Positions 1 through 64,000 of a stretch of 64,000 nucleotides of DNA are shown piece after piece. Every line of letters starts with the position of its first letter. Positions within the stretch are counted from its first letter, which is position 1. The notes below the pieces were generated by a model. The model was not told the origin of the DNA, made no database searches, and saw nothing but the letters and a program-made list of their open reading frames with translations. The DNA comes from a virus (lineage: Duplodnaviria > Heunggongvirae > Uroviricota > Caudoviricetes), in the IMG/VR virus record IMGVR_UViG_3300009784_000001, positions 182,418 to 246,417 of that record, one strand, 5' to 3'. The translations under genes and the position numbers were made by a program.

Positions 1-312
1 TACTTTTGTATAATTATTCACATAATTAACTTTGCTATAATCATACTTATCCCCATGTATTAATCTACCTTCTTTTATAAAATATTCTACTGTTTTAGTT
101 ATACTTCTTCCTCTTCTATTTTCATAGCATTTTAAACATCCTCTATTATTTAAATGATCCTTTGGAGTTTGCCAAAATTCCCCATGTTCAGGACAAATTA
201 TACATACTTTTGTTCTATTATTTATATAATTTACTTTTGAATAATTGTATTTATCTCCATGAATTGTATTTGCTTTTTCAATAAATCTTTGTATTGTTAA
301 TTTTTTTCCCAT
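1..312 (-). CDS. Putative homing endonuclease, zinc-binding repeat family (partial, runs off window start)
   Basis: Not in ORF track. ATG at 312 reads MGKKLTIQRFIEKANTIHGDKYNYSKVNYINNRTKVCIICPEHGEFWQTPKDHLNNRGCLKC..., the same repeat as in 39367..40377, 43431..43955 and 44697..45587. TATTTATA element at 330-337 (minus). Confidence 0.8.
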   Translation of the reverse strand, partial: MGKKLTIQRFIEKANTIHGDKYNYSKVNYINNRTKVCIICPEHGEFWQTPKDHLNNRGCLKCYENRRGRSITKTVEYFIKEGRLIHGDKYDYSKVNYVNNYTKV

Positions 313-370
313 ATTAAAAATTACTTATATATAAATATAAGTATGACCGAAAAATCACTAAAAACTGCTC

Positions 371-979
371 TTAATTTTGTTCTGCATCATGTTCTTCTTT
401 ATTATGTAATTTAATTAATGCTATTTGTTCATGCCACATTAATTGATTTGCTAATCTTATAACTGTTGATAATGTACTTGCATTTGTTGTAAAAAAAGTA
501 TCATCAGGTAATACATCAGAAGAAAGAATGGATTCTACTATATCAAGACTTAGGTTATCATAAACATCACATTCTTGAAGCATTAATAATGTTCTTTGCC
601 CACCTCTAAATGCAAAATCATTATTATTCCAACTCCAATATATTCCTCTATCATTTTTCCATTTTTCGGTTTCAGGTTTAAGCATTACTGCTTTTGCTAA
701 ATTTGACAATAAACATGCTTTTATTAGATTATTTTTATCAACTTTCAAAGTATCAGATAATTTTTCATTAATATGTAAAGCATAAGGAGTTAATTTATAT
801 AAATTTTGATATATTAAAGCCCCTTCATAAGCCATTCCAAATACTGAATTATCAGCTAATGGTGCATTCTGAATTTTATTACCATATAATTCAATTAATT
901 TATCAGTATTAATACCAATATCATTTAATTTTTTAGACCAAAGTCCTAAATTTTTAATTCGTTGTTCTTGTGTTAACAT
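371..979 (-). CDS. HD-fold hydrolase-like protein, apparently degenerate
   Basis: AYEGALIYQNL...LIKACLLSNLAKA resembles the YhaM-like 'GGL.EH...LLHD.GK' pattern but lacks the His/Asp residues. Confidence 0.5.
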   Translation of the reverse strand: MLTQEQRIKNLGLWSKKLNDIGINTDKLIELYGNKIQNAPLADNSVFGMAYEGALIYQNLYKLTPYALHINEKLSDTLKVDKNNLIKACLLSNLAKAVMLKPETEKWKNDRGIYWSWNNNDFAFRGGQRTLLMLQECDVYDNLSLDIVESILSSDVLPDDTFFTTNASTLSTVIRLANQLMWHEQIALIKLHNKEEHDAEQN

Positions 980-983
980 AATT

Positions 984-1226
984 TTATTCTTTTATAATTT
1001 TTCTTATAGTTTCCTCTAATCTTTTTTGACAATATTTACAATTTCCTTTATGGGTAAAAACATAACAACCATTATGAGTATAATTTGCAATATATTCACA
1101 ACTATCTATTGTAACAACAATAACATCTTTATCAATTCTATTTGCAATTTCTTCTTTAGAAGCCATTTCACAATTAGTAAAGAATCCCATCAAAAATAAA
1201 CTTATTAAGATATACCATTTTTTCAT
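984..1226 (-). CDS. Small putative lipoprotein
   Basis: MKKW + hydrophobic stretch + Cys19 (lipobox-like); C-terminal IDSCEY...HKGNCKYC. Confidence 0.6.
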   Translation of the reverse strand: MKKWYILISLFLMGFFTNCEMASKEEIANRIDKDVIVVTIDSCEYIANYTHNGCYVFTHKGNCKYCQKRLEETIRKIIKE

Positions 1227-2332
1227 ATTTTATACATTAATTTAATATTCTCTAATATTTTATTATTATCTCTTTTTATCACACTATTATTTTCTTCTGT
1301 TCTTAATTTTCCCATATTCTTAATACATTCTGCCCACTGTTTAACAATATTTGTTTTCTTTGGCTTAAAATTACCTTCAAAAGTTGAAATAACATCAAAA
1401 TGAGAAGTTAGCATTTCTCTTATATCAATATCATATTTTAATTCATTGTATTTATTATTAACTTGTGGTTTTAGTAAACAAAAACGATTATAATTATTAT
1501 CTTCTACTTCATTATACCAAAAACGTTTATAAGGTTCATTTTCTATATTTCCTTCATATTTATTATTAGGTAAAAATTTTAATAAAAATTCTTTATATTT
1601 TTCTGAACATATTTTGTAATCATTTGTAATAATTTTTTCATAAGCCGCCCATACAGTATCTTGTGGATTTTTAATAACTTCGGTTACTTCTCCTGTGAAA
1701 TAGTTATATTGATTAGTAGTTCCTCTTGGATCAAAACCTACAAGAATAAATTGTAATTTATCATAATCATTAAAATATCTGTGCATTCCATCTAATAATT
1801 TCAAATTATATAAATCATATAAGTTTGGCTTTATTTCTATTATATATTTCTCTAAATAATAATTATATGTAAATTTTCTTAATGAAGGAGAATCCTTAAA
1901 TATATAACAATTTGTATTTAATGAAGCAATATTTTCTAATAATTTTTCATTATAATAACAAAATACTTTATCAACTAATCTTATATTATTTGATATTTTT
2001 TCATGAAACTTCTTTCCATTAAACTGATCATAATAAGGATGACCTTTTGGAAGTTGCCAGTATTCATCTACATACAAAATTGTTTTGGTATTTGTATTTT
2101 TCAAATGTTGAATTAGATTCTTACATTTATTATAACTATCTCCAATACAACGATGAAACACAATATAGTCATATTCTTGAAAGTATCTATAATCAGTAGG
2201 ATCTAAATTAGATTCAATATCAATATCAAATAAATTTGAATATATTTCATATAATTTCAAATGTGGCTCAATTAATCCAACTTTACATTCTTTGCTTCCA
2301 TTATTTACTATCAATATTTTTATCTTATTCAT
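1223..2332 (-). CDS. Glycosyltransferase-like protein (GT-B N-terminal features)
   Basis: KIKILIV..., YDYIVFHR, ILYVDEYWQLP resemble phage GT-B enzymes. Start moved to ATG 2332 because a promoter -7 box lies at 2353-2360. Confidence 0.5.
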   Translation of the reverse strand: MNKIKILIVNNGSKECKVGLIEPHLKLYEIYSNLFDIDIESNLDPTDYRYFQEYDYIVFHRCIGDSYNKCKNLIQHLKNTNTKTILYVDEYWQLPKGHPYYDQFNGKKFHEKISNNIRLVDKVFCYYNEKLLENIASLNTNCYIFKDSPSLRKFTYNYYLEKYIIEIKPNLYDLYNLKLLDGMHRYFNDYDKLQFILVGFDPRGTTNQYNYFTGEVTEVIKNPQDTVWAAYEKIITNDYKICSEKYKEFLLKFLPNNKYEGNIENEPYKRFWYNEVEDNNYNRFCLLKPQVNNKYNELKYDIDIREMLTSHFDVISTFEGNFKPKKTNIVKQWAECIKNMGKLRTEENNSVIKRDNNKILENIKLMYKI

Positions 2333-2408
2333 AACATTCAATTTTAACAAAACAAATATATTATAAAAAAGGGAGAAAACAAAATATTTATATCAAAAAT
2401 AAAACAAT

Positions 2409-2726
2409 ATGAAAATAATATATAATAATATAATTCCTTTTAAAGGATTTGCTGCCATAAATTTGTTTGGCATCTTATTTGTTCGCAATGGGATCACAGT
2501 TACAGATGAGATGATAAATCATGAAAAAATACATACAGCACAAATAAGAGAATTAGGTTTTATATTTTTTTACATTTGGTATGCTATTGAATGGTTAATA
2601 AAAATTATTGGATATGGAACAGATGCTTATTACAATATTTCATTTGAATCAGAAGCCTATACAAATGAAAGAAATTTAAATTATCTACAAACTAGAAAGC
2701 ACTATTCTTTTTTAAAATATTTTTGA
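2409..2726 (+). CDS. Small HExxH (zincin-like) membrane-associated protein
   Basis: INHEKIH motif, hydrophobic helix FIFFYIWYAIEWL, AYYNISFESEAY; a pattern common in Bacteroidetes. Confidence 0.65.
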   Translation: MKIIYNNIIPFKGFAAINLFGILFVRNGITVTDEMINHEKIHTAQIRELGFIFFYIWYAIEWLIKIIGYGTDAYYNISFESEAYTNERNLNYLQTRKHYSFLKYF

Positions 2727-2729
2727 AAT

Positions 2730-3344
2730 ATGAATAGTAATATTATAAGTTATATGCTTAAAATAGGGGCAATAAAATTCAATTTTGAAGAGCCTTTTAT
2801 TTGGACTTCTGGTATAAAATCGCCTGTTTATTGTGATAATCGTGCTGCTTTATCTGATTATAATTTACGCAGTATGATTAGGGATGCTTATGTAAAGATT
2901 ATAAAAGATATGTTTCCTGATGTAGAAATAATAGCTGGTGTTGCTACTGGAGCTATTGCACAAGGGGTATTGGTTGCTGATGAATTGAATTTACCGTTTA
3001 TATATGTACGTGAAAAAAAGAAAGAATATGGGTTAACAAAAATTATAGAAGGTCATTTTGAAAAAGGACAAAAGGTAGTAATCCTTGAAGATCTTATATC
3101 TACAGGAGGAAGTAGTTTAAAGGCATGGGAAGTGCTAAATGATGAGAAAATGAATGTATTAGGAATGGTAGCTGCTTTTTCTTACAACTTTCTTGAAACA
3201 AGAAAAAAGTTTATTGAGAAAAACTATAAATTATATACCATTTCGACATTCTCAATGATTAAAGATGTAGCTCTTGAAGAAGGATATATCTCTGAAGAAG
3301 AAATAATGAAATTAGATGAATGGTATAAAAATATATTTCAATAA
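2730..3344 (+). CDS. pyrE: Orotate phosphoribosyltransferase
   Basis: FIWTSGIKSPVYCDNR, GVATGAI, YVREKKKEYG, PRPP loop VVILEDLISTGGSS. Confidence 0.95.
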   Translation: MNSNIISYMLKIGAIKFNFEEPFIWTSGIKSPVYCDNRAALSDYNLRSMIRDAYVKIIKDMFPDVEIIAGVATGAIAQGVLVADELNLPFIYVREKKKEYGLTKIIEGHFEKGQKVVILEDLISTGGSSLKAWEVLNDEKMNVLGMVAAFSYNFLETRKKFIEKNYKLYTISTFSMIKDVALEEGYISEEEIMKLDEWYKNIFQ

Positions 3345-4201
3345 AAACTTTTTAACCTTAAATTTTCTTGTTTTAATTTTTCATTTTCCAATAACAATTC
3401 TTCTTCTCTTGAAAGTTTTCTAGGTTGATTAAATACTGAAGATGACATTATTCTGGTATCTTCATCTTCATCATAATAATTACTTTTCAAAATATCTTCA
3501 CCATTTACAGTTGGCTCAGCAATATATTTAACAATTATATTTCCATTCCATTCTATAATTTTGTATAAAGATAAAATTTTATATTCAAAATACAAAAAAT
3601 CATCAACATTTCCAATTACTGATTGTGTAACAAAAGCAATTTTATTTATATTAGTTAATGGAGTTAATTGGGGATTATCAACTAAATTGTTCAATTCTGA
3701 TATCACATAATTACTAGCTCCATTTTCTACTTGATGTTTGTCAAAATAAATCTCAAGTAATTTATGTGTTCCATTTATATTTCTTACTACTAATTTGTTT
3801 GTATATTTTTCAATAGGAACTTGACAAGAAGTATTTTCAAATAATATATTTGTATATTTTTTTTCTACATTATCTTCATACATTCCTGCTATCGTATTTT
3901 TAATTATAATACCCATTTCAGGTATATAGTTATCATAAGGATCAACTTTCAAATGCCATATTTCTCTGCGTTCTTTAGCTCTCATTTTCTTTGAAGTTTC
4001 CCTTAAAATTAAATAATGTCTATATCTATATTCTTGAACTTGTTTTGTTAACTTTCCATCTAATATATCCTGCAAAACATGATTTTGACTTTGTTGTATT
4101 ATTTGTTTAGATGTGGGAGAAGCATAGGATGTTAACATTTCTGTTTCTGCATTTTTCATACCTAATGCTAAACCTATTGCAGCTTTCTTTAAAAAATTCA
4201 T
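3338..4201 (-). CDS. Hypothetical phage protein
   Basis: 287-aa ORF tightly packed with neighbours; no motif recognised. Confidence 0.75.
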   Translation of the reverse strand: MNFLKKAAIGLALGMKNAETEMLTSYASPTSKQIIQQSQNHVLQDILDGKLTKQVQEYRYRHYLILRETSKKMRAKERREIWHLKVDPYDNYIPEMGIIIKNTIAGMYEDNVEKKYTNILFENTSCQVPIEKYTNKLVVRNINGTHKLLEIYFDKHQVENGASNYVISELNNLVDNPQLTPLTNINKIAFVTQSVIGNVDDFLYFEYKILSLYKIIEWNGNIIVKYIAEPTVNGEDILKSNYYDEDEDTRIMSSSVFNQPRKLSREEELLLENEKLKQENLRLKSFY

Positions 4202-4206
4202 AACAA

Positions 4207-5091
4207 TTATTTTACTTTTATTCTTTTCAATTCACCTGGAACCAACTCATAACAAAATTTTCCATCTTCTAATATGAATAATATTCTTTTTTTTGTACCT
4301 TTTTCTTGTTTTATTATACCATTAAGATCTTTATTGTTAATATTTAATGTAATAAAATTATCCTTTTTTGAAGAAGAAATATCTTCATTAATTCCCAATT
4401 TTTTATTTATTATACTTATATTTTCAACTAATTTATCAAGTATTGGATTATTAATTTGTTGTTGGGGCATATAATTCATCATTGGTTGAATTGGAATACC
4501 TTTTGGAACAGTTATGTTATTTTGATATTGAGATTCTGACAATATTTGTTGTTGTACTGGTTTTGGATTCCATGGATTTGCTGTATCTTGAAATAAATCC
4601 ATTCTTGTATTATCTTTAAGATAATTATTTTTAGAATTATCATTTAAACTTCCATAAAATACACTATCATCAATAGGTCTTTTTTCCATTGATTCTGCTA
4701 TCTCTGGAGGTAAATTAGAAAAATTTTTTCTTCCAGAAGTTGAAGGGGACTGTTGATATTGTTGTTGAAGTTGTCGTACTTGATATTCTGACAACATTGC
4801 TGTTTGTTGTGTTTGATACTGTTGTGGATAATTATTATAAGGAATTTGTTGTTGATTTCTAATCATAGGATATTGTTGTGGAGAAGGATAATTTTCATTC
4901 CCTCCAAATCCTGCTTCTTCTTCAAACATTGAAAAATCATCACTTCCATTATATCCAGCATAACCACCATTCATTTTATTATATTGTTCAGCAAGGTTTG
5001 CTTGTCCCATTATGTTTCTGAATTTATTATTGGGAATACCACCATGAATAGCACTCATAAATTGATTCACTTTATCATCTACTGAAGGCAT
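4207..5091 (-). CDS. Q/N/Y/P-rich low-complexity protein
   Basis: PQQYPMIRNQQQIPYNNYPQQYQTQQ...QQQYQQ tract, LPPEIAESM motif, small basic C-terminal domain. Confidence 0.75.
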   Translation of the reverse strand: MPSVDDKVNQFMSAIHGGIPNNKFRNIMGQANLAEQYNKMNGGYAGYNGSDDFSMFEEEAGFGGNENYPSPQQYPMIRNQQQIPYNNYPQQYQTQQTAMLSEYQVRQLQQQYQQSPSTSGRKNFSNLPPEIAESMEKRPIDDSVFYGSLNDNSKNNYLKDNTRMDLFQDTANPWNPKPVQQQILSESQYQNNITVPKGIPIQPMMNYMPQQQINNPILDKLVENISIINKKLGINEDISSSKKDNFITLNINNKDLNGIIKQEKGTKKRILFILEDGKFCYELVPGELKRIKVK

Positions 5092-5099
5092 AACTTTTT

Positions 5100-5867
5100 T
5101 TATTTATTTTGTTCAATTTTCTGTTCAGTTTCTGTTTTTGATTGACCTGGAACTGGACTTTTATTGTTATTATTTTGCTCTTTTTTATAAAGAGCCATAT
5201 ATCTATTTGATAATGCTTGGGCATCTCTAAATGCTTTTAATGCTCTATCTGCTTGTTCTTGATTACCTTTTCTTCTTGCTTGATTATATAAACTTAAACT
5301 TTGGTTAGCAATTGCTTTAACCTCTTTATATCTATCTTGTGTTGTTTTGCTACTTGTTCCAACATTTATATAAGTTGGAGTTTTTTGTTTCAATTGATCT
5401 AATTGTTTTTCTGTATCAGTTTTAAATACTTCTGGTTCTTTTACTGTTGTAACAGTTATATCTTCTCTTGATTTTGAGCCAAATTTTCTATAATCTGCAT
5501 TATATATAACAGAAACCATCCATCTATCACCCCCTTGATTGTAATTTGGCGCAACCTCTCGATTTATAAACCCTGTTGGTTTCCACATTCCAATATCTTT
5601 AAGATAAAAAATTTTCCAATTGGGAACTTTACTTGCTGTATCACCAAATGGTTGATATGCTCTTAAACATAATTCACCTTTATATCTTCCTACTCCTAAA
5701 CAATAGGGGTCTATATACCTTGTCCCATCAGCTATCTCGTAATCAGGAACTTGGCTTATGTAATCTATAATTATTCTTTCACGTTTTTTAAGTGCATCAA
5801 GTACTTTATCACTACTGACTGATTCTGTGATTAATACTTTTTTAAATATTTCATATAGGCTTATCAT
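5100..5867 (-). CDS. WYL-domain protein with Glu-ending N-terminal leader
   Basis: IIIDY...GTRYIDPYCLG...LRAYQ...WKIFYLKDI fits the WYL SH3-like pattern. Start placed at ATG 5867, downstream of TATTTATA (5894-5901, minus). Confidence 0.7.
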   Translation of the reverse strand: MISLYEIFKKVLITESVSSDKVLDALKKRERIIIDYISQVPDYEIADGTRYIDPYCLGVGRYKGELCLRAYQPFGDTASKVPNWKIFYLKDIGMWKPTGFINREVAPNYNQGGDRWMVSVIYNADYRKFGSKSREDITVTTVKEPEVFKTDTEKQLDQLKQKTPTYINVGTSSKTTQDRYKEVKAIANQSLSLYNQARRKGNQEQADRALKAFRDAQALSNRYMALYKKEQNNNNKSPVPGQSKTETEQKIEQNK

Positions 5868-5923
5868 TTTCAAATAAAAAGTAATATATTTACTATAAAT
5901 ATTCAATATTTAGCTTATTAAAA

Positions 5924-5963
5924 AAAATGCTCAATGTCAACAATCAATGGCAATGAGCATTTT
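5924..5963 (-). terminator. Intrinsic terminator
   Basis: aaaatgctca...tgagcatttt stem, followed by a U-run on the minus strand just after the stop of 5985..6410. Confidence 0.65.
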
Positions 5964-5984
5964 AACTATCAATTTAATATTCTA

Positions 5985-6410
5985 TTAAGTATTACATATA
6001 ACAGGAGTTTTTACAGTTGTACCAACAACATACTGCCCATCAGCAACATTTAATTGTGTATTTACAGTATTGAAACTATATTCATTCAATGGACCATAGT
6101 TATTTATTCCTGTATTTCCTTCTCTACCACTGTGAGATATAGTAGGAACACCTTTTACATCACATTGTGATCCTCCATTAAAACTATCAAAATTTGAATA
6201 ATCTATAGGTGATTGGAAATGTTCACCTATCATTTGTGCTTTATTACAATCTGGAAGATAAAAACCATGTCCACCACTATGGGTTGATTTTTCTGCTACT
6301 GGATCTCCATAAGGTTGAGAATCTCTATATTCATTTTTTGATTCAAGGAGTGGTCTTTGTTCTATTGCAATTCCTTCTAAACAAGTTTGTCCATTTGCTA
6401 AAACTGGCAT
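5985..6410 (-). CDS. Hypothetical late (probably virion) protein
   Basis: Gly/Asn-rich 141 aa; TATTTATT at 6444-6451 (minus). Confidence 0.7.
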   Translation of the reverse strand: MPVLANGQTCLEGIAIEQRPLLESKNEYRDSQPYGDPVAEKSTHSGGHGFYLPDCNKAQMIGEHFQSPIDYSNFDSFNGGSQCDVKGVPTISHSGREGNTGINNYGPLNEYSFNTVNTQLNVADGQYVVGTTVKTPVICNT

Positions 6411-6460
6411 ATTTTTATAATTTTAAGTTCTTATTTAATTAATAATAAATAGTTTTATTT

Positions 6461-9094
6461 TTATTTTTTAATTCCCAAGCCCCCCATTGAAACAGCTTCA
6501 GGATTTGTAGTTATTTTTGAATTATCTTTGTAGTGAGTTTGAATAAAAACATTTTTCATTCCAGCATTTTCTGATCCTTTTTTTGACATTTCAATAGATT
6601 TTTGTGCATTATTTAATGCAGAATTAATCCATTTTTTCATTTCATTTCCGCCATTTAATCTATAAGTTTCATCACTACCATCTCCTGTATAATTATCAAA
6701 ATAATTTTTTATTGTACGAATCCAGTCATATCCAATTTTTCCTTTTCTGTCTATAATATTATCTAATCTTTTATAACCATCTAAATTAGTATATTGAGGA
6801 TTACCTTTTACTTTATTATATATATCTAATAAATAATTATATAAATCATTAGGAACTTGAAATGTATGTGATTTTAACATTGAATTTTCTTCATTAATAT
6901 TTTCTTTTATTTCTACCCAATTATCATCAACAGAAGTAAGTTTTCGTCCAGGTTTAGTATCAATTATTTCAATTAATTCAACCTGGCTACCATTAAATGG
7001 TATATAATTATTTCCTATTATATCATAATTTTCTCCTTCATGAATATTTAGCATAACAACAGAATCATATTCAGGTAAAAAAGTGGAAACATATTGCACA
7101 AGAAGATCGGTATGAATATTTACATCAAAATAGTTTATTTTTTCGATAATATCATCAGGTAATGGTAATTGATCCCAATCTTGTCCCTCAACATCAATTA
7201 CAAATGGCTTATTAAGTTTAAGATTACATTTGTAAATATATCTTCCTTCAAATTTCATAGCATTTTCTAAACTATTTGTAAAATAAATGGGAGTAGTTTT
7301 TAATTTTAAATTCAAATTTTTTAATTCTCTTGCATGATAACCTATAACATTATAAGGTTTTGATTTTAATATTTCTTCATTAACATTATCATATCCAAGT
7401 TTATTTGCTGCATCCATAGCCATTTTTGTTAAAATGGAATTACCTGGTACTGATATACCTACACTTAATAATCTTAATTTCTTAGAAGTATCGCTAAGTG
7501 TATTATCATTCATTATTTTATCAATTCTTTTTTGTACACTTGCAACTGTCCAAACATATTCATTTAATTGTGGTTTAATAATTTTTCTATTTTCTATTAT
7601 AGATGAAATAGCATTGGGTTTTCTTGTCATAGTTATAGTATGCTCTCCATTATCATATGGTTTATCTAAAAATTTAAAACCAAAATGTTGATAGAATTGT
7701 GCTAACCATTCCTCGCTCTCATCTTTTGTATCATAAAACCAACCTAGCGGATAAGGTTTTAAAGCTAATATTTTATTATTTTCATCAGCCCATTCACAAA
7801 TATCTTTCATAAATGCTGTACCATAGCCCTTTCCTTTATCTTTGACAACAATAGTATCAATATAAATCCATCCATTAGGTAGTGATGATAATAATAATTT
7901 TTTTAATTTATATTTACTTTCTAATTCTTGATTAAATTTCCATAAATCTTCATCATTTTTATTGTCATTTAAATAATTAAAATCTTTTGTATCTTCACTT
8001 AATCTTGGCTTAATAATTTTTTTATTTTCGTAAGTTTCAGATTTATATTTATTTTTTATTTCATTATCTCTAAATTTTTTGATTAATTTTGTAATTGTAT
8101 CCAATACTTTTTCTTTCATCAATTCATCTTTTTTTAACATAAATAATGGTATATTAATCCATTCAGAAATAAATCTTTCAAATTCATTAAATATTTCTGT
8201 AGCTATTTCATAACTAGATAAAGAATCAAATAACAAATAGTATATACTATCATTTTTATCACGAATTATCCTATTCACATTATAAGTTAATGTATCAAAA
8301 TCAACATTATAATCATTTTTACCTGTATTATCATTAATTATATAAACATTCATTATACCACCATCATGATAATATGAAACACTATATTCCTTATTATTTT
8401 GAAACCAATTTTTATCATTTGGTCTATGAAAACTCCCATAAGCAACTCCATAATCTTTTGGTATATCTAATCTAATTCCATCATCATACCAATCTCCATT
8501 TTTATATTCTATTTTTTCATTTAGTTTTGGTTTAATAATGCCATTTTTTTTTATAGCTTCCATAACAATATTCCTTAAATCTGCCTTCATGTCAGCAGTT
8601 AAATTACTTTTATCAATATTATTCAATAGATATTTAAGAACTTGGTATCTTGCTTGAGGTTCTCTTAATTTTTGATTAATTATTTGAATTGAATTTTGTA
8701 TTCTTTGTTGTGATGTTGAATCTAAAAAATCATTTATATTTACTTCATTATTATTAAATTCTTCATTTACTCTTTTTTTTTTAATCTCAAATAAATTATT
8801 AATATATTTTTTTTCAAAACTTTCTTTTGTCATTGAATAATTAATAGGTCTTGCACCCATAGCTCTACTCCACCAATAATTCTGTTTTGCTACAAAGTTA
8901 CTTTGTTGGTCAGTAGTTGGATTTTTTTGCCCAACATTTGAATTACCAATCATTCCAACAGCAGATGTATCAGAACCTATGGTAGAATCTGTCGGATCAC
9001 TATCATCCAAATATTCAAAAGAATCATCTTCTTCATCAATATTCATGATAACTTCATCTAACTGTTTTTTTGTGAAAATATATTTTTTACCCAT
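6461..9094 (-). CDS. Multidomain (polyvalent) late protein with GNAT acetyltransferase and ADP-ribosyltransferase-like domains
   Basis: GNAT motif A (IYIDTIVVKDKGKGYGTAFM...LAQFYQHFGF); ART-like (GYHA...IYFTNS..NA...IYKCNLKLNKPF...YDSVV); repeated IIKPxLxE linkers. Confidence 0.75.
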   Translation of the reverse strand: MGKKYIFTKKQLDEVIMNIDEEDDSFEYLDDSDPTDSTIGSDTSAVGMIGNSNVGQKNPTTDQQSNFVAKQNYWWSRAMGARPINYSMTKESFEKKYINNLFEIKKKRVNEEFNNNEVNINDFLDSTSQQRIQNSIQIINQKLREPQARYQVLKYLLNNIDKSNLTADMKADLRNIVMEAIKKNGIIKPKLNEKIEYKNGDWYDDGIRLDIPKDYGVAYGSFHRPNDKNWFQNNKEYSVSYYHDGGIMNVYIINDNTGKNDYNVDFDTLTYNVNRIIRDKNDSIYYLLFDSLSSYEIATEIFNEFERFISEWINIPLFMLKKDELMKEKVLDTITKLIKKFRDNEIKNKYKSETYENKKIIKPRLSEDTKDFNYLNDNKNDEDLWKFNQELESKYKLKKLLLSSLPNGWIYIDTIVVKDKGKGYGTAFMKDICEWADENNKILALKPYPLGWFYDTKDESEEWLAQFYQHFGFKFLDKPYDNGEHTITMTRKPNAISSIIENRKIIKPQLNEYVWTVASVQKRIDKIMNDNTLSDTSKKLRLLSVGISVPGNSILTKMAMDAANKLGYDNVNEEILKSKPYNVIGYHARELKNLNLKLKTTPIYFTNSLENAMKFEGRYIYKCNLKLNKPFVIDVEGQDWDQLPLPDDIIEKINYFDVNIHTDLLVQYVSTFLPEYDSVVMLNIHEGENYDIIGNNYIPFNGSQVELIEIIDTKPGRKLTSVDDNWVEIKENINEENSMLKSHTFQVPNDLYNYLLDIYNKVKGNPQYTNLDGYKRLDNIIDRKGKIGYDWIRTIKNYFDNYTGDGSDETYRLNGGNEMKKWINSALNNAQKSIEMSKKGSENAGMKNVFIQTHYKDNSKITTNPEAVSMGGLGIKK

Positions 9095-9114
9095 GTTAAA
9101 TTTTCAATAATATG

Positions 9115-9130
9115 ATATAAATATTTATAT
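9115..9130. promoter_or_regulatory. Palindromic bidirectional putative late promoter ATATAAATATTTATAT
   Basis: Perfect 16-bp palindrome placing TATTTATA about 20 nt upstream of both divergent starts (9094 minus, 9148 plus). Confidence 0.6.
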
Positions 9131-9147
9131 ATGTAAAAACAAAATGA

Positions 9148-10872
9148 ATGAGTAACTTATTTACTAATAATAATAGTGGAAAACAATATGATTTTCAATT
9201 AACAGATAGACATTATTATGATTTTTTTATTTATAATGAACGACATAAAGGAAATTCGGGTAATACAGATTGTAATGTAGCTGAAATAGATCCAAATATT
9301 GATGGTTGTATTGGTGAAGATAACAAATTTTATTCAACTACCATTTGGAGCGATGCAATTAATACTGGAATAAATTTACCTGATTGGGGATTTTGTTCAA
9401 TAGATAATGGTTTTACTGAATATAATCCAGAAACGGATAATTTAATTAATATATTTACAGGAACTACATTAGCTATTCCAGAAAATGATAATAGATTTTT
9501 TATGAAACCTGTGGATGGCTTTTTTTATGATATAGATTACAGTTATTCAATTGAAGAAGAAAATAATTTAAAATATTTTGAATTTACTGGAGGATTTCTA
9601 CAATCTTTTTATAAATTATATACAGGTGCTAATTCAGATACAATTAAATATCAAACTTTACCAAACAGACCACAACAAGCATGGACATGGGAATTTATCT
9701 TAAGACCAAAAAATATTGAAAAAGAAAATACATTAAATTATTTCTTTCCAGAAAATTATGGATTTTTCTTTTATCAGGGATTAAGAGCAGAAAATAAATG
9801 GTGGTATTATTCAAATAAATTAAATTTGGATAAATTAGAACAATTAAAACAAATAATACAACAACAGGATGAATATTTTTTAGGAGATTATTTAGATATT
9901 GAAGAATTAGCAAAAAATAAATCTATATTTGAAACCTTACAAACTTCTTCTGGTATTTTACTAAATACACCAAATATTGTTGAATTTAATACTGACAACA
10001 AATACTTATTTTTTAACAGAACAAGATGCGGATATACTACAAAAAATCCACCAGAATCTGATGAAATTACTATGTCTTATCAAAATAAAAATCCAAATTT
10101 GAATTATTATTTATTATTTGATAGAACTGAAAATGGGATAACTACGAAAGATGTTGAACCGACAAAAGGCTCATGTGCTATGTATTCAAATAGAGAATAT
10201 TATGATTGTAATCCTTATTTACAATATAATTTATTTGATAAACCAAGACAAAACTTCCCTGAAATATTAGGTAATATAGACATTTATGATAATACAATTG
10301 ATATTAATGCAGATGTATACAATAATAATATAGGATTTAGAATTACTGAAACAGGGCAAATAGGTTATAAATATTTAATTCAAAATTGTGGAGATGATAA
10401 AGATATTAATCCAACCACTTCTATTGAAGAATATTCAAAAGAAAATATAGTTCAATATGATCAATGGAATTATATTGTCATAAGATTTGTATTTGATCCT
10501 ACTATTACTGACCCAGAATGCTCCAGCGCACCACCAAGAAAGGGGAATATATACTTTTATAATAATGGAAATTTAGTATTCATTTCTCAAACAGTAGATG
10601 AGCCTATGTTTCATGAATTAAACGAGTACTGGCAAAAACAGTTGGGTGTTGGTTTTAACATAAGTTTAGGAGGAGGAACACAAGGCTTATTAGAAACTAT
10701 ATTGAGTGATAATCCACTTGACTATGATAGATATATATTTCCTATAGAAAAATTTTATGCTGGTAATTTTTATGGAGATATTATGACATTTAGAATAAAT
10801 AACTGTGATATAGGATATAACAATATAATGAATAATTATATTTACTTGAAAGAAAAGTTAAATTTACAATAA
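9148..10872 (+). CDS. Structural protein with LamG/concanavalin-like C-terminal fold
   Basis: WTWEF..., WNYIVIRF...YFYNNGNLV...GNFYGDIMTFRI beta-sandwich pattern; heads the fibre operon. Confidence 0.55.
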   Translation: MSNLFTNNNSGKQYDFQLTDRHYYDFFIYNERHKGNSGNTDCNVAEIDPNIDGCIGEDNKFYSTTIWSDAINTGINLPDWGFCSIDNGFTEYNPETDNLINIFTGTTLAIPENDNRFFMKPVDGFFYDIDYSYSIEEENNLKYFEFTGGFLQSFYKLYTGANSDTIKYQTLPNRPQQAWTWEFILRPKNIEKENTLNYFFPENYGFFFYQGLRAENKWWYYSNKLNLDKLEQLKQIIQQQDEYFLGDYLDIEELAKNKSIFETLQTSSGILLNTPNIVEFNTDNKYLFFNRTRCGYTTKNPPESDEITMSYQNKNPNLNYYLLFDRTENGITTKDVEPTKGSCAMYSNREYYDCNPYLQYNLFDKPRQNFPEILGNIDIYDNTIDINADVYNNNIGFRITETGQIGYKYLIQNCGDDKDINPTTSIEEYSKENIVQYDQWNYIVIRFVFDPTITDPECSSAPPRKGNIYFYNNGNLVFISQTVDEPMFHELNEYWQKQLGVGFNISLGGGTQGLLETILSDNPLDYDRYIFPIEKFYAGNFYGDIMTFRINNCDIGYNNIMNNYIYLKEKLNLQ

Positions 10873-10924
10873 ATTAATAAGTTGTTTTTCTTTCAGTATA
10901 ATATTTATAATAAAAAATGAATAA

Positions 10925-13900
10925 ATGAGTAAGCTGACTTTATTTCAAACAAACTCTCCTTATGATAATGATATTAACAAAGGTGGAAAATTGACTCCTA
11001 ATGAGTTAGATTCTAACTTTTTAGAATTAAAAGGAGATGATATACACACTATTGACTATGAAAATGGTGAGTTAACCATAACATTCAATAGTGGTGAAAC
11101 TTTGTCAACTGTTTTATCAGAAAATAATATTACTACAGAAATAAATGGAGATAAGATAATTGATTTTAAAGCTATAAATAATGATATATTATTAATTACA
11201 GAAGATAAGACTTATTCAGTTAATATTGAAGAATTTCCTATTATAAAAGAAATTTCAAAATTAAATGAAATTGTTGATGGAAATTATAATGTGGATACAG
11301 GAATTTTAATTTTAACTAAATCAAATGGTGATAAAATAAAAGTTAAAGGATTTATAAATTATCTTGAAGATGGAATATTAAATAATGTGACACTTCAAGA
11401 TAAATTATTAATTTTTACTATGAAAAATGGAGGAATTCAATCTGTAGATTTATCCTCTTTGTTATCAGAAATAAATGTTGATACTTTCAATTTTAGAAAT
11501 AAAGTAGTTAGAATTAACCAAATAAAATCAAGTGGAAAAGAACCATTAAGAATAAATGAACATCTATTAATTACAAAGGATATGACTATAGAAAAAAAAC
11601 AAATGACTGTTGGTCAAAATAATGTTCCTGGTGCAAATTCTTTAGCAGTAGGGATTGATAACCAAATAACAAGTTCCTTCTCTCTTGCAGTTGGTTCTAG
11701 AAATACAAACAAAACTGATAATACATTCACACTTGGAATAGAAAATCTTATTGAACAAGCAGGAAGTACAACAACAGCAGAAGGCTCTGCTGCAATTGGT
11801 AAACAAAATATAGTAAATGAAAGACAAGCTATTGCTATAGGTTTAAAAAATAAAGTAAATATTGGAGGTGGATACAGTTTGGCTGCTGGGACAGAAAATG
11901 AAACAAACGCACCATCTTCTCAAGCATTTGGTATTAAATCAAAAACTTCTTCAACTGCTGATGCTGCAATGGCACAAGGTTTTAATACAATTGCAAGTGG
12001 AAAATATTCACATGCACAAGGAGGTGGAACAAAAGCATTGGGAGAAAGTTCATCTGCAAGTGGTAGCTTGTCAATAGCAAATTGGAAAGATGCGCATGCA
12101 GAAGGATATAAAACATTGGCAGAAGGGCATACTGCACACTCTGAAGGATTGGAAACAAAAGCACTTGAAACTGCAAGTCATGCTGAAGGGCAATATACTG
12201 AAACAAGAGCATTAGCTTCTCATGTTCAAGGAACAAGAAACTTAATAGATGAAAATGCAAAATATTCTTTTGTTGGTGGTTCTAATAATATAACAGATGC
12301 AGAATTATCATTCATATTTGGCGAAAATAATACTGCTGAACAAGGTTGTTCAAAGAATGTTTATATATTAGGTAGAAATATTGCTGCAACTACAAGGGAT
12401 ACATTATATATCAATAAATTAAATGCTAATGACCTTGAACAAGTTAGAAATTTTAGAAAATATTTCTTACAACAAGATAGTAATGGAACTGTTTACAAAA
12501 TAGAAACAAATGATGTTCTTGAAATGTTAAATGGAAAATTTGTAATTATAACAAATGGAGAATATGTAAATTATGGTGAAGCTAGCTATGAAAACAAAAT
12601 TGTTCTAAAAGGTAGTATTGATGAATATGAAGTTGTAATTGATAATGTAGAAAATACGCATATTGTAAGCGGATTATATGATCCATATATTAAACATTTA
12701 TATTTAACTGATAATTCAGGTGAAACTATTGATATTGATTTTAGTGATGGGGATGTTCCTATGTTAAGTGTAAAAGTCAGTACTAATAATACATTAAGTG
12801 GTAATGGCTTACCAACAAATCCGTTAGGAATTTCTCCTAATGAACAAACAGGACAATATAAACCAGTTATTGCAATAGTAGATGAATTACCAACAACAAA
12901 TTTATTACCTGGTGATAGATACATAACAGATACACAAATAATCACTGGTGGATATTTATACGATTTTCATGATATAGCAGATGTTGATTTTGGTAATGGT
13001 TGGAGAGTTCCAGCAAGAGTAGATTGGGATTTATTATTAAATGAATTGGAGCCAAATTTAGCTGATAAAAATCATAATGATCCTGGCGTTTCAGGATGGA
13101 GAGGTGCAGTTGCTGCAAATGCTCTAAAAGCACAATCATTTGGAGGACAAGATACATTTAATTTTTCAATATTACCTGTACAATATATAAATTCTGATGG
13201 CTCTTTAGCAACACTAGACAATACAAAATTCTGGTCAATGACAAGAGTACTTGGAGAATGGGATGTTTTTACAAAACGTTTTAAAGCTGATGAAGGAAGA
13301 GTATTTAGCGAACCAGTTGCTCCTGTTAATGAAAAATTATCTATTAGATTAGTGAGAGATATTATTGATGACAATACAGGTACAACAACAATTAATGGAG
13401 TTACTTATAACACAGTTGTTATGCCAGATCAAAAATTATGGTTAGCTTCAAATTTAGCTGATACAACTATACCTTACACAGTATCACCAACTAGTAGTGC
13501 TTTTTCAACTGTAACAGTAGCTGCTGAATGGACAGGAACAACATGGATATATCAAGAATTAAAAGAAGGATATTCAATAGTCATTATTAATGATGTAAGT
13601 GGTGGTAAAAGTATAGAATATAGAATAATAAATGGTGTATTAACTGTAGTTGATACAGATTTTATGGATATTAGTGAATTAGAAGCACGAGTAACTACAC
13701 TTGAAACTGCATTAGCACAAGAAATAACTGATAGAGAAAATGCTGATACAACTTTACAAACTAATATTGATACAGTACAGACAAATTTAGATAATGAAGT
13801 AACAAGGGCTACTACTGCTGAAGGAATTTTACAAACAAATATTGATAATGAAACTACTGCAAGAATAGATGCAGATACTTTATTAAATGATCAACTAATT

Positions 13901-14029
13901 AGTGGCTTTACAATAGAAACTGATGGAAGTGGAGAATTAACAGGAAATTTAATTCTTGTAAAAAATGATACAGCACAAAATATAACAATTCCAATATCCA
14001 ATTTCTTTGATTTTGGAAATGATTTATAA
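10925..14029 (+). CDS. Tail fibre / adhesin with YadA-like head repeats, FISUMP domain and coiled coil
   Basis: SHAEG/SLAVG 14-residue beta-roll repeats; GYLYD...GWRVPARVDW...FSILP...FWS...SIRLVRD (Fib_succ_major-like); E..RAT.AE..LQ coiled coil. Confidence 0.75.
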   Translation: MSKLTLFQTNSPYDNDINKGGKLTPNELDSNFLELKGDDIHTIDYENGELTITFNSGETLSTVLSENNITTEINGDKIIDFKAINNDILLITEDKTYSVNIEEFPIIKEISKLNEIVDGNYNVDTGILILTKSNGDKIKVKGFINYLEDGILNNVTLQDKLLIFTMKNGGIQSVDLSSLLSEINVDTFNFRNKVVRINQIKSSGKEPLRINEHLLITKDMTIEKKQMTVGQNNVPGANSLAVGIDNQITSSFSLAVGSRNTNKTDNTFTLGIENLIEQAGSTTTAEGSAAIGKQNIVNERQAIAIGLKNKVNIGGGYSLAAGTENETNAPSSQAFGIKSKTSSTADAAMAQGFNTIASGKYSHAQGGGTKALGESSSASGSLSIANWKDAHAEGYKTLAEGHTAHSEGLETKALETASHAEGQYTETRALASHVQGTRNLIDENAKYSFVGGSNNITDAELSFIFGENNTAEQGCSKNVYILGRNIAATTRDTLYINKLNANDLEQVRNFRKYFLQQDSNGTVYKIETNDVLEMLNGKFVIITNGEYVNYGEASYENKIVLKGSIDEYEVVIDNVENTHIVSGLYDPYIKHLYLTDNSGETIDIDFSDGDVPMLSVKVSTNNTLSGNGLPTNPLGISPNEQTGQYKPVIAIVDELPTTNLLPGDRYITDTQIITGGYLYDFHDIADVDFGNGWRVPARVDWDLLLNELEPNLADKNHNDPGVSGWRGAVAANALKAQSFGGQDTFNFSILPVQYINSDGSLATLDNTKFWSMTRVLGEWDVFTKRFKADEGRVFSEPVAPVNEKLSIRLVRDIIDDNTGTTTINGVTYNTVVMPDQKLWLASNLADTTIPYTVSPTSSAFSTVTVAAEWTGTTWIYQELKEGYSIVIINDVSGGKSIEYRIINGVLTVVDTDFMDISELEARVTTLETALAQEITDRENADTTLQTNIDTVQTNLDNEVTRATTAEGILQTNIDNETTARIDADTLLNDQLISGFTIETDGSGELTGNLILVKNDTAQNITIPISNFFDFGNDL

Positions 14030-14056
14030 TAAAAAAAATATAAAAAAAAATAAGAT

Positions 14057-16855
14057 ATGGCAAATTATCCATTACAATTTAATAGGGCTTTTAAAAATCC
14101 ACCTTTTGCAACAAGAAATGATGCAATAGATTACATAGAAAATACTAAGCTAATAAATGATCCATTGGTAGAAGGACAACCTTATGTTGTATCATATGGA
14201 AATCCAACAAATCCAAGTGTAATATTAGCAATTGGAACAATTAGTGGAAAATGCTATTTATTTGATCTTGGGAATATAGAAGAAGAACTAGCTACCAAGG
14301 TAGATATAGCTAATGCAGGTATATTAATATCTGATATAGCTATAACAAATATTACATCAACTAATATAATTTTAACTGTTACTTACAGAGATACAAGTGA
14401 TGGTACTGAAACATCTACTACTATTGTATTAAACCCTGCTGATTCTATTAATAGTGGTCTCATGATAGCAGATGATAAAGTGAAATTAGATGCTTATCCA
14501 ACATATGATGTTATTGATACAAGATTTACTGCAATAGAAGATGAAGTAACCGATCATGAAACAAGAATAGAAACACTTGAAGCAACTGTTAGCTCACAAG
14601 GAACAGATATTTCTGATTTACAAACTGCATTAGCACAAGAAGTGATTGATAGAACAAATGCAGATACCACATTGCAAACTAACATTGACAATGAAGCAAT
14701 TGCAAGAACAAATGCAGATAATCAATTACAAACTAATATTGATACAGTACAGACAAATTTAGATAATGAAGTAACAAGGGCTACTAGTGTTGAAGAAGAT
14801 TTACAGAATCAAATAACAGGGTTAGGAAATAACAAAATTGATAAAAATGGTATACAAAATACATTATTTGGAGTTGTGGATGATACTTTATTTGAAATAC
14901 CAAGAGGAACAAAAGATTTGTGGGTAAATTCAAACGCAACACAAAATATTGCCTTAACAAATGGTACACAATTTTTCCCATTTTTAACAATTACCAATGC
15001 TATATCAAGTATTTCAAGTGGAGAATCTGAAACTATACATTTAAGTAGTGGTTGTTCTTTTAATGAAGGAGTTGCTTTGACTTTAAATAATAATGAAAAT
15101 TTAAGTATAGTTCTAGAAGGAGCTGATGACCAATTTAGATCTGATGTAACTGGAAATGTTATTATTGGTGGTACTTCTACAAATGTAGGGTTAAAAGGAT
15201 TTAAGGTTAATGGAAATATGAATTTATCTTCTTCAGTTGGAGATATATTCTTAACAAATATGTTAATTAATGGAGTAACTACAATAGATGGAAATGGTTA
15301 TTATTATCTAAAAGATTGCCAATTTGAAAATAACTTAAATATAACAAGTGCTTCTTATGTAATTATTGATGGTGCTTATAATGAAAAAAATACTGTAATA
15401 GCTGTAAATAATCCAGATGCTAATGTTATCTTAAAAGATTCAATGAATATTACTTTAAATATAATTAATGGTAAAGTAATAGTTCAAGGCTCAACAAACT
15501 TTATAGTATCTCCTAATTTACCAGGTGGAAGATGTATCAGTGCGCAAAGTGGATTTTTAGATTTGTTGTCAGGAACTGCACAACAAGAAGATGGAACTTA
15601 TGCTCCTATTGCGATAGGCGCATCAGCAAGTTATAGTCTTGGAAAATTTATATTTGAACCAACAAACAGTATATTGAATGGTACATTAATTGATGGTGGT
15701 TTACATTCATTACAAATATATGATCATATAGTAAGAACTGGATACACACACACAGGAGATACATTAAATAAACATTTTGATGGTATATCAGATGCATTAA
15801 ATGGGCATACAACTCAAATAACAAATTTACAAAATGAAGTAGATAAAAATACTTCTGATATAGCAGCTTTACAAGGTGGAATTACTTTTTTACCTTCATA
15901 TAACTTTGGTGATCCAAGTGATACAACTTTATATCCTTCACATGCAGTATGGCAAAATACATTAAATCAATATTCGTTAAGTTTTGGAATTACACCTGTA
16001 AATGGGCTATCTGTAACAAATTTATGGAATAATCACAGATGGACTTATTCTCAAGCAATGTTGGAATGGATAGATCAAGGAAATGACATAGTAAAAGTTG
16101 CAACAAATTCATTAGCAGGTATTGTTAAAGGAATAGATTCAGGAACAGGTGCATTAGGAACTATATCAATAGATAATAGTATTGGAGAAATGTCTGTAAA
16201 TGGATTAGTAAACGCATTAAATTTAAAAGCTGATTTAAGTTATGTTGATGAACAACTAGATCTAAAAGCTGATGCTTCTACTGTAACTGATATGAACAGT
16301 ACATTACAAAATCAGATTACTAATTTAAACACTAATTTAACAAACGAAATAACAAGAGCTACTAATGCAGAACAAGTATTAACTAATAATTTAACAAATG
16401 AAGCAACTATAAGAGCAAATGCTGATGTTACTTTACAAAATAATATTGATGCACTTGAAACTAATTTAAACAGTGAAATAATAAGGGCTACTGGTGTTGA
16501 AAGCAATTTACAAACAGCAATAAATGGACATGAAAGTAGAATAACAATACTGGAAGGAACTTCAAGTACTAATACATCTAATATTACACAATTACAAACT
16601 GATTTAATTAATGAAATTAATACAAGAAACAGCCAAGTAATGACAATAAATTCAAATGTTAGTACTTTACAAACACAAGTAGGAATTTTGAATACACAAG
16701 TTGGTACTTTACAAACACAAGTAGCTACTTTACAAGAACAAGTAGTAATAAGTGGCGCATTTGACAGTGTTAGTGGAAATATATTATTAACAACAGCAAG
16801 TGGAAGCATTATAACTATAACATTAACAGGTATTTCAAATTATGGAACATTTTAA
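14057..16855 (+). CDS. Tail fibre / spike protein with beta-helix and coiled coils
   Basis: N-terminus shared with 16879 (MAN..LQF...TR.DAI.YI...P.VV.YG); PFLTITNAI beta-helix start; heptad repeats. Confidence 0.75.
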   Translation: MANYPLQFNRAFKNPPFATRNDAIDYIENTKLINDPLVEGQPYVVSYGNPTNPSVILAIGTISGKCYLFDLGNIEEELATKVDIANAGILISDIAITNITSTNIILTVTYRDTSDGTETSTTIVLNPADSINSGLMIADDKVKLDAYPTYDVIDTRFTAIEDEVTDHETRIETLEATVSSQGTDISDLQTALAQEVIDRTNADTTLQTNIDNEAIARTNADNQLQTNIDTVQTNLDNEVTRATSVEEDLQNQITGLGNNKIDKNGIQNTLFGVVDDTLFEIPRGTKDLWVNSNATQNIALTNGTQFFPFLTITNAISSISSGESETIHLSSGCSFNEGVALTLNNNENLSIVLEGADDQFRSDVTGNVIIGGTSTNVGLKGFKVNGNMNLSSSVGDIFLTNMLINGVTTIDGNGYYYLKDCQFENNLNITSASYVIIDGAYNEKNTVIAVNNPDANVILKDSMNITLNIINGKVIVQGSTNFIVSPNLPGGRCISAQSGFLDLLSGTAQQEDGTYAPIAIGASASYSLGKFIFEPTNSILNGTLIDGGLHSLQIYDHIVRTGYTHTGDTLNKHFDGISDALNGHTTQITNLQNEVDKNTSDIAALQGGITFLPSYNFGDPSDTTLYPSHAVWQNTLNQYSLSFGITPVNGLSVTNLWNNHRWTYSQAMLEWIDQGNDIVKVATNSLAGIVKGIDSGTGALGTISIDNSIGEMSVNGLVNALNLKADLSYVDEQLDLKADASTVTDMNSTLQNQITNLNTNLTNEITRATNAEQVLTNNLTNEATIRANADVTLQNNIDALETNLNSEIIRATGVESNLQTAINGHESRITILEGTSSTNTSNITQLQTDLINEINTRNSQVMTINSNVSTLQTQVGILNTQVGTLQTQVATLQEQVVISGAFDSVSGNILLTTASGSIITITLTGISNYGTF

Positions 16856-16878
16856 TAAGATAAAAAAATAAGATAAAA

Positions 16879-19800
16879 ATGGCTAATATATTACAATTTT
16901 TACACACAAATCAGCTTTTTCCTACAAGAGGAGATGCTATTACATATATTGATTTAAATAGACCAGATCCTCTGGCATCAATTATAGCCGAACCAATAGT
17001 AGTTAAGTATGGAACAAATGAAGCAACAGCATCAATAATTCTTGGTATTGGAACTAATACAAAATATTTTTATTTTGATACTGATTTTCTTCAAGAAGAA
17101 ATAGATACTATAAATACAACTGTTAGTTCAACAGGAACTGAAATAACAACTATTAAAACTGATATTGCAACAATTCAATCATTACTGAATACTGTTATTA
17201 CTGCAAGTGGATTAAATAGTAACGGAACTTATAATCCTACTGTAGGAGGTGCAACAAGTCTTGCTAATGCAGATGCTTTATTATTAAATCAAATTAATAC
17301 TTTAATTGCTAATCTTAATAGTGGAGTTCAAAAAACACATCCTGTAATATCTACTGTTTCAAATAATTTAATATATTCAGAAATTGATAATGGTATTGCT
17401 GTTAAAATAGATAGTTTTTCATATGAACCTACTACTGGTGTTTTAACATTAAGTTTTAATAATGTAACTACTCCTTACACAGTAAATTTAGGTTTAAATG
17501 TTATAGGTTTTCAATCAATAACTTTTGATTCTACTACTGAATCATTAATTATTATTTATCAAACAACTGGTGGAGGAACACAAACTGTAACAGTACCTGT
17601 TTCTGGAATGTTTTCTAAATGGGAAGTGGATAATCCTATAACTAATGCAGTTGTATTAACAAAAACATTAGGTGGAGTTGGAGGAGTTGATAAATTGTCA
17701 GGAGATGTTAAAGTTGATACTACATATCCTCATAATATATTACAAAAAAATCCTGTGAATGGTTCGCTTTATGCAACAGGAGTTTCTGATAATATATCAT
17801 TTAATGGGACAAGTCAAAATGTAACTGATAAAATAAATTCAATAGCACTTGATATTTCTAATGCTGCTGCTAATGCTGTAAGTAATGCTAATGTATATAC
17901 AAATACACAAATAGCACAAGAAGTTATTAATAGAAATAATGCTATTGCAAATGGTGTTAATGCTGCAAATACTTATACAGATGGTCAAGTATCTGTAGTA
18001 TCTAATCAATTATCAAATATTCAAAATGTTGTTATACCTGCTGAAGTTGCTGCAAGGCAAAATGCTGATAATGCTTTACAAGCACAAATAAATGCTTTGC
18101 CAACAATTGATACAAGAATTACATCAGGAGAAGTATTAAACAATGGAACTTTATTAAGATTATATTATGGAACAGCAACAAGCCCTAATATGGGTAGTTT
18201 TGATATTAACACAACTACTTATGTTCAAAATCCTGACCAACATTTAACGAGTGGTATAGTTGCATCAGATGGTAGTACATTAACAATAAATTATGGAACT
18301 GGAGCTAGCCAAGGTAGTATAATTATACCAACAACTACTTATATGGATGATAAACATATTGTTTCTGTTACACTTAATAATGGAATGGATACTACACCTG
18401 TTTATGACCCAACATTAACATTTCTTCACAATAATGGTATGATTGTTACTGCTCATTTAGATGCATTAGCAGGAGCAAAAGGTATCAATAGATTTCAACT
18501 TGCCCCTGGTGGAGGTTCTCTTTTAATTGAAACATTTGATGGTACTGATTTTAATATTCCATTAAGTGATTTTCTTGGAAATTTTAGTACTTCAACAGAA
18601 ATAGAAGCACAATTAGCATTAAAACAAGATAAGTTAATAGCAGGTAGTAATATAACTATTGTTGGTAATACTATTAATTCAATAGAACCACATCAAGGAA
18701 CTGTTACTTCTATAATAGCTGGAAATGGTTTAAGTGGCGGAACAATAACAAGTACAGGAACAATAGCTCTAAATGCTGCAACTACAGCAACATTAGGTGG
18801 TGTTATTGTAGGCTCTGGTATAAATGTAACAGGAGGAACAATAAGTCTTAATGTGGCTTCTGTTCCACAAGGAACTGTTACTTCTGTAACAGCAGGAGGA
18901 GGTATGGATTTTTCAGCTATTACTGCATCAGGCGCAGTTGCATTAGGAACTCCATCCACAATAGGACCAAATACATCAAATGCAGTTTCAGGAAATACAC
19001 ATACTCATAATGTGGCATTAGGATTTAACATAAGTGATTATTCAACTACAAATCAAGTTGCTAATATGATTACTAATGCCACAAGTAATGTAATGGTTAA
19101 TGCTACATTAATGTATGACTTAAATGTAAATGCAGTTTCACAAGATTTAAATATGTTTAAATTGTCTTTGGCAACTAATACATTGTCTTATTCAACAATA
19201 GTAATGCCTATTGCCACAAATACTAACAATGGATATATGCCATATCAAGATCATGTTTCAATTCAAAAATTACAAACTGATGTATTAGGACTATTATCTG
19301 CTGGTGGAAGATTTGTAGAACAATCTTTTCCAACAAAAGCTGCTTTATTAGCATGGATTGTACCACCAACTGTTAATCCTGGCGATTTCACTTATGTTCA
19401 AGCTGATGAAACTCAAACAGCAGTGGCAGGAAAATATCCAACTGTAAAATATATGTGGAGCACTGCTCATACATGGACATTTGTAATAATAATTAATGAA
19501 GGAAGTTATCCAATAGCAACCACAGGCTATATAGGATTAGTTAAGGGTTCAACTGCAAATGGTCAATCATATGTTGAAACTGATGGTACTATGTCTTTAA
19601 ATGGATATGATGTAATAGTTGCACATATGGCAAACACTTCAAATCCTCATAATGTAACAAAAGCACAAGTTGGTTTGGGAAATGCAGATAATACATCTGA
19701 TATAAATAAACCAATATCAACAGCTACTCAAGCAGCATTAGATCTTAAAGCTCCACTGGCTAATCCTGCACTTACAGGAATACCAACAGCACCAAATGCA

Positions 19801-21819
19801 GCAGTAAATACAAATACTAATCAAATAGCAACAACTAATTTTGTACAAACTCAAATTGCTACTACCGTTCCTGTGGCAACAAATGCAGTTCAAGGAAAAG
19901 CATCTTATCCAAATACAGGAGGATTAGTAGTTTCTTCAGGAGCAGTAAGTATAAATACACCAGCTACTGGTTTAGCAGTTACAGCAGGACAATTAACACT
20001 TAATCCTGCTACTGCAACTACAATAGGTGGAGTTAGTGTTGGAGCTAGATTAAATATTACTGGTAGTTTATTAAATGTAGTAAGTGCTCCTGTAGCAGAT
20101 TCTGCAAATGCTGTTACATGGGCAAATGTATCAGGAAAACCATTTAATAGTGTTAGTTTTACTAATGGTATAAGTAATGCAACTGGTATTATGACTATGG
20201 GAATAGCTACAACTGCTGCTTTAGGTAGTGTATTTGTTCCTGCATCACCAGCAGGATTAAGTATCAATGCAACAAGTGGAGCAGTAACACTAAATATAGC
20301 AAGTACTACAGCATTAGGTGGAGTTTATATACCTGGTGGAAATGGATTAAGTATTAATGCAGCAGGAGCAGTAGCTATGAGTGTTGCAGGTACAACATCT
20401 GGGGCATTAGGAAGTGTTTATGTACCTGGTGGAAATGGATTAAGTTTAACAAGTGGTGCTATTGCAATGGCAAATGCAACAGCAACAGTATCAGGAGCAG
20501 TCTTACCAAATACATCAGCAGGATTAACTTATACTAGTGGTGTATTAGGAGTCACTCCAAGTGCATTTTATGTTACAGGAGTAACTGCTAATAATGGATT
20601 AAGTTTGGTATCTAACAATGTTGCAATGGCAATTGCTACTGGTTCTACTGCAACTACACCTGTTGCAGGTGCAATACAACCTAATATAAGTGTTAATTCT
20701 GGATTAAGTTATTCTAATACTACTGGCTTATTAGCAGCAATACCTGCAAGTGCAACTGTTCAAGGAGTAGCAGCTTTTGGAACTGGTTTAAATATTGTAA
20801 CTGGCTTAGTTTCTGTAAATACAGCATGGCTAGGAACTCAAATAACAGCAGGAGAAACCAATATAAGTGGAAGTACAACTGCTGCTGCTGGTAATTATAT
20901 AAGTGGTATAACATTCTCTGGTACTTCTAATCATACATTAGGGATAACTCAAGGAACAATCCCTATTGCAGCAAATTTAACATCTCAATCAAATGCTTTT
21001 TCTCAAGCAATGAGTAATGGGGTTGCTACAACATGGGCACGTTCAGATCACTATCACCCTATACCTGCTGAAACTACATTAAGTGGTGGAGGAACTGCTG
21101 CTGTTGGCAATTATGTAAATAGTGTAACAGGTTCAGGTCATGTTTTATCAATAGGACAAGCTGTTTTACCAACATTAAGTGGTGGAGGAACTGCTGCTGC
21201 TGGCAATTATGTAAGTGGTGTAACTGTTTCAGGATATGCTGTAACAGTAAGTCAATTAGCACTTCCAGCAGCCATAACAAGTTTAGCTTTAACAAAAGCT
21301 GTTGGTGCAAACACAACTACATTAAATGTTTTGACAGATGAATCAACAGCTACTAATGCAATGAGATATAAAGCATTAAGTGGTGCTGGTGCTACTACTG
21401 TTACAACTAATGCAACAAATGTCATAATTACATCTCCTGCAATTCCAACTGCTGCAAACTTAACAGGGCAAGCATCTGCATATGGTCAAGTTGCTAATAA
21501 TGGGGTTGCTACAACATGGGCACGTTCAGATCACTATCATGCATTACCAGCTATTTATTCATTACCTACTGCAACAGCATCTGTTCTTGGTGGAGTAATG
21601 GTTGGATCTGGTATTAATGTAGCAGCAAATGGTCAAATAAGTTTGAATGTAGCTGCAATTCCAGGAACTGGTGTTACATCAATAACACAAGGAGCAGGAA
21701 TAATCTGTACTCCAAATCCAATCACTGGTACTGGAACAATAGCTGTAAATACAACATATATACAAGCTATGATTGATGCTTCATTAGCTAATTTAGTAGG
21801 AGTTGCTCCTATAATCTAA
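16879..21819 (+). CDS. Long tail fibre protein
   Basis: NPHNVTKAQVGLGNADNTSD, PALTGIPTAP...TNQIATTNFV, AT...LGGV.VGSG repeats, WARSDHYH x2. Confidence 0.85.
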   Translation: MANILQFLHTNQLFPTRGDAITYIDLNRPDPLASIIAEPIVVKYGTNEATASIILGIGTNTKYFYFDTDFLQEEIDTINTTVSSTGTEITTIKTDIATIQSLLNTVITASGLNSNGTYNPTVGGATSLANADALLLNQINTLIANLNSGVQKTHPVISTVSNNLIYSEIDNGIAVKIDSFSYEPTTGVLTLSFNNVTTPYTVNLGLNVIGFQSITFDSTTESLIIIYQTTGGGTQTVTVPVSGMFSKWEVDNPITNAVVLTKTLGGVGGVDKLSGDVKVDTTYPHNILQKNPVNGSLYATGVSDNISFNGTSQNVTDKINSIALDISNAAANAVSNANVYTNTQIAQEVINRNNAIANGVNAANTYTDGQVSVVSNQLSNIQNVVIPAEVAARQNADNALQAQINALPTIDTRITSGEVLNNGTLLRLYYGTATSPNMGSFDINTTTYVQNPDQHLTSGIVASDGSTLTINYGTGASQGSIIIPTTTYMDDKHIVSVTLNNGMDTTPVYDPTLTFLHNNGMIVTAHLDALAGAKGINRFQLAPGGGSLLIETFDGTDFNIPLSDFLGNFSTSTEIEAQLALKQDKLIAGSNITIVGNTINSIEPHQGTVTSIIAGNGLSGGTITSTGTIALNAATTATLGGVIVGSGINVTGGTISLNVASVPQGTVTSVTAGGGMDFSAITASGAVALGTPSTIGPNTSNAVSGNTHTHNVALGFNISDYSTTNQVANMITNATSNVMVNATLMYDLNVNAVSQDLNMFKLSLATNTLSYSTIVMPIATNTNNGYMPYQDHVSIQKLQTDVLGLLSAGGRFVEQSFPTKAALLAWIVPPTVNPGDFTYVQADETQTAVAGKYPTVKYMWSTAHTWTFVIIINEGSYPIATTGYIGLVKGSTANGQSYVETDGTMSLNGYDVIVAHMANTSNPHNVTKAQVGLGNADNTSDINKPISTATQAALDLKAPLANPALTGIPTAPNAAVNTNTNQIATTNFVQTQIATTVPVATNAVQGKASYPNTGGLVVSSGAVSINTPATGLAVTAGQLTLNPATATTIGGVSVGARLNITGSLLNVVSAPVADSANAVTWANVSGKPFNSVSFTNGISNATGIMTMGIATTAALGSVFVPASPAGLSINATSGAVTLNIASTTALGGVYIPGGNGLSINAAGAVAMSVAGTTSGALGSVYVPGGNGLSLTSGAIAMANATATVSGAVLPNTSAGLTYTSGVLGVTPSAFYVTGVTANNGLSLVSNNVAMAIATGSTATTPVAGAIQPNISVNSGLSYSNTTGLLAAIPASATVQGVAAFGTGLNIVTGLVSVNTAWLGTQITAGETNISGSTTAAAGNYISGITFSGTSNHTLGITQGTIPIAANLTSQSNAFSQAMSNGVATTWARSDHYHPIPAETTLSGGGTAAVGNYVNSVTGSGHVLSIGQAVLPTLSGGGTAAAGNYVSGVTVSGYAVTVSQLALPAAITSLALTKAVGANTTTLNVLTDESTATNAMRYKALSGAGATTVTTNATNVIITSPAIPTAANLTGQASAYGQVANNGVATTWARSDHYHALPAIYSLPTATASVLGGVMVGSGINVAANGQISLNVAAIPGTGVTSITQGAGIICTPNPITGTGTIAVNTTYIQAMIDASLANLVGVAPII

Positions 21820-21837
21820 TTAAGATTAACTATATAA

Positions 21838-21869
21838 AAAAAAGTGAGGAAATTAATCCTCACTTTTTT
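21838..21869. terminator. Bidirectional intrinsic terminator
   Basis: aaaaaagtgagga-aattaa-tcctcactttttt between convergent fibre and polymerase genes; contains the polymerase stop. Confidence 0.85.
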
Positions 21870-24800
21870 CATTTTCAGTGTCTTCATCTTCACTTGGAAA
21901 CTCTGGCTTTGACCACTTATTATATATTTCTTCTTTATCTTCATCATCTACTTCCTCAAAGAAATTTTTACTTAATATATCATCTAATACACCAATTTTT
22001 ATATTATATTTTTGGCTCATAAATTCATTATTATCATTCATATAACAAAAACCAAGTAATTCCTTTATAAAAGTTGTATTATTATCATTAAAATAATCTT
22101 GAAGATCTTTATTTGTTATTTCAATAACTATTTTATCAAATTTTTCTTTTTCCTCTTTTATTTCTTCATTTTTAAGAAATTCTTGCCTTTCATTATAATC
22201 TTTAACTATATTATCCCAATTCATATTTAATTCTTTACTGAATACAGGAACTTTATTTTTCTTCAACCAAAATCTTATTTCTTTATCTTCAATGGTAAAC
22301 AATTGTTCAAGTGTATCTTGATCTTGCAATTTACTTGGAAATCCAGAAGATAATTCACTTTGTTCTTCTGTAAAAAAATTCTTTTTTTCTGGATTGTCAA
22401 TTAATATGTTATCTCTTATATCAGGAGAAAAACAAACAAGTAATGGTTTAATACGCTTATTAAATTGATCTACATATTTAGCAAAATTATAAACAATGGG
22501 ATTTTCAAATAATTCTTCTTCTGTTCCAAATACATCATTTTCAGCTTCAATAATTGAATCATCTATTCTTAAACAATTTAATATTACCTTTTCTCCTATT
22601 TGTATTTTATCTTGTAATGGCTTTGGATTTTTTCCTCTTTTTGAATAAACAATATTTCCTTCTTCATCCAACCTATCAGTCATTATAAGATTTCCACTTT
22701 CATCAGTCTTATAAATTGGTTCTTTTTTAACATCCCCATCTCCTTTTTTATTACCAATATTTACATAATAAATTGTTTCACCAATTTCAGTTCTAATATT
22801 ATCTTTTATAACTAATTCATACCATGCTTGACGACCTTTATAACCTCCCCTTTTGTTAAGAGTTAAAATATCTTTTTTATATTCTTCAATTCCTTTTTTT
22901 ATTTTTCCTTTTGAAGCTATATCTCGAAGTGGAATATTTCCATTATATATTTTTTCTATATATTCATAATAATTAATTAAAAAACTTTTGCCATCACCAT
23001 TTCTTAATGAATCAAAATTATTATCAATAAATTTTTCTATATAAATTGGCATCTTTTTTGATTTTATTGTATTCCCAACTTTCTTTTTACTTCCATCTTC
23101 AAAAAAATCTACATAATTTTTTCTAGCAAAATTTATACTCGAATAAGCATATTCATCTATACCAAGTCCCATTTTCTCTCTCATGTATAAATCATTAAAT
23201 TCTGCTACATAAGCCTCAATGCCTATATATTCTTTTCCTTCAACTGTATTTCTATTTAATCCTTTTGAAATATATTTATAATCTTTATAAATATCTGAAT
23301 ATGAAAAGTTTACGCCGTCTGTATCCATTACGATGGCTTTGAAACCTCTATCTTCAAACCATTTTACCATTAATCTTAAACATTGGCGAGCAGTACAAGT
23401 AATTTCTTCTGCTTCCAACAAACTTCCCCAAGGAAAAATAGATGGCGCACCATAAGAACCAAAGAAAGAGTTACCAAATATTTTGAAAGGTAATTGTAAT
23501 TTATCATTTTTAGCAGCTTCTCTTATATATTTATCTAAATCTTCTGATACTTTTTTATATTCTTCTGTTTCTTTATTATATTTTTCAATTTCTTTTTCTA
23601 GATTTGTGGCATTTTTCTTTGCCTTTTTCATTAGCCCTTTATATTTTTCTCTTTCAGTAAGAACATAATTTAATAAAGACTTGAAAATACCTGAAATATC
23701 AAAATCAGGAAATATATCAAATGATAAAGTTATAGCAGGATATAAACTATTAAAATCTAATTTAACAATATCTTTAACAAATCCAACTTTTAACAAACGA
23801 GAAAGACCACCAGTGAAAACCGCACTTTGTCCAAACATTGGGACTGCTAAATTATTTTCATAAGACCATGCCAATAACAACATTTTCCAAGTTCCAGCTG
23901 TACCTGCTGTACAAACTTTTTGATAAGGCATTGGTAATATTTTTGCTAATTGAAAATTAGACTGATTAAAATGTAACTCAACTTTATCACCTTCATATAA
24001 GTCATCTTTCAAATATCTATCAACAATATAATCACCAGTTACTATTTTATAATTTGGTTCTAATGTTATTTCTTCATTGTCATTAAGTTTTTTCCATTCT
24101 CCATTAATTTCATTGAATAAAAATCTACCATTATCATCACCTATTTCACTAATTCTATCACCAGGAATATAAACACGATCAGGTTTTTTAACTTTAGCAT
24201 ATTCAGCAGCATATTTTAAATTACCACTTTTCATATTACTATCTATAGCTTGCGCTCTTCTTACAGCATGTAATGAATCTATGATAGTATGTCCCCAATA
24301 TACAGTTTGATTAAAATATTCTACTTCTCCACCTAATTTAAGCACTGTATTTTTTTTCTTCTTATATATCGAATAGCCAAGATATTTTTCTGTCAATTTA
24401 GAAAAATCTACATCTAAAACTTTACAGCGTTCCATTACAAACCACCAATCAAAGTTTTCGCTATTATGACCAGCAATAATATCTGGATTAATTTTATTTA
24501 AATAATAAAAGAATTTTTCTATACCTTCAATTTCATTTTTATCTAATTCTTCTTTACTATTACCCTTAATACTTATAATATATTCAAATCCTCTATTTGT
24601 TCTTATACCAATTTTAGTAATTCTGTGAATCAAAGGATTTAATCCTTGTGTTTCAATATCCCAAACATTTCTAAGTAAGTCATCATAATCATCAAATCCT
24701 TTGAATTGTCTTTTTCCTGTTTGAATCATGAATTGTTCAACAGGAGTCACACATAAAAATTGTCTGTTAGAGTTATATATATCAATTCCGCCATCCTTAA

Positions 24801-25179
24801 AAAATTGTATAAACTTATTATAACTTAATGGTTTTCTTGAATAAAATAAAACTCTATAGCCATATTCCATTCTTTCAGTAGTTTCACCCTGTAAATTATA
24901 TATATTTAATCCTTTAGTGTAAATATTAAATTCTTCCATTTTTTCTTTAATAACAGATTTATTCCTATTATATAAAGATCTAGCACCTTCTTGAGTTGCC
25001 CACAAAAATGGATAAAATGGTTCCTTTGTTTCTATTCTTTGATTCAAATCATTTCTTGCAATTACAGTAATTTCATTACTATTATAATCACACTCAAAAT
25101 TAACAATTCTTTTTTGTGGATCTCTTCCTTTTATAAAAGTATCAATTACTTCAGGAGTTATATTTTTATTTTCTTCCAT
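21853..25179 (-). CDS. DNA polymerase, family B
   Basis: ExoI WDIETQGL, ExoII GHNSENFD, motif A LDFNSLYP, motif B KIFGNSFFG, motif C MDTDG. Confidence 0.95.
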   Translation of the reverse strand: MEENKNITPEVIDTFIKGRDPQKRIVNFECDYNSNEITVIARNDLNQRIETKEPFYPFLWATQEGARSLYNRNKSVIKEKMEEFNIYTKGLNIYNLQGETTERMEYGYRVLFYSRKPLSYNKFIQFFKDGGIDIYNSNRQFLCVTPVEQFMIQTGKRQFKGFDDYDDLLRNVWDIETQGLNPLIHRITKIGIRTNRGFEYIISIKGNSKEELDKNEIEGIEKFFYYLNKINPDIIAGHNSENFDWWFVMERCKVLDVDFSKLTEKYLGYSIYKKKKNTVLKLGGEVEYFNQTVYWGHTIIDSLHAVRRAQAIDSNMKSGNLKYAAEYAKVKKPDRVYIPGDRISEIGDDNGRFLFNEINGEWKKLNDNEEITLEPNYKIVTGDYIVDRYLKDDLYEGDKVELHFNQSNFQLAKILPMPYQKVCTAGTAGTWKMLLLAWSYENNLAVPMFGQSAVFTGGLSRLLKVGFVKDIVKLDFNSLYPAITLSFDIFPDFDISGIFKSLLNYVLTEREKYKGLMKKAKKNATNLEKEIEKYNKETEEYKKVSEDLDKYIREAAKNDKLQLPFKIFGNSFFGSYGAPSIFPWGSLLEAEEITCTARQCLRLMVKWFEDRGFKAIVMDTDGVNFSYSDIYKDYKYISKGLNRNTVEGKEYIGIEAYVAEFNDLYMREKMGLGIDEYAYSSINFARKNYVDFFEDGSKKKVGNTIKSKKMPIYIEKFIDNNFDSLRNGDGKSFLINYYEYIEKIYNGNIPLRDIASKGKIKKGIEEYKKDILTLNKRGGYKGRQAWYELVIKDNIRTEIGETIYYVNIGNKKGDGDVKKEPIYKTDESGNLIMTDRLDEEGNIVYSKRGKNPKPLQDKIQIGEKVILNCLRIDDSIIEAENDVFGTEEELFENPIVYNFAKYVDQFNKRIKPLLVCFSPDIRDNILIDNPEKKNFFTEEQSELSSGFPSKLQDQDTLEQLFTIEDKEIRFWLKKNKVPVFSKELNMNWDNIVKDYNERQEFLKNEEIKEEKEKFDKIVIEITNKDLQDYFNDNNTTFIKELLGFCYMNDNNEFMSQKYNIKIGVLDDILSKNFFEEVDDEDKEEIYNKWSKPEFPSEDEDTENEKSED

Positions 25180-25251
25180 TATTTATTTTTCATTATCTTT
25201 TTACAAAAATACAAATATTTATTATAAAATAAAATTTTTATAAGTAATATT

Positions 25252-25828
25252 ATGGCAAATATACCAACAAATTTAAAAGTAATTACTTCAAATCCAACCA
25301 GTATACCTAATTCTACTACTTTAACCTCTGGACAAATGGCATTTGGAAAAATAGGGGGGGGGTAATATAAGGTTATTTGTAAATGATGGCTCTGGTGTAA
25401 AAGAAATTAATGGAACCAGTTTAGACTTATCTTCAACTGCTGAACAAATAACTAATGATACTTTCAACGGAAATCCTGTTTATCGAAGAAGATTCACAGG
25501 AAATTATCAATTTTCTCAAATAATTGGTAATTTTGATTATATTGTAACAAATTTTTCTACTTTGGGGATAACAAACTACCAAACAAATCCAGCTTGGATA
25601 GATTGGTCAGAAAGTTATGTAACATTTTCTCATGCAACTAATATGATATATCCATTTAATGCACCACAACGTGAAAATATAGGAAGTGCCAATTATGTAA
25701 CTGGAACTTTTGGTCTTTTAATTGGAGACATTGGTGGAGCTAATGATAGAGCAATATATATATTAAATATTAATGGAAATAATGAGTCTTTTCAATATAA
25801 CATAATATTAAAATATACAAAAGTATAA
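25252..25828 (+). pseudogene. Fibre-tip / receptor-binding protein paralog, frameshifted at a G9 tract (possibly phase variable)
   Basis: ATG 25252 gives MANIPTNLKVITSNPTSIPNSTTLTSGQMAFGKIGGG*. With G8 the frame runs into ORF 25562..25828 (191 aa), collinear with 27782..28573. Confidence 0.8.
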
Positions 25829-25835
25829 TAAAATA

Positions 25836-27701
25836 TTAATTATTTTTATTTTTTTCATCTTTTATTACTGTATTAATTGTCATTAATTTTTTAATTAGTG
25901 TATTCCAAATATATTCTGAAAATGTATTATTGAATAACTGATAATATGTTATCACATCTTTTTCTTGTCCGATTCTAAAATTACGATCTTGGAATTGTTC
26001 ATTGGATGAAGGAACCCAATCATAACTGTTCATTATTGTTATATTAGCAGCATTTAATGTTAAACCGACACCTCCTGCTTGAATATTTGAAATAAAAACT
26101 TTTATTTTTGGATTATTAGTAAATTCATCCTGTGCTTTATCTTTTTGTTTTGAAGTCATTCCACCTTTATATATAACACTTTTATCTTTGAAATGTTCTT
26201 TTAATAAATCTACTTCTATATTATAACAACATCCAATAATTATTTTTGAGCCATCTTCAATATGTTCTTCTGCTAATTCAATTGTGTAAGGAATCATTGT
26301 TTTTGCTAAATATTGTCTTAACAAACTTCCTTCAACTAATTGTTTATTCAAATCATCTAATTTATCAGGTTCTATATTGCCTAAATCTATCTGTGCTTGT
26401 TCATATTCTTTCCATAACTGATTATATTCTATCCATTCTTTATCAGTTAAATCATAATATCTTTCAATTATATCTCGATTTGGTAAATCTTTCAATTCAT
26501 CTTTCAATCGTCTTAAATAAACATGTTTGGTTTTTTCCATTAATTCTTCCAAATTAGTATCTTTTTTTGTAATTAAAACTTTTCGCCCCGTTTTTAATGT
26601 AATTTCATAAGCACCACAGTATTGTTTCATATAATACATATAATCCCAACTAATTTCTGAATTAATTAATGATAATAAGTTATAATAATTTTTTGCATTA
26701 TTAGCTATCGGAGTACCTGTTGAAAGATAGATATTTTCCACTCTTGACTTTTGTAAATAATCTTTAATTGCTTTATATCTATTTGAAGTACTATTTGATA
26801 ACTTATGTGCTTCATCAATGATAACCAAATCAAAATCAGCTTGAATTAACGGATTATCTTTCATTATTTCATCCACATATTCTTTCTTTCTTGATTTAAT
26901 TTTTTTTTCTTCTCCAGTATTTTCATCTATTACAATAGTATAAGCCACTTTATGTAAATGTTCATCAAATATATCATAATTACATATTACATATTTTTTA
27001 TTCATATCCCATTTATCAGGTTTAGTTCCTTCTATAATAGAAATATCATCAATACTAAAGAAAGAAAGTTCTTTCTTCCAATTTGTTTTTAATGAAGATG
27101 GACAAATTATTAAAATATGTTCAAAATTTCCTAATATTGAAGCCCCAGCTAATTCCATAGATTTCCCCAAACCTTGTTCATCTGCTAAAATACACTTTTT
27201 ACTACCTAATAAGAATTTAATACCTTCAATTTGATGTTTTTTAAGTGTTCTTTCACTTTTTTTAAGCAATTGATTTAATTTATCAACATTTACTTCTGTA
27301 TTTCTCCAATTATTTTCAAATAACGGATTTAATAATGCTTTTTTAGGAAGAAATAATGACATATATTCAGTTTGAGAGCTTCTATATTTAACATAACAAT
27401 GATATATTAATGAAGTTTCTCCAACTATATAAGATATTTTAAGTTTTTCAGGAACAAATTCTATATCATATTTCTTTTGCATTTGTTCACCAAACCATTT
27501 TGCAATTTTTACAGTTTTATTAATTAATATAGGCTCATTATTTTCATAATTAGATAAAATGTATTCATAATTTAAATCATTTAATACAAAATTTTTCTTA
27601 TTAGATAAATTGTATTTTAATCTTTTTATTTCTGGATTTTCTCCCTTGTATTCTAATAAAATATCTAACGCTTGTTCTTTCTTCTTATTGGATAAACTCA
27701 T
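25836..27701 (-). CDS. SNF2-family (SF2) helicase/ATPase
   Basis: LADEQGLGKS, IIDEAH, STGTP, AGGVGLTL, QFQDRNFRIGQ. Confidence 0.93.
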   Translation of the reverse strand: MSLSNKKKEQALDILLEYKGENPEIKRLKYNLSNKKNFVLNDLNYEYILSNYENNEPILINKTVKIAKWFGEQMQKKYDIEFVPEKLKISYIVGETSLIYHCYVKYRSSQTEYMSLFLPKKALLNPLFENNWRNTEVNVDKLNQLLKKSERTLKKHQIEGIKFLLGSKKCILADEQGLGKSMELAGASILGNFEHILIICPSSLKTNWKKELSFFSIDDISIIEGTKPDKWDMNKKYVICNYDIFDEHLHKVAYTIVIDENTGEEKKIKSRKKEYVDEIMKDNPLIQADFDLVIIDEAHKLSNSTSNRYKAIKDYLQKSRVENIYLSTGTPIANNAKNYYNLLSLINSEISWDYMYYMKQYCGAYEITLKTGRKVLITKKDTNLEELMEKTKHVYLRRLKDELKDLPNRDIIERYYDLTDKEWIEYNQLWKEYEQAQIDLGNIEPDKLDDLNKQLVEGSLLRQYLAKTMIPYTIELAEEHIEDGSKIIIGCCYNIEVDLLKEHFKDKSVIYKGGMTSKQKDKAQDEFTNNPKIKVFISNIQAGGVGLTLNAANITIMNSYDWVPSSNEQFQDRNFRIGQEKDVITYYQLFNNTFSEYIWNTLIKKLMTINTVIKDEKNKNN

Positions 27702-27781
27702 TTAATTAACATTTATGTATTATACAATAATATAAATAAAAAATAACAAATACAAATATTTATATGTAAATAAATTTTATT

Positions 27782-28573
27782 ATGAATATACCAACAAATT
27801 TAAAAGTAATTGATAGTGAAAATACTCCAACAACTACGAATCTAACAAAAGGACAAATGGCTTTTGGAGCAGTTGGGGGAGGAACACAAATCTATATTAA
27901 CCCAGGGTCTAGTGTGATGACAACTATTCCTATTGTAGATTTAGGAACATCAACTGATTTTATTTCATTAGCTGCTGATGGAGCTGTTAAATATAGTGTA
28001 ACACAAGCAACTCCAACTCCTCCAATTACTACTTCCTATTTTTTGATTCAAACATCTATACCTCAAGTAGGACAAACAGCACAATTTAGATTTGGAATGT
28101 CAGGAAATAATCACAATAATACTAATCTTGCTGCTCTTCAATTTAGATATAACTATGCAGGAAATTGGACTTCATGGGGTTCATATGGGCTAGATTTAAG
28201 TCTTACAACTGAACAATTAACAGGAGATAGTTATAATGGGAAACCTGTTTATACACAATTAATAACAGTCCCTATTACTGAACTACAAGATAATACTGGT
28301 TCTGCTCCTTATATAGCAGGAGGAGGAATATCTTTATGGAACTCTCCTTATAATATTATAAATGACTGGATTACAATTGATGTAGTAAATAGCTGTTATA
28401 TTACTAATAGAATTTATTCATTAAATTCTTATAATGGTAAAGTTGGAGCCTTAATTTCAAATTTTGCTACATCTCCAGATCTTAATCATTTGACAATGGT
28501 TTATGAGATATATATGTCTAATTTATTAGATACTGGTACTTTATTTGTAAGAATTAAATATACAAAACATTAA
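27782..28573 (+). CDS. Fibre-tip / receptor-binding protein
   Basis: Knob-like segment (QFRYNYAGNWTSW), EQLTGDSYNGKPVY motif, C-terminal IKYTK; late promoter at 27757. Confidence 0.65.
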   Translation: MNIPTNLKVIDSENTPTTTNLTKGQMAFGAVGGGTQIYINPGSSVMTTIPIVDLGTSTDFISLAADGAVKYSVTQATPTPPITTSYFLIQTSIPQVGQTAQFRFGMSGNNHNNTNLAALQFRYNYAGNWTSWGSYGLDLSLTTEQLTGDSYNGKPVYTQLITVPITELQDNTGSAPYIAGGGISLWNSPYNIINDWITIDVVNSCYITNRIYSLNSYNGKVGALISNFATSPDLNHLTMVYEIYMSNLLDTGTLFVRIKYTKH

Positions 28574-28629
28574 ATAATGTTATAAACTTTTTAAGTATTA
28601 TCATAAAAGAAAGGAGAGCTCCATTAAGT

Positions 28630-29151
28630 ATGCAGACTAATAAAAAAATTCCAGTAAATAGAAACAATTTATTTTCAAGTAATAAAACATTTGCTTTTTT
28701 TGAAAACATGGGAAAAGAATATATTGAACAGGTTCTAAATATGACTATTGTTTTATATAGAGTTAATAGAATTTATACTAATACAGATGCTTTATATGGA
28801 GAAACAAAACCAGGAGAAATAAAATATGAAACTCCTATTGAATTATATTGTAGATATAACATTGATGAAGCACAAAATAAGGCATATATTACTTCAAATA
28901 ATAGTGCTAGATATAAACAAGTAGGTAATATAAAAGTACATATATATGATAAAACGCTCGAAGAAATGGAGTGTGATATTAAATATGGAGATATTTTAGG
29001 TGTACCTGTTAAAGAAGATACAATGATTTATTTTGAAGTTCTTGATGATGGTAAACGCAATTTTGACAATAAAAGGACAATGTGGGGACACAAACCATTA
29101 TGGAGAACCATAATAGCCTGTGAACTTGACCCAATTGTATTCAATGGTTAA
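28630..29151 (+). CDS. Neck / head-completion protein (T4 gp14-like)
   Basis: GKEYIE...TIVLYRV...DALYGE...PIEL pattern; position in structural module. Confidence 0.6.
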   Translation: MQTNKKIPVNRNNLFSSNKTFAFFENMGKEYIEQVLNMTIVLYRVNRIYTNTDALYGETKPGEIKYETPIELYCRYNIDEAQNKAYITSNNSARYKQVGNIKVHIYDKTLEEMECDIKYGDILGVPVKEDTMIYFEVLDDGKRNFDNKRTMWGHKPLWRTIIACELDPIVFNG

Positions 29152-29522
29152 ACCAACACATTTTCCATGTAATATGTTCTCTTAAGTCTATGTGTAGTTA
29201 CAATACCTCTATGATTATTTTTAAGTTGAAGAATACCAATTTTTTCATTTGAGTTTTTAATTTTCCTATCAGTTTCCTCAAATGAACACATACAATCTAT
29301 TGTAGTAAACTTATTTAATTTTTTAACCAATTTTTCAGCATATTCTTTTGTTTTCAAAGAAGCAGCATCTTCTAAATTGGTAGAGAAAACAATAAGACCA
29401 TCAAAATCAGTTGGTCTGAAATATCGTTTACAATCTCTTTTGTTTGTATAATAATGTTTAATAAGAGAAATAGTATTGTTATTGAGATATTCTTTAAGAT
29501 AATAAATTCTATACATAGCCAT
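29148..29522 (-). CDS. Hypothetical protein
   Basis: Start moved to MAMYRIYY (29522), overlapping the stop of the upstream small ORF. Confidence 0.65.
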   Translation of the reverse strand: MAMYRIYYLKEYLNNNTISLIKHYYTNKRDCKRYFRPTDFDGLIVFSTNLEDAASLKTKEYAEKLVKKLNKFTTIDCMCSFEETDRKIKNSNEKIGILQLKNNHRGIVTTHRLKRTYYMENVLV

Positions 29523-29673
29523 TACTAATATTTCCAACATTAATATTATCAACTGCATTTTCTACTGCTTGTGATATAGCATTTTCAAGTTCTTCTATAT
29601 CAAAGTGTGATACAGAAGATTGTATTCTTTCCCAGACATCAGGGGATAATATTCCAACTAAACAATCTAACAT
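29509..29673 (-). CDS. Small hypothetical protein (54 aa, not in ORF track)
   Basis: MLDCLVGILSPDVWERIQSSVSHFDIEELENAISQAVENAVDNINVGNISNGYV*; fills the gap in the minus-strand operon. Confidence 0.6.
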   Translation of the reverse strand: MLDCLVGILSPDVWERIQSSVSHFDIEELENAISQAVENAVDNINVGNISNGYV

Positions 29674-29685
29674 ATTTTTATAAAT

Positions 29686-29949
29686 TTAACAATCTTGCCA
29701 TTCAGGGCAAAAATCAGGAATGTATTCAAATTTTCTTGTTTCATGAGGTCTTAACATTGAAGCAACAACCTTATACTCTTGATTATAAGCACATGAATTA
29801 CTGTACTTACCTTTTTGGTCATTTCTAAGTTTAGTACAAACAATGGCTTCATCATCATCATTAAACCAATCATCATAATCTGGATCAGGTATCACTCTGT
29901 GATATGGACATTCCAGACAACTTTTAATTTCAAATTCTACTTTTTTCAT
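29686..29949 (-). CDS. Small Cys-rich (CxxC) hypothetical protein
   Basis: MKKVEFEIKSCLECPYH...IPDFCP; Bacteroidetes-type promoter directly upstream. Confidence 0.7.
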   Translation of the reverse strand: MKKVEFEIKSCLECPYHRVIPDPDYDDWFNDDDEAIVCTKLRNDQKGKYSNSCAYNQEYKVVASMLRPHETRKFEYIPDFCPEWQDC

Positions 29950-29970
29950 GACTTTATAATTTATGTAATG

Positions 29971-30011
29971 CAAAGATAGAAATAAAAAGTATTATAAACA
30001 AAATATTTATG
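29971..30011. promoter_or_regulatory. Representative back-to-back early (minus, TTTG-N20-TATCTTTG) / late (plus, TATTTAT) promoter
   Basis: Same layout at 2353-2392, 27725-27764 and 32892-32931; further early boxes at 25204, 35816, 42863 and 47515. Confidence 0.7.
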
Positions 30012-30025
30012 TTAAATAATATTAA

Positions 30026-30655
30026 ATGAAGTTAATTCTTACAGAACAACAATATAATAAAATATTTGAAATGGCTTATCCTGTTACATTTAATATGGAT
30101 GAGTTCAAACAATTAAGAAGTTTTGCTGAAAGATTTAGGTATTGTAAACAAAGATTGGAATATATAAGTTCTGGTAGTGGAAGATATGTATTTGGAATTG
30201 ATGAAGAAAAAGTATTGAAATTAGCAAAGAATCAAAAAGGAGTTGCTCAAAATGAACAAGAATATGATATGAGTAATAGTGTTCCTTACATTGTAGCTAA
30301 AGTATTTGATGCTGATGATAATTATCTGTGGATAGAAATGGAAAGAGTTAATAAGATAACTATTAAACAATTTGAAATATTAACAGGATTAAATTTCAGA
30401 GAATTTCAACAAGCAATAAGACATCATGATTTAGTAACTGTTAATAATAAAGCAAAATTTAGTGTTCCAAGTTATGATGAAATGTGGGAAAATGAATTTT
30501 TTATGGATATAGCTGATTTAATTGGAAGTTATGACATGCCAAGTGGAGATTTAATGAGAATTAATTCTTATGGAGTTAATAAGAGAGGTGAGATAAAATT
30601 AATTGATGCTGGTCTGTCAAGTGATATATATGATAATTATTATGCAAGAAAATAA
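30026..30655 (+). CDS. Protein kinase-like enzyme with Glu-ending leader
   Basis: Gly loop SSGSGR, VLKLA Lys, alphaC Glu (QNEQE), catalytic GDL..NSYG, IDAG (DFG equivalent). Confidence 0.75.
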   Translation: MKLILTEQQYNKIFEMAYPVTFNMDEFKQLRSFAERFRYCKQRLEYISSGSGRYVFGIDEEKVLKLAKNQKGVAQNEQEYDMSNSVPYIVAKVFDADDNYLWIEMERVNKITIKQFEILTGLNFREFQQAIRHHDLVTVNNKAKFSVPSYDEMWENEFFMDIADLIGSYDMPSGDLMRINSYGVNKRGEIKLIDAGLSSDIYDNYYARK

Positions 30656-30657
30656 AT

Positions 30658-31713
30658 ATGACACTTAACAATGGAAAAAATAATATAAATTATGATTCGC
30701 CACTTACTGGAGATATAGGACAAGTGAGAAGAGAAAACTTAGCATTAGAATTGTTCCACAAAGAAGGATATGTTCCAAGAACTATATCTTATAGAAATAT
30801 TGATGAATCATTCAAAGAATGGGTAGAAAATGAATTAGATATAGAATATGATGGAGAAGAATTACCTACAATGTTTCTTGTGGCAAACCAGAGATTAAAC
30901 GAGTTCGGGCAAGCATGGAAATTTACAAAAGAAGGTGGTTTATTATTGAATTTCAAAACAATTACTCGTGAAACAAATCCAGAAAAGGGAACACAACAAG
31001 GTGGAAATTATAATATTCCAATTGATAAACCAATATTTGAAGTTGTTAGAATACCTGTTATAGAAAATGGTATTGAAAGTTATGATGTTATAAAAATGAA
31101 ACAACCTCTTCAAGTTGATTTAACTTATACAATTTCAATATTTTCAACCAATTTTTCATTATTAAACGAATTTAATAGAATGATGCAGGATAAGTTTAAA
31201 GCCATTGAATGTTATTTGAATGTAAATGGTCATTATATTAGTATGGAACTTGAAAATACAAGTGATAATTCACAATATGAATTAGAAAATAGAAAATTCT
31301 TTTCTCAATCATTTCAAATATTAGTAAAGGCTTATATTATAAGAGATGAAGATTTTATAAGAGAAAGACTTCAAACAAGATTTGTTTTATCAATTGATGC
31401 AGATTTTAAAAATAAACCAATAATTACTGTAGAGGAAGAAGATTCTAATAATATTCAAACAATAAATTTAAATGTTAATTTTAATCCTTTTTCAAAACCA
31501 AGAGCAAAATTTAGACTTGATGAAAATATACTTGTTAAAAAGGTAAATATGATAAATATTAATTCATTTACAATGAAAAGGGATAATGAAGATTTTAATG
31601 TATTTACTTGCACTAATTTCAAATTATATAAATTTGAAAGAATTTCAATAAACATAAAAAGAGAAATTGATAACAAAGAAGCAAGAATTGAATTTAAAGG
31701 TGAAAGTTTTTAA
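30658..31713 (+). CDS. Tail terminator / sheath stabiliser (T4 gp15-like)
   Basis: QPLQVDLTYTISIFS...LNEF, QSFQILVKAY; structural context. Confidence 0.6.
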   Translation: MTLNNGKNNINYDSPLTGDIGQVRRENLALELFHKEGYVPRTISYRNIDESFKEWVENELDIEYDGEELPTMFLVANQRLNEFGQAWKFTKEGGLLLNFKTITRETNPEKGTQQGGNYNIPIDKPIFEVVRIPVIENGIESYDVIKMKQPLQVDLTYTISIFSTNFSLLNEFNRMMQDKFKAIECYLNVNGHYISMELENTSDNSQYELENRKFFSQSFQILVKAYIIRDEDFIRERLQTRFVLSIDADFKNKPIITVEEEDSNNIQTINLNVNFNPFSKPRAKFRLDENILVKKVNMININSFTMKRDNEDFNVFTCTNFKLYKFERISINIKREIDNKEARIEFKGESF

Positions 31714-31718
31714 AAATG

Positions 31719-31750
31719 AAAAATCCAATCATTTCTGACTGGATTTTTTT
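31719..31750. terminator. Bidirectional intrinsic terminator
   Basis: aaaatcca...tggatttttttt between convergent genes. Confidence 0.7.
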
Positions 31751-31769
31751 TGACCTTGATGAAATATAT

Positions 31770-32843
31770 TTATAAGTTTTTTAATTCATCCTCAATTAAT
31801 TTTTTTATTTCTTTTTTATTAAATTTATAATTTTTATTCTCTTTAGTTTTAACTATTATTACATCTTCTTTTATTAGATTATTCCATATATCTAATAATT
31901 CTTCTTCAGATAATTCTTGATTAGATAAATCAATAGTTTCTTCAAATATTTCATATTGAGATATACAAGCACTTCCAACTACACCCGCTCTATAACAAAG
32001 TTGCATTTCATCTTCTAAATGTTTAAACAAAAAAGGTATTTTTTCATTTTTAGTTTGTGAAAATCCATAATACTCACAAGGAATAATTAATTCTCTTTTT
32101 TCAATATCAAATACTCCTTGTTTTTTTTCTTCATTTTCAACAATTACCCAATTTTTATTAATTTCACAAGGATTTGAAACATGAATATATTTACCACTTA
32201 TTTCCTCAATTAAACTAAAAACAAAAGATGGATTTTGTTTTGCTTTATTTATTGCATCATTAATCTCTTCTTCAGACATTCCTCCAACATCAATCATTTC
32301 ATCTGCTTCTCTAATTTCATAAATCCAAAATTTATCATAATTGTCTTTTGTTCTAAAAAAATCATCTTTTATATCATAAAATTTAGTAATAATTTTTGCT
32401 TTATATATAGGAGTTTTAATATTTTCATCAATTGATTTTACATTTTCAATATAATAAAAATAGTAACCACTTAAAAATTTAATAATAAAAATACCATATT
32501 TATTAAACTTTTCATCAAAAATTATATCTTCAATCCATAAAATATTTTTTATTTTGCTTTCAATAGGTAAATAATATCTATTACTAAAAAAATCTTTAAT
32601 GTTTATAATAAAATATTTTGCAGAATCTTCTGGTAAAAAACAACTGATAACTAAAAAGGGAGGAACATCTGATTGAAATTGTTTTTCTTTTGGGGCAAAT
32701 TGAAACATTGGTTTATGATCAGACGCATAAAAACCATAGCTAATAATTTCAATTAATTTGATAGAATCATTTTCTAATTTACATAGTCTAATTTCATTAT
32801 CTTCTTCTATCAAAAGATAATCTTTGTAAAAATCTTTAATCAT
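31770..32843 (-). CDS. Hypothetical early protein with a WG-repeat-like segment
   Basis: KQGVFDIEKRELIIPCEY; own TTTG-N20-TATATTTG promoter. Confidence 0.65.
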   Translation of the reverse strand: MIKDFYKDYLLIEEDNEIRLCKLENDSIKLIEIISYGFYASDHKPMFQFAPKEKQFQSDVPPFLVISCFLPEDSAKYFIINIKDFFSNRYYLPIESKIKNILWIEDIIFDEKFNKYGIFIIKFLSGYYFYYIENVKSIDENIKTPIYKAKIITKFYDIKDDFFRTKDNYDKFWIYEIREADEMIDVGGMSEEEINDAINKAKQNPSFVFSLIEEISGKYIHVSNPCEINKNWVIVENEEKKQGVFDIEKRELIIPCEYYGFSQTKNEKIPFLFKHLEDEMQLCYRAGVVGSACISQYEIFEETIDLSNQELSEEELLDIWNNLIKEDVIIVKTKENKNYKFNKKEIKKLIEDELKNL

Positions 32844-32945
32844 TTTCTTAAAATTTTAAATTGTTATTTAATCACCTCATCAAGGTTATAACAAATATAT
32901 AATGTTTTATTGGAAAAAACAAATATTTATATATAAAATACTAAA

Positions 32946-35273
32946 ATGAGTTCAATTACAAAAAATATATGCTATAGTGTTAGTTCTCTGAATATGGATG
33001 AAGTTTTTCCAAAGTTAAATGCTGATGAAATAATAACAGCACAAATTCTTGATCAATGTGGAAACCTTGTAATGACTTTACCTTGTTCAAAAGAAGAATG
33101 TACAGTAGATAATGCATGCTGTTCAAATCCAACTACTATATATGGAACTTTAGATGTTACTCCTGGTCAAACAGGAACAGCTTGTGGAGATGGAAATATT
33201 ATTGCAAATAAAATAATAGCTAATTCATTACAAGGAGATGGCTCAAATATAACTGGTACAGATGATACAATTGTAACTTCTTTTCAATATAATGCACTTT
33301 TTGATAGGTTAGAATTACAAATAGCAAATCCAAATAATCCTGACAGTGAACGTACATTTACAGTTCAGACTGATATGTTTACACATAATACTGTTATTAC
33401 AAATTTTGATTATGAACAACAAAATTCAAATACACTTGTATTAAAAGATAGTGATAATAATGAATGGAGTGTAGATTTATCAAAATTTGTTTATGATGGA
33501 GAAACGTTTATTGCAGGGGCTTCTTGTGATGAATTTGGACATTTCAAAATGTGGTATAATAGACCTGAAATGTCAAAGATAAATGTAGATATATCTCCTG
33601 CAATTCAAAATCTTGATAAGTATGTAACAGGTGGATTTTTGAATGATGAAACTCTTGTATTAACAAGGAAGAATGATACTCCAATAAGAATTAATTTATA
33701 TGATTTAATTGCTGGAATAAAATGTTCTGCTGATACAAAAATATCATGTGTTGAATGGTGTGGAAATTCTTTATTAATAAAAGAATCAAATGGAAAAGAA
33801 TGGGAAATTAATTTTGTTCATTTAATTGATCAAATCATAGATGAAATAACTCCAAATGAAATTACAGGGGGTTGTATATTGGAAGATAATACAATTATTT
33901 TACATAGAAGAAATGGTTCTGATTTAGAAATTGGTACTATAACTGACAATGATACTAAATTAGTAAATGCTATATGGAAACCAAATCCAACATTTCCAGA
34001 TGATCCAAAGAAATTAATATTAAGATTAAATAGTTCAGATGGAACAAATATAGATATTAATTTTAGTGAATTAATTAATAGAATACCATGTATTGATACA
34101 TTCATTGTACAAGGAAATATTTCCAAAAGTCCAGGATTAAATAATCCAAATAGTCAAATAATATTAAGAAATAATTTTAATGAAGATATTATAATAGATG
34201 GTTTAATAAATTCAGATACAAGAGTAATAGCAGGAAAATATGACAATTTTACAAATGGAGAAAATAGATTAGTTTTAAAAGAAAGTAATGGAAATGAAAT
34301 AGTTATTGATTTGAGAAGATTAATTGAAGATTGTACTAGTCAACATGATAAATATCTCAAAAGAGCTACAATAGTTGGAAATGATGTGTTACAACTTGAA
34401 GTGGAAGGTGCTCCTACATTACATGTTCCTTTGGCAAGGTTTAGGAATATTGATCAATCAATCAAGACAATGATATTTGATAAAAATTTTGGTACATTGA
34501 CAATAACTGATGGGCAAGGAAAGACAAATACTACTTTAATTTATAAAGAAACTGATTTTAAATACATAAGTCAAGTTGAAATTATGAACAACACACACTT
34601 ATATATTAAACAAGAAAATGGTCAATCATGGACATTAAAATTACCAAACAAATATATACTTTCAGGAACATACAATAACAATGGAAATATAAATAATACT
34701 TCTCCATCTATTACATTAACTAATAATGATAATACAACTGTAACAATCAATAATGTAGAAAATACATTTGCAACTGCATTAAAAGTATTTAACGATACTT
34801 TAAGATTGGAACAAAATGATGGAACAAAGTTAAATGTTAAAATGACACCAGTTATTGATTTAGCAGCAAACAATGCAAAATTAATAGATGGTACATATAA
34901 TCCATTAAATGGTGAAATTCAATTAAATTATGCAAATCCAGATAATTGTATTGTAATAACAGGTTTACCAACTAATGAAAAAACTATTGGTCAAATAACA
35001 TTGGGATATAATGTATGGAATGGAAATGTTAATTATTATATTAATGGGAACAGTGTAATGATTAATATGAATATTACACCAGGTACTGCACCAAGTACAG
35101 TAATAGGAAATATACCAATTACATTACCATTTGTTATAAACAAATATATAACAGGTATTTTGTTAGGAAATCCAATATCAGTTCCAATAATAATATCAAT
35201 GAATGGAGATATTGAATTAACTGGTTCAATTCCTGATTCAATACAAGATAGTTTTACATTAATACTTCAATAA
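32946..35273 (+). CDS. Repeat-containing structural (fibre/appendage) protein
   Basis: More than ten copies of D(T/K).I....N.L.L..SNG.E..I(D/N)L-type repeats; Cys-rich N-terminus; late promoter. Confidence 0.65.
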   Translation: MSSITKNICYSVSSLNMDEVFPKLNADEIITAQILDQCGNLVMTLPCSKEECTVDNACCSNPTTIYGTLDVTPGQTGTACGDGNIIANKIIANSLQGDGSNITGTDDTIVTSFQYNALFDRLELQIANPNNPDSERTFTVQTDMFTHNTVITNFDYEQQNSNTLVLKDSDNNEWSVDLSKFVYDGETFIAGASCDEFGHFKMWYNRPEMSKINVDISPAIQNLDKYVTGGFLNDETLVLTRKNDTPIRINLYDLIAGIKCSADTKISCVEWCGNSLLIKESNGKEWEINFVHLIDQIIDEITPNEITGGCILEDNTIILHRRNGSDLEIGTITDNDTKLVNAIWKPNPTFPDDPKKLILRLNSSDGTNIDINFSELINRIPCIDTFIVQGNISKSPGLNNPNSQIILRNNFNEDIIIDGLINSDTRVIAGKYDNFTNGENRLVLKESNGNEIVIDLRRLIEDCTSQHDKYLKRATIVGNDVLQLEVEGAPTLHVPLARFRNIDQSIKTMIFDKNFGTLTITDGQGKTNTTLIYKETDFKYISQVEIMNNTHLYIKQENGQSWTLKLPNKYILSGTYNNNGNINNTSPSITLTNNDNTTVTINNVENTFATALKVFNDTLRLEQNDGTKLNVKMTPVIDLAANNAKLIDGTYNPLNGEIQLNYANPDNCIVITGLPTNEKTIGQITLGYNVWNGNVNYYINGNSVMINMNITPGTAPSTVIGNIPITLPFVINKYITGILLGNPISVPIIISMNGDIELTGSIPDSIQDSFTLILQ

Positions 35274-35302
35274 AAATAATAAATTATAAAAAATATAAAA
35301 TC

Positions 35303-35737
35303 ATGGTTGTTTTAAAAGAAGAAGCAAGAAAAGTAATTGAAAACATTGTTACAAAAATGTTAAAAGAAGAGGGGGAAGTAAATTCAGTAAATTTACTAAA
35401 TAACTTTAAAACAGAAGTTAAAAGAAGGCTTGAAAATATTAATATAATACTTACATATAATCAAAATGATTATTATTTTAATTTAAGAAACTTTACTACT
35501 ATAACAACTAATTCTGAGAAGAATCCAAATTTAATAAAAACATTTCAAATATCGGGGGTTACTAAAAATAATAAAGGGATAGATGTATACCTTATACTTA
35601 ATTATAATGTTAAAACCAAACAATTAGTTGTTTATGATATGAATATGAAACAACAAGCTCTTTCAGTTTTAAATCAAAGTGATGTAATTTCTATAGTTTC
35701 AGAGTTAATGCGAAAATACAATATTTTTCTAGAATAA
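35303..35737 (+). CDS. Hypothetical late protein with Glu-rich leader
   Basis: MVVLKEEARKVIENIVTKMLKEE. Confidence 0.65.
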   Translation: MVVLKEEARKVIENIVTKMLKEEGEVNSVNLLNNFKTEVKRRLENINIILTYNQNDYYFNLRNFTTITTNSEKNPNLIKTFQISGVTKNNKGIDVYLILNYNVKTKQLVVYDMNMKQQALSVLNQSDVISIVSELMRKYNIFLE

Positions 35738-35813
35738 AAGACAAATCCCCTAACTTTCACAAGTGAGGGGATTTTAAATTTACGACAATTTCGATTGTTT
35801 CTTTCAACACAGG
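35735..35813 (-). ncRNA. Candidate small RNA (~75 nt)
   Basis: Canonical promoter (TTTG 35844-47, N20, TATCTTTG 35816-23), ACAAT-CGAA-ATTGT hairpin and terminator, with no ATG in between. Confidence 0.45.
35743..35774. terminator. Intrinsic terminator (bidirectional)
   Basis: aaatcccct...aggggattt stem. Confidence 0.8.
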
Positions 35814-35917
35814 TACAAAGATATAATTAATTTTTCGATAAGACAAAGAATAATACAATACTTTTTAACTCAATAAACTATTTATATTAAAATAATAGGT
35901 TAAAAATACAAATTAAT

Positions 35918-38900
35918 ATGGCTATTTTAAATACAGTTCGTGGTTTGCACGTTTCTCCTGGAATTTACACAAAAGAAACAGAATTAAAGACTTCAAATAA
36001 TACATTTGGTATTACTACTTTAGGATTAGCTGGCGAAACATTGAAAGGCCCAGCCTTTTCCCCAATTTCTGTATCAAACTGGCGTGAATATTCAGATACA
36101 TTTGGTGGAACTTCAACAGAAATATATAAAGGAAGCAGATATCCAAGATATGAATTACCTTATGTCGCCCAAGATTATTTAACTGAATCAAATCAACTTA
36201 TAGTAACAAGAGTATTGGGTTTATCAGGATATAATGCAGGAAGAGCATGGTTAATTAAAGCAATAGGAAGTGGCATTGGAAAAGATATGCTTGTAGCAGT
36301 TATTCGTTCAAGAGGACATTATGTAAAAACATTTGGAAATCCAAGTTTTAGTTCTGCCCCTGTTGCCAGTATCGAGGCAAATGTTCAATATGTGGTTGGT
36401 AGAGCTAATCAAAGTAGTGTTACCCCACTTACCCCTACTGATTATATTACATATAATTCCAAACAATATACTTTTGGGCAAAGATTTTTTGGAGTAGCAG
36501 GTCAAACTATTTTTACAAAAAATCCTGCTGTAAATCCTCAATTAACAGTTTATGGATATTGTGGTACTAATTATGATTATGATAAATTTATGTGGGATGT
36601 TTATGATGTAACAATAGGACCAACATCAATTCCTTTAGCTAATTTTACTTGTGGTAAAGTTGGAACATGGGTAGATGGAGCACAAGTTGCTGGAATACCT
36701 TCTACACCAAGTGATTTTGGAACATTTCAATTAACAGTAACTTTAAGAAATAATGACGGAACAGCAGGTGATACAGTTAGTTTTACAGTTTCGTTCAATC
36801 CAGGTCAAAAAAATTATATATATAATGTAATAGGTGGAACACCTGATGATAATGATGCTCCAATTTATATTGAAGAATTATATGATGTTGCATTTCAACA
36901 ATTAGTATTTAAAAATGGAGTTGATCCAGTGAATTTTATAGAAGGTATTTCTACTACTTTAGAATCAACACTTAATGAAAGCTCAATTATACCAATGTTT
37001 CAGCCTGTAGTTTCAATATTAACAACTCCAAATCAATCAGTAACAAAATCAATGCTTGGTAATAGATATTTATACACTGGTTTTGATGTTAATGGTAATT
37101 CTCTTATAACTGAATATGCAAAAGAAACTATAACAATTATAACAACCCCTACTTACAGTAAAACAAGCACAAAAGCCTTCAATACATTAGGAACAACTGA
37201 TATAGGGAAAATATTGGTAGTTAAAGAAGATGTAGATTCAAGTGGTAAAGTAACTTATAATTATCATTACATTGTTACTACAACAGATGGAACAATATTT
37301 GAAGAAAAATTAGACAGTGCATCAGCAAAAAATCCTGATACTGATGGTTATTATTGGGGATTTGTATTTGTAGCTAATGAACAATTGTTTTATGAAATAA
37401 AAACAAATGGAGGAACAACAGTTGTTGAAAGAGTAATTGGAGATTTAAATGATTATACTGAATCATTTAGATATGCTTCTTCTCCTTGGATTGTGTCACA
37501 AATGATAGGTACATTTGCAAATAATCAAGTTCATAAATTATTTAGATTCCATAGTATATCAGATGGAGATACTGCAAACACATTATTTAAAATAAGTATC
37601 CAAAATATTGATCCAGATAATTTAACATTCGATGTTATTATTAGAGATTTTAATGATTCAGATGCTTCTGTTACAGTTCTAGAAAGCTATTTAAGATGTA
37701 ATTTAAATCCAGATAGTAGTAGTTATATATTAAATAGAATTGGTTCATTTGATAATTCAACACCAATAGTATCAAAATATGTAATGGTTGAAATGGCAGA
37801 AAATGATAATATAAGATTTTCAATTCCTTGTGGTTTCTTAGGTTATCCTGTAAGAGATTTAGTTGATGAAAATGTAACAAAACCTGCATTAGCATATAAT
37901 GTAACTCTTAATGAAGAAATAAAAACTAAAAGACAATACTTTGGGATGTCTGATTTGGTTGGAATTGATACTGATATTATATCATACAAAGGAAGAAGTG
38001 CTTACAGTGATGGAACATTTACTGATGGTTTCCACTTAGATAGTAGAGTTAGTAGTTGTTTCACATTAGTAGATGGAGAAAATCCTGGTGTAGATTGTAC
38101 AACAAATCCTACTACTCCTGTTCTTGGAATGTTTACTTGGCAAACTGTTAGTGTTGATACAGTAGGAGCTGGTGGAGAAGCACCACAAATAACAGGTGAT
38201 GATATTACAGGTACAATTTATGAAGATGTTACTACAAGAAAATTCACATTCTGTATGTATGGTGGATTTGATGGATGGGATATTTACAGAACATCAAGAA
38301 CTACTTCTGATGATTTCAAAATGAACAGATACAAAGGTAAAATTAATCCAAATACAGGTCATGGTGAACATTTTTCATGGATTACAAATAATGAATTATT
38401 AAATTTACCTGAAAAAGGAATAACAAGTGATTTTTATGCTTTTTGGGCAGCTATGCTGACATTTAATAACCCTGCTGAAACTCCAATCAATGTGTTTGCA
38501 ACACCAGGTATTGACTATGTAAATGATACATTACTTGTTAGTGAAGGAATAGAAATGATTGAAGATCCAGCACATCAAAAAGCAATTTATATTGCAACAA
38601 CACCTGATAAACCATTTGGTGCAACTGATGCTGTAGCTTCGATGTATTCGCCACAAGATGTTGTAGATAATCTGGAAGGAACAGAACTTGATTCAAGTTA
38701 TGTAGCTACTTATTATCCATGGTGTAGATATATGGATTCTAATGAAAATAAAACAATATTTTTACCACCAACAAGAGATGTAGTAAGATTGTTAGCATTA
38801 ATTGATAATACTTCCTATGCTTGGTTCCCACCAGCAGGTGATCAACGTGGTAGAGTAAATGCTATCAATGCAAGAATAAATACTAAAATAGGTGATGAAG

Positions 38901-39331
38901 ATATTTTATATACAGGAAGAATTAATCCTATAAAAACTTATGCAAGAGATGGTATATATATCTGGGGTCAAAAGAACTTAAAAGTTTCTTATGATAATGA
39001 TAAAGAAGCATTAACCAGAATTGGTGTTAGAAGAATGATGCTGAGAATACGTGATTTAATTATAAGAGTTAATAGACAATTGATATTTACTCCAAATGAT
39101 GCTACTGTTAAAAATAAATTCATATCAAATTGTACAGCAGTATTAAATGATGTAAGATCTAATCGTGGTATCAGTGATTTCAGAATTGAAGTTCAAGATA
39201 GTATTGAAGCACAACAAGCAAGAACCTTACCAGCAGCAATTTGGATTGTACCTCAAGGAATTCTTGAATACATAGAAATAAACTTCATCATCAGCCCTAC
39301 TGGTGTATCACTCAATGACTTAACAGCATAA
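35918..39331 (+). CDS. Contractile tail sheath protein
   Basis: HVSPGIYTKE N-terminus; GGFDGWD; FATPGID; ATYYPW; WFPPAG..RG; RINPI...IWGQKNL; AL.RIGVRRMM; EYIEINF. Confidence 0.93.
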   Translation: MAILNTVRGLHVSPGIYTKETELKTSNNTFGITTLGLAGETLKGPAFSPISVSNWREYSDTFGGTSTEIYKGSRYPRYELPYVAQDYLTESNQLIVTRVLGLSGYNAGRAWLIKAIGSGIGKDMLVAVIRSRGHYVKTFGNPSFSSAPVASIEANVQYVVGRANQSSVTPLTPTDYITYNSKQYTFGQRFFGVAGQTIFTKNPAVNPQLTVYGYCGTNYDYDKFMWDVYDVTIGPTSIPLANFTCGKVGTWVDGAQVAGIPSTPSDFGTFQLTVTLRNNDGTAGDTVSFTVSFNPGQKNYIYNVIGGTPDDNDAPIYIEELYDVAFQQLVFKNGVDPVNFIEGISTTLESTLNESSIIPMFQPVVSILTTPNQSVTKSMLGNRYLYTGFDVNGNSLITEYAKETITIITTPTYSKTSTKAFNTLGTTDIGKILVVKEDVDSSGKVTYNYHYIVTTTDGTIFEEKLDSASAKNPDTDGYYWGFVFVANEQLFYEIKTNGGTTVVERVIGDLNDYTESFRYASSPWIVSQMIGTFANNQVHKLFRFHSISDGDTANTLFKISIQNIDPDNLTFDVIIRDFNDSDASVTVLESYLRCNLNPDSSSYILNRIGSFDNSTPIVSKYVMVEMAENDNIRFSIPCGFLGYPVRDLVDENVTKPALAYNVTLNEEIKTKRQYFGMSDLVGIDTDIISYKGRSAYSDGTFTDGFHLDSRVSSCFTLVDGENPGVDCTTNPTTPVLGMFTWQTVSVDTVGAGGEAPQITGDDITGTIYEDVTTRKFTFCMYGGFDGWDIYRTSRTTSDDFKMNRYKGKINPNTGHGEHFSWITNNELLNLPEKGITSDFYAFWAAMLTFNNPAETPINVFATPGIDYVNDTLLVSEGIEMIEDPAHQKAIYIATTPDKPFGATDAVASMYSPQDVVDNLEGTELDSSYVATYYPWCRYMDSNENKTIFLPPTRDVVRLLALIDNTSYAWFPPAGDQRGRVNAINARINTKIGDEDILYTGRINPIKTYARDGIYIWGQKNLKVSYDNDKEALTRIGVRRMMLRIRDLIIRVNRQLIFTPNDATVKNKFISNCTAVLNDVRSNRGISDFRIEVQDSIEAQQARTLPAAIWIVPQGILEYIEINFIISPTGVSLNDLTA

Positions 39332-39351
39332 TATAATATTTATTAATTATT

Positions 39352-39377
39352 TAAGGGAGTAATTTTTTACTCCCTTA
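39352..39377. terminator. Bidirectional intrinsic terminator
   Basis: taagggagtaa-tttt-ttactccctta. Confidence 0.8.
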
Positions 39378-40377
39378 TTTTTTTAATAACTTCTTCAATA
39401 TTTTCAAATATATTTTTTTTATTATAAATTTTATATTTTTGACTTTTTATTAAATATTTTTGATTAAATATATATAATATATTAATTCCATTATTTGAAA
39501 CTAAATTATATTTTAATTCATCTTTTTTAATATTTTTTTCAAATTCATTTTTAGTCCATTCTTCACCTTTTCCTGCAAAATTAACTTCCTCAAAATGCTG
39601 TCTTCCTTGATATTCAATTGCAATATTATAATCTGGGAGATAAAAATCTAATTCAAGAGGATAACTTTTTTCAGCATTTTGTAACCAATCAAATTTACTA
39701 TATTGAATAAAATTAATATTTTCTTCTTGTAGCTTTAATCTAATTTCTTCTTCCATTGTAGTTTCAAAGCATATAGGACAATTAGATTTTTTATTTATAT
39801 GATTATAGGGAGTTTGCCAAAATTCACCATGCTTGGGGCATATTATACAAATTTTTGTTTTATTATTTACATAATTCACCTTTGAGTAATCATATTTATC
39901 CCCATGAACTTGTTTAGCTTTTTCAATAAATTTTTCTCTTGAAAAAGAGAACAATTTTTTATATTTTTCACCTTTACATAAAGGACAATTATATCCTTGT
40001 AAATGACTACCAGGAGTTTGCCAAAATTCACCATGCTTGGGGCATATTATACAAACCTTTGTAATTGAATTAATATAATTCACTTTACTATAGTTATATT
40101 TATACCCATGTATTTTTTTAGCTTTTTCTATAAATTCTTCTTTTGAAGAAGAAAATAATTTACTTAAAAATAATTTGCCACATTTTGAACAGCCTTGTTG
40201 TTTCTCTTTCTTTTTACCTATATGTTGGTTTGGTTCAATAAAAAATTCACCATGTTTTGGACATATAATACATACTTTAGTATGAGAATTTATATATTCA
40301 ACTTTTGAATAATCATACTTATTTCCATGAACTTTTTTGGCTTCTTCTATCCATTCTTCTGTAGTTTTTTTCTTCAT
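39367..40377 (-). CDS. Putative homing endonuclease (3 zinc-binding repeats + Vsr-like PD-(D/E)xK nuclease)
   Basis: 3x HG.KY.YSKV.Y.N..TK.CIICPKHGEF; C-terminal LDFYLPDYNIAIEYQGRQHF. Confidence 0.8.
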   Translation of the reverse strand: MKKKTTEEWIEEAKKVHGNKYDYSKVEYINSHTKVCIICPKHGEFFIEPNQHIGKKKEKQQGCSKCGKLFLSKLFSSSKEEFIEKAKKIHGYKYNYSKVNYINSITKVCIICPKHGEFWQTPGSHLQGYNCPLCKGEKYKKLFSFSREKFIEKAKQVHGDKYDYSKVNYVNNKTKICIICPKHGEFWQTPYNHINKKSNCPICFETTMEEEIRLKLQEENINFIQYSKFDWLQNAEKSYPLELDFYLPDYNIAIEYQGRQHFEEVNFAGKGEEWTKNEFEKNIKKDELKYNLVSNNGINILYIFNQKYLIKSQKYKIYNKKNIFENIEEVIKKIRE

Positions 40378-40432
40378 ATTAACGTATTTTCTATATAAAT
40401 ATTAGGATAAATCCAAATATTTAATAAAAAAT

Positions 40433-40460
40433 AAGGGTATTCTAATTAAGATTACCCCTT
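40433..40460 (-). terminator. Intrinsic terminator
   Basis: aagggta...tacccctt imperfect stem after the minus-strand operon. Confidence 0.55.
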
Positions 40461-40461
40461 T

Positions 40462-40761
40462 TTATTGGTAAAAATACCGATATTCATCATTTATAAATGT
40501 TTTTACTGATAAATACAAATATTTCAAAAAATTTATACTATAATACAATGGTTTAGCAACACACATCATATAAATTTCTCTAAAATAATCTTCATTTTTA
40601 TTAGAATTAATATCAATATAATATTCACATTTTATTGGAAGTACATACATTCTATACCAATGAAATTTACAAAAACGAAAATTGCATAATGTACCCTTTT
40701 CCCAATTATGATATTTACATGTATCACAAATATATATTGATTTACCTACTGTAACTTTCAT
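40462..40761 (-). CDS. Small Cys-rich hypothetical protein
   Basis: CDTCK...CNFRFC; part of a tightly packed operon. Confidence 0.6.
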   Translation of the reverse strand: MKVTVGKSIYICDTCKYHNWEKGTLCNFRFCKFHWYRMYVLPIKCEYYIDINSNKNEDYFREIYMMCVAKPLYYSINFLKYLYLSVKTFINDEYRYFYQ

Positions 40762-40766
40762 ATTAT

Positions 40767-41000
40767 TTATTCTTCATCCTCTTCTTCATCTTCATCAAAA
40801 TCACATTCCAGATAATCCAATAAAATAGGATGTATTTCATCAGCTTCAAACCCACAATCTGAAGCAGCATCAAAAACTTGATTTTCAAAATCGTCCATTA
40901 AAGTATTAATAAATTTTCTTTTGAAATCTTTGAATTGTTCTTGTGTTATTAATTCATCAGTTTGAAAATCAATATCAATTGTTCCTGTTATTCTTGCCAT
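40767..41000 (-). CDS. Small acidic hypothetical protein
   Basis: 77 aa, very acidic (C-terminal DFDEDEEEDEE). Confidence 0.7.
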   Translation of the reverse strand: MARITGTIDIDFQTDELITQEQFKDFKRKFINTLMDDFENQVFDAASDCGFEADEIHPILLDYLECDFDEDEEEDEE

Positions 41001-41011
41001 ATTATTATTTG

Positions 41012-41635
41012 TTAATTAAAAAATTTTATTTGTGGTATTGTATAAGTATTTGAAAAGCAGTACCATCCATAAGCTATTGCACTTCCGCCACCTTTAATCA
41101 TTGTTTCAAAATCTCCATTTTTAGCACACATAATTCTTGAAGAAGAAACATATAATGTATCAAGAACTCCTCTATCAAATAATTTTCTTCTGCTTTTTCC
41201 TTCAAGAAATTGTAATTTTAAAAACATCATAACTTTACCATTTCCAATAATATCTAAAGCATGTTCCACAAATTTTTGTGCTAATGAATAAGGAGGGTTA
41301 GTAATTATTGCTTGAATATTATTATCAATAATAAATTGTTTATCAACATCAAAAAAGTCAATTCCACCTTGTCCATATCCTCTATCAATTAAATCAGTTG
41401 ATATAACATTAAATCCATTTTTTTCAAATACTTTTGATAAGTGTCCTTCTCCACAAGAAGGCTCATAAATATTTTTAATGAATCTAAAATCTTCTATTTT
41501 TAATAACCATTCAGCAGCTTCAGGACTGGTAGCATAATAATCTTCATTTTGTCTTTCCTTATCAGTATGATTACTAAATCCACCTGTTTTCCAGATACTG
41601 TTTGAATTTCCTTTCCAATCTTTATTTTCTTCCAT
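41012..41635 (-). CDS. DNA N6-adenine methyltransferase
   Basis: DYYATSP, SAM motif YEPSCGEG, catalytic ITNPPY. Confidence 0.88.
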   Translation of the reverse strand: MEENKDWKGNSNSIWKTGGFSNHTDKERQNEDYYATSPEAAEWLLKIEDFRFIKNIYEPSCGEGHLSKVFEKNGFNVISTDLIDRGYGQGGIDFFDVDKQFIIDNNIQAIITNPPYSLAQKFVEHALDIIGNGKVMMFLKLQFLEGKSRRKLFDRGVLDTLYVSSSRIMCAKNGDFETMIKGGGSAIAYGWYCFSNTYTIPQIKFFN

Positions 41636-41637
41636 AA

Positions 41638-41901
41638 TTATATTTCCTTAAAAAGTATTTCTAATTCTTCTATTCTTTTCTTTGCTTCTTCAATTAATAT
41701 ATCTCTATATCTTATATCATCAAGTATTTTTACAGGATAATTTCTTATAGAATTATGATAAAGAGATATACCATGTTTGTAAATAGAAAATTCTCTTTCT
41801 AATGGATCTTGTTGTAATTCTTCCAATAATTTAAGAGTCTCTTTAGTATCTTCAAGTTCAATATTAATTTCTTGTGCATTTTTAAACTTTAACTTATCCA
41901 T
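41638..41901 (-). CDS. Hypothetical protein
   Basis: 87-aa ORF in operon. Confidence 0.65.
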   Translation of the reverse strand: MDKLKFKNAQEINIELEDTKETLKLLEELQQDPLEREFSIYKHGISLYHNSIRNYPVKILDDIRYRDILIEEAKKRIEELEILFKEI

Positions 41902-42247
41902 TTTTATTTTCTATTAATTCATTTAAATAATCTATTGCTACTTTTAATCCATCTTCAAATGCTTCTTCATAATTAGAATAACCACCTTTATATTTTTCAA
42001 AGAAAATACTCTCATTTAATGCTCTTACTTTCCAATATTCAAAATATTGTACTTCCCATTCATATTCCCATTTAAAATTTCTATCTTCATGAAGTATTTT
42101 TTTATTATCATCAGCATATTCAAGAGAAGGATAAATAATTAATTGAATATTATATTTGTTTCTCAGCCATTCTCGAAAAAATGATTCAGAAGTTATTCCA
42201 TAATCTTTTATAATATCTTTTCTTATATCTTCTTCTGTTATTTTCAT
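41894..42247 (-). CDS. Hypothetical protein
   Basis: WLRNKYNIQLII...YSNYEEAFEDGL, a common phage small-protein pattern. Confidence 0.7.
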   Translation of the reverse strand: MKITEEDIRKDIIKDYGITSESFFREWLRNKYNIQLIIYPSLEYADDNKKILHEDRNFKWEYEWEVQYFEYWKVRALNESIFFEKYKGGYSNYEEAFEDGLKVAIDYLNELIENKNG

Positions 42248-42257
42248 ATTTTTAATA

Positions 42258-42833
42258 TTAAAATGGTAATTCTAGTGGTATTATTATTTCTTTAACATCT
42301 CCTCCAATATTATTAATAAGTGGTATTATACATTCAATTGCAGTTTTAGGAGAAGCTCCATTAGCCATTGCTCCCATAGCATATTCTTCACCACAACCCA
42401 TTGCAAAAAAATTTTTAGTAAGAATACTTACTTCAAATGGTTTATCATCATAAAAAACAATATTATATATAACACCATTAATAACAAATATTATTTCAGC
42501 TTCTAAATCATAATAACCATATTTATTTTTAGAATATTCATAAAAATTTAAATATGAATTTACCATTTCTTTCACAATTTTTGCTAATTCAACTGGCTCA
42601 TATATTTCATCTATTCTTTCTATATATGTTCTTTCTTCTTCACTTTCAGATGATGCTAATAAATAAGTTATATAATTTTTAAATCTACATTCACCAATAA
42701 AACAAACAACAAAATCACCAAATAAAAATATTTTTTGTGATTTGTCTGACATTATTTTATCACCTCTTAATGAAATTGAATCTGAAGCTATTTCTATTTC
42801 AAAATCATATCTTCTTATTGCTACTACACTCAT
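42258..42833 (-). CDS. Ntn-hydrolase (HslV/proteasome beta-like) protease
   Basis: N-terminal SVVAI...IASDS, K~33, FAMGCGEEYAMGAM..GAS...A. Confidence 0.7.
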   Translation of the reverse strand: MSVVAIRRYDFEIEIASDSISLRGDKIMSDKSQKIFLFGDFVVCFIGECRFKNYITYLLASSESEEERTYIERIDEIYEPVELAKIVKEMVNSYLNFYEYSKNKYGYYDLEAEIIFVINGVIYNIVFYDDKPFEVSILTKNFFAMGCGEEYAMGAMANGASPKTAIECIIPLINNIGGDVKEIIIPLELPF

Positions 42834-42880
42834 ATAATTTTAAACTTTTATCTATTTATTTACAAAGATATTATTTTTTA

Positions 42881-43414
42881 ATGTTACAGCAAAAAAAAAT
42901 AGAAAAAAATTTTTCAACTAAAAATACAAAACAAAAAGTTTCAAGAAAAAAAAGAGGTAAAAATTTTACTCCCATACGAAAAGAAGTTGAATTTTGGGTA
43001 TATCAAAAATACAAAATATCAAAACAGGATGATATAACCAGACAAAATTTAGATGTTACATCAAGTAAATTAGAATTTCTTTTCAAAGAACAATTTTTAG
43101 ATAAATTAGGATTGAAATATATTCATCAATTTTATTCACCTATTGGTTTTATATATGATTTTGCTATATTATCTAAAAATGAAAAACAAATTCAGTTACT
43201 AATTGAGGTGGACGGTGATTACTTTCATACAAATCCTAAAAAATATCCAAATGGACCAATCTATGAAAATCAGAAAAGACAAGTAAAACGAGATGAAGAA
43301 AAGAATAAATGGGCTGCCTTCAACAACTTTGTTTTATTGCGTTTCTGGGAAAACGATATACACAATAATCCAAAAAAAGTGATGAATGAATTAAAAAGAA
43401 GAATAGATTTATAA
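42881..43414 (+). CDS. Vsr/DUF559-like endonuclease
   Basis: SKLE..F, YDFAI...LIEVDGDYFH, RDEEKNKWA...LLRFWENDI. Start moved to ATG 42881, downstream of TATTTATT at 42853. Confidence 0.8.
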   Translation: MLQQKKIEKNFSTKNTKQKVSRKKRGKNFTPIRKEVEFWVYQKYKISKQDDITRQNLDVTSSKLEFLFKEQFLDKLGLKYIHQFYSPIGFIYDFAILSKNEKQIQLLIEVDGDYFHTNPKKYPNGPIYENQKRQVKRDEEKNKWAAFNNFVLLRFWENDIHNNPKKVMNELKRRIDL

Positions 43415-43430
43415 AAATGAGTAAAAAAAA

Positions 43431-43955
43431 ATGAGTAAAAAATTAACAACAGAAGAATTTATTGAAAGAGTAAAACAAATCCATGGAAATAGGTATGAAT
43501 ATTCAAAAGTTAAATATGAAAATACAAATGCCAAAGTATATATCATTTGTCCTATTCATGGAGAATTTTGGCAAAATCCAAAAGACCATTTGAATGGAAG
43601 TGGATGTCCATCATGCAATCAATCAAAATTAGAAGAAAAAATAAAAAGAATTTTTGAATTTAAAAAGATTAAATATGAATGGAGATACAAAAAAGTTGAA
43701 TGGCTAAAAAATAAAAAATCATTAGAATTAGATTTCTATCTCCCAAATTACAATATCGCTATCGAATGTCAGGGTGAACAACATTTCAAACCATTAGGAT
43801 ATTGTGGCGGAATTAAAAAATTTGAATATACTTTGAATAATGATAGAATAAAGAAAGAATTATGTGAAAAGAATAATCTTCCCTTATATTACATAAATTA
43901 TAATGATGATGTGGAAGAAAAAATGAAAGAAATATTGAATAATATATTGAATTAA
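43431..43955 (+). CDS. Putative homing endonuclease (1 zinc repeat + Vsr-like nuclease)
   Basis: ICPIHGEFWQ..., LDFYLPNYNIAIECQGEQHF. Confidence 0.8.
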   Translation: MSKKLTTEEFIERVKQIHGNRYEYSKVKYENTNAKVYIICPIHGEFWQNPKDHLNGSGCPSCNQSKLEEKIKRIFEFKKIKYEWRYKKVEWLKNKKSLELDFYLPNYNIAIECQGEQHFKPLGYCGGIKKFEYTLNNDRIKKELCEKNNLPLYYINYNDDVEEKMKEILNNILN

Positions 43956-43981
43956 TTATATTTTATGTAAAATTTAAAAAA

Positions 43982-44695
43982 GTGAAAACAACTCTATTTA
44001 TTTCACATTACATCTTTGAGGAAAATGAAAAATCATTTCAAAGATTTGTTCCTGAAAATCAAAAAAAGGAAGATTATAATTTAAATATTAAATTAAAAAT
44101 AGATTCTTTAAATGAAAAGGGACAAGAAGTAAGTGAAGATATAGACCATATATTGTGGAATTTTAGTGGATATGAAAATCAAAGTGAAGAAATAAATAAT
44201 TATTTGAAAGCAGATAAACAATTTATTGAAACATTGAAAAATAATGAAAATTTTGATTATTTATCAGATATAAAATTGGAATATGATAAAAATGAAGAAT
44301 TAGAAAAAAAAGTATTATCCCCAATTCCTGTTACAATGTATAATCCAAAAGGAAAGGAATTGCAATTAGGAAATTTAATTGAATATTATAAAAATAATTG
44401 TGATTTCCCTTTTCTTATGAAAATAGATTTTGAAAATATTGATATGGATGCTGAAATTCAATTTAATATATGGGTAAGATTAACTAGAAAGCTATTATCA
44501 ATACCAAATGGTATAATGCCAATGAATGAAAAAATTAAAAAATTACCTATAAAAGATTTGAAATTTGAAACAATAAATAATTATGGAACAATAACAGCAG
44601 GCTATTTAAAAGGTTGTAAAATAATTGAAAAACTATCCATTAATAAATATATTATCTATGTAAATAATATTATTTTTGTTGCTAACAATAAATAA
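43982..44695 (+). CDS. Hypothetical protein
   Basis: 237-aa ORF, GTG start; no motif recognised. Confidence 0.65.
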   Translation: MKTTLFISHYIFEENEKSFQRFVPENQKKEDYNLNIKLKIDSLNEKGQEVSEDIDHILWNFSGYENQSEEINNYLKADKQFIETLKNNENFDYLSDIKLEYDKNEELEKKVLSPIPVTMYNPKGKELQLGNLIEYYKNNCDFPFLMKIDFENIDMDAEIQFNIWVRLTRKLLSIPNGIMPMNEKIKKLPIKDLKFETINNYGTITAGYLKGCKIIEKLSINKYIIYVNNIIFVANNK

Positions 44696-44696
44696 A

Positions 44697-45587
44697 ATGA
44701 GCAAAAGAAAAACAACAGAAGAATTTATTCAAGAAGCAAAATTAATACATGGGAATATATATGATTATTCTAATGTTGAATATGTAAATTGGAAAACGAA
44801 AGTTTGTATAATTTGTCCAGAACATGGTAAATTTAATCAAATAGCATTAGGTCATTTACAAGGACAAGGCTGTCCTAAATGTGGAGGTACAAAAAAATTA
44901 ACAACAAACGAATTTATCAAAAAAGCTATATTAAAATATGAAAATAAATATGATTATTCAAAGGTAAATTATATTAATAATAAAACAAAAGTGTGTATTA
45001 TTTGTCCTATTCATGGTGAATTTTGGCAAACTCCAAATAATCATTTAACTGGTTATGGATGTGATAAATGTGGTAATTCATATAATTATACAACAGAGGA
45101 ATTTATTGAAAAGGCTAAAAAAGTTCAGGGTGATAAATATAATTATTCAAAAGTAAAATATGAAGATATTAAGAAAAAAATATATATAATCTGTCCAGAA
45201 CATGGTAAATTTTTACAAACTCCTGATAAACATTTACGAGGGCAAGGTTGTCCTTTTTGTAATAAATCTAAATTGGAAAATAGAGTTAGTAGTTTATTAG
45301 AAAATATAAATTATATTTATCAATATAAACCATTGTGGCTAAAAAATGGAAAAGGGCAAAAAAGCATTGATTTCTATCTTCCAGATTATAATATTGCCAT
45401 TGAATGTCAAGGAAAACAACATTTTGAACCTATTAATTGGTTTGGAGGAATAGAAACATTAAAAGGAATACAAGAAAGGGATAAATTAAAGAAGGAATTA
45501 TGTAAAAAGAATAATCTTCCTTTATATTATATAAACTATAATGATAATGTGGAAGAAAAAATGAATAAAATTTTAAATAATAAATAA
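44697..45587 (+). CDS. Putative homing endonuclease (3 zinc repeats + Vsr-like nuclease)
   Basis: 3x ICP.HG.F.Q...HL.G.GC..C; IDFYLPDYNIAIECQGKQHF; start MSKRK at 44697. Confidence 0.8.
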   Translation: MSKRKTTEEFIQEAKLIHGNIYDYSNVEYVNWKTKVCIICPEHGKFNQIALGHLQGQGCPKCGGTKKLTTNEFIKKAILKYENKYDYSKVNYINNKTKVCIICPIHGEFWQTPNNHLTGYGCDKCGNSYNYTTEEFIEKAKKVQGDKYNYSKVKYEDIKKKIYIICPEHGKFLQTPDKHLRGQGCPFCNKSKLENRVSSLLENINYIYQYKPLWLKNGKGQKSIDFYLPDYNIAIECQGKQHFEPINWFGGIETLKGIQERDKLKKELCKKNNLPLYYINYNDNVEEKMNKILNNK

Positions 45588-45591
45588 AAAT

Positions 45592-46935
45592 ATGGAAACA
45601 CAAAGAGAGAAATATATAAAAATGCTGAATGAAAGCAAAAAAATGATGCAAGATACCATTGATGAAACTAATACAATTAAAGCTACAAATCCAAATAAAA
45701 AGGTAGCTGATCAAGAACATTTTAAAATAATTGATAATATGTTAGATGAACAATTAACAAATACAGGTGTAAATGTTCCAAAAAAAGAAATAAATAAAGG
45801 TACTTCATCATATATTGAACCTGTAAATAGTGCAGTAACAGGTATTTCAAAAGAAGAAAACGATAAACAAACAAGAAAAGTAGCTGAAAAAAATAAAGTT
45901 GAAAAAGAAGATAAAGTTATTAAAAGAGAAATACCTGAGAATGAAAAAAAAATAATTGAAAAAATGAAAGAACAGGAAAATATAAAAGTTGTTCCTGTTT
46001 ATGATGATTTAAAATTCAATATTTCTTCTACTAATAAACAAAAATATGATATTATAAAATTACCTTCTAAAGGTGAATGTTATGCTTCAAAAAAAGGGAG
46101 ATTACCTATAGGATATTTAACATTGGTTGATGAAAATATTATGATTCAACCAAATATTTTTAGAGATAATTTAATTGTTGATATTTTACTTAAAAATAAA
46201 ATTCTTGATTTGAATTTTGATCCAGATTTATTATGTAAAGGAGATAGAGATGCAATTATGTTATTTTTAAGAGCATCAGGATATGGCACAGAATTTCCAA
46301 TTGTAGCTACTGACCCTGAAACAGGAAAAGAATTTGATACCACTGTTGATTTATCTAAAATTAAATATATTGATTTTAAACTTAAAGGAGATAATAATGG
46401 TTGGTTTGATTATACTTTGCCAAAATCAGGTGATTTAATTAAGTTCAATTTCTTAAATAGAATTGAAGAAAAGCGTTATTTGTCATTAGTTAAACAAATG
46501 GAAGAAAAAGAAAAAAAGAAATTTGTTGAACATTTAATTAAAGAAATTGATAAATTGGATAAAGATTTAATAGAAGACCAAAATGAACAGGATATTCTTG
46601 ATAAGTTTGTTAATACATTATATCAAATGAAAGGGAGAATTCCTGTAAATGAAACTCCATTCATAGGAAAAGTAGTAAGTGAACTGGTAGTTATGATGGT
46701 GAAAGCTGTAAAACCAAAAGATGAAGATACTTGGATTACAGATTGGGATGAAATAAGAACATATTGTGAAAATATGATTATATCTGATTCACAGAATTTC
46801 ATTAAGTATGTAGATGAAAATGAGCCTGCACTAGATATGAGGGTAACTGTTGAAAAACCAGAGAGTCTTGGAGGAGGCTCTATACAGCCCTTTCTCGATA
46901 TTAATACCCAGTCATTATTTACTAACTTTTTTTAA
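45592..46935 (+). CDS. Tail/baseplate-hub assembly chaperone (gpG-like, T4 gp26-like features)
   Basis: IKLPSKGECY...YLTLVDENI, LCKGDRDAIMLFLRASGYG, VDLS; lies upstream of tape measure. Confidence 0.7.
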   Translation: METQREKYIKMLNESKKMMQDTIDETNTIKATNPNKKVADQEHFKIIDNMLDEQLTNTGVNVPKKEINKGTSSYIEPVNSAVTGISKEENDKQTRKVAEKNKVEKEDKVIKREIPENEKKIIEKMKEQENIKVVPVYDDLKFNISSTNKQKYDIIKLPSKGECYASKKGRLPIGYLTLVDENIMIQPNIFRDNLIVDILLKNKILDLNFDPDLLCKGDRDAIMLFLRASGYGTEFPIVATDPETGKEFDTTVDLSKIKYIDFKLKGDNNGWFDYTLPKSGDLIKFNFLNRIEEKRYLSLVKQMEEKEKKKFVEHLIKEIDKLDKDLIEDQNEQDILDKFVNTLYQMKGRIPVNETPFIGKVVSELVVMMVKAVKPKDEDTWITDWDEIRTYCENMIISDSQNFIKYVDENEPALDMRVTVEKPESLGGGSIQPFLDINTQSLFTNFF

Positions 46936-47155
46936 CCCTTCTTATGAAATTGAGCTATTAAATGAAATTGAAGGTATTCATTCTATTCTTAAATTTTCTA
47001 TGGATGAAATATCATTAATGCCAATCCAAGAAAGAAAATATATGATTATTAGACATAATCAAAGAACAGAAGAAGAAGAAAAAGGAATGAAAAATATGAC
47101 TTCTGGAACAAGTATGCAAGAAGTACAAGATATGGCACAAAATGTTAAAAGATAA
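46928..47155 (+). CDS. Frameshift extension of tail chaperone (gpGT-like C-terminus)
   Basis: Open +1 frame across TTTTTTT at the stop of 45592..46935; MPIQERKYMI motif. Confidence 0.6.
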   Translation, partial: FFNPSYEIELLNEIEGIHSILKFSMDEISLMPIQERKYMIIRHNQRTEEEEKGMKNMTSGTSMQEVQDMAQNVKR

Positions 47156-47185
47156 AGAGTATTATTAATTTAATACTCTTTTTTT
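47154..47185. terminator. Bidirectional intrinsic terminator
   Basis: aaagagtatta-ttaatt-taatactcttt + T run. Confidence 0.8.
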
Positions 47186-47467
47186 TTATGCCAAAAAATA
47201 TGTAGATGAGATATTATTACTTATTGAATGATTATTAAATATATAACCTGTTGTTCCATCAAAATATCTAATTTTCTCTTTTTTTTCTGGGATTAATTTT
47301 ATTATTAATAAAAATAATCCAAGAGCAAGAATAAAGATCAAAATTGCTTTAAAAATAACTTTTAAATATTCCCAAGAAGTTAGGCTACTTCCTTCTGTTA
47401 CATAATATTCAGGAAAAATAATACTTTTACCATTTTCATTTAATGGATTTTTATAAATGTATTGCAT
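47186..47467 (-). CDS. Small membrane protein
   Basis: One TM helix VIFKAILIFILALGLFLLII; own early-type promoter at 47515-47546. Confidence 0.65.
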   Translation of the reverse strand: MQYIYKNPLNENGKSIIFPEYYVTEGSSLTSWEYLKVIFKAILIFILALGLFLLIIKLIPEKKEKIRYFDGTTGYIFNNHSISNNISSTYFLA

Positions 47468-47608
47468 ATTCTTTTTTATTTATTATAATTATCATTAATT
47501 TATCAATCACAATACAAAGATAAGAAATTATATTAATATACACAAGTTTTTAATGTTAAAAAAACATAAAAAATTATATTTATACCTATATAAAGAAAAT
47601 ATAGAAAA

Positions 47609-50600
47609 ATGGCTACTCAAAAACAAACAATAGAACAGCAACTTGAATTATTAAAACAATTTAAAGAAGAAGTTAATAATATAATTCAAGAACAAGCTAT
47701 GTTCAATTTTGATGCTATGGGAGAGAATACTACCAAATTAGCTGAAAGATTGGAATATATGCATGAATTAGTACCATTAAATAGAAAAATATTAGACCAA
47801 AATCAAAAACAAGTATCTACTAATCAGGAATTATTAGATATTATAAAAAAACAAACTGAAGAAAGAAAAGAAAGACAAAAAAAAGAAGATGAAATAAATG
47901 AGACAGAAAAAGAACGTGCTAGATTAGAAAAAGAAGAAGCAAAAAGACTTGAAAAGAGTAAAAAAGAATGGGATGATCAAGAAAAAAAGAGAACTGATAG
48001 AAATAATTCTTTACTTCAAGTAGGAAAAAGTATATGGAATGTAGTTTCAGGATTTGTTAAAAATTATGCAGAACAAGATGATAAATTATCTAAAATAAAT
48101 TCTCAATTTGGATTTGGAAAAGAACAACTAGGACAATGGAAAGAACAAATGTATGCTACTGCTTCTCAAACAGCAGTTATTGGTGGTAGTTTACAAGATA
48201 TATTAGAACTACAAAGTAAATATACATCAGCAATAGGAAGAACTAGTTTAATTTCACGAGATGCTATGATGAATATGGTAGCAATTTCAAAAATTATGGG
48301 TAGTAATGAAGCTGCTGTTCAATTTGCATCATCAATGGATGATATGGGAGCAAGTATATCTAGTGTTGGTGATTATATGAATAAAGTTACAGGAGATGCT
48401 TTAAAAAATGGAGTTGATATTCAAAAAACAGCACAAACTGTTCAACAAAATTTAAATCTTGCAAATAGATATACATTTAAAGATGGAATAACTGGATTAT
48501 CTAGAATGGCAGCATATTCAGTAACAACAAAATTAAATCTTCAAGAAGTTGGAAAAGCTGCTGACAAATTAGGGACGCTAGAAGGTGCAATAACAGCATC
48601 AGCAAAATTAAATGTTTTGGGTGGTAGTTTTGCATCAGGTTCTAATCCAATAGATATGCTTTACCAAGCAACTTCTGATTTTGAAGGACTTGGAAAAAGA
48701 TTACAAGATATGTTTTCAAAAAATATGTATCTTAACAGACAAACAGGTGTTTATGAAGCATCACCTGCTGATAAAATGAGAATGAAAGCAGCAGCACAAG
48801 AACTGGGAGTTGATTTTGATGAAATGTGGAAAACAAGTGTTCAAACTAATATAAGAAATTTATTGAAAGATACTGGTTTATTAGGACAAATGAAAAAAGT
48901 AGGGCTTAATGAATCAGATGAAGATTGGATGCTTAGTAAAGCAAGAGTTAGAACAAATAAAGAAACAGGAAAAGATGAAGCTGTTGTTAATGTAGCTGCA
49001 AGTGCAGAAGATGTTAAAAGTGGCAAATATGGTAAAGATATACAAGAAGGACAAATTATAGAAAAAGCAATTGGTGAACTGGATACTAAACAAGTACAAC
49101 AATTAAGACCACAAGAACAAAATATAATAGAAATAGCTCAAACTACAAGAGGTATAGGAGATGATATTCGTGATATTCGTGAAGTTATTTATAACAAATT
49201 ATTTGGTTGGTTACAAAAATTTAATAATTTTTTTGGTATTACAGATAAATTAAAATGGGTAAAAGAAGCAGTAGGAGGACATGCAGGAGTTGTAGCTGGA
49301 GGAGCTGCTGCTCTTTATGCTGGTAGTAGAATTGGTGGAAGTTTTATAAATAATGCAATACAAAATAGATTTTTTAAACCAAGACCTTTTCCAGAATCAG
49401 CAACAGCAGAAGAAGCAGCAACAGCAAGTAGAGGATCAAGATTAAGAAATTTATTTAGATTTGGAAGAAATACAGGTAGGGCAACTGAAGCTGTAGAAGA
49501 AGCTATTACACCATCAACTCGTATCATGAATACGATGAGAAGAGTTGGAATAACTGAGGATATGTTAAAATCTGGGAAAGGTTTAACAAAAGAAGTTGTG
49601 GAAGCTAACCCAGAATTAAAAACTATCTTACAAAATTTTTCAAAAGGGGGAAGAATAAATTATGGTAGTGCGGGTAGTGAAACACTTGGCAAGTTTGTTC
49701 GTACTTTTCGTGGAGGTGAAGAATTTTTAAGTAATGCAAGAGGAGGGAATGTATTAGGAGAAGTAGCTGAAAATGCAAATGCTGCACAAGGAACAATTAG
49801 AGCAACTGAAGAAGTTGCTAGTAATGCTTCTAAATTAGGCAAATTAAGTCGTTTTGGTGGTTTAATAAAACCTGTAGAAGGAATAGCAAAAGTAGGTGGA
49901 GCTGTAACTGGTGGTTTACTTGAAGGTGGATTTACTGCATTTGATGAATATCAAAAAGGAAATTTCAAATCAGACAGTGGAATGCAAGGAACAGCTATAG
50001 GCAAAACAGCAGGAGCAGCTATAGGAGCAACAGCAGGAGCTTTATTAATGTCATGGGCAGGACCAATAGGTATGGCTTTAGGTGGAATGGCTGGTGGATG
50101 GTTAGGAAAAAAAGCTGGTGGTTGGATAGGTTCTTTTTTTGATAAAAAAGAAGACAGAATAAAAAATTTAAATACTGATGAAGGAAAAGCATATAGTAAA
50201 ATAGATGCACAAAAAAACTTTGTTGATGCAATAAACAGTACTGATGATGAGCTATTAGTTATAAAAGAAATAGCAAAATCTGCTTATAATATAGAAGCTA
50301 TATTAAGAAGTAAGTTTGAAATAGATTCTAATAATTTGAATAAAAAAGAAAAAGAAAAACTTGAAGATGCAAAAGTAGATTTTTCCAAATTTGATACAAA
50401 AGATCCATTTAGAAATTATACAGTTGTTAATGATTTATCAGATGAAAATATTGGAACTCCTGCATATATTAAAAGAGGACAACAAACGTATAAAACTCAT
50501 CCAAATGACAAAATTATTGCAACAAAACCTGGTGGACCATTGTGGACTATGAATAATGATCAGTTAAAACTTTCACATGAAATGGCACTCCGTCCTAAAC

Positions 50601-50872
50601 CTGTTTCATTGAATACTCCTTCCATAAAAACACCAAATTATAATAATAATGCTCAATCTATTTCAATGCAGCCACTTGATATTAATATAAATGGAACATT
50701 AAGATTAGAAGCTGATGGAAAAGAAATTGATATAAGTCAAATTATAAAAGATCCAACCTTTGTAAGAAACTTGACAAATCTTATAAGTGCTAGTGTTAAA
50801 GATAAAAATTATCAAGGAAAATACAAATCTGAAAAAAATCAAGTGTTGGGATATTATTATAATGATAAATAA
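47609..50872 (+). CDS. Tail tape measure protein
   Basis: Long helical Ala/Gly/Gln-rich protein with GAAIGATAGALL..GPIG..LGG..GGWLG segment; follows chaperone. Confidence 0.85.
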   Translation: MATQKQTIEQQLELLKQFKEEVNNIIQEQAMFNFDAMGENTTKLAERLEYMHELVPLNRKILDQNQKQVSTNQELLDIIKKQTEERKERQKKEDEINETEKERARLEKEEAKRLEKSKKEWDDQEKKRTDRNNSLLQVGKSIWNVVSGFVKNYAEQDDKLSKINSQFGFGKEQLGQWKEQMYATASQTAVIGGSLQDILELQSKYTSAIGRTSLISRDAMMNMVAISKIMGSNEAAVQFASSMDDMGASISSVGDYMNKVTGDALKNGVDIQKTAQTVQQNLNLANRYTFKDGITGLSRMAAYSVTTKLNLQEVGKAADKLGTLEGAITASAKLNVLGGSFASGSNPIDMLYQATSDFEGLGKRLQDMFSKNMYLNRQTGVYEASPADKMRMKAAAQELGVDFDEMWKTSVQTNIRNLLKDTGLLGQMKKVGLNESDEDWMLSKARVRTNKETGKDEAVVNVAASAEDVKSGKYGKDIQEGQIIEKAIGELDTKQVQQLRPQEQNIIEIAQTTRGIGDDIRDIREVIYNKLFGWLQKFNNFFGITDKLKWVKEAVGGHAGVVAGGAAALYAGSRIGGSFINNAIQNRFFKPRPFPESATAEEAATASRGSRLRNLFRFGRNTGRATEAVEEAITPSTRIMNTMRRVGITEDMLKSGKGLTKEVVEANPELKTILQNFSKGGRINYGSAGSETLGKFVRTFRGGEEFLSNARGGNVLGEVAENANAAQGTIRATEEVASNASKLGKLSRFGGLIKPVEGIAKVGGAVTGGLLEGGFTAFDEYQKGNFKSDSGMQGTAIGKTAGAAIGATAGALLMSWAGPIGMALGGMAGGWLGKKAGGWIGSFFDKKEDRIKNLNTDEGKAYSKIDAQKNFVDAINSTDDELLVIKEIAKSAYNIEAILRSKFEIDSNNLNKKEKEKLEDAKVDFSKFDTKDPFRNYTVVNDLSDENIGTPAYIKRGQQTYKTHPNDKIIATKPGGPLWTMNNDQLKLSHEMALRPKPVSLNTPSIKTPNYNNNAQSISMQPLDININGTLRLEADGKEIDISQIIKDPTFVRNLTNLISASVKDKNYQGKYKSEKNQVLGYYYNDK

Positions 50873-50917
50873 TTTTTAATTTTTCTTGTTTTTTTCAAAA
50901 AAAAATCTATATTTAAA

Positions 50918-50989
50918 GGACCAGAGAACCTTTATTAATTTTAAAATTATTTAAATATATTTTAAATATATTTCTAGGTTCTCTGGTCC
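50918..50989. repeat. Perfect 14-bp inverted repeat around a 44-bp A/T spacer
   Basis: GGACCAGAGAACCT (50918-31) / AGGTTCTCTGGTCC (50976-89). Confidence 0.9.
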
Positions 50990-51002
50990 ACTAGGAGAAA
51001 TT

Positions 51003-51028
51003 TCTTGATTTTTTATCAGGATTTTTTT
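51003..51028 (+). terminator. Intrinsic terminator
   Basis: tcttgat-ttttt-atcagga + T7. Confidence 0.6.
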
Positions 51029-51081
51029 GTTTTATATTAAAAATGAAAATCATTATATTTATTTGAAATAGAAATTAAGAT

Positions 51082-54000
51082 ATGCCATTAACAGGTTTAA
51101 ATAGGATCTCACCATATATACGACAACAAATGTTGTTAAAAATAAACAATAATTTATATCCACAACAAGTTTTTAATGGTCAAACACTTACTCCAGATAT
51201 TGAAGAATATATTTCTCCAAGTGATTCTGTTAATAATAATAGACATTCGGATATTTTAACATTAACATCCAATTTGAATATTGTTAATGCAAGTGATGGA
51301 TATAGTGGAAATGTAAGGAGAGGAAATTATCAAAATCAATGGGATAAAAGAGGAGATGTAATCGAAATACCAAATATATGGGATCAAATAGAAAATCCTG
51401 ATGCTACTTTAATGAGTAATTGGAAAGATTCTAAAAGGAATCAATTCAATAGTTATCTTGATTATACCAATAGTATTTTTGGAACTCCAAGTAGTCTTGT
51501 AAATGTTATTGGAGGAATAGTTTCTGGGAATGGAGCAGGTTTATCACTTGGTGGCGGAAATGTTAGTGTTGTATCTGACTTTGATATACAGCAAACATTA
51601 GCAGGAAGAATATATTCAACAGCAACAGGTGATGATACTCCACTTGGTAAATTTGGTATGAAAGCTGCTGCCATATCAATGGCAAATAATACTTTAGCTA
51701 AAACTCAAAAAAATATTGTTGATCAAGGTGTAAATTGGTTAAAAGGGAAGTTAACATTTTGGGATAAATCAGATGATACGGATTTTGATATATCTTCAAA
51801 TTCAATTACAAATAAACCTGGTATAGTTGATGATATATTAAGTCAAACAGGTTTAGGTGGAGTTGTTAACACAGTAGCAAGTGGATTAGGATTAGGTAAT
51901 CTGTTATCCAATGTAGGGCAAAGTGTGGGAATTGGAATAGCTACTAGTCAAAATGATGGTAAATATATAGAATTGCCTTCTTCAACTTCACTATATAATG
52001 CTGATTCAGTATCTGCTTTATATGGAAAACTTGTAGTTGGTAATAATTTTGTAACAGTTCCAAATTTAAATTTTTTTCTTGATAATACTATAAAAATTTT
52101 TGATAGGAAACATAATAATGAACAATTAATTAGTTGGACTGGAAAGAAAAATGTTCTTACTCTTTATCAACATTTAAATATAAATAAATTTGGACCTGGA
52201 TATGAAAATGATAGTAGAATTAAAACAGGAGCATTAAATGTATCACAAGATTACTTAGAAAGTTTAAGAGATTATATAGGAAATATAAATCAACCACAAT
52301 TTAGTGGTAAAAGAGAAACTGAAAGATATGCAGGAGGCAATGAAGAAGGAACAGGTTCATGGATGGAAGTTGGATGGCAAGGTACTAATTCTGCTTCAAA
52401 TAATATAGAATATTTTGGTTTTGATAAGATTTTTCCAGACATAAATTATACTGATATTAACAATGGCGTTTATTATGGCTTTGATATTAATACAGGAATG
52501 AATAACAATACATTATTGGATAAAACACAGAGCTTGTTTAGAAATAGTAAAATAAATACAATAATCTCTGCATTTGGTAATGTTAGTGAAGGTATTTCAA
52601 GTATTCAATCAGCAGTAAATCCAATGTGGGGAATGTCAAAAGGAAGAAATTTATTAACAAAAGATTTTTGGGATAAAAAACTTACTGGTAGGAATTCACT
52701 TGGATATGATAATCCTTATTGTAGAGTTTGGACTTGGCATAATCAATATAGAAGATTGTCAAATCTCATCAGACCATTTTGGACGGGTCAAGATGGAGAT
52801 GGACCAGGAGAGCCAATGAAATTAAAGGATTTACATAGTTTACCTGGAATTACTGCTATAAGACCATATTTAGATAATTTTACACGTAATACTGTTTTGT
52901 TAGATAGTGGATTTGTTAAAATAGCTCCATATTATAGTGATTGGAAGAAAGCTAAAACTGCGAATGGTTTTACTGATACATTTGTTCATAGATATATGTT
53001 TTCAATAGAAAATCTTGCTTGGAAAGATATTTTACTGGAAAATAATTTATGTGCAAGTCAGATTGGTCCAAATGGTGGACGATTAATGTGGTTTGCTCCA
53101 TATAATTTGAAATTTAGTGAAGCTACAAATGTTAAAATAAATGAAGAAGATTTTATTGGTAGAGGAGAACCTGTTTATACTTATGTAAATACAGCTAGAA
53201 CAGGTAATTTGTCATTTACATTAATAGTTGATCATTCAGCTTTTATGGATTATATGGTTTTAAAAGATAATGATGCAGAAAATGATGAGCAAAGATTATT
53301 GAGATGGAATGCAGGTTGTGATATTCCTGATTTTCAAAATCCCAATAATGCAGGAAATGAACAAGCTCCTCTTAATGCTGTTCCTGTTCCACCAACAGAA
53401 CCAACAAAAGTTGATCCTGAACCAGATCAAACACCACCAGATTCTCAACCAGCTCAAAAAATTCCAGAAAAGAAAACTACTTTAACAAGAGTATATTATC
53501 CTAATGACTTTAGTGGAGTTGATGAATCAAGTGCAACAACTGCCTTGACATATGTTTATCAAGGTAATGGAAATAACATATATGGAAAAGGAGCTGGATA
53601 TGAGATGGGTGGTAATGTGACATTATCAAACTATAATACAAGTACAACAACAATGACAAGTATAGCATCAGGGCAAATTGTAAAAAATTTATTGTGTTCT
53701 GCTAAAAAAACTACACAAAATAATAGAGTTGTTATAGGTGGAGGTGGGCTTAGTCTTACACTACAAATAAAAGATGATTCTAACAATTTAATAGGTATGG
53801 CTGTAAATAGAACTGTTACAGATAAAGTATCTAATTATGGAGGAAAAGGAAATTTAGATGAGTTTTTACCAAGAGTAAAATATAAAATGGGTTATAGTTA
53901 TTGGGATATAACTAACAATGGATTAAATACACAGGAATTTGATGGTGGACGTTCTTTTAAATCTTTTTATGATGATTGTATGGCTATGCCTCCTAAATCT

Positions 54001-55203
54001 GATTTAATTGAATTATTTGTAGATGCGACTAAAGTTTATATTACAGGATATGCTAATACAGATGGTTATAATGATGATAATTCGCAATTGGCTGGTAATA
54101 GAGCAAAAACTTTATTTAAATTTATTCAGGAAACATTAGGAGGAAAAAGTGTGGATGTTGATAATCCAAATAAAGGTACAGGACAGCCTGCTACAGTTAA
54201 GAAAATATTAAATGATTTTACCAATACAGATAAATGGATCATTGGCCCAGCAGCTAAAACAGTGCAAGCAGACGTTCCAGCATGCTCTTCAGGTACAAAT
54301 TCAAAAGGAGGAAGATATGCTGATATTCAAGTTGTAATAAACCCTCCTGCTACACAAAATATACAAGATACTCCACAAGTGGGAAATGGTGGTAATATCA
54401 ATTCAAATACAGTTATAGCTGATAATAATGTTCGAGATTTTAATGTAGGTACAACTTATAAAATAAATGGTGGAAGAGGTAGATTAAGATATGATGAAGA
54501 AAGAACATTTTTTAAGGCTATTGAAAAAGATACTGATTTATTAATGAATACTTTGAAAGAAAAGATTGGTCATTTTGTACCTGCATTTCATAGTACTTCA
54601 CCTGAAGGGTTTAATGCAAGGCTTGGATTTTTACATCAGTGTACAAGGCAAGGACCAACTGTGAGTGCTACTGATGCTGATTTAATAACAGCAACCAATC
54701 TCTCTTTTGGAAGACCACCTGTTTGTGTATTAAGAATTGGAGACTTTTATCATACAAGAGTATTTATTGAATCATTGAATATTGAATTTGAGAATAATGG
54801 TGCTATTCAATGGGATTTAAATCCAGAAGGCATAGGAGTTCAGCCAATGTTTGCAAATGTATCTATGTCATTTAAATTTATGGGTGGACAAGATTTATCT
54901 GGCGCAATTAGTAGATTACAAAATGCTGTTACATTTAATTATTATGCTAATCAATCAGTTTATGATGATAGATCTGATATAATTTATAATAGAACACAAA
55001 AAAAATATGGAAGTACAAATACAAATACACAAGTAAGAGATGAAAATGGAGAACAAGAATTAAATCCCAATGATTTAGTTTTAGATAATTATTTGGAATT
55101 GTATGATCCATTTACTTATGTAAATGCAAAAGGAATACCAAAGAAAATAGAAGCTGGACCGATACAACCATTACCCCTTCCTAATCCAGTTGCTGTTCCA
55201 TAA
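51082..55203 (+). CDS. Baseplate / tube-initiator-like protein with OmpA-like peptidoglycan-binding domain
   Basis: FIGRGEPVYTY.NT.RTG.LSF, PPVCVLRIGDFY, QPMFANVSMSF; ITGYAN...NSQLAGNRAKT (OmpA C-like). Confidence 0.7.
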   Translation: MPLTGLNRISPYIRQQMLLKINNNLYPQQVFNGQTLTPDIEEYISPSDSVNNNRHSDILTLTSNLNIVNASDGYSGNVRRGNYQNQWDKRGDVIEIPNIWDQIENPDATLMSNWKDSKRNQFNSYLDYTNSIFGTPSSLVNVIGGIVSGNGAGLSLGGGNVSVVSDFDIQQTLAGRIYSTATGDDTPLGKFGMKAAAISMANNTLAKTQKNIVDQGVNWLKGKLTFWDKSDDTDFDISSNSITNKPGIVDDILSQTGLGGVVNTVASGLGLGNLLSNVGQSVGIGIATSQNDGKYIELPSSTSLYNADSVSALYGKLVVGNNFVTVPNLNFFLDNTIKIFDRKHNNEQLISWTGKKNVLTLYQHLNINKFGPGYENDSRIKTGALNVSQDYLESLRDYIGNINQPQFSGKRETERYAGGNEEGTGSWMEVGWQGTNSASNNIEYFGFDKIFPDINYTDINNGVYYGFDINTGMNNNTLLDKTQSLFRNSKINTIISAFGNVSEGISSIQSAVNPMWGMSKGRNLLTKDFWDKKLTGRNSLGYDNPYCRVWTWHNQYRRLSNLIRPFWTGQDGDGPGEPMKLKDLHSLPGITAIRPYLDNFTRNTVLLDSGFVKIAPYYSDWKKAKTANGFTDTFVHRYMFSIENLAWKDILLENNLCASQIGPNGGRLMWFAPYNLKFSEATNVKINEEDFIGRGEPVYTYVNTARTGNLSFTLIVDHSAFMDYMVLKDNDAENDEQRLLRWNAGCDIPDFQNPNNAGNEQAPLNAVPVPPTEPTKVDPEPDQTPPDSQPAQKIPEKKTTLTRVYYPNDFSGVDESSATTALTYVYQGNGNNIYGKGAGYEMGGNVTLSNYNTSTTTMTSIASGQIVKNLLCSAKKTTQNNRVVIGGGGLSLTLQIKDDSNNLIGMAVNRTVTDKVSNYGGKGNLDEFLPRVKYKMGYSYWDITNNGLNTQEFDGGRSFKSFYDDCMAMPPKSDLIELFVDATKVYITGYANTDGYNDDNSQLAGNRAKTLFKFIQETLGGKSVDVDNPNKGTGQPATVKKILNDFTNTDKWIIGPAAKTVQADVPACSSGTNSKGGRYADIQVVINPPATQNIQDTPQVGNGGNINSNTVIADNNVRDFNVGTTYKINGGRGRLRYDEERTFFKAIEKDTDLLMNTLKEKIGHFVPAFHSTSPEGFNARLGFLHQCTRQGPTVSATDADLITATNLSFGRPPVCVLRIGDFYHTRVFIESLNIEFENNGAIQWDLNPEGIGVQPMFANVSMSFKFMGGQDLSGAISRLQNAVTFNYYANQSVYDDRSDIIYNRTQKKYGSTNTNTQVRDENGEQELNPNDLVLDNYLELYDPFTYVNAKGIPKKIEAGPIQPLPLPNPVAVP

Positions 55204-55279
55204 ACTTTAAGAAATCCATTAAACCCATAAAAATAAAACTTGTTTAATTTGAATAAAATATTAATTTATAAATAAAAAA

Positions 55280-55597
55280 ATGTCATATTTACGATATGGT
55301 GGTGTAGCAGAAAGTGGTAGGGTAGAAATTTTGCCTTATCTTAAAATAGATAAAAGAAATACTGATATGTATGAACAATACATACTTGGAGATACTAGAC
55401 TTGATTTACTTTCATATAAATATTATGCAGATTCAAACTATGATTGGTTAATATTATTAGCTAATCCTGATTTAGCTAATATGGAATTTGAAATTGAAGA
55501 TGGAAATATATTGCGTATTCCTTATCCATTGGAAGTAGCATTAAATAGTTTTGAAAATAAATTAAATAGATATAAAAATTTATACGGATTTAGTTAA
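55280..55597 (+). CDS. Baseplate wedge protein (LysM / gp53-like)
   Basis: TRLDLLSYKYY...WLILLANP...ILRIP. Confidence 0.8.
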   Translation: MSYLRYGGVAESGRVEILPYLKIDKRNTDMYEQYILGDTRLDLLSYKYYADSNYDWLILLANPDLANMEFEIEDGNILRIPYPLEVALNSFENKLNRYKNLYGFS

Positions 55598-55599
55598 AT

Positions 55600-58500
55600 A
55601 TGGCTACACAACCAAGTACAAATAATAAAATAATTTTTTGGGATCCAAATGATAGTATGGGTGAAGGGCTTGTTCATCATCCAGAAGATTTATCAATATC
55701 AGTTCAATTATTGGTTACAGTTCCAGAAGAAAAGGGTGAAACAGATGGTAAATATTTTTGTATTGAATGGGTTCCAAGTGAGAAAAAAAATGCAGGAAAA
55801 TTAATTAGTTTCTTTAGTGGTAAAAATGTTGGCGGTTTGAATGTTTTAACTGATTTTTATAGTGATGTTAGTTATAATTCATCAAAAGATGGTAACATAC
55901 AAGAAGCATTAGGTATTTCTTCAATAAATATAGAATACGATTCATGGTATTTACCTCAAATTACTATTAATTTTATAGATATTAGAGGATTATCATTAAT
56001 GAATCCTGCACAGTATGCGTATAATGTACAAAGCAAAGTTGCTGGTAGTTTTTTTAAGGCATTATTTACTATTCCATATCCATTGTTTAAATTACAGGTA
56101 AAAGGGTTTTATGGAGATGCAGTAACTTATGACTTGCAATGTTGGGATGTTCGTAGCACATTAAATGCAGACACAGGGAATGTTGATATTGTTGCTAAAT
56201 TTGTTGGTTATACATATGCTTTTTTTGCTGATGTTCAATTTGATTTTATTAAGAGTGCGCCTTTTAACAAATATGGTGGTGAAACATATTGGGCAGAACA
56301 AGTAAATAATGGAAGATTTAAGTTAGATGGAACTGTTCCTATTCCAAATTTACCTGAATTAGAACATACTATTCAAGTTACAGTTGCAATGGCTGAAAAG
56401 TTAGAAACTGATGCTGATTTAAAAGATTATAATGTAGCTAACAATGGTTTAGATTTACTTAATGCAGCATATGTAACATTTGAAAATTATATAATTCAAT
56501 GTAATAAATTTGTTTCAAATCGAATACTAGGTGGAAATAGAGATACTGAAAATATTGTGAAATATTATGTCCCATCTGTATCAGAATTAGAAAATTTATT
56601 AAATGGTGATAAAGAATATCAAGATTCATTGAAAAGTTTAAAAGATGCTATAAATGTTTACAATACTTCTGAAGCAGGCACTAAAATTTCATCACTTGTA
56701 TTTCCTGGTGATAGTGAAGCTAATTGTGGTATAATAAATCATGGAGAACTTACTAAAATTGATGTTGAAGAGGCATATAGAATTGTAAGTGTTGGAGGAA
56801 AAGAAGAAAAAATATTAAATCAAGATATATTGAGTTTAGATTATAGTAATTTTATTACTTCGAGAACAAAAGCAAGGGATTTAATAGATAAAACAAGAAC
56901 TGATGGTGCATTAGCTTCTCAATCCAAGTTAGATGCTGTTATGGAGAAAAATGTAACATTTAGACCAACAATAAAGAATATTTTAAAGATATTTTTTGCT
57001 CATTTTGAAACCTTTTTTCAAGATTATTTTAAATGTATTGATTATATTAATACAAATCCTAGAAATGGTTCAAATCCAAAATTTAGAGGTATTATAGATG
57101 TTGAAAATCAGACCTTATTAAATACTCATACAGGTAATATAGATTTACCTCCATTTTTTCATATTTTTATGAAAGATGATAAGAAAACAGAAACATGGAT
57201 TGGAGATGATAATATTGGTGTTATTAATAAAGAAGATTTTGAAGAAGTTAAATATATAACATTATATACAGATTCCTTAACTGCTTATGGAAAAAGAGAA
57301 GATGAATTAGGAGCTTCTTCTAATATGTCTTATGATGATACATTTTGGTTTCCTATTAATCCATTTGATATAAGTGCTAAAATTGTAAATAATGGGGTTC
57401 ACTTAAATAATCCATATAATGTTTTTAAAACTTCTGATGCTAATTCTGATTTTTATAATGTTGTAACTCAAATTGGGATTAGAATGTTCTTTGGATTAAG
57501 TACATATGATGGAAAAAAACTTTCTGATGAAATTATAAAAGCTATTTCAAAAGCAGAAGCATTAAACATTTATAATATTCTTGGAAATAATAAGGATATG
57601 ATGGCTCATTTTAAACTTGATACAGTTTCAAATGAAATACTAGCTTTATTGCAAGGTAATAGAGATTCTAATAATAAATTTTTAATTGATATTAATATAG
57701 ATCAAAAATTAAGTGGAGTTACAGATAAATCAGATGTATTTCATCCTTTAGCTAGAGTTTTTTCTAGTTCCACTGGTGGAAATTATGTGTATGATTTTAT
57801 AGTTGGAAAAAGTAATATAGATTTTTCAGTTTTACCTTTATTTTCTGCATTAGTTGGAGATTATAATGCTAATGAACAGATTAAAGTAGTTTCTAAAGGT
57901 CAAGCTAATTATAATGCTGGTGTTCCATTATTAGTTAATAAAGAAACAACTTGGAGTGGGGCTAAAAATGCTTTTTTTTCTATTCAAAAATATACAAAAG
58001 ATATTGATAGATTGAAAGATAAAGTAAGTACTGAAGATGCTGATATTGGGCATACTTTAGTTGGACTTTGGTTTTTAGGGGTTGATGATTCAGTTTCATT
58101 ATTTAATAGTAATTTACCTACAGTTTCAAGTTATAAGAATAAAGCAAAACTTATGGAAGGAGATAATTCATATAGAACTATTCCTATGATAACTGATGAA
58201 AATAGAACAAAAAGCACTTCTATTTCCAATGCTTTTTTAAATCTTAGTACTTCTGCTATACAATTTTATGAAAGTGGTCAAAATCTTGATGTTACATTAA
58301 AAGAATTAAGAAATAGTGATTATTCTTCTTATATATTACAAAACATAAGTTTTATTGATAATAAGGGGAATATAAGAAGTTTGTTTGGGGATAAAATTTA
58401 TTATTTACAGAATAATAAATTGTTATTAAATAATTTTACTGATAAAGATGAACAAGAGAGAAGTATATGTGCTAAAGCAGCTTTATTTGTTAATTGTTTA

Positions 58501-61020
58501 GGAATTGATATTGAAAAATTAAATAGTTTAATTGGCAACATTAATAATCCTTCAATAATAAGAATACCAAAAATAGCTATTTTATTAATTGGTTCATATC
58601 TTTGGAGAAGTAAATTTGAAATATATAAAGGAATTGATCCAATAACAACAGATAAAGATGATGTTATAAAAACTGGCGGAGCAACCAATACACTTTTATT
58701 TAAGGGAGATGATACTACTAAAGTATTTTCAAACATTTATACTTCAATAAGAGCAAATCTTATACCAGGATGGAATTTTACTGATTTTCTTAAGAGAGAT
58801 ACTACTTATACTTTTAAATTTAGAACGAGTGTTGTAGATATAATAATTGATTATTTTCAGAATTGGGCTATTAATGAATATCCCTTAATAGAAAAGAATT
58901 TTAGATTATTTGATGTTGGTGGGAATTTTAATATATCTTATGATTCATTTGGTACAACTGACAGTATAACAACTGCACAAATACAAACTATATTTGGAGT
59001 AGATATTTTCAATAGTTATAATTTTATTATAAAAACAAATAGTAATTCAAATTACAAGGGTTTTGTTTTAATAAATAAAATTGGCTCAGATGGTGTTAAT
59101 TTATTAATGGATTTATATAAACAAGATGTTTTATTAATAAACACTTATTTTGATATTTTCAATTATGATAATGATAAGAATATTAAACCTGGCATTAAGT
59201 TTGAAATATCAACTTCTTATGTAACGTCTTATTTAACAAATTTATCAGAAGAATTAAGGAAATTATTAGGAGTTAGTCAGCCTGATGTGAAAAAAAATGA
59301 AGATCCTTCTCTTCCTATAAAAACACCATCAAATAAAGATGCGAATATTGAAAAGTATCAAAAGTTTAGATTATTATATGATAAATGGTGTAGAAAACCA
59401 ACCACAAAGAATGATTTCTTAATGGAAGTTTATTTAGGGAGGCAAGATGGAACTCCACCTGCTGGATTAAATAATATAATGGAAGGTAGTATTAAAATAA
59501 TTGATAAATTTTATAGAGATATATCTGATGAATATATTGTTAATTTAGAAATATTAAAGAATATACTTGAATTAGTAAAGGGTAATCCTAATTTTACATT
59601 TCTTTCATTTTTATCAAAATTATTTTCTGATTTACAAATGATGTTTATTCCAACTCCTAATAGCATTGATTTTACAAAAGTAGAAAATTTGCAAAAGATG
59701 TTTGAGCCAATTCCATATAGAAATAAAACATGGGTAAAACAATTCCCTTCTTATACAGCTATATATACAGGAAAACCTTCTGAAATACCTGATGATGGGA
59801 CTACTAATTTTAAATCGGATGCTTTACATATATATAGAGATAATGGTCAAACTGTATGTAATGCACCTGGCGCTAATAATGGAACATATCATTTGCCTTG
59901 TTTTGCAGTTTCTTATGGTAAGCAAAATCAATCTTATTTCAAAATTGCACAATTAACTAATACAAATCCTACTATTACTGAACAATCTATTAATGCACAA
60001 TTAGAAATTGCACATACTTCAGTAGAAAGTGGAACTCAGAAAATGAATAGTGGTCAAAGTTTATATTCAATATATGCTTCAAACGCATATATGGTTGAAA
60101 TTGAAATGATGGGATGCGCCCAGATACAACCATTAATGTATTTTCAATTATTTAATGTATATCTTTTTACTGGTGCTTATATGATATTTAAAATGAGTCA
60201 TAATATTACACCTGGTAGAATGGTAACAAGATTTACAGGTATTAGACAAAGTACTATATATCCATATATGTCAACACAGGCTTTTTCATTTCAAAATGTT
60301 ATTGGTAAAGATGGTAGTAATCTTGGAGAATTTATACAAAGTGTTGATTATAAGTATAATGCTTATGCTACATCTGGAGCAAAAAGTAATATTGATATAC
60401 AAAAAGAGTATAGGAGATTTGGTGGTATTTATGGACCAAGTAGTATTGCTATTAAGGATGATAATTATGTCAGTGAATCTTTGATGGATGTAAAAATTGG
60501 TAAATATTATACTTTATATGAAATGATAGCGACTATGATGTCTAATACAGGAAGTGTTAGAACAACTGCAAGAAGACAAATGCCTAAAGAAATTTATGAT
60601 CACTATGTAGTTTTTATTCCATATTTGGATAAAGTTAGGGATTATATTAAGACAACATGGGGCGATGATCATAATTTGAGATTACATTCAGTATGGAGAC
60701 ATAGAGATAATGGTAATACAAGTACATTTCATGGATATGGTAAGGCTGCTGATTTTACAGTATTCAAAAATGGAATGTCAGGTGCTGATTTTGTGGCTAA
60801 AAATAATACTTTGTATGAATATTTGAGAACTCAATTTCCTGATAGAGGGCATATAAGTGAATTATTGAAAGAAGGGGCGACAGGAGAGTTTACAACTGAT
60901 TATAGAGGATGGATACATATGGCTATTATAGGTTTTGATTATCCAAATAAACCAATAGTATGTTCTGCCTATGCTAAAAATAGTAAATGTATTGAAGGAA
61001 AATATTATAGAATAACTTAA
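55600..61020 (+). CDS. Large baseplate hub protein with C-terminal peptidase M15 (peptidoglycan hydrolase) domain
   Basis: IEMMGCAQIQPLMYFQL...GAYMI..MSHNI.PG.M.T.F.G.R hub motif; SVWR...STFHGYGKAADF...WIHM Zn-peptidase motif. Confidence 0.75.
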   Translation: MATQPSTNNKIIFWDPNDSMGEGLVHHPEDLSISVQLLVTVPEEKGETDGKYFCIEWVPSEKKNAGKLISFFSGKNVGGLNVLTDFYSDVSYNSSKDGNIQEALGISSINIEYDSWYLPQITINFIDIRGLSLMNPAQYAYNVQSKVAGSFFKALFTIPYPLFKLQVKGFYGDAVTYDLQCWDVRSTLNADTGNVDIVAKFVGYTYAFFADVQFDFIKSAPFNKYGGETYWAEQVNNGRFKLDGTVPIPNLPELEHTIQVTVAMAEKLETDADLKDYNVANNGLDLLNAAYVTFENYIIQCNKFVSNRILGGNRDTENIVKYYVPSVSELENLLNGDKEYQDSLKSLKDAINVYNTSEAGTKISSLVFPGDSEANCGIINHGELTKIDVEEAYRIVSVGGKEEKILNQDILSLDYSNFITSRTKARDLIDKTRTDGALASQSKLDAVMEKNVTFRPTIKNILKIFFAHFETFFQDYFKCIDYINTNPRNGSNPKFRGIIDVENQTLLNTHTGNIDLPPFFHIFMKDDKKTETWIGDDNIGVINKEDFEEVKYITLYTDSLTAYGKREDELGASSNMSYDDTFWFPINPFDISAKIVNNGVHLNNPYNVFKTSDANSDFYNVVTQIGIRMFFGLSTYDGKKLSDEIIKAISKAEALNIYNILGNNKDMMAHFKLDTVSNEILALLQGNRDSNNKFLIDINIDQKLSGVTDKSDVFHPLARVFSSSTGGNYVYDFIVGKSNIDFSVLPLFSALVGDYNANEQIKVVSKGQANYNAGVPLLVNKETTWSGAKNAFFSIQKYTKDIDRLKDKVSTEDADIGHTLVGLWFLGVDDSVSLFNSNLPTVSSYKNKAKLMEGDNSYRTIPMITDENRTKSTSISNAFLNLSTSAIQFYESGQNLDVTLKELRNSDYSSYILQNISFIDNKGNIRSLFGDKIYYLQNNKLLLNNFTDKDEQERSICAKAALFVNCLGIDIEKLNSLIGNINNPSIIRIPKIAILLIGSYLWRSKFEIYKGIDPITTDKDDVIKTGGATNTLLFKGDDTTKVFSNIYTSIRANLIPGWNFTDFLKRDTTYTFKFRTSVVDIIIDYFQNWAINEYPLIEKNFRLFDVGGNFNISYDSFGTTDSITTAQIQTIFGVDIFNSYNFIIKTNSNSNYKGFVLINKIGSDGVNLLMDLYKQDVLLINTYFDIFNYDNDKNIKPGIKFEISTSYVTSYLTNLSEELRKLLGVSQPDVKKNEDPSLPIKTPSNKDANIEKYQKFRLLYDKWCRKPTTKNDFLMEVYLGRQDGTPPAGLNNIMEGSIKIIDKFYRDISDEYIVNLEILKNILELVKGNPNFTFLSFLSKLFSDLQMMFIPTPNSIDFTKVENLQKMFEPIPYRNKTWVKQFPSYTAIYTGKPSEIPDDGTTNFKSDALHIYRDNGQTVCNAPGANNGTYHLPCFAVSYGKQNQSYFKIAQLTNTNPTITEQSINAQLEIAHTSVESGTQKMNSGQSLYSIYASNAYMVEIEMMGCAQIQPLMYFQLFNVYLFTGAYMIFKMSHNITPGRMVTRFTGIRQSTIYPYMSTQAFSFQNVIGKDGSNLGEFIQSVDYKYNAYATSGAKSNIDIQKEYRRFGGIYGPSSIAIKDDNYVSESLMDVKIGKYYTLYEMIATMMSNTGSVRTTARRQMPKEIYDHYVVFIPYLDKVRDYIKTTWGDDHNLRLHSVWRHRDNGNTSTFHGYGKAADFTVFKNGMSGADFVAKNNTLYEYLRTQFPDRGHISELLKEGATGEFTTDYRGWIHMAIIGFDYPNKPIVCSAYAKNSKCIEGKYYRIT

Positions 61021-61057
61021 TTTTTTAGTTCTGATAAAAAAATAATATATTTGTTTT

Positions 61058-61657
61058 ATGAAAATTGCAAATATAGTTATTGACAAAGGGCGAAAGTTAT
61101 TAAATGATGAAAGTTTTATATTTGTTACAAGTGAATTACCAGAAAATATTACATCTCCTACATTGATAGTAGGTTGGGAATTAGTTAAAAGATTATTTCC
61201 TAATCAATCTATATTAGATAAAAAAATAAAAGACAATTTATTTTGGACTTTTACAAAGAATGAAAAGAGAGTTGAATATGATAAAGATATTATTGCTTTT
61301 TACAGATTAATATTAGATAATATAATATTGAATAATCTTGAATATTACTTTTTTGATATTTTTAAAGTTTCATTATTTAAAATTAAGAATTTAATTAATT
61401 TGATTAAGTCTGATATAGATAAGCATATTTATATATATGCTAGTTCATTTATATATTTATATTATGAAAAATATGTTATTGGTATTTCAATAGAAGATTT
61501 GGAATATATAGGAGTTAGTAAAGATAAAATACTTAAATTATTATATAAGAATAAATTTAATCATATATTTTATAATACTGATTTTATATCAATGAATATT
61601 TGGAAAGTTGTTAGTTATAACAAAGTAATAATTCCTTACTTGCATTCAATATTGTAA
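61058..61657 (+). CDS. Hypothetical protein
   Basis: PTLIVGWELVK...LFWTF; TATATTTG box at 61046-53. Confidence 0.7.
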   Translation: MKIANIVIDKGRKLLNDESFIFVTSELPENITSPTLIVGWELVKRLFPNQSILDKKIKDNLFWTFTKNEKRVEYDKDIIAFYRLILDNIILNNLEYYFFDIFKVSLFKIKNLINLIKSDIDKHIYIYASSFIYLYYEKYVIGISIEDLEYIGVSKDKILKLLYKNKFNHIFYNTDFISMNIWKVVSYNKVIIPYLHSIL

Positions 61658-61667
61658 AAATTGTTTA

Positions 61668-62153
61668 ATGTTTGTAATGAAGGAAAAAGCAAACATTAAA
61701 ACAGTTAGTATGTTAGATGAAAAAATAATTTTAGCCTTTTTTATTAAAGTGAATAAAATTGAAAGTTTTATTTCTTTTATTAAAAAGAAATATAATATAG
61801 AAAAAAATGATATATATCTTTATAATGTTCAAGGGAATAATGATGAATATTTAATTACTTTTAGATTTGATAAGTGTGATAAATTTCTTGAACATAAGGA
61901 TTATGGGAAGCCAATTCATATACATGTTAAATATTCTTGTTTATTTTCTATAAATGCTTTGAATAAATATATTGAATTAAATAATGAGGATATTGAAAAA
62001 GGTAATTTTAATTATAAGCAATTTAAAATAGATTGGGATAAGTTGAAAAATAAGCTGTTATTGATTAAAAATAATAATTTAAAAATAGATACTTTGGTTA
62101 AAGTAAAAGATTTAGCAAAGTATTTTGTAAATAATGATATTTATAATAAATAA
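61668..62153 (+). CDS. Hypothetical protein
   Basis: LFSINALN motif; in operon. Confidence 0.7.
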   Translation: MFVMKEKANIKTVSMLDEKIILAFFIKVNKIESFISFIKKKYNIEKNDIYLYNVQGNNDEYLITFRFDKCDKFLEHKDYGKPIHIHVKYSCLFSINALNKYIELNNEDIEKGNFNYKQFKIDWDKLKNKLLLIKNNNLKIDTLVKVKDLAKYFVNNDIYNK

Positions 62154-62156
62154 AAG

Positions 62157-62420
62157 ATGGGTAGTAGATTAAATAATATTGAGAAGAGAAAACAAGTAGA
62201 TTACAAACCTAAATATGTTAATAAACTTGTTGTAATAAAAAGAGCTGGTGAAGCAGGATCTGTTATTGCTCCTATTGAAGTTAAAACAACAGATTACTCA
62301 TTAGTAACTAATTGGGAAGAAGAAAAACCTGTTAAAAAAATAGGAAAAAAGAAAAAGGAAGAAGATGCAATTGAAGAGCCTTCTGTATCTGAAATTGAAG
62401 AAATAAATGAACAAAATTAA
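62157..62420 (+). CDS. Hypothetical late protein
   Basis: TATTTATA at 62138-45. Confidence 0.65.
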   Translation: MGSRLNNIEKRKQVDYKPKYVNKLVVIKRAGEAGSVIAPIEVKTTDYSLVTNWEEEKPVKKIGKKKKEEDAIEEPSVSEIEEINEQN

Positions 62421-62425
62421 ATATT

Positions 62426-62617
62426 ATGAAAAATCTAAATGAAAATCAAGAAATATTGGAAAGGCTAGATGATTTATTAAGTAAACCAATGTTGAATAGT
62501 TATAATCAGAGAGATATTAAAAGAGTAAAAAATACTACAGATAGAGGATTAATTGAACGTGTTAAGAGTTCAAAAGCTATTCTTACTGAGGACAATAAGA
62601 TTTTGCTTTCAGACTAA
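62426..62617 (+). CDS. Small late protein with LNE/IER/LTE motifs
   Basis: MKNLNE...GLIERV...ILTEDNKILL. Confidence 0.65.
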   Translation: MKNLNENQEILERLDDLLSKPMLNSYNQRDIKRVKNTTDRGLIERVKSSKAILTEDNKILLSD

Positions 62618-62623
62618 TATAAA

Positions 62624-63418
62624 ATGGAAAAGGATAAAAAAATAGTTGAAAATTATCAAAAAAGGTTTAAACTTTTGAATGAATATTCGTTTTATACTAA
62701 TACATTATCAGAAGAAGGTGAAGAAAATTTACCACCTCAACAAGATATGGGTGGAGGAAATTTACCTGATACTGGTAATCAATCAGGAGGGGAAATGCCA
62801 CAACAAAATCCACAAGGAGATGCTGCACCAATGAGTCAATTACCACAAGATTCACAAGTTCCTCCTCAAAATTCACAAGGAATGGAAGATAATTCGATGC
62901 CTCCTATGGAAGGAGAAAATAACATTGAGGATATTGAAATGGATGATGATAGTAATGTTGAAGAAATAGAGATTACAGATTTAGTAGATACACAAGAACA
63001 AACTCATAATGAAGTACAAGAATTAGATACAAAATTTCAGCAATTTACAGATTTTGCTGAAAAATTAACACAAAAGTTGGATGATGTAATTAGTAAATCA
63101 GAAGAAACAGAAAAACAAATACAAAATCTAGGTCAAGAGATTGTTAAAAGAAATCCTACTGAAGTTGAAACCTTAAATTTACGTTCCCTTCAATCTTTTC
63201 CATTTTCTGAAAAAGTTGATGATTATTGGGAAAAGAAAGCAAAAGAGAATCCTAATTATAATATTATTTCTAATAATGATGTTAATAAAGATAAGGGAGA
63301 ATATGTATTAACTCAAAATGATATTGATTCAGAAACTGGAAATAATTATGATATTTATAAATCTTTTGATGATGATAATACTTTTAATAAAAGTTTATCT
63401 GATTTATTAGATTATTAA
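62624..63418 (+). CDS. Acidic coiled-coil protein, candidate prohead scaffold/core protein
   Basis: KLLNEY, LSEE, P/Q/M-rich disordered linker, acidic tract, coiled coil, LRSLQSFPF. Confidence 0.55.
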   Translation: MEKDKKIVENYQKRFKLLNEYSFYTNTLSEEGEENLPPQQDMGGGNLPDTGNQSGGEMPQQNPQGDAAPMSQLPQDSQVPPQNSQGMEDNSMPPMEGENNIEDIEMDDDSNVEEIEITDLVDTQEQTHNEVQELDTKFQQFTDFAEKLTQKLDDVISKSEETEKQIQNLGQEIVKRNPTEVETLNLRSLQSFPFSEKVDDYWEKKAKENPNYNIISNNDVNKDKGEYVLTQNDIDSETGNNYDIYKSFDDDNTFNKSLSDLLDY

Positions 63419-63419
63419 T

Positions 63420-63450
63420 TTTGAATTTTAAAAATAAAAATATATTTTTG
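63420..63450 (+). promoter_or_regulatory. Bacteroidetes-type sigma-70 promoter
   Basis: TTTG (63420-23) N19 TATTTTTG (63443-50). Confidence 0.65.
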
Positions 63451-63452
63451 AT

Positions 63453-63930
63453 AAAAGTGTAATTTGACATCTGTGAAGCGTTTGAAGACAGCAGTTACCA
63501 TTTGAGGGTTATATAGGAGGTAATAAGATTTGCTTGTATAATTTAAGAAAGATGGCTCTCCAATCAATAATCGAAAGATGAATAATGATTGAAATACCAA
63601 CAGCCCTTTTAGACTGATAAAAATATTGAATATATTAAGATCACTTTAGAATTGTCACAAAAAAGGAAGATTTATCTTCTAGGTTGGGGTAAAAGAAAGC
63701 TGGACTGTTCGATGGATTGTAAGGCTTGATAGTTCGTTCTTTGAAAATTTATTATTTTTTAAACAAAAGTCCTTGGAAAGATAGGTTAAATATACCCTTA
63801 TTCGTTTAATGGTGAAAAAATTAAGTCCTTGGAAAGATAGGTTAAACAAAACTGTTCAGACTACATATTATGATGAATCAGTATGGGATAGACAGGGAAA
63901 AAGAAGTATAGATTATATATGCGCAGTGTA
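63453..63930 (+). ncRNA. Candidate large structured RNA / long leader of unknown family
   Basis: No ORF of 60 aa or more on +; more GC-rich than other spacers; several helices and a 24-nt direct repeat. 3' end is not defined. Confidence 0.5.
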
Positions 63931-64000
63931 ATTTTTATATGGTTTGAAAATAATAAAAAATAGAGGAATAGTAATAAAATACTTGAATTATGTTTGTGTT

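Follow-up and report, generated by a model that had tools for sequence, protein, structure and literature searches.

The 64,000-nucleotide stretch of phage DNA analysed here (the window) carries on its minus strand, at 6461..9094 with the stop codon included, a gene for an 877-aa protein, P0001, in which short and nearly identical linkers recur. The question raised by this locus is whether the linkers are cleavage sites in a chain of enzymes destined for the phage head, as a preliminary description had proposed, or joints of another kind. The source phage is uncultured and known from a metagenome only, and its genome is complete at 359,943 bp. Window coordinates given for the parts of P0001 all refer to the minus strand.

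The gene and its surroundings

Tail-fibre-like genes adjoin the P0001 gene in divergent orientation, and the head module lies ~37 kb distant. Within the 53-bp divergent intergenic region we found a palindromic TATAAATATTTATA (9116..9129, no strand assigned), which puts the T4 late-promoter-like box TATAAATA ~28-35 nt upstream of the P0001 gene and likewise ahead of the 574-aa gene that diverges from it. The window holds 37 such boxes against 28 expected, an enrichment that is not significant; the box upstream of P0001 gives a slight hint of late expression.

A tblastn search of 50,697 phage records gave no match to P0001, a PDB sequence search was empty and a word-index protein search returned one fragment only. 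No structural-protein family was matched in Pfam, in PHROGs or by tblastn against the phage records, and phmmer detected no paralogue of any P0001 module in the phage's own genome.

Repeated linkers lie between independent modules

From its N terminus, P0001 consists of segments A and B, cargo module 2, a mini-GNAT, a small helical module, an ART-PolyVal domain and a C-terminal helical module. A motif scan placed the three IIKPxLxE linkers exactly where they had been described: IIKPKLNE (linker 1, aa 186-193, 8516..8539, L191-N192-E193|K194), IIKPRLSE (linker 2, aa 360-367, 7994..8017, L365-S366-E367|D368) and IIKPQLNE (linker 3, aa 505-512, 7559..7582, L510-N511-E512|Y513). These are the only copies among all ORFs of at least 40 aa in the 359,943-bp genome, for which composition predicts 0.014 in the proteome and 0.0001 in P0001. 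Three further motifs named in the same description were also recovered: RVNEE (aa 108-112, 8759..8773, V109-N110-E111|E112), the point of cargo insertion in relatives; NVNEE (aa 570-574, 7373..7387, V571-N572-E573|E574), where stand-alone ART homologues begin; and NINEE (aa 732-736, 6887..6901, I733-N734-E735|E736), on the disordered margin of the C-terminal fold. At the DNA level the linkers are no more alike than their shared amino acids and AT-rich codons demand, and this likeness is hence uninformative.

Because full-length multiple alignments put cargo homologues wrongly on the C-terminal module, P0001 was folded with AlphaFold in two pieces, which gave no usable model for the N-terminal 180 aa or aa 194-359. 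Linker 2 is coil (pLDDT ~30) that separates helix 324-351 from the GNAT domain, and the linker 3 region has pLDDT <50; linkers 2 and 3 and NINEE all lie in low-confidence coil between folded blocks, not inside folds. At aa 181-292 the model is of too low quality to place linker 1. Homology also places the joints between modules: the stand-alone homologues either stop 7-12 aa short of linkers 2 and 3 or begin at the xNEE joints. Judged by sequence homology, each module is an independent unit, since it has homologues of its own elsewhere, and these start or stop where the joints lie.

The joints carry LNE, LSE, LNE, INE, LFE and, twice, VNE, and the P1' residue that follows the glutamate is variable (K, D, Y or E). 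Of the seven [LIVM][NS]E sites of P0001, six (P1 at 111, 193, 367, 512, 573 and 735) fall at module borders, in zones that make up ~11% of the protein (binomial p ~1e-5, for windows chosen post hoc from the homology break-points of P0001 homologues).

The framing modules

Segment A (aa 1-103, 8786..9094), with homologues in P0002, P0013, P0018 and P0151, begins with a leader-like MGKKYIFTKKQLDE/VIMNIDE, holds a conserved QNYWWSRA and terminates in NNLFE. All of these homologues retain [IL]xE where A meets B. As for leader-like starts in general, [LI]xE occurs within residues 2-14 of 20% of all ORFs, compared with 14% at an internal control position. Segment B (aa 113-185, 8540..8758) is helical and conserved, with homologues in P0003, P0013, P0075, P0002 and P0151 and conserved blocks DINDFLD..SQQKI..IINQKL..RYQVLKYLLNNI..ADMK..LRNIVME. 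An IMG/VR scan for the N-terminal domain of P0001 found no relatives.

The C-terminal module (aa 737-877, 6464..6886), a conserved helical domain defined by homologue matches and by AlphaFold (pLDDT 86), attracts ~300 of the 342 matches to P0001. It occurs on no fewer than 499 IMG/VR contigs and is widespread in uncultured large myoviruses, either standing alone or at either end of multi-domain proteins; some relatives carry InPase (PF18823). No solved fold like it was found (Foldseek against PDB, E >1; VIA-wide, Z <=4.4), and its matches in BFVD, to long 'prohead protease/XkdF' proteins, are weak. No Pfam or PHROG family matched this module or segments A and B, and the extensions of its longer relatives gave no Pfam domain.

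The joint motif recurs upstream of this domain: among the 69 family members that have upstream sequence, 59 carry [LIVM]xE directly before the domain (<=3 aa), with L or I in 57 of these and a variable P2. The upstream piece is often a 7-aa leader such as MLHLITE, and 59 of 138 members lack a leader altogether. An alternative is that the hydrophobic leader might form an optional beta-strand of the fold.

Two enzymes among the cargo modules

Cargo module 2 (aa 194-359, 8018..8515; pLDDT 30-55) is matched by P0011, a stand-alone protein of 186 aa (E 6e-27), and the match ends ~12 aa before linker 2. The small helical module (aa 513-569, 7388..7558) is modelled as three helices (pLDDT 57-80), and no named homologue of it was found.

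Cargo module 3 (aa 368-504, 7583..7993) is a minimal GNAT acetyltransferase with a motif A-like KDKGKGYGTAF at 418-428 (KGKGYG at 420-425). Its own match to Pfam Acetyltransf_7 is weak (E 0.02; 15.7 against a cut-off of 27), and four homologues, P0150, P0116 and P0089 among them, show the same weak match. The top Foldseek PDB matches of its model (pLDDT 60-80) are all GNATs, at E 3e-4 and weaker, and together these results uphold the earlier assignment of a GNAT acetyltransferase. Stand-alone homologues stop 7-10 aa short of linker 3. One of the nearest solved folds is the phage anti-CRISPR AcrVA5 (6iuf; TM 0.67 by target, 91 columns, 22% identity), which like the module is a minimal phage GNAT of ~100 aa; this is a fold-level likeness, one among many GNAT matches, and nothing points to Cas12a, or to any other protein, as a target.

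Cargo module 5 (aa 575-731, 6902..7372) is an ADP-ribosyltransferase of the ART-PolyVal type. P0001 itself gave no match to PF18760 (Pfam, E up to 1), and the family was assigned by transitive homology through P0134 (36 bits against a Pfam cut-off of 31.2) and P0110 (E 6e-6); the Atlas lead for the module scored 0.93. The predicted active-site residues H587, Y604 and D677 align with the PF18760 domain encoded elsewhere in the same genome and with P0134, P0110 and P0087. In ART-PolyVal domains the H-Y-D residues occupy strand 1 (His), strand 2 (Tyr) and strand 5 (Asp) (PMC5512222). The ADP-ribosyltransferase-like domain of the preliminary description is therefore retained as an ART-PolyVal, with the correction that the third catalytic residue is D677, and not a residue of the YKCNL motif given there. 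Membership of the R-S-E clade of T4 Alt, ModA and ModB was ruled out by the H-Y-D active site and the ART-PolyVal match. Stand-alone homologues start at the NVNEE joint, and their leaders end in LxE (MIKLRE in P0110, MITNFYLFE in P0134). No embedded peptidase was detected in P0001 with Pfam or PHROGs.

Cassettes are exchanged at conserved joints

P0151 is the syntenic orthologue of P0001, with a neighbouring gene that is 80% identical. Segment A is 73% identical between the two proteins, segment B with linker 1 is 57% identical and KKNGIIKPKLNE is identical. At the RVNEE joint, however, additional modules totalling ~580 aa separate A from B in P0151, and what follows the shared linker 1 KKNGIIKPKLNE is a module unrelated to that of P0001. 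The pair is a clean natural experiment in which the linker is the same and the cargo different. P0002 has just one of the inserts (310 aa, at the RVNEE joint), and P0003 joins segment B straight to the C-terminal module via NLSEE. Constant ends with variable cargo had been expected of relatives, and P0151, P0002 and P0003 supply three further architectures of this kind.

In the genome of P0001, module X2 of P0151 is encoded by a gene of its own, whose product starts with the 11-aa leader MSKESVIKLVE. In P0151, X2 contains an HEINH (HExxH) motif, yet it has no Pfam peptidase match and is not recognised as a peptidase.

The IIKPxLxE motif is absent from distant relatives of P0001, in which h-x-E alone is conserved, indicating that the linker is lineage-specific. 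Joints in relatives read VDDTLxE or belong to a KKLNE/PVNE/MLNE/LINE cluster, with no IIKP and only h-x-E in common. In P0075, from another phage, EEILKPAITE stands ahead of segment B.

A T4-type prohead protease and its candidate sites

The genome encodes an S77 protease at G000 149979-150698 (PF03420, 69 bits, E 6e-20, which passes the cut-off), with the portal gene on one side and the genes for the scaffold and a gp23-like capsid protein on the other. The T4 enzyme of this kind, gp21, cleaves after L/I-X-E, and T4 Alt sheds a 7-aa propeptide (PMC9026906). Each joint of P0001 has a hydrophobic residue two places ahead of a Glu, in three cases as IIKPxL(N/S)E and in the other three as (V/I)NEE, which fits the L/I-x-E rule of T4-type prohead proteases. 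P0001 contains 16 [LI]xE against 9.9 expected (p 0.027) and seven [LIVM][NS]E against 2.3 (p 0.005). In the scaffold candidate the corresponding figures are 13 against 6.0 (p 0.004) and five against 1.4 (p 0.009), and in a 548-aa protein of the head region there are nine h-(N/S)-E, eight of them h-N-E and one M-S-E, where 1.5 would be expected. A phiKZ-type (S/A/G)xE specificity was rejected, [ASG]xE not being enriched. An S77 protease was also found in 20 of the 22 large IMG/VR contigs bearing the C-terminal module (five of five complete ones), a proportion that has no control set beside it; the 22 large related contigs have nothing of P0001 in common except that module.

The modular anatomy, the two enzyme identities, the exchange of cassettes at conserved linkers, the S77 protease and the motif enrichment in the scaffold candidate and other head-core candidates support the interpretation of the preliminary description. 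Our best explanation, to which we give a probability of about one half, is that P0001 is a cassette-array polyvalent protein with swappable cargo that would be packaged, cut by the prohead protease and ejected. Segments A and B and the C-terminal helical module frame the interchangeable cargo modules. We infer that the chain would be expressed late and become part of the prohead core, that the protease would cut after the glutamate of each joint to separate the modules and that the freed modules would be ejected with the DNA, the GNAT and ART then modifying host proteins.

Tethers, docking peptides and cytoplasmic fusions

The same joints might be flexible tethers and recombination points in a polyvalent chain that is never cut, their resemblance to protease sites being incidental in a proteome rich in I, L, N and E. 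Motif frequency agrees with this: [LI]xE occurs at 1.47 per 100 aa in the proteome, and nine further [LI]xE sites of P0001 lie inside modules. Unprocessed delivery is known for the N4 virion RNA polymerase, ArdC and TraC1 (PMC5512222). A conserved linker sequence would, moreover, itself promote homologous recombination of cassettes, and linker 1 is identical between phages with different flanking cargo. A tether leaves three observations unexplained, however: the invariant P1 Glu and P3 Leu/Ile around a free P2 across 59 family members, the crowding of the motif in the scaffold candidate and the head-region protein, and the short leaders ending in LxE that four different modules have in their stand-alone homologues. 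We regard an uncut chain as the most serious competitor and as rather unlikely, at perhaps half the weight of the packaged and processed array.

Cleavage alone does not account for the IIKP part of the linker. Conservation reaches well upstream of LxE (ENxKIIKP), an unrelated 798-aa head-region protein of the same genome ends in ESKKIIKPKL with no Glu, and the ORF at G000 288574-291048 contains PIYKPKLQE. KK-IIKP-x-L might thus be a docking peptide for the scaffold, the portal, the capsid interior or a host factor, which would load single modules or the whole chain, with any cleavage taking place elsewhere; the weak BFVD matches of the C-terminal module to 'prohead protease/XkdF' proteins fit such a role. 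Docking does not explain RVNEE, NVNEE and NINEE, nor the joints of relatives that lack IIKP and have only h-x-E in common, and we consider it improbable.

That P0001 acts outside the virion, as a cytoplasmic multi-enzyme fusion in the infected cell whose proximity to tail-fibre genes is incidental, would suit the lack of a structural-protein family match, the distance of ~37 kb from the head genes and the weak late-promoter evidence, but it is improbable as well, given that ART-PolyVal and InPase-type polyvalent proteins are usually linked to late or virion genes and T4 alt likewise lies beside baseplate genes (PMC5512222), and that P0001 shares its motif pattern with the head-core candidates.

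Relation to known packaged effectors

P0001 belongs with the phage polyvalent proteins as Iyer et al. 2017 defined them, since it unites a GNAT, an ART-PolyVal and at least three further independently occurring modules in one phage polypeptide. Iyer, Burroughs, Anand, de Souza and Aravind proposed packaging, injection and proteolytic domain release for such proteins (PMC5512222), and a GNAT beside an ART is a theme that they describe (PMC5512222). The concept is largely covered by that work, and its newness is less than the preliminary description had assumed. As in the proteins of that survey (PMC5512222), unrelated effector domains share one phage chain and an H-Y-D ART neighbours a GNAT. 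Polyvalent proteins frequently, if not universally, contain an embedded peptidase (MPTase or a C-terminal assemblin-like domain), whereas none was detected in P0001 and every one of its joints suits a separately encoded T4-type prohead protease. A further difference is that two related phages directly display cassette exchange at an identical linker.

The internal proteins IPI-III and Alt of T4, which have capsid-targeting sequences and are processed by gp21 (MEROPS S77; PMC9026906), offer a close comparison for the predicted processing, as both phages encode a T4-type protease and have L/I-x-E sites. The T4 propeptides, of 7-10 aa, end in L/I-x-E (PMC9026906), and short leaders likewise occur among homologues of the P0001 modules. 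T4 also ejects variable cargo enzymes, including an ADP-ribosyltransferase, that modify host proteins (PMC9026906), and the same is predicted for P0001. Each T4 cargo has its own gene and leader, however, whereas P0001 links several cargos in one chain with a repeated internal site. Alt has an ART of the R-S-E clade and that of P0001 is H-Y-D; it would nevertheless work like Alt. The phage of P0001 is a giant phage, as are the giant myoviruses phiKZ, 201phi2-1 and SPN3US, which have many head-internal proteins (PMC10052503, PMC5694885). Their gp21-related proteases gp175/gp245 cut after Glu, sometimes at several sites per protein (PMC10052503, PMC5694885); they do so at (S/A/G)-x-E or A-x-E and mostly to remove N-terminal propeptides, in contrast to the [LI]xE between enzyme modules in P0001.

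Tentatively, and at a little short of even odds, we extend this reading to giant phages with a T4-type protease in general: their polyvalent proteins may be cargo polyproteins processed in trans, in which the cassettes are former stand-alone internal head proteins and the [LI]xE leader has become the joint. The rule that this predicts, namely that a phage's joint motif should go with its protease family, could offer a way of spotting packaged effectors in phages known from metagenomes. If the joints are true protease sites, one gene would deliver many small host-modifying enzymes with no embedded peptidase, and recombination at the joints could bring in new effectors, drop others or exchange them, with the prohead protease then releasing them automatically in the capsid. 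Effector arsenals would then evolve fast through cassette exchange, and the C-terminal module, which occurs on 499 or more viral contigs, would commonly serve the delivery system as a passenger or an anchor. We flag the C-terminal module family, the mini-GNAT and the H-Y-D ART as candidates for counter-defence or host take-over. The genome of P0001 also encodes a classical polyvalent protein of 2171 aa, with ART-PolyVal, InPase and NTase domains.

Modular architecture of P0001

The virus record to which the window belongs is complete (359,943 bp, direct terminal repeats, 26% G+C) and carries a myovirus gene set comprising a tail sheath, tape measure, portal, gp23-like capsid protein and T4-type prohead protease; by its sequence the phage is classified as a myovirus. 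The open reading frame at 6461-9094 on the minus strand encodes P0001, a protein of 877 aa, and a TATAAATA box, not enriched in the window, lies 28-35 nt 5' of the gene.

An exhaustive HMMER search with P0001 returned 342 hits, which fall into separate groups, one for each module. The N-terminal segments A and B (aa 1-103 and 113-185) have homologues in P0002, P0013, P0018, P0075 and P0003, while module 2 (aa 194-345 matched) corresponds to the stand-alone 186-aa protein P0011. The GNAT module (aa 368-495 matched) is related to P0106, P0150, P0116 and P0089, and the ART module (aa 576-729 matched) to P0134, P0087 and the stand-alone 155-aa P0110. The C-terminal module (aa 737-877) accounts for ~300 hits, mostly stand-alone proteins of 150-180 aa; in some hits it is the first or the last part of a larger protein, the longest having 2613 aa. 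Homologue boundaries coincide with the joints of P0001: P0011 stops ~12 aa before linker 2, stand-alone GNAT homologues end 7-10 aa ahead of linker 3, and homologues of the ART and C-terminal modules begin at NVNEE and NINEE, respectively.

The acetyltransferase proposed in the preliminary description is borne out by a weak Pfam match in P0001 (E 0.02), by the same match in four homologues, and by a Foldseek search of the PDB in which all top matches to the module's model were GNATs. These include the anti-CRISPR mini-GNAT AcrVA5 (6iuf), an acetyltransferase to which the module (window 7583-7993, minus strand) is structurally close; a counter-defence role is only a lead, at the level of the modelled fold. 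The ADP-ribosyltransferase-like assignment also stands, since P0134 matches ART-PolyVal above the Pfam cut-off and P0110 at E 6e-6, with Atlas giving the same lead, and H587, Y604 and D677 emerge when the module is aligned with the bona fide ART-PolyVal domain that the genome itself encodes. The clade had to be corrected: an H-Y-D active site defines the ART-PolyVal clade (PMC5512222) and rules out the R-S-E clade of T4 Alt. No named family was matched by module 2, the small helical module, the N-terminal segments or the C-terminal module. For the last of these no solved fold relative was found (Foldseek E >1, best VIA Z 4.4), and its BFVD matches were only uncharacterised myovirus proteins and, weakly, long 'prohead protease/XkdF' proteins.

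Linkers and joints lie at module borders

The three linkers, IIKPKLNE (aa 186-193), IIKPRLSE (aa 360-367) and IIKPQLNE (aa 505-512), are exactly where they had been reported, and the further joints RVNEE (aa 108-112), NVNEE (aa 570-574) and NINEE (aa 732-736) were found as well. In a scan of every ORF in the genome, IIKP.L.E was present three times, always in P0001, against 0.014 expected from composition, and the repeat is therefore real rather than a chance occurrence. P0001 has seven [LIVM][NS]E sites, six of which fall within the ~11% of its length that constitutes homology-defined borders (binomial p ~1e-5, with border windows picked post hoc from the HMMER match ranges). An AlphaFold model of aa 181-575, of moderate quality (mean pLDDT 53), places linkers 2 and 3 between structured blocks, with aa 344-380 as coil and both this stretch and aa 496-513 at pLDDT <50. 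In a good-quality model of aa 725-877 (pLDDT 86), residues 725-734 are disordered, which puts E735|E736 at the margin of the C-terminal fold.

Similar elements were observed elsewhere in the genome (G000). In the head region a 798-aa ORF (G000:C1:135731-139317, L005:13731-17317, plus strand) finishes ...ESKKIIKPKL-stop, and its TGA overlaps the GTG (TTGTGA) that opens a 397-aa ORF beginning KKVILTENQ. By sequence, the pair resembles one chain interrupted precisely at an IIKP linker, or a case of translational coupling; reading the terminal KKIIKPKL as a docking motif also fits. An 824-aa protein (G000:C1:288574-291048, L007:2574-5048, plus strand), possibly another multi-module cargo protein, gave no Pfam match. 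It combines a PIYKPKLQE joint (aa 491) with an HExxH motif, HEVNH, and contains internally GKKVIIKEEQVKLLRQIINE, which resembles a leader.

Cargo is exchanged among relatives

The metagenome contig L100 carries the syntenic locus of a related phage, in which the divergent 574-aa neighbour (80% identical) is followed by a fibre gene. Its orthologue of P0001, P0151 (893 aa, incomplete at the contig end), is 73% identical in segment A and 57% identical in segment B plus linker 1, with KKNGIIKPKLNE itself identical. Between A and B, ~580 aa of other modules are inserted, a tudor-like X1 and an X2 with an HEINH motif, and the module after linker 1 is unrelated to any part of P0001. P0002 has the order A-X1-B without X2, P0013 consists of A-B only, P0003 links B straight to the C-terminal module through NLSEE, and P0075 has the same linker motif (EEILKPAITE) ahead of B. 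A homologue of X2 is encoded separately in the phage genome (G000:C1:97638-98627, minus strand; 329 aa, HELTH motif, E 3e-13) and begins with an 11-aa leader, MSKESVIKLVE. The architectures of P0151, P0002, P0003 and P0013, together with the separate X2 gene, thus agree with the prediction that the ends are conserved whereas the cargo flanked by linkers varies, and show a modular cassette architecture with cargo exchange.

Joints as candidate prohead-protease sites

T4 gp21 cleaves after the Glu of L/I-X-E, the propeptides removed ranging from 7 residues in Alt to 65 in gp23, and T4 internal proteins bear a 10-aa capsid-targeting sequence (PMC9026906); phiKZ-/SPN3US-type giant phages have (S/A/G)-x-E or A-x-E specificity (PMC10052503). 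The phage genome encodes an S77 protease. P0001 contains 16 [LI]xE sites against 9.9 expected (p 0.027) and seven [LIVM][NS]E against 2.3 (p 0.005). An acidic 465-aa protein encoded between the protease and capsid genes, likely the scaffold, has 13 [LI]xE against 6.0 (p 0.004) and five [LIVM][NS]E, TINEE among them, against 1.4 (p 0.009). The phiKZ-type [ASG]xE was enriched nowhere.

When all ORFs were ranked by these motifs, the richest lay mostly within or adjoining the head-gene region, and P0001 was fourth. Among them is a 548-aa protein encoded immediately ahead of the head genes (G000:C1:128859-130505, L005:6859-8505, plus strand). It has nine hydrophobic-Asn/Ser-Glu sites, eight of them h-N-E and one M-S-E, where 1.5 would be expected, and several follow Lys; it matched no family and is probably a prohead core protein cut into peptides. 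Another is a classical polyvalent protein of 2171 aa (G000:C1:122264-128779, L005:264-6779, plus strand) with 47 [LI]xE against 31, which contains ART-PolyVal (aa 67-205, E 1e-14), InPase (aa 757-895, E 3e-43) and NTP_transf_2 domains.

The C-terminal family points the same way. Of 138 representatives at <=50% identity, the domain opens the protein (MANSxL) in 59, and 69 carry sequence ahead of it; in 59 of these 69 an [LIVM]xE lies <=3 aa from the domain, and six more have it separated from the domain by a Gly-rich spacer. Among those 59 sites, 57 have L or I at P3, and P2 is free. The motif is found at internal joints as well as in the form of 7-aa leaders (MLHLITE, for example). In relatives, [LI]xE occurs on both flanks of InPase modules, VDDTLxE is repeated in P0007, and P0151 has four h-N-E within 40 aa between X1 and X2. 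Of 22 large IMG/VR contigs that carry the C-terminal module, 20 also encode an S77 protease, including all five complete ones, a count made without a control set.

Against this, the motif is short and occurs frequently, the modules of P0001 contain nine more [LI]xE sites in their interior, and cleavage leaves the IIKP part of the linker unexplained. The head-region ORF with a terminal KKIIKPKL and the lack of enrichment of the TATAAATA box also count against it. About half of the C-terminal family is without a leader, and the hydrophobic leader could instead be an optional strand of the fold. Release of the P0001 modules by the prohead protease is nevertheless the best-supported mechanism, an inference with a probability of about 0.5.

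P0001 conforms to the polyvalent-protein class of Iyer et al. 2017, who described ART-PolyVal beside GNAT, predicted packaging and injection, proposed domain release by embedded MPTase or assemblin-like peptidases, and themselves likened these proteins to viral polyproteins (PMC5512222). In contrast to those proteins, P0001 lacks an embedded peptidase, has at each of its joints a repeated site fitting a separately encoded T4-type protease, and is framed by two new modules. No description of trans-processed joints of this kind was found in the literature searched.

Other observations

In the same operon as the P0001 gene, a Q-rich 294-aa protein (window 4207-5091, minus strand) has seven [LI]xE against 2.3 expected; it matched no family and may be another processed head protein. 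An amphipathic motif, h-I-h-[TN]-E-x-Q-[LY]-x-x-[LI], recurs at N-termini, module joints and C-termini of many proteins in this phage group (window 5100-5906 and 30026-30655; G000 134569, 138124, 150695 and 163488; P0017, P0020, P0025, P0035, P0061, P0071 and P0100), and could be a targeting or oligomerisation helix. Two HNH/homing-endonuclease genes are inserted amid the tail genes (window 39367-40377, minus strand, and 44676-45587, plus strand; PHROG 559, E 4e-61 and 6e-73).

Follow-up and report, generated by a model that had tools for sequence, protein, structure and literature searches.

The DNA analysed here, referred to below as the window, is a stretch of 64,000 nucleotides corresponding to bases 182418–246417 of a 359,943-bp virus record (IMGVR_UViG_3300009784_000001) with direct terminal repeats. 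The genome has a G+C content of 26%, and as none of its 22 tRNAs identified with ARAGORN is a suppressor tRNA, the standard genetic code applies. Towards the end of the window, a 264-aa gene of unassigned function (62624–63418, + strand) is followed by a long spacer that continues past the window end, up to a gene for a 354-aa product that resembles the single-strand-DNA-binding protein (SSB) gp32. The latter was located in L002, the DNA downstream of and overlapping the window end (window coordinate = L002 coordinate + 62582), where it occupies positions 1660–2724 on the + strand. Its match to PF08804 (31.3 bits versus a cut-off of 26.8) assigns to the gp32 family the gene beyond position 64000, whose identity had been named as a point to check in a preliminary description of this DNA.

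Genes for a thymidine kinase, a RecA/UvsX-like protein and a 5'-3' exonuclease/flap endonuclease, and a DnaB-like ORF, are found 3' of the gp32-like gene, which opens the replication/recombination module of the phage. On its other side, the 264-aa gene is a conserved neighbour: most of the related loci that were inspected encode a homologue of 250–290 aa directly 5' of gp32, in the same orientation. A homologue with 70% identity is the first gene on a 1,750-nt LSPZ01 metagenome contig (gi 1001888039). In Pfam, no family scores above the cut-off for the 264-aa product. A tblastn search of GenBank phages with gp32 gave no match, which means that the phage has no cultured relative there, and a profile built from the gp32 alignment found nothing among PDB sequences.

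One base past the stop codon of the 264-aa gene, with no terminator in between, begins a promoter of Bacteroidota type, P1 (63420–63450, + strand), composed of TTTG at 63420–63423, 19 nt, and TATTTTTG at 63443–63450. TAnnTTTG is the established Bacteroidota promoter consensus, and P1 agrees exactly with the sigma-A-type arrangement of TTTG at -33 and TAnnTTTG at -7, about 19 nt apart. As TTTG-N18-20-TAnnTTTG sites occur 87 times in the genome, many of them 5–40 nt 5' of an ATG ORF on the same strand, the phage truly uses promoters of this type. Judged by these promoters, its host may be of Bacteroidota type. The TAnnTTTG motif is also present in PMC6847099, according to which Bacteroidota lack Shine-Dalgarno sequences and A/U-rich start regions are normal there.

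The ORF-free spacer extends from 63419 to 64241. With ORFs of at least 50 aa masked, its 823 nt rank first in the window, where the next has 463 nt, and fourth in the genome, and the distance from P1 to the next ORF of at least 90 aa is 792 nt. There is no second full promoter motif within the spacer, and neither a host-type promoter nor a canonical terminator occurs from P1 to its last ~180 nt. The preliminary description had thus been right about the promoter ending at 63450, the sequence of which we verified, about the lack of ORFs, and about this being the longest non-coding stretch of the window; its end point of 63930, on the other hand, falls well short of the real extent. In the following, we distinguish the flagged stretch (63451–63935), the part to which that description drew attention, from the continuation of the spacer (63936–64000 and on to 64241), which contains a tandem duplication, a branched fold, a hairpin and an A/U-rich tract before the gp32-like gene. 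Two of the three longer spacers in the genome contain tRNA genes, and both have a G+C content of 0.31–0.32. The third, 972 nt at genome positions 16098–17069 with a G+C content of 0.21, has neither a tRNA nor an ORF of at least 50 aa.

The G+C content of the flagged stretch is 0.308 between 63469 and 63935, compared with a spacer median of 0.17, with 0.265 in coding sequence and with 0.12 at third codon positions, in keeping with the earlier remark that the region is more GC-rich than other spacers. As plain neutral sequence should be richer in A+T, a value of 0.31 implies some constraint or a recent origin. Furthermore, G (0.20) is twice as frequent as C (0.106), giving a skew of +0.31 that equals that of the neighbouring + strand coding sequence and is unlike the tRNAs of the phage, in which G+C ranges from 0.43 to 0.50 and skew from 0 to 0.19.

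No credible ORF is present in the flagged stretch under translation table 11 or three alternative codes. Reading TAG as Q, TGA as W or TAA as Q gave no convincing frame, and with no suppressor tRNA in the genome these codes were rejected. The longest + strand ATG ORF under table 11 has 40 codons (63809–63931) and is probably not a gene, as its codon score of 6.8–9.4 lies in the lower quartile of real genes and its frame is disrupted by stops and a 4-nt indel in L084, the close relative introduced below. Apart from the weak score over this non-conserved ORF, no frame carries a codon-usage or 3-base periodicity signal. The preliminary description had listed a match to a degraded protein-coding gene among the results that would tell against it; stop-to-stop pieces of the stretch match nothing in Pfam or PHROGs. 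Six-frame translations resemble nothing elsewhere in this genome or in the related loci, with the exception of L084; the match to its spacer is found in every frame and is therefore one at the level of DNA. No DNA homologue was found in GenBank phages or in five related jumbo genomes, and searches of IMG/VR and metagenome contigs for exact 22–24-mers gave no match. A repeat family with members elsewhere in the genome was considered and rejected, the only matches being promoter-like or short and A+T-rich.

The one close relative, L084 (LSPZ01000764.1, 2,081 nt), was found with a degenerate pattern back-translated from the N-terminus of gp32. Its gp32 is 88% identical to the present one, and all of the 303 nt that it contains upstream of the AUG align with the spacer. 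As a neutral yardstick, we used the third positions of identical gp32 codons, which are 75% identical between the two. Identity is 85–95% over the last ~130 nt of the spacer, ~75–80% at 63900–63965 and ~45–55%, with indels, at 63850–63895; being near or below the yardstick, these last two values indicate that the comparable part of the flagged stretch is not conserved above the neutral level. L084 retains the 3' end of the flagged stretch, 100 nt or more, likewise without an ORF, and lacks ~107 nt further on, corresponding to the first copy of the TGTATACGCCA unit (see below) and a stretch of 12% G+C at 63969–64018.

The claim that the region is highly structured is not borne out. Folding of 481 nt of the flagged stretch gives a z-score of +1.0, the fold being equalled or bettered by 82 of 100 dinucleotide shuffles, and the reverse strand a z-score of +1.8; no 120-nt window on either strand has a z-score below -1.8. 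The helices named in the preliminary description do exist in the sequence. However, with z-scores of -0.7 to -1.1 for individual hairpins, they are no more than chance gives, and the part that bears an exact direct repeat even folds worse than its shuffles (z +1.5 to +1.8). The covariance-model scan that had been proposed as a check returned no match at either level of stringency: Rfam 15 gave nothing at gathering scores across the window, and a permissive search of 63300–64000 and of L002 1250–1720 yielded only snoRNA, miRNA and lncRNA noise with E > 1. Among 16 related loci, Rfam found nothing except one tRNA. The window contains no tRNA or tmRNA, in keeping with the impression by eye that the flagged region resembles neither.

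Covariation, the other proposed check, can be assessed with the one relative from 63835 onward, the 5' 385 nt (63451–63835) having no comparison sequence. In this comparable part of the flagged stretch, RNAalifold pairs 14 positions with their partners and none of the 14 pairs is compensatory; compensatory changes do appear in a hairpin outside it, where two of seven pairs are of this kind. The flagged stretch resembles ROOL, GOLLD, HEARO, OLE and raiA in being several hundred nucleotides long, ORF-free, phage-borne and provided with its own promoter. It differs from them in that no covariance model matches it, its folding energy shows no excess, the comparable part lacks covariation, G is twice as frequent as C, and conservation reaches no further than one close relative, at or below the synonymous level. 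The suggestion of a large structured RNA in the spirit of ROOL or GOLLD thus finds no support, and on our best reading the flagged stretch is not a discrete, densely folded RNA. If this is right, the result is a correction, in that no new class of large structured RNA is present here, and it would mean that promoter-led, ORF-free stretches in A+T-rich phages should be subjected to shuffle and base-composition tests before they are called structured.

Signs of RNA structure are instead concentrated in the continuation of the spacer, just before gp32. This part contains an imperfect tandem duplication of ~93 nt with the unit TGTATACGCCA..CTGGTGCA..TAACTTTTTT, the copies lying at L002 1460–1500 and 1552–1595 (64042–64082 and 64134–64177). 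A 9-nt patch is inverted between the two (ATAAATCTG versus CAGATTTAT), and L084 has a single copy. RNAalifold predicts a branched, terminator-like fold at L002 1516–1592, with a 7-bp outer stem, a small hairpin and, over TGTATACGCCA..CTGGTGCA, a long imperfect hairpin; the fold ends directly in U6. It is followed by a 7-bp leader hairpin with a 4-nt loop (L002 1613–1630), again predicted by RNAalifold with L084. This is the hairpin with the two compensatory pairs, reading GTATGA/TCATAC here and GCATGG/CCATGC in L084. By eye, we see no conserved partner for its loop that would form a pseudoknot. The last ~32 nt 5' of the AUG are unpaired in the fold and contain AAUAAU, UUAAA and UUAAG. Both the hairpin and this open AAUAAU/UUAA-rich tract (64195–64241 together) lie outside the flagged coordinates and outside the window. 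On the best-supported reading of these predictions, the functional RNA structure would be this proximal module, 64098–64241. The preliminary description had offered, as its second suggestion, a structured leader for the next gene; it is supported in so far as that gene is gp32 and the hairpin has two compensatory pairs, and fails in so far as the module is not within the 480 nt that it described.

The small words of the proximal module recur in distant relatives. A protein search with gp32 gave 37 relatives, and an alignment-based scan of IMG/VR gave 80 loci, mostly on contigs of 200–390 kb and with 30–40% identity. About 75 related loci have the same two flanking genes, with a gap of only 120–175 nt between them. 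In this gap, a terminator hairpin with a T run is followed by a TTTG..TAnnTTTG-like promoter and a leader of 55–90 nt with a small hairpin of variable sequence, and the last part of the leader, up to the AUG, has 9% G+C with AAUAAUAAUUU-like words. AAUAAU or UAAUAA is found at -50 to -13 in 73% of 41 gp32 leaders compared with 10% of 174 control upstream regions, a difference to be read with the caveats that the control set is rough, that the phages are related, and that A/U-rich start regions are general in Bacteroidota. In one distant subgroup, the hairpin at the corresponding position of the leader also has two compensatory pairs. An uncultured clade of 200–390-kb phages with Bacteroidota-type promoters thus keeps a hairpin and an AAUAAU-rich open tract before gp32.

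The gap is not equally short in all relatives. In two of them, L036 (1230–1532) and L051 (3669–3910), a canonical promoter is followed by an ORF-free leader of 180–230 nt that is richer in G+C and in hairpins; Rfam finds nothing in either, and if structured gp32 leaders are sought, these two may be more promising than the flagged stretch. In the lineage of L045–L049, the gap holds a gene for a 64-aa bS21 protein (PF01165, 52 bits; L045:3620–3811, and also in L046, L048 and L049), and in L066 it holds a 62-aa ORF. In T4, the equivalent gap is occupied by the homing-endonuclease gene segG, which RB69 lacks (PMC535899). Taken together, the bS21 gene, the 62-aa ORF, the longer leaders and segG mark the gap as an insertion hot spot, of which the present spacer is the extreme case.

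We give a probability of about 0.5 to the reading that gp32 has an expanded leader, whose 5' part is the flagged stretch, with a lineage-specific insert at this hot spot. Most likely, P1 would start a very long gp32 leader of ~790 nt, in which the flagged ~480 nt would be a weakly constrained insert that changes fast through duplication, inversion and indels; other lineages have also received insertions at this site. Control of gp32 output would probably reside in the conserved proximal module, outside the flagged coordinates, in the order of an attenuator- or terminator-like branched fold down to U6, the 7-bp hairpin, and an open AAUAAU/UUAA-rich RNA tract of ~30 nt, start codon included. We assume read-through from P1 to gp32. 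Against a leader of this kind stand its length, about ten times the norm of the family, and the one or two terminator-like folds that transcription would have to pass; a phage-specific, non-host promoter near gp32 may exist, and would leave P1 driving a separate RNA.

The leader of T4 gene 32 is ~70–140 nt long, and the nucleation site of its operator is a 5' RNA pseudoknot of ~28 nt, next to which an unstructured tract with UUAAA/UAAA-type repeats covers the start region. Gene 32 of T4, T2 and RB69 is controlled by an autogenous translational operator (PMC535899; PMC3014915), the T4 version of which has a folded element and, after it, an open tract rich in UAA that spans the start site (PMC535899). 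The proximal module shares with it the position in the 5' leader of a gp32-family gene, ending at the AUG, and the sequence of a small folded element, here the 7-bp hairpin, and an open A/U-rich tract with UAA-type words that leads into the start codon. A further common feature is the variable gap before gene 32, which accepts insertions such as segG in T4. By analogy with T4, we propose that gp32 binds and represses its own leader: the hairpin would serve as a structured nucleation site, from which gp32 would coat the open tract and so block initiation. There are also clear differences from the T4 operator. There is no sequence homology, no partner for the hairpin loop that we could see by eye, and no Shine-Dalgarno sequence, the last being expected for a Bacteroidota-type host; moreover, the leader would be ~790 nt if started at P1, and T4 has nothing that corresponds to the flagged 480 nt. 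If the proposal is true, the layout of T4 gene 32 control extends to hosts without Shine-Dalgarno sequences, and the gap upstream of gp32 is once more seen to be an insertion hot spot.

A G+C content of 0.31, as against 0.12 at third positions, does not fit plain filler, and this keeps two other explanations alive, both of them unlikely and neither ahead of the other. According to the first, P1 drives an independent non-coding RNA of ~500–650 nt that ends at the first terminator-like unit (~64040–64085) and has its own role, for example as a sponge, a decoy or an anti-defence RNA, with gp32 being transcribed from an unrecognized phage-specific promoter. In its favour, P1 is a real host-type promoter with no ORF behind it, the G+C content lies far above the spacer median, the other long and G+C-richer spacers of the genome contain tRNAs, and L084 has kept the end of the stretch ORF-free. 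However, its folding is unremarkable both globally and locally, Rfam does not know it, its excess of G over C sets it apart from the phage tRNAs, no compensatory pair is seen where identity, itself no higher than at synonymous sites, can be compared, there is no canonical terminator on the + strand, and the five related jumbo genomes have no homologue.

The second explanation, no more probable than the first, is that a small cassette of promoter plus gene, either a moron or one encoding a free-standing homing endonuclease, landed between the 264-aa gene and gp32, and that the insert is what is left of it after erosion of the reading frame. Such cassettes, of which segG of T4 (PMC535899) is an example, resemble the insert in their position relative to gp32, in having their own promoter, in the size of a small gene and in being confined to one lineage, and the bS21 gene and the 62-aa ORF show the same gap filled elsewhere. 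P1 lies directly behind the upstream stop codon, as in a cassette, while such promoters are elsewhere found 20–40 nt before an ATG; the extra ~650 nt would fit a gene of ~200 codons, and the base composition is that of + strand coding sequence. The insert, unlike these cassettes, has neither an ORF nor any protein similarity left, and none of its frames shows coding periodicity or a codon-usage signal: its stop-to-stop pieces match neither Pfam nor PHROGs, six-frame similarity is limited to the DNA-level match with L084, and L084 has no ORF there either.

Less likely still, we think, is that P1 makes a purine-rich RNA of ~600–800 nt that is specific to the lineage and deliberately weakly folded, and that would serve as a binding platform, acting either in cis or in trans. 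It might, for instance, titrate gp32 of the phage itself, or else an RNA-binding or defence protein of the host. Protein binding would take place at the two copies of a 24-nt direct repeat, AAGTCCTTGGAAAGATAGGTTAAA (family D2), which lie at 63767–63790 and 63823–63846 on the + strand and are exact, with 32 nt of unique sequence between them. What speaks for this reading is that the repeat-bearing stretch folds worse than its shuffles and has a G+C content far above the neutral expectation.

Among the local exact repeats of at least 18 nt in the genome, this is the only one with a spacing (56) that is not divisible by 3, and of its copies L084 keeps only ATAGGTTAAA of the second, 10 of the 24 bases. 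A DNA-level role, either as a replication origin with iteron-like repeats and an A+T-rich unwinding stretch or as a one-spacer CRISPR-like mini-array or repeat mimic (24/32/24 nt), is improbable: this is the genome's only non-coding local repeat, GATAG occurs four times at a spacing of 51–56 nt, 63969–64018 has 12% G+C and the replication module begins directly downstream, but the 24-nt repeat has only two copies, L084 lacks the A+T-rich stretch and one distal unit copy and preserves little of the repeat, there is no other CRISPR-like array in the genome, the 32-nt 'spacer' is unmatched in GenBank phages and IMG/VR, and the 24-nt repeat is absent from IMG/VR and metagenome contigs. An origin identified by GC skew was rejected, as cumulative skew follows gene orientation and does not turn at the spacer.

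Two 10-nt direct repeats, AGTGTAATTT, bracket 63466–63924 and were considered as a target-site duplication. They were rejected, since, as estimated from composition, 823 A+T-rich bases should contain ~2–3 such 10-mers by chance. In the region of the small hairpin of the proximal module, 64107–64129 (TAGGTGGTTAAATAT-GGAAAGA-CCTT; family D9) contains the words of the 24-nt repeat at 63771–63793 (CCTT-GGAAAGA-TAGGTTAAATAT) in permuted order, which suggests local template switching within the spacer.

Two further observations were made in the course of the searches. The only relative of gp32 in the GTDB species genomes, with 30% identity, is encoded by a contig of 56,585 nt (CATEWF010000002.1, L083) in a Mycoplasmatota MAG bin; this is probably a phage contig, and by itself no evidence of the host. 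Elsewhere in the present genome, a tRNA-Phe(GAA) that neither default ARAGORN nor the Rfam gathering score calls is recovered on the + strand at 300160–300282 (L085:1161–1283) with the intron option of ARAGORN. It has an intron of 42 nt in the anticodon loop and lies ~110 nt past a host-type promoter, ahead of the tRNA array.
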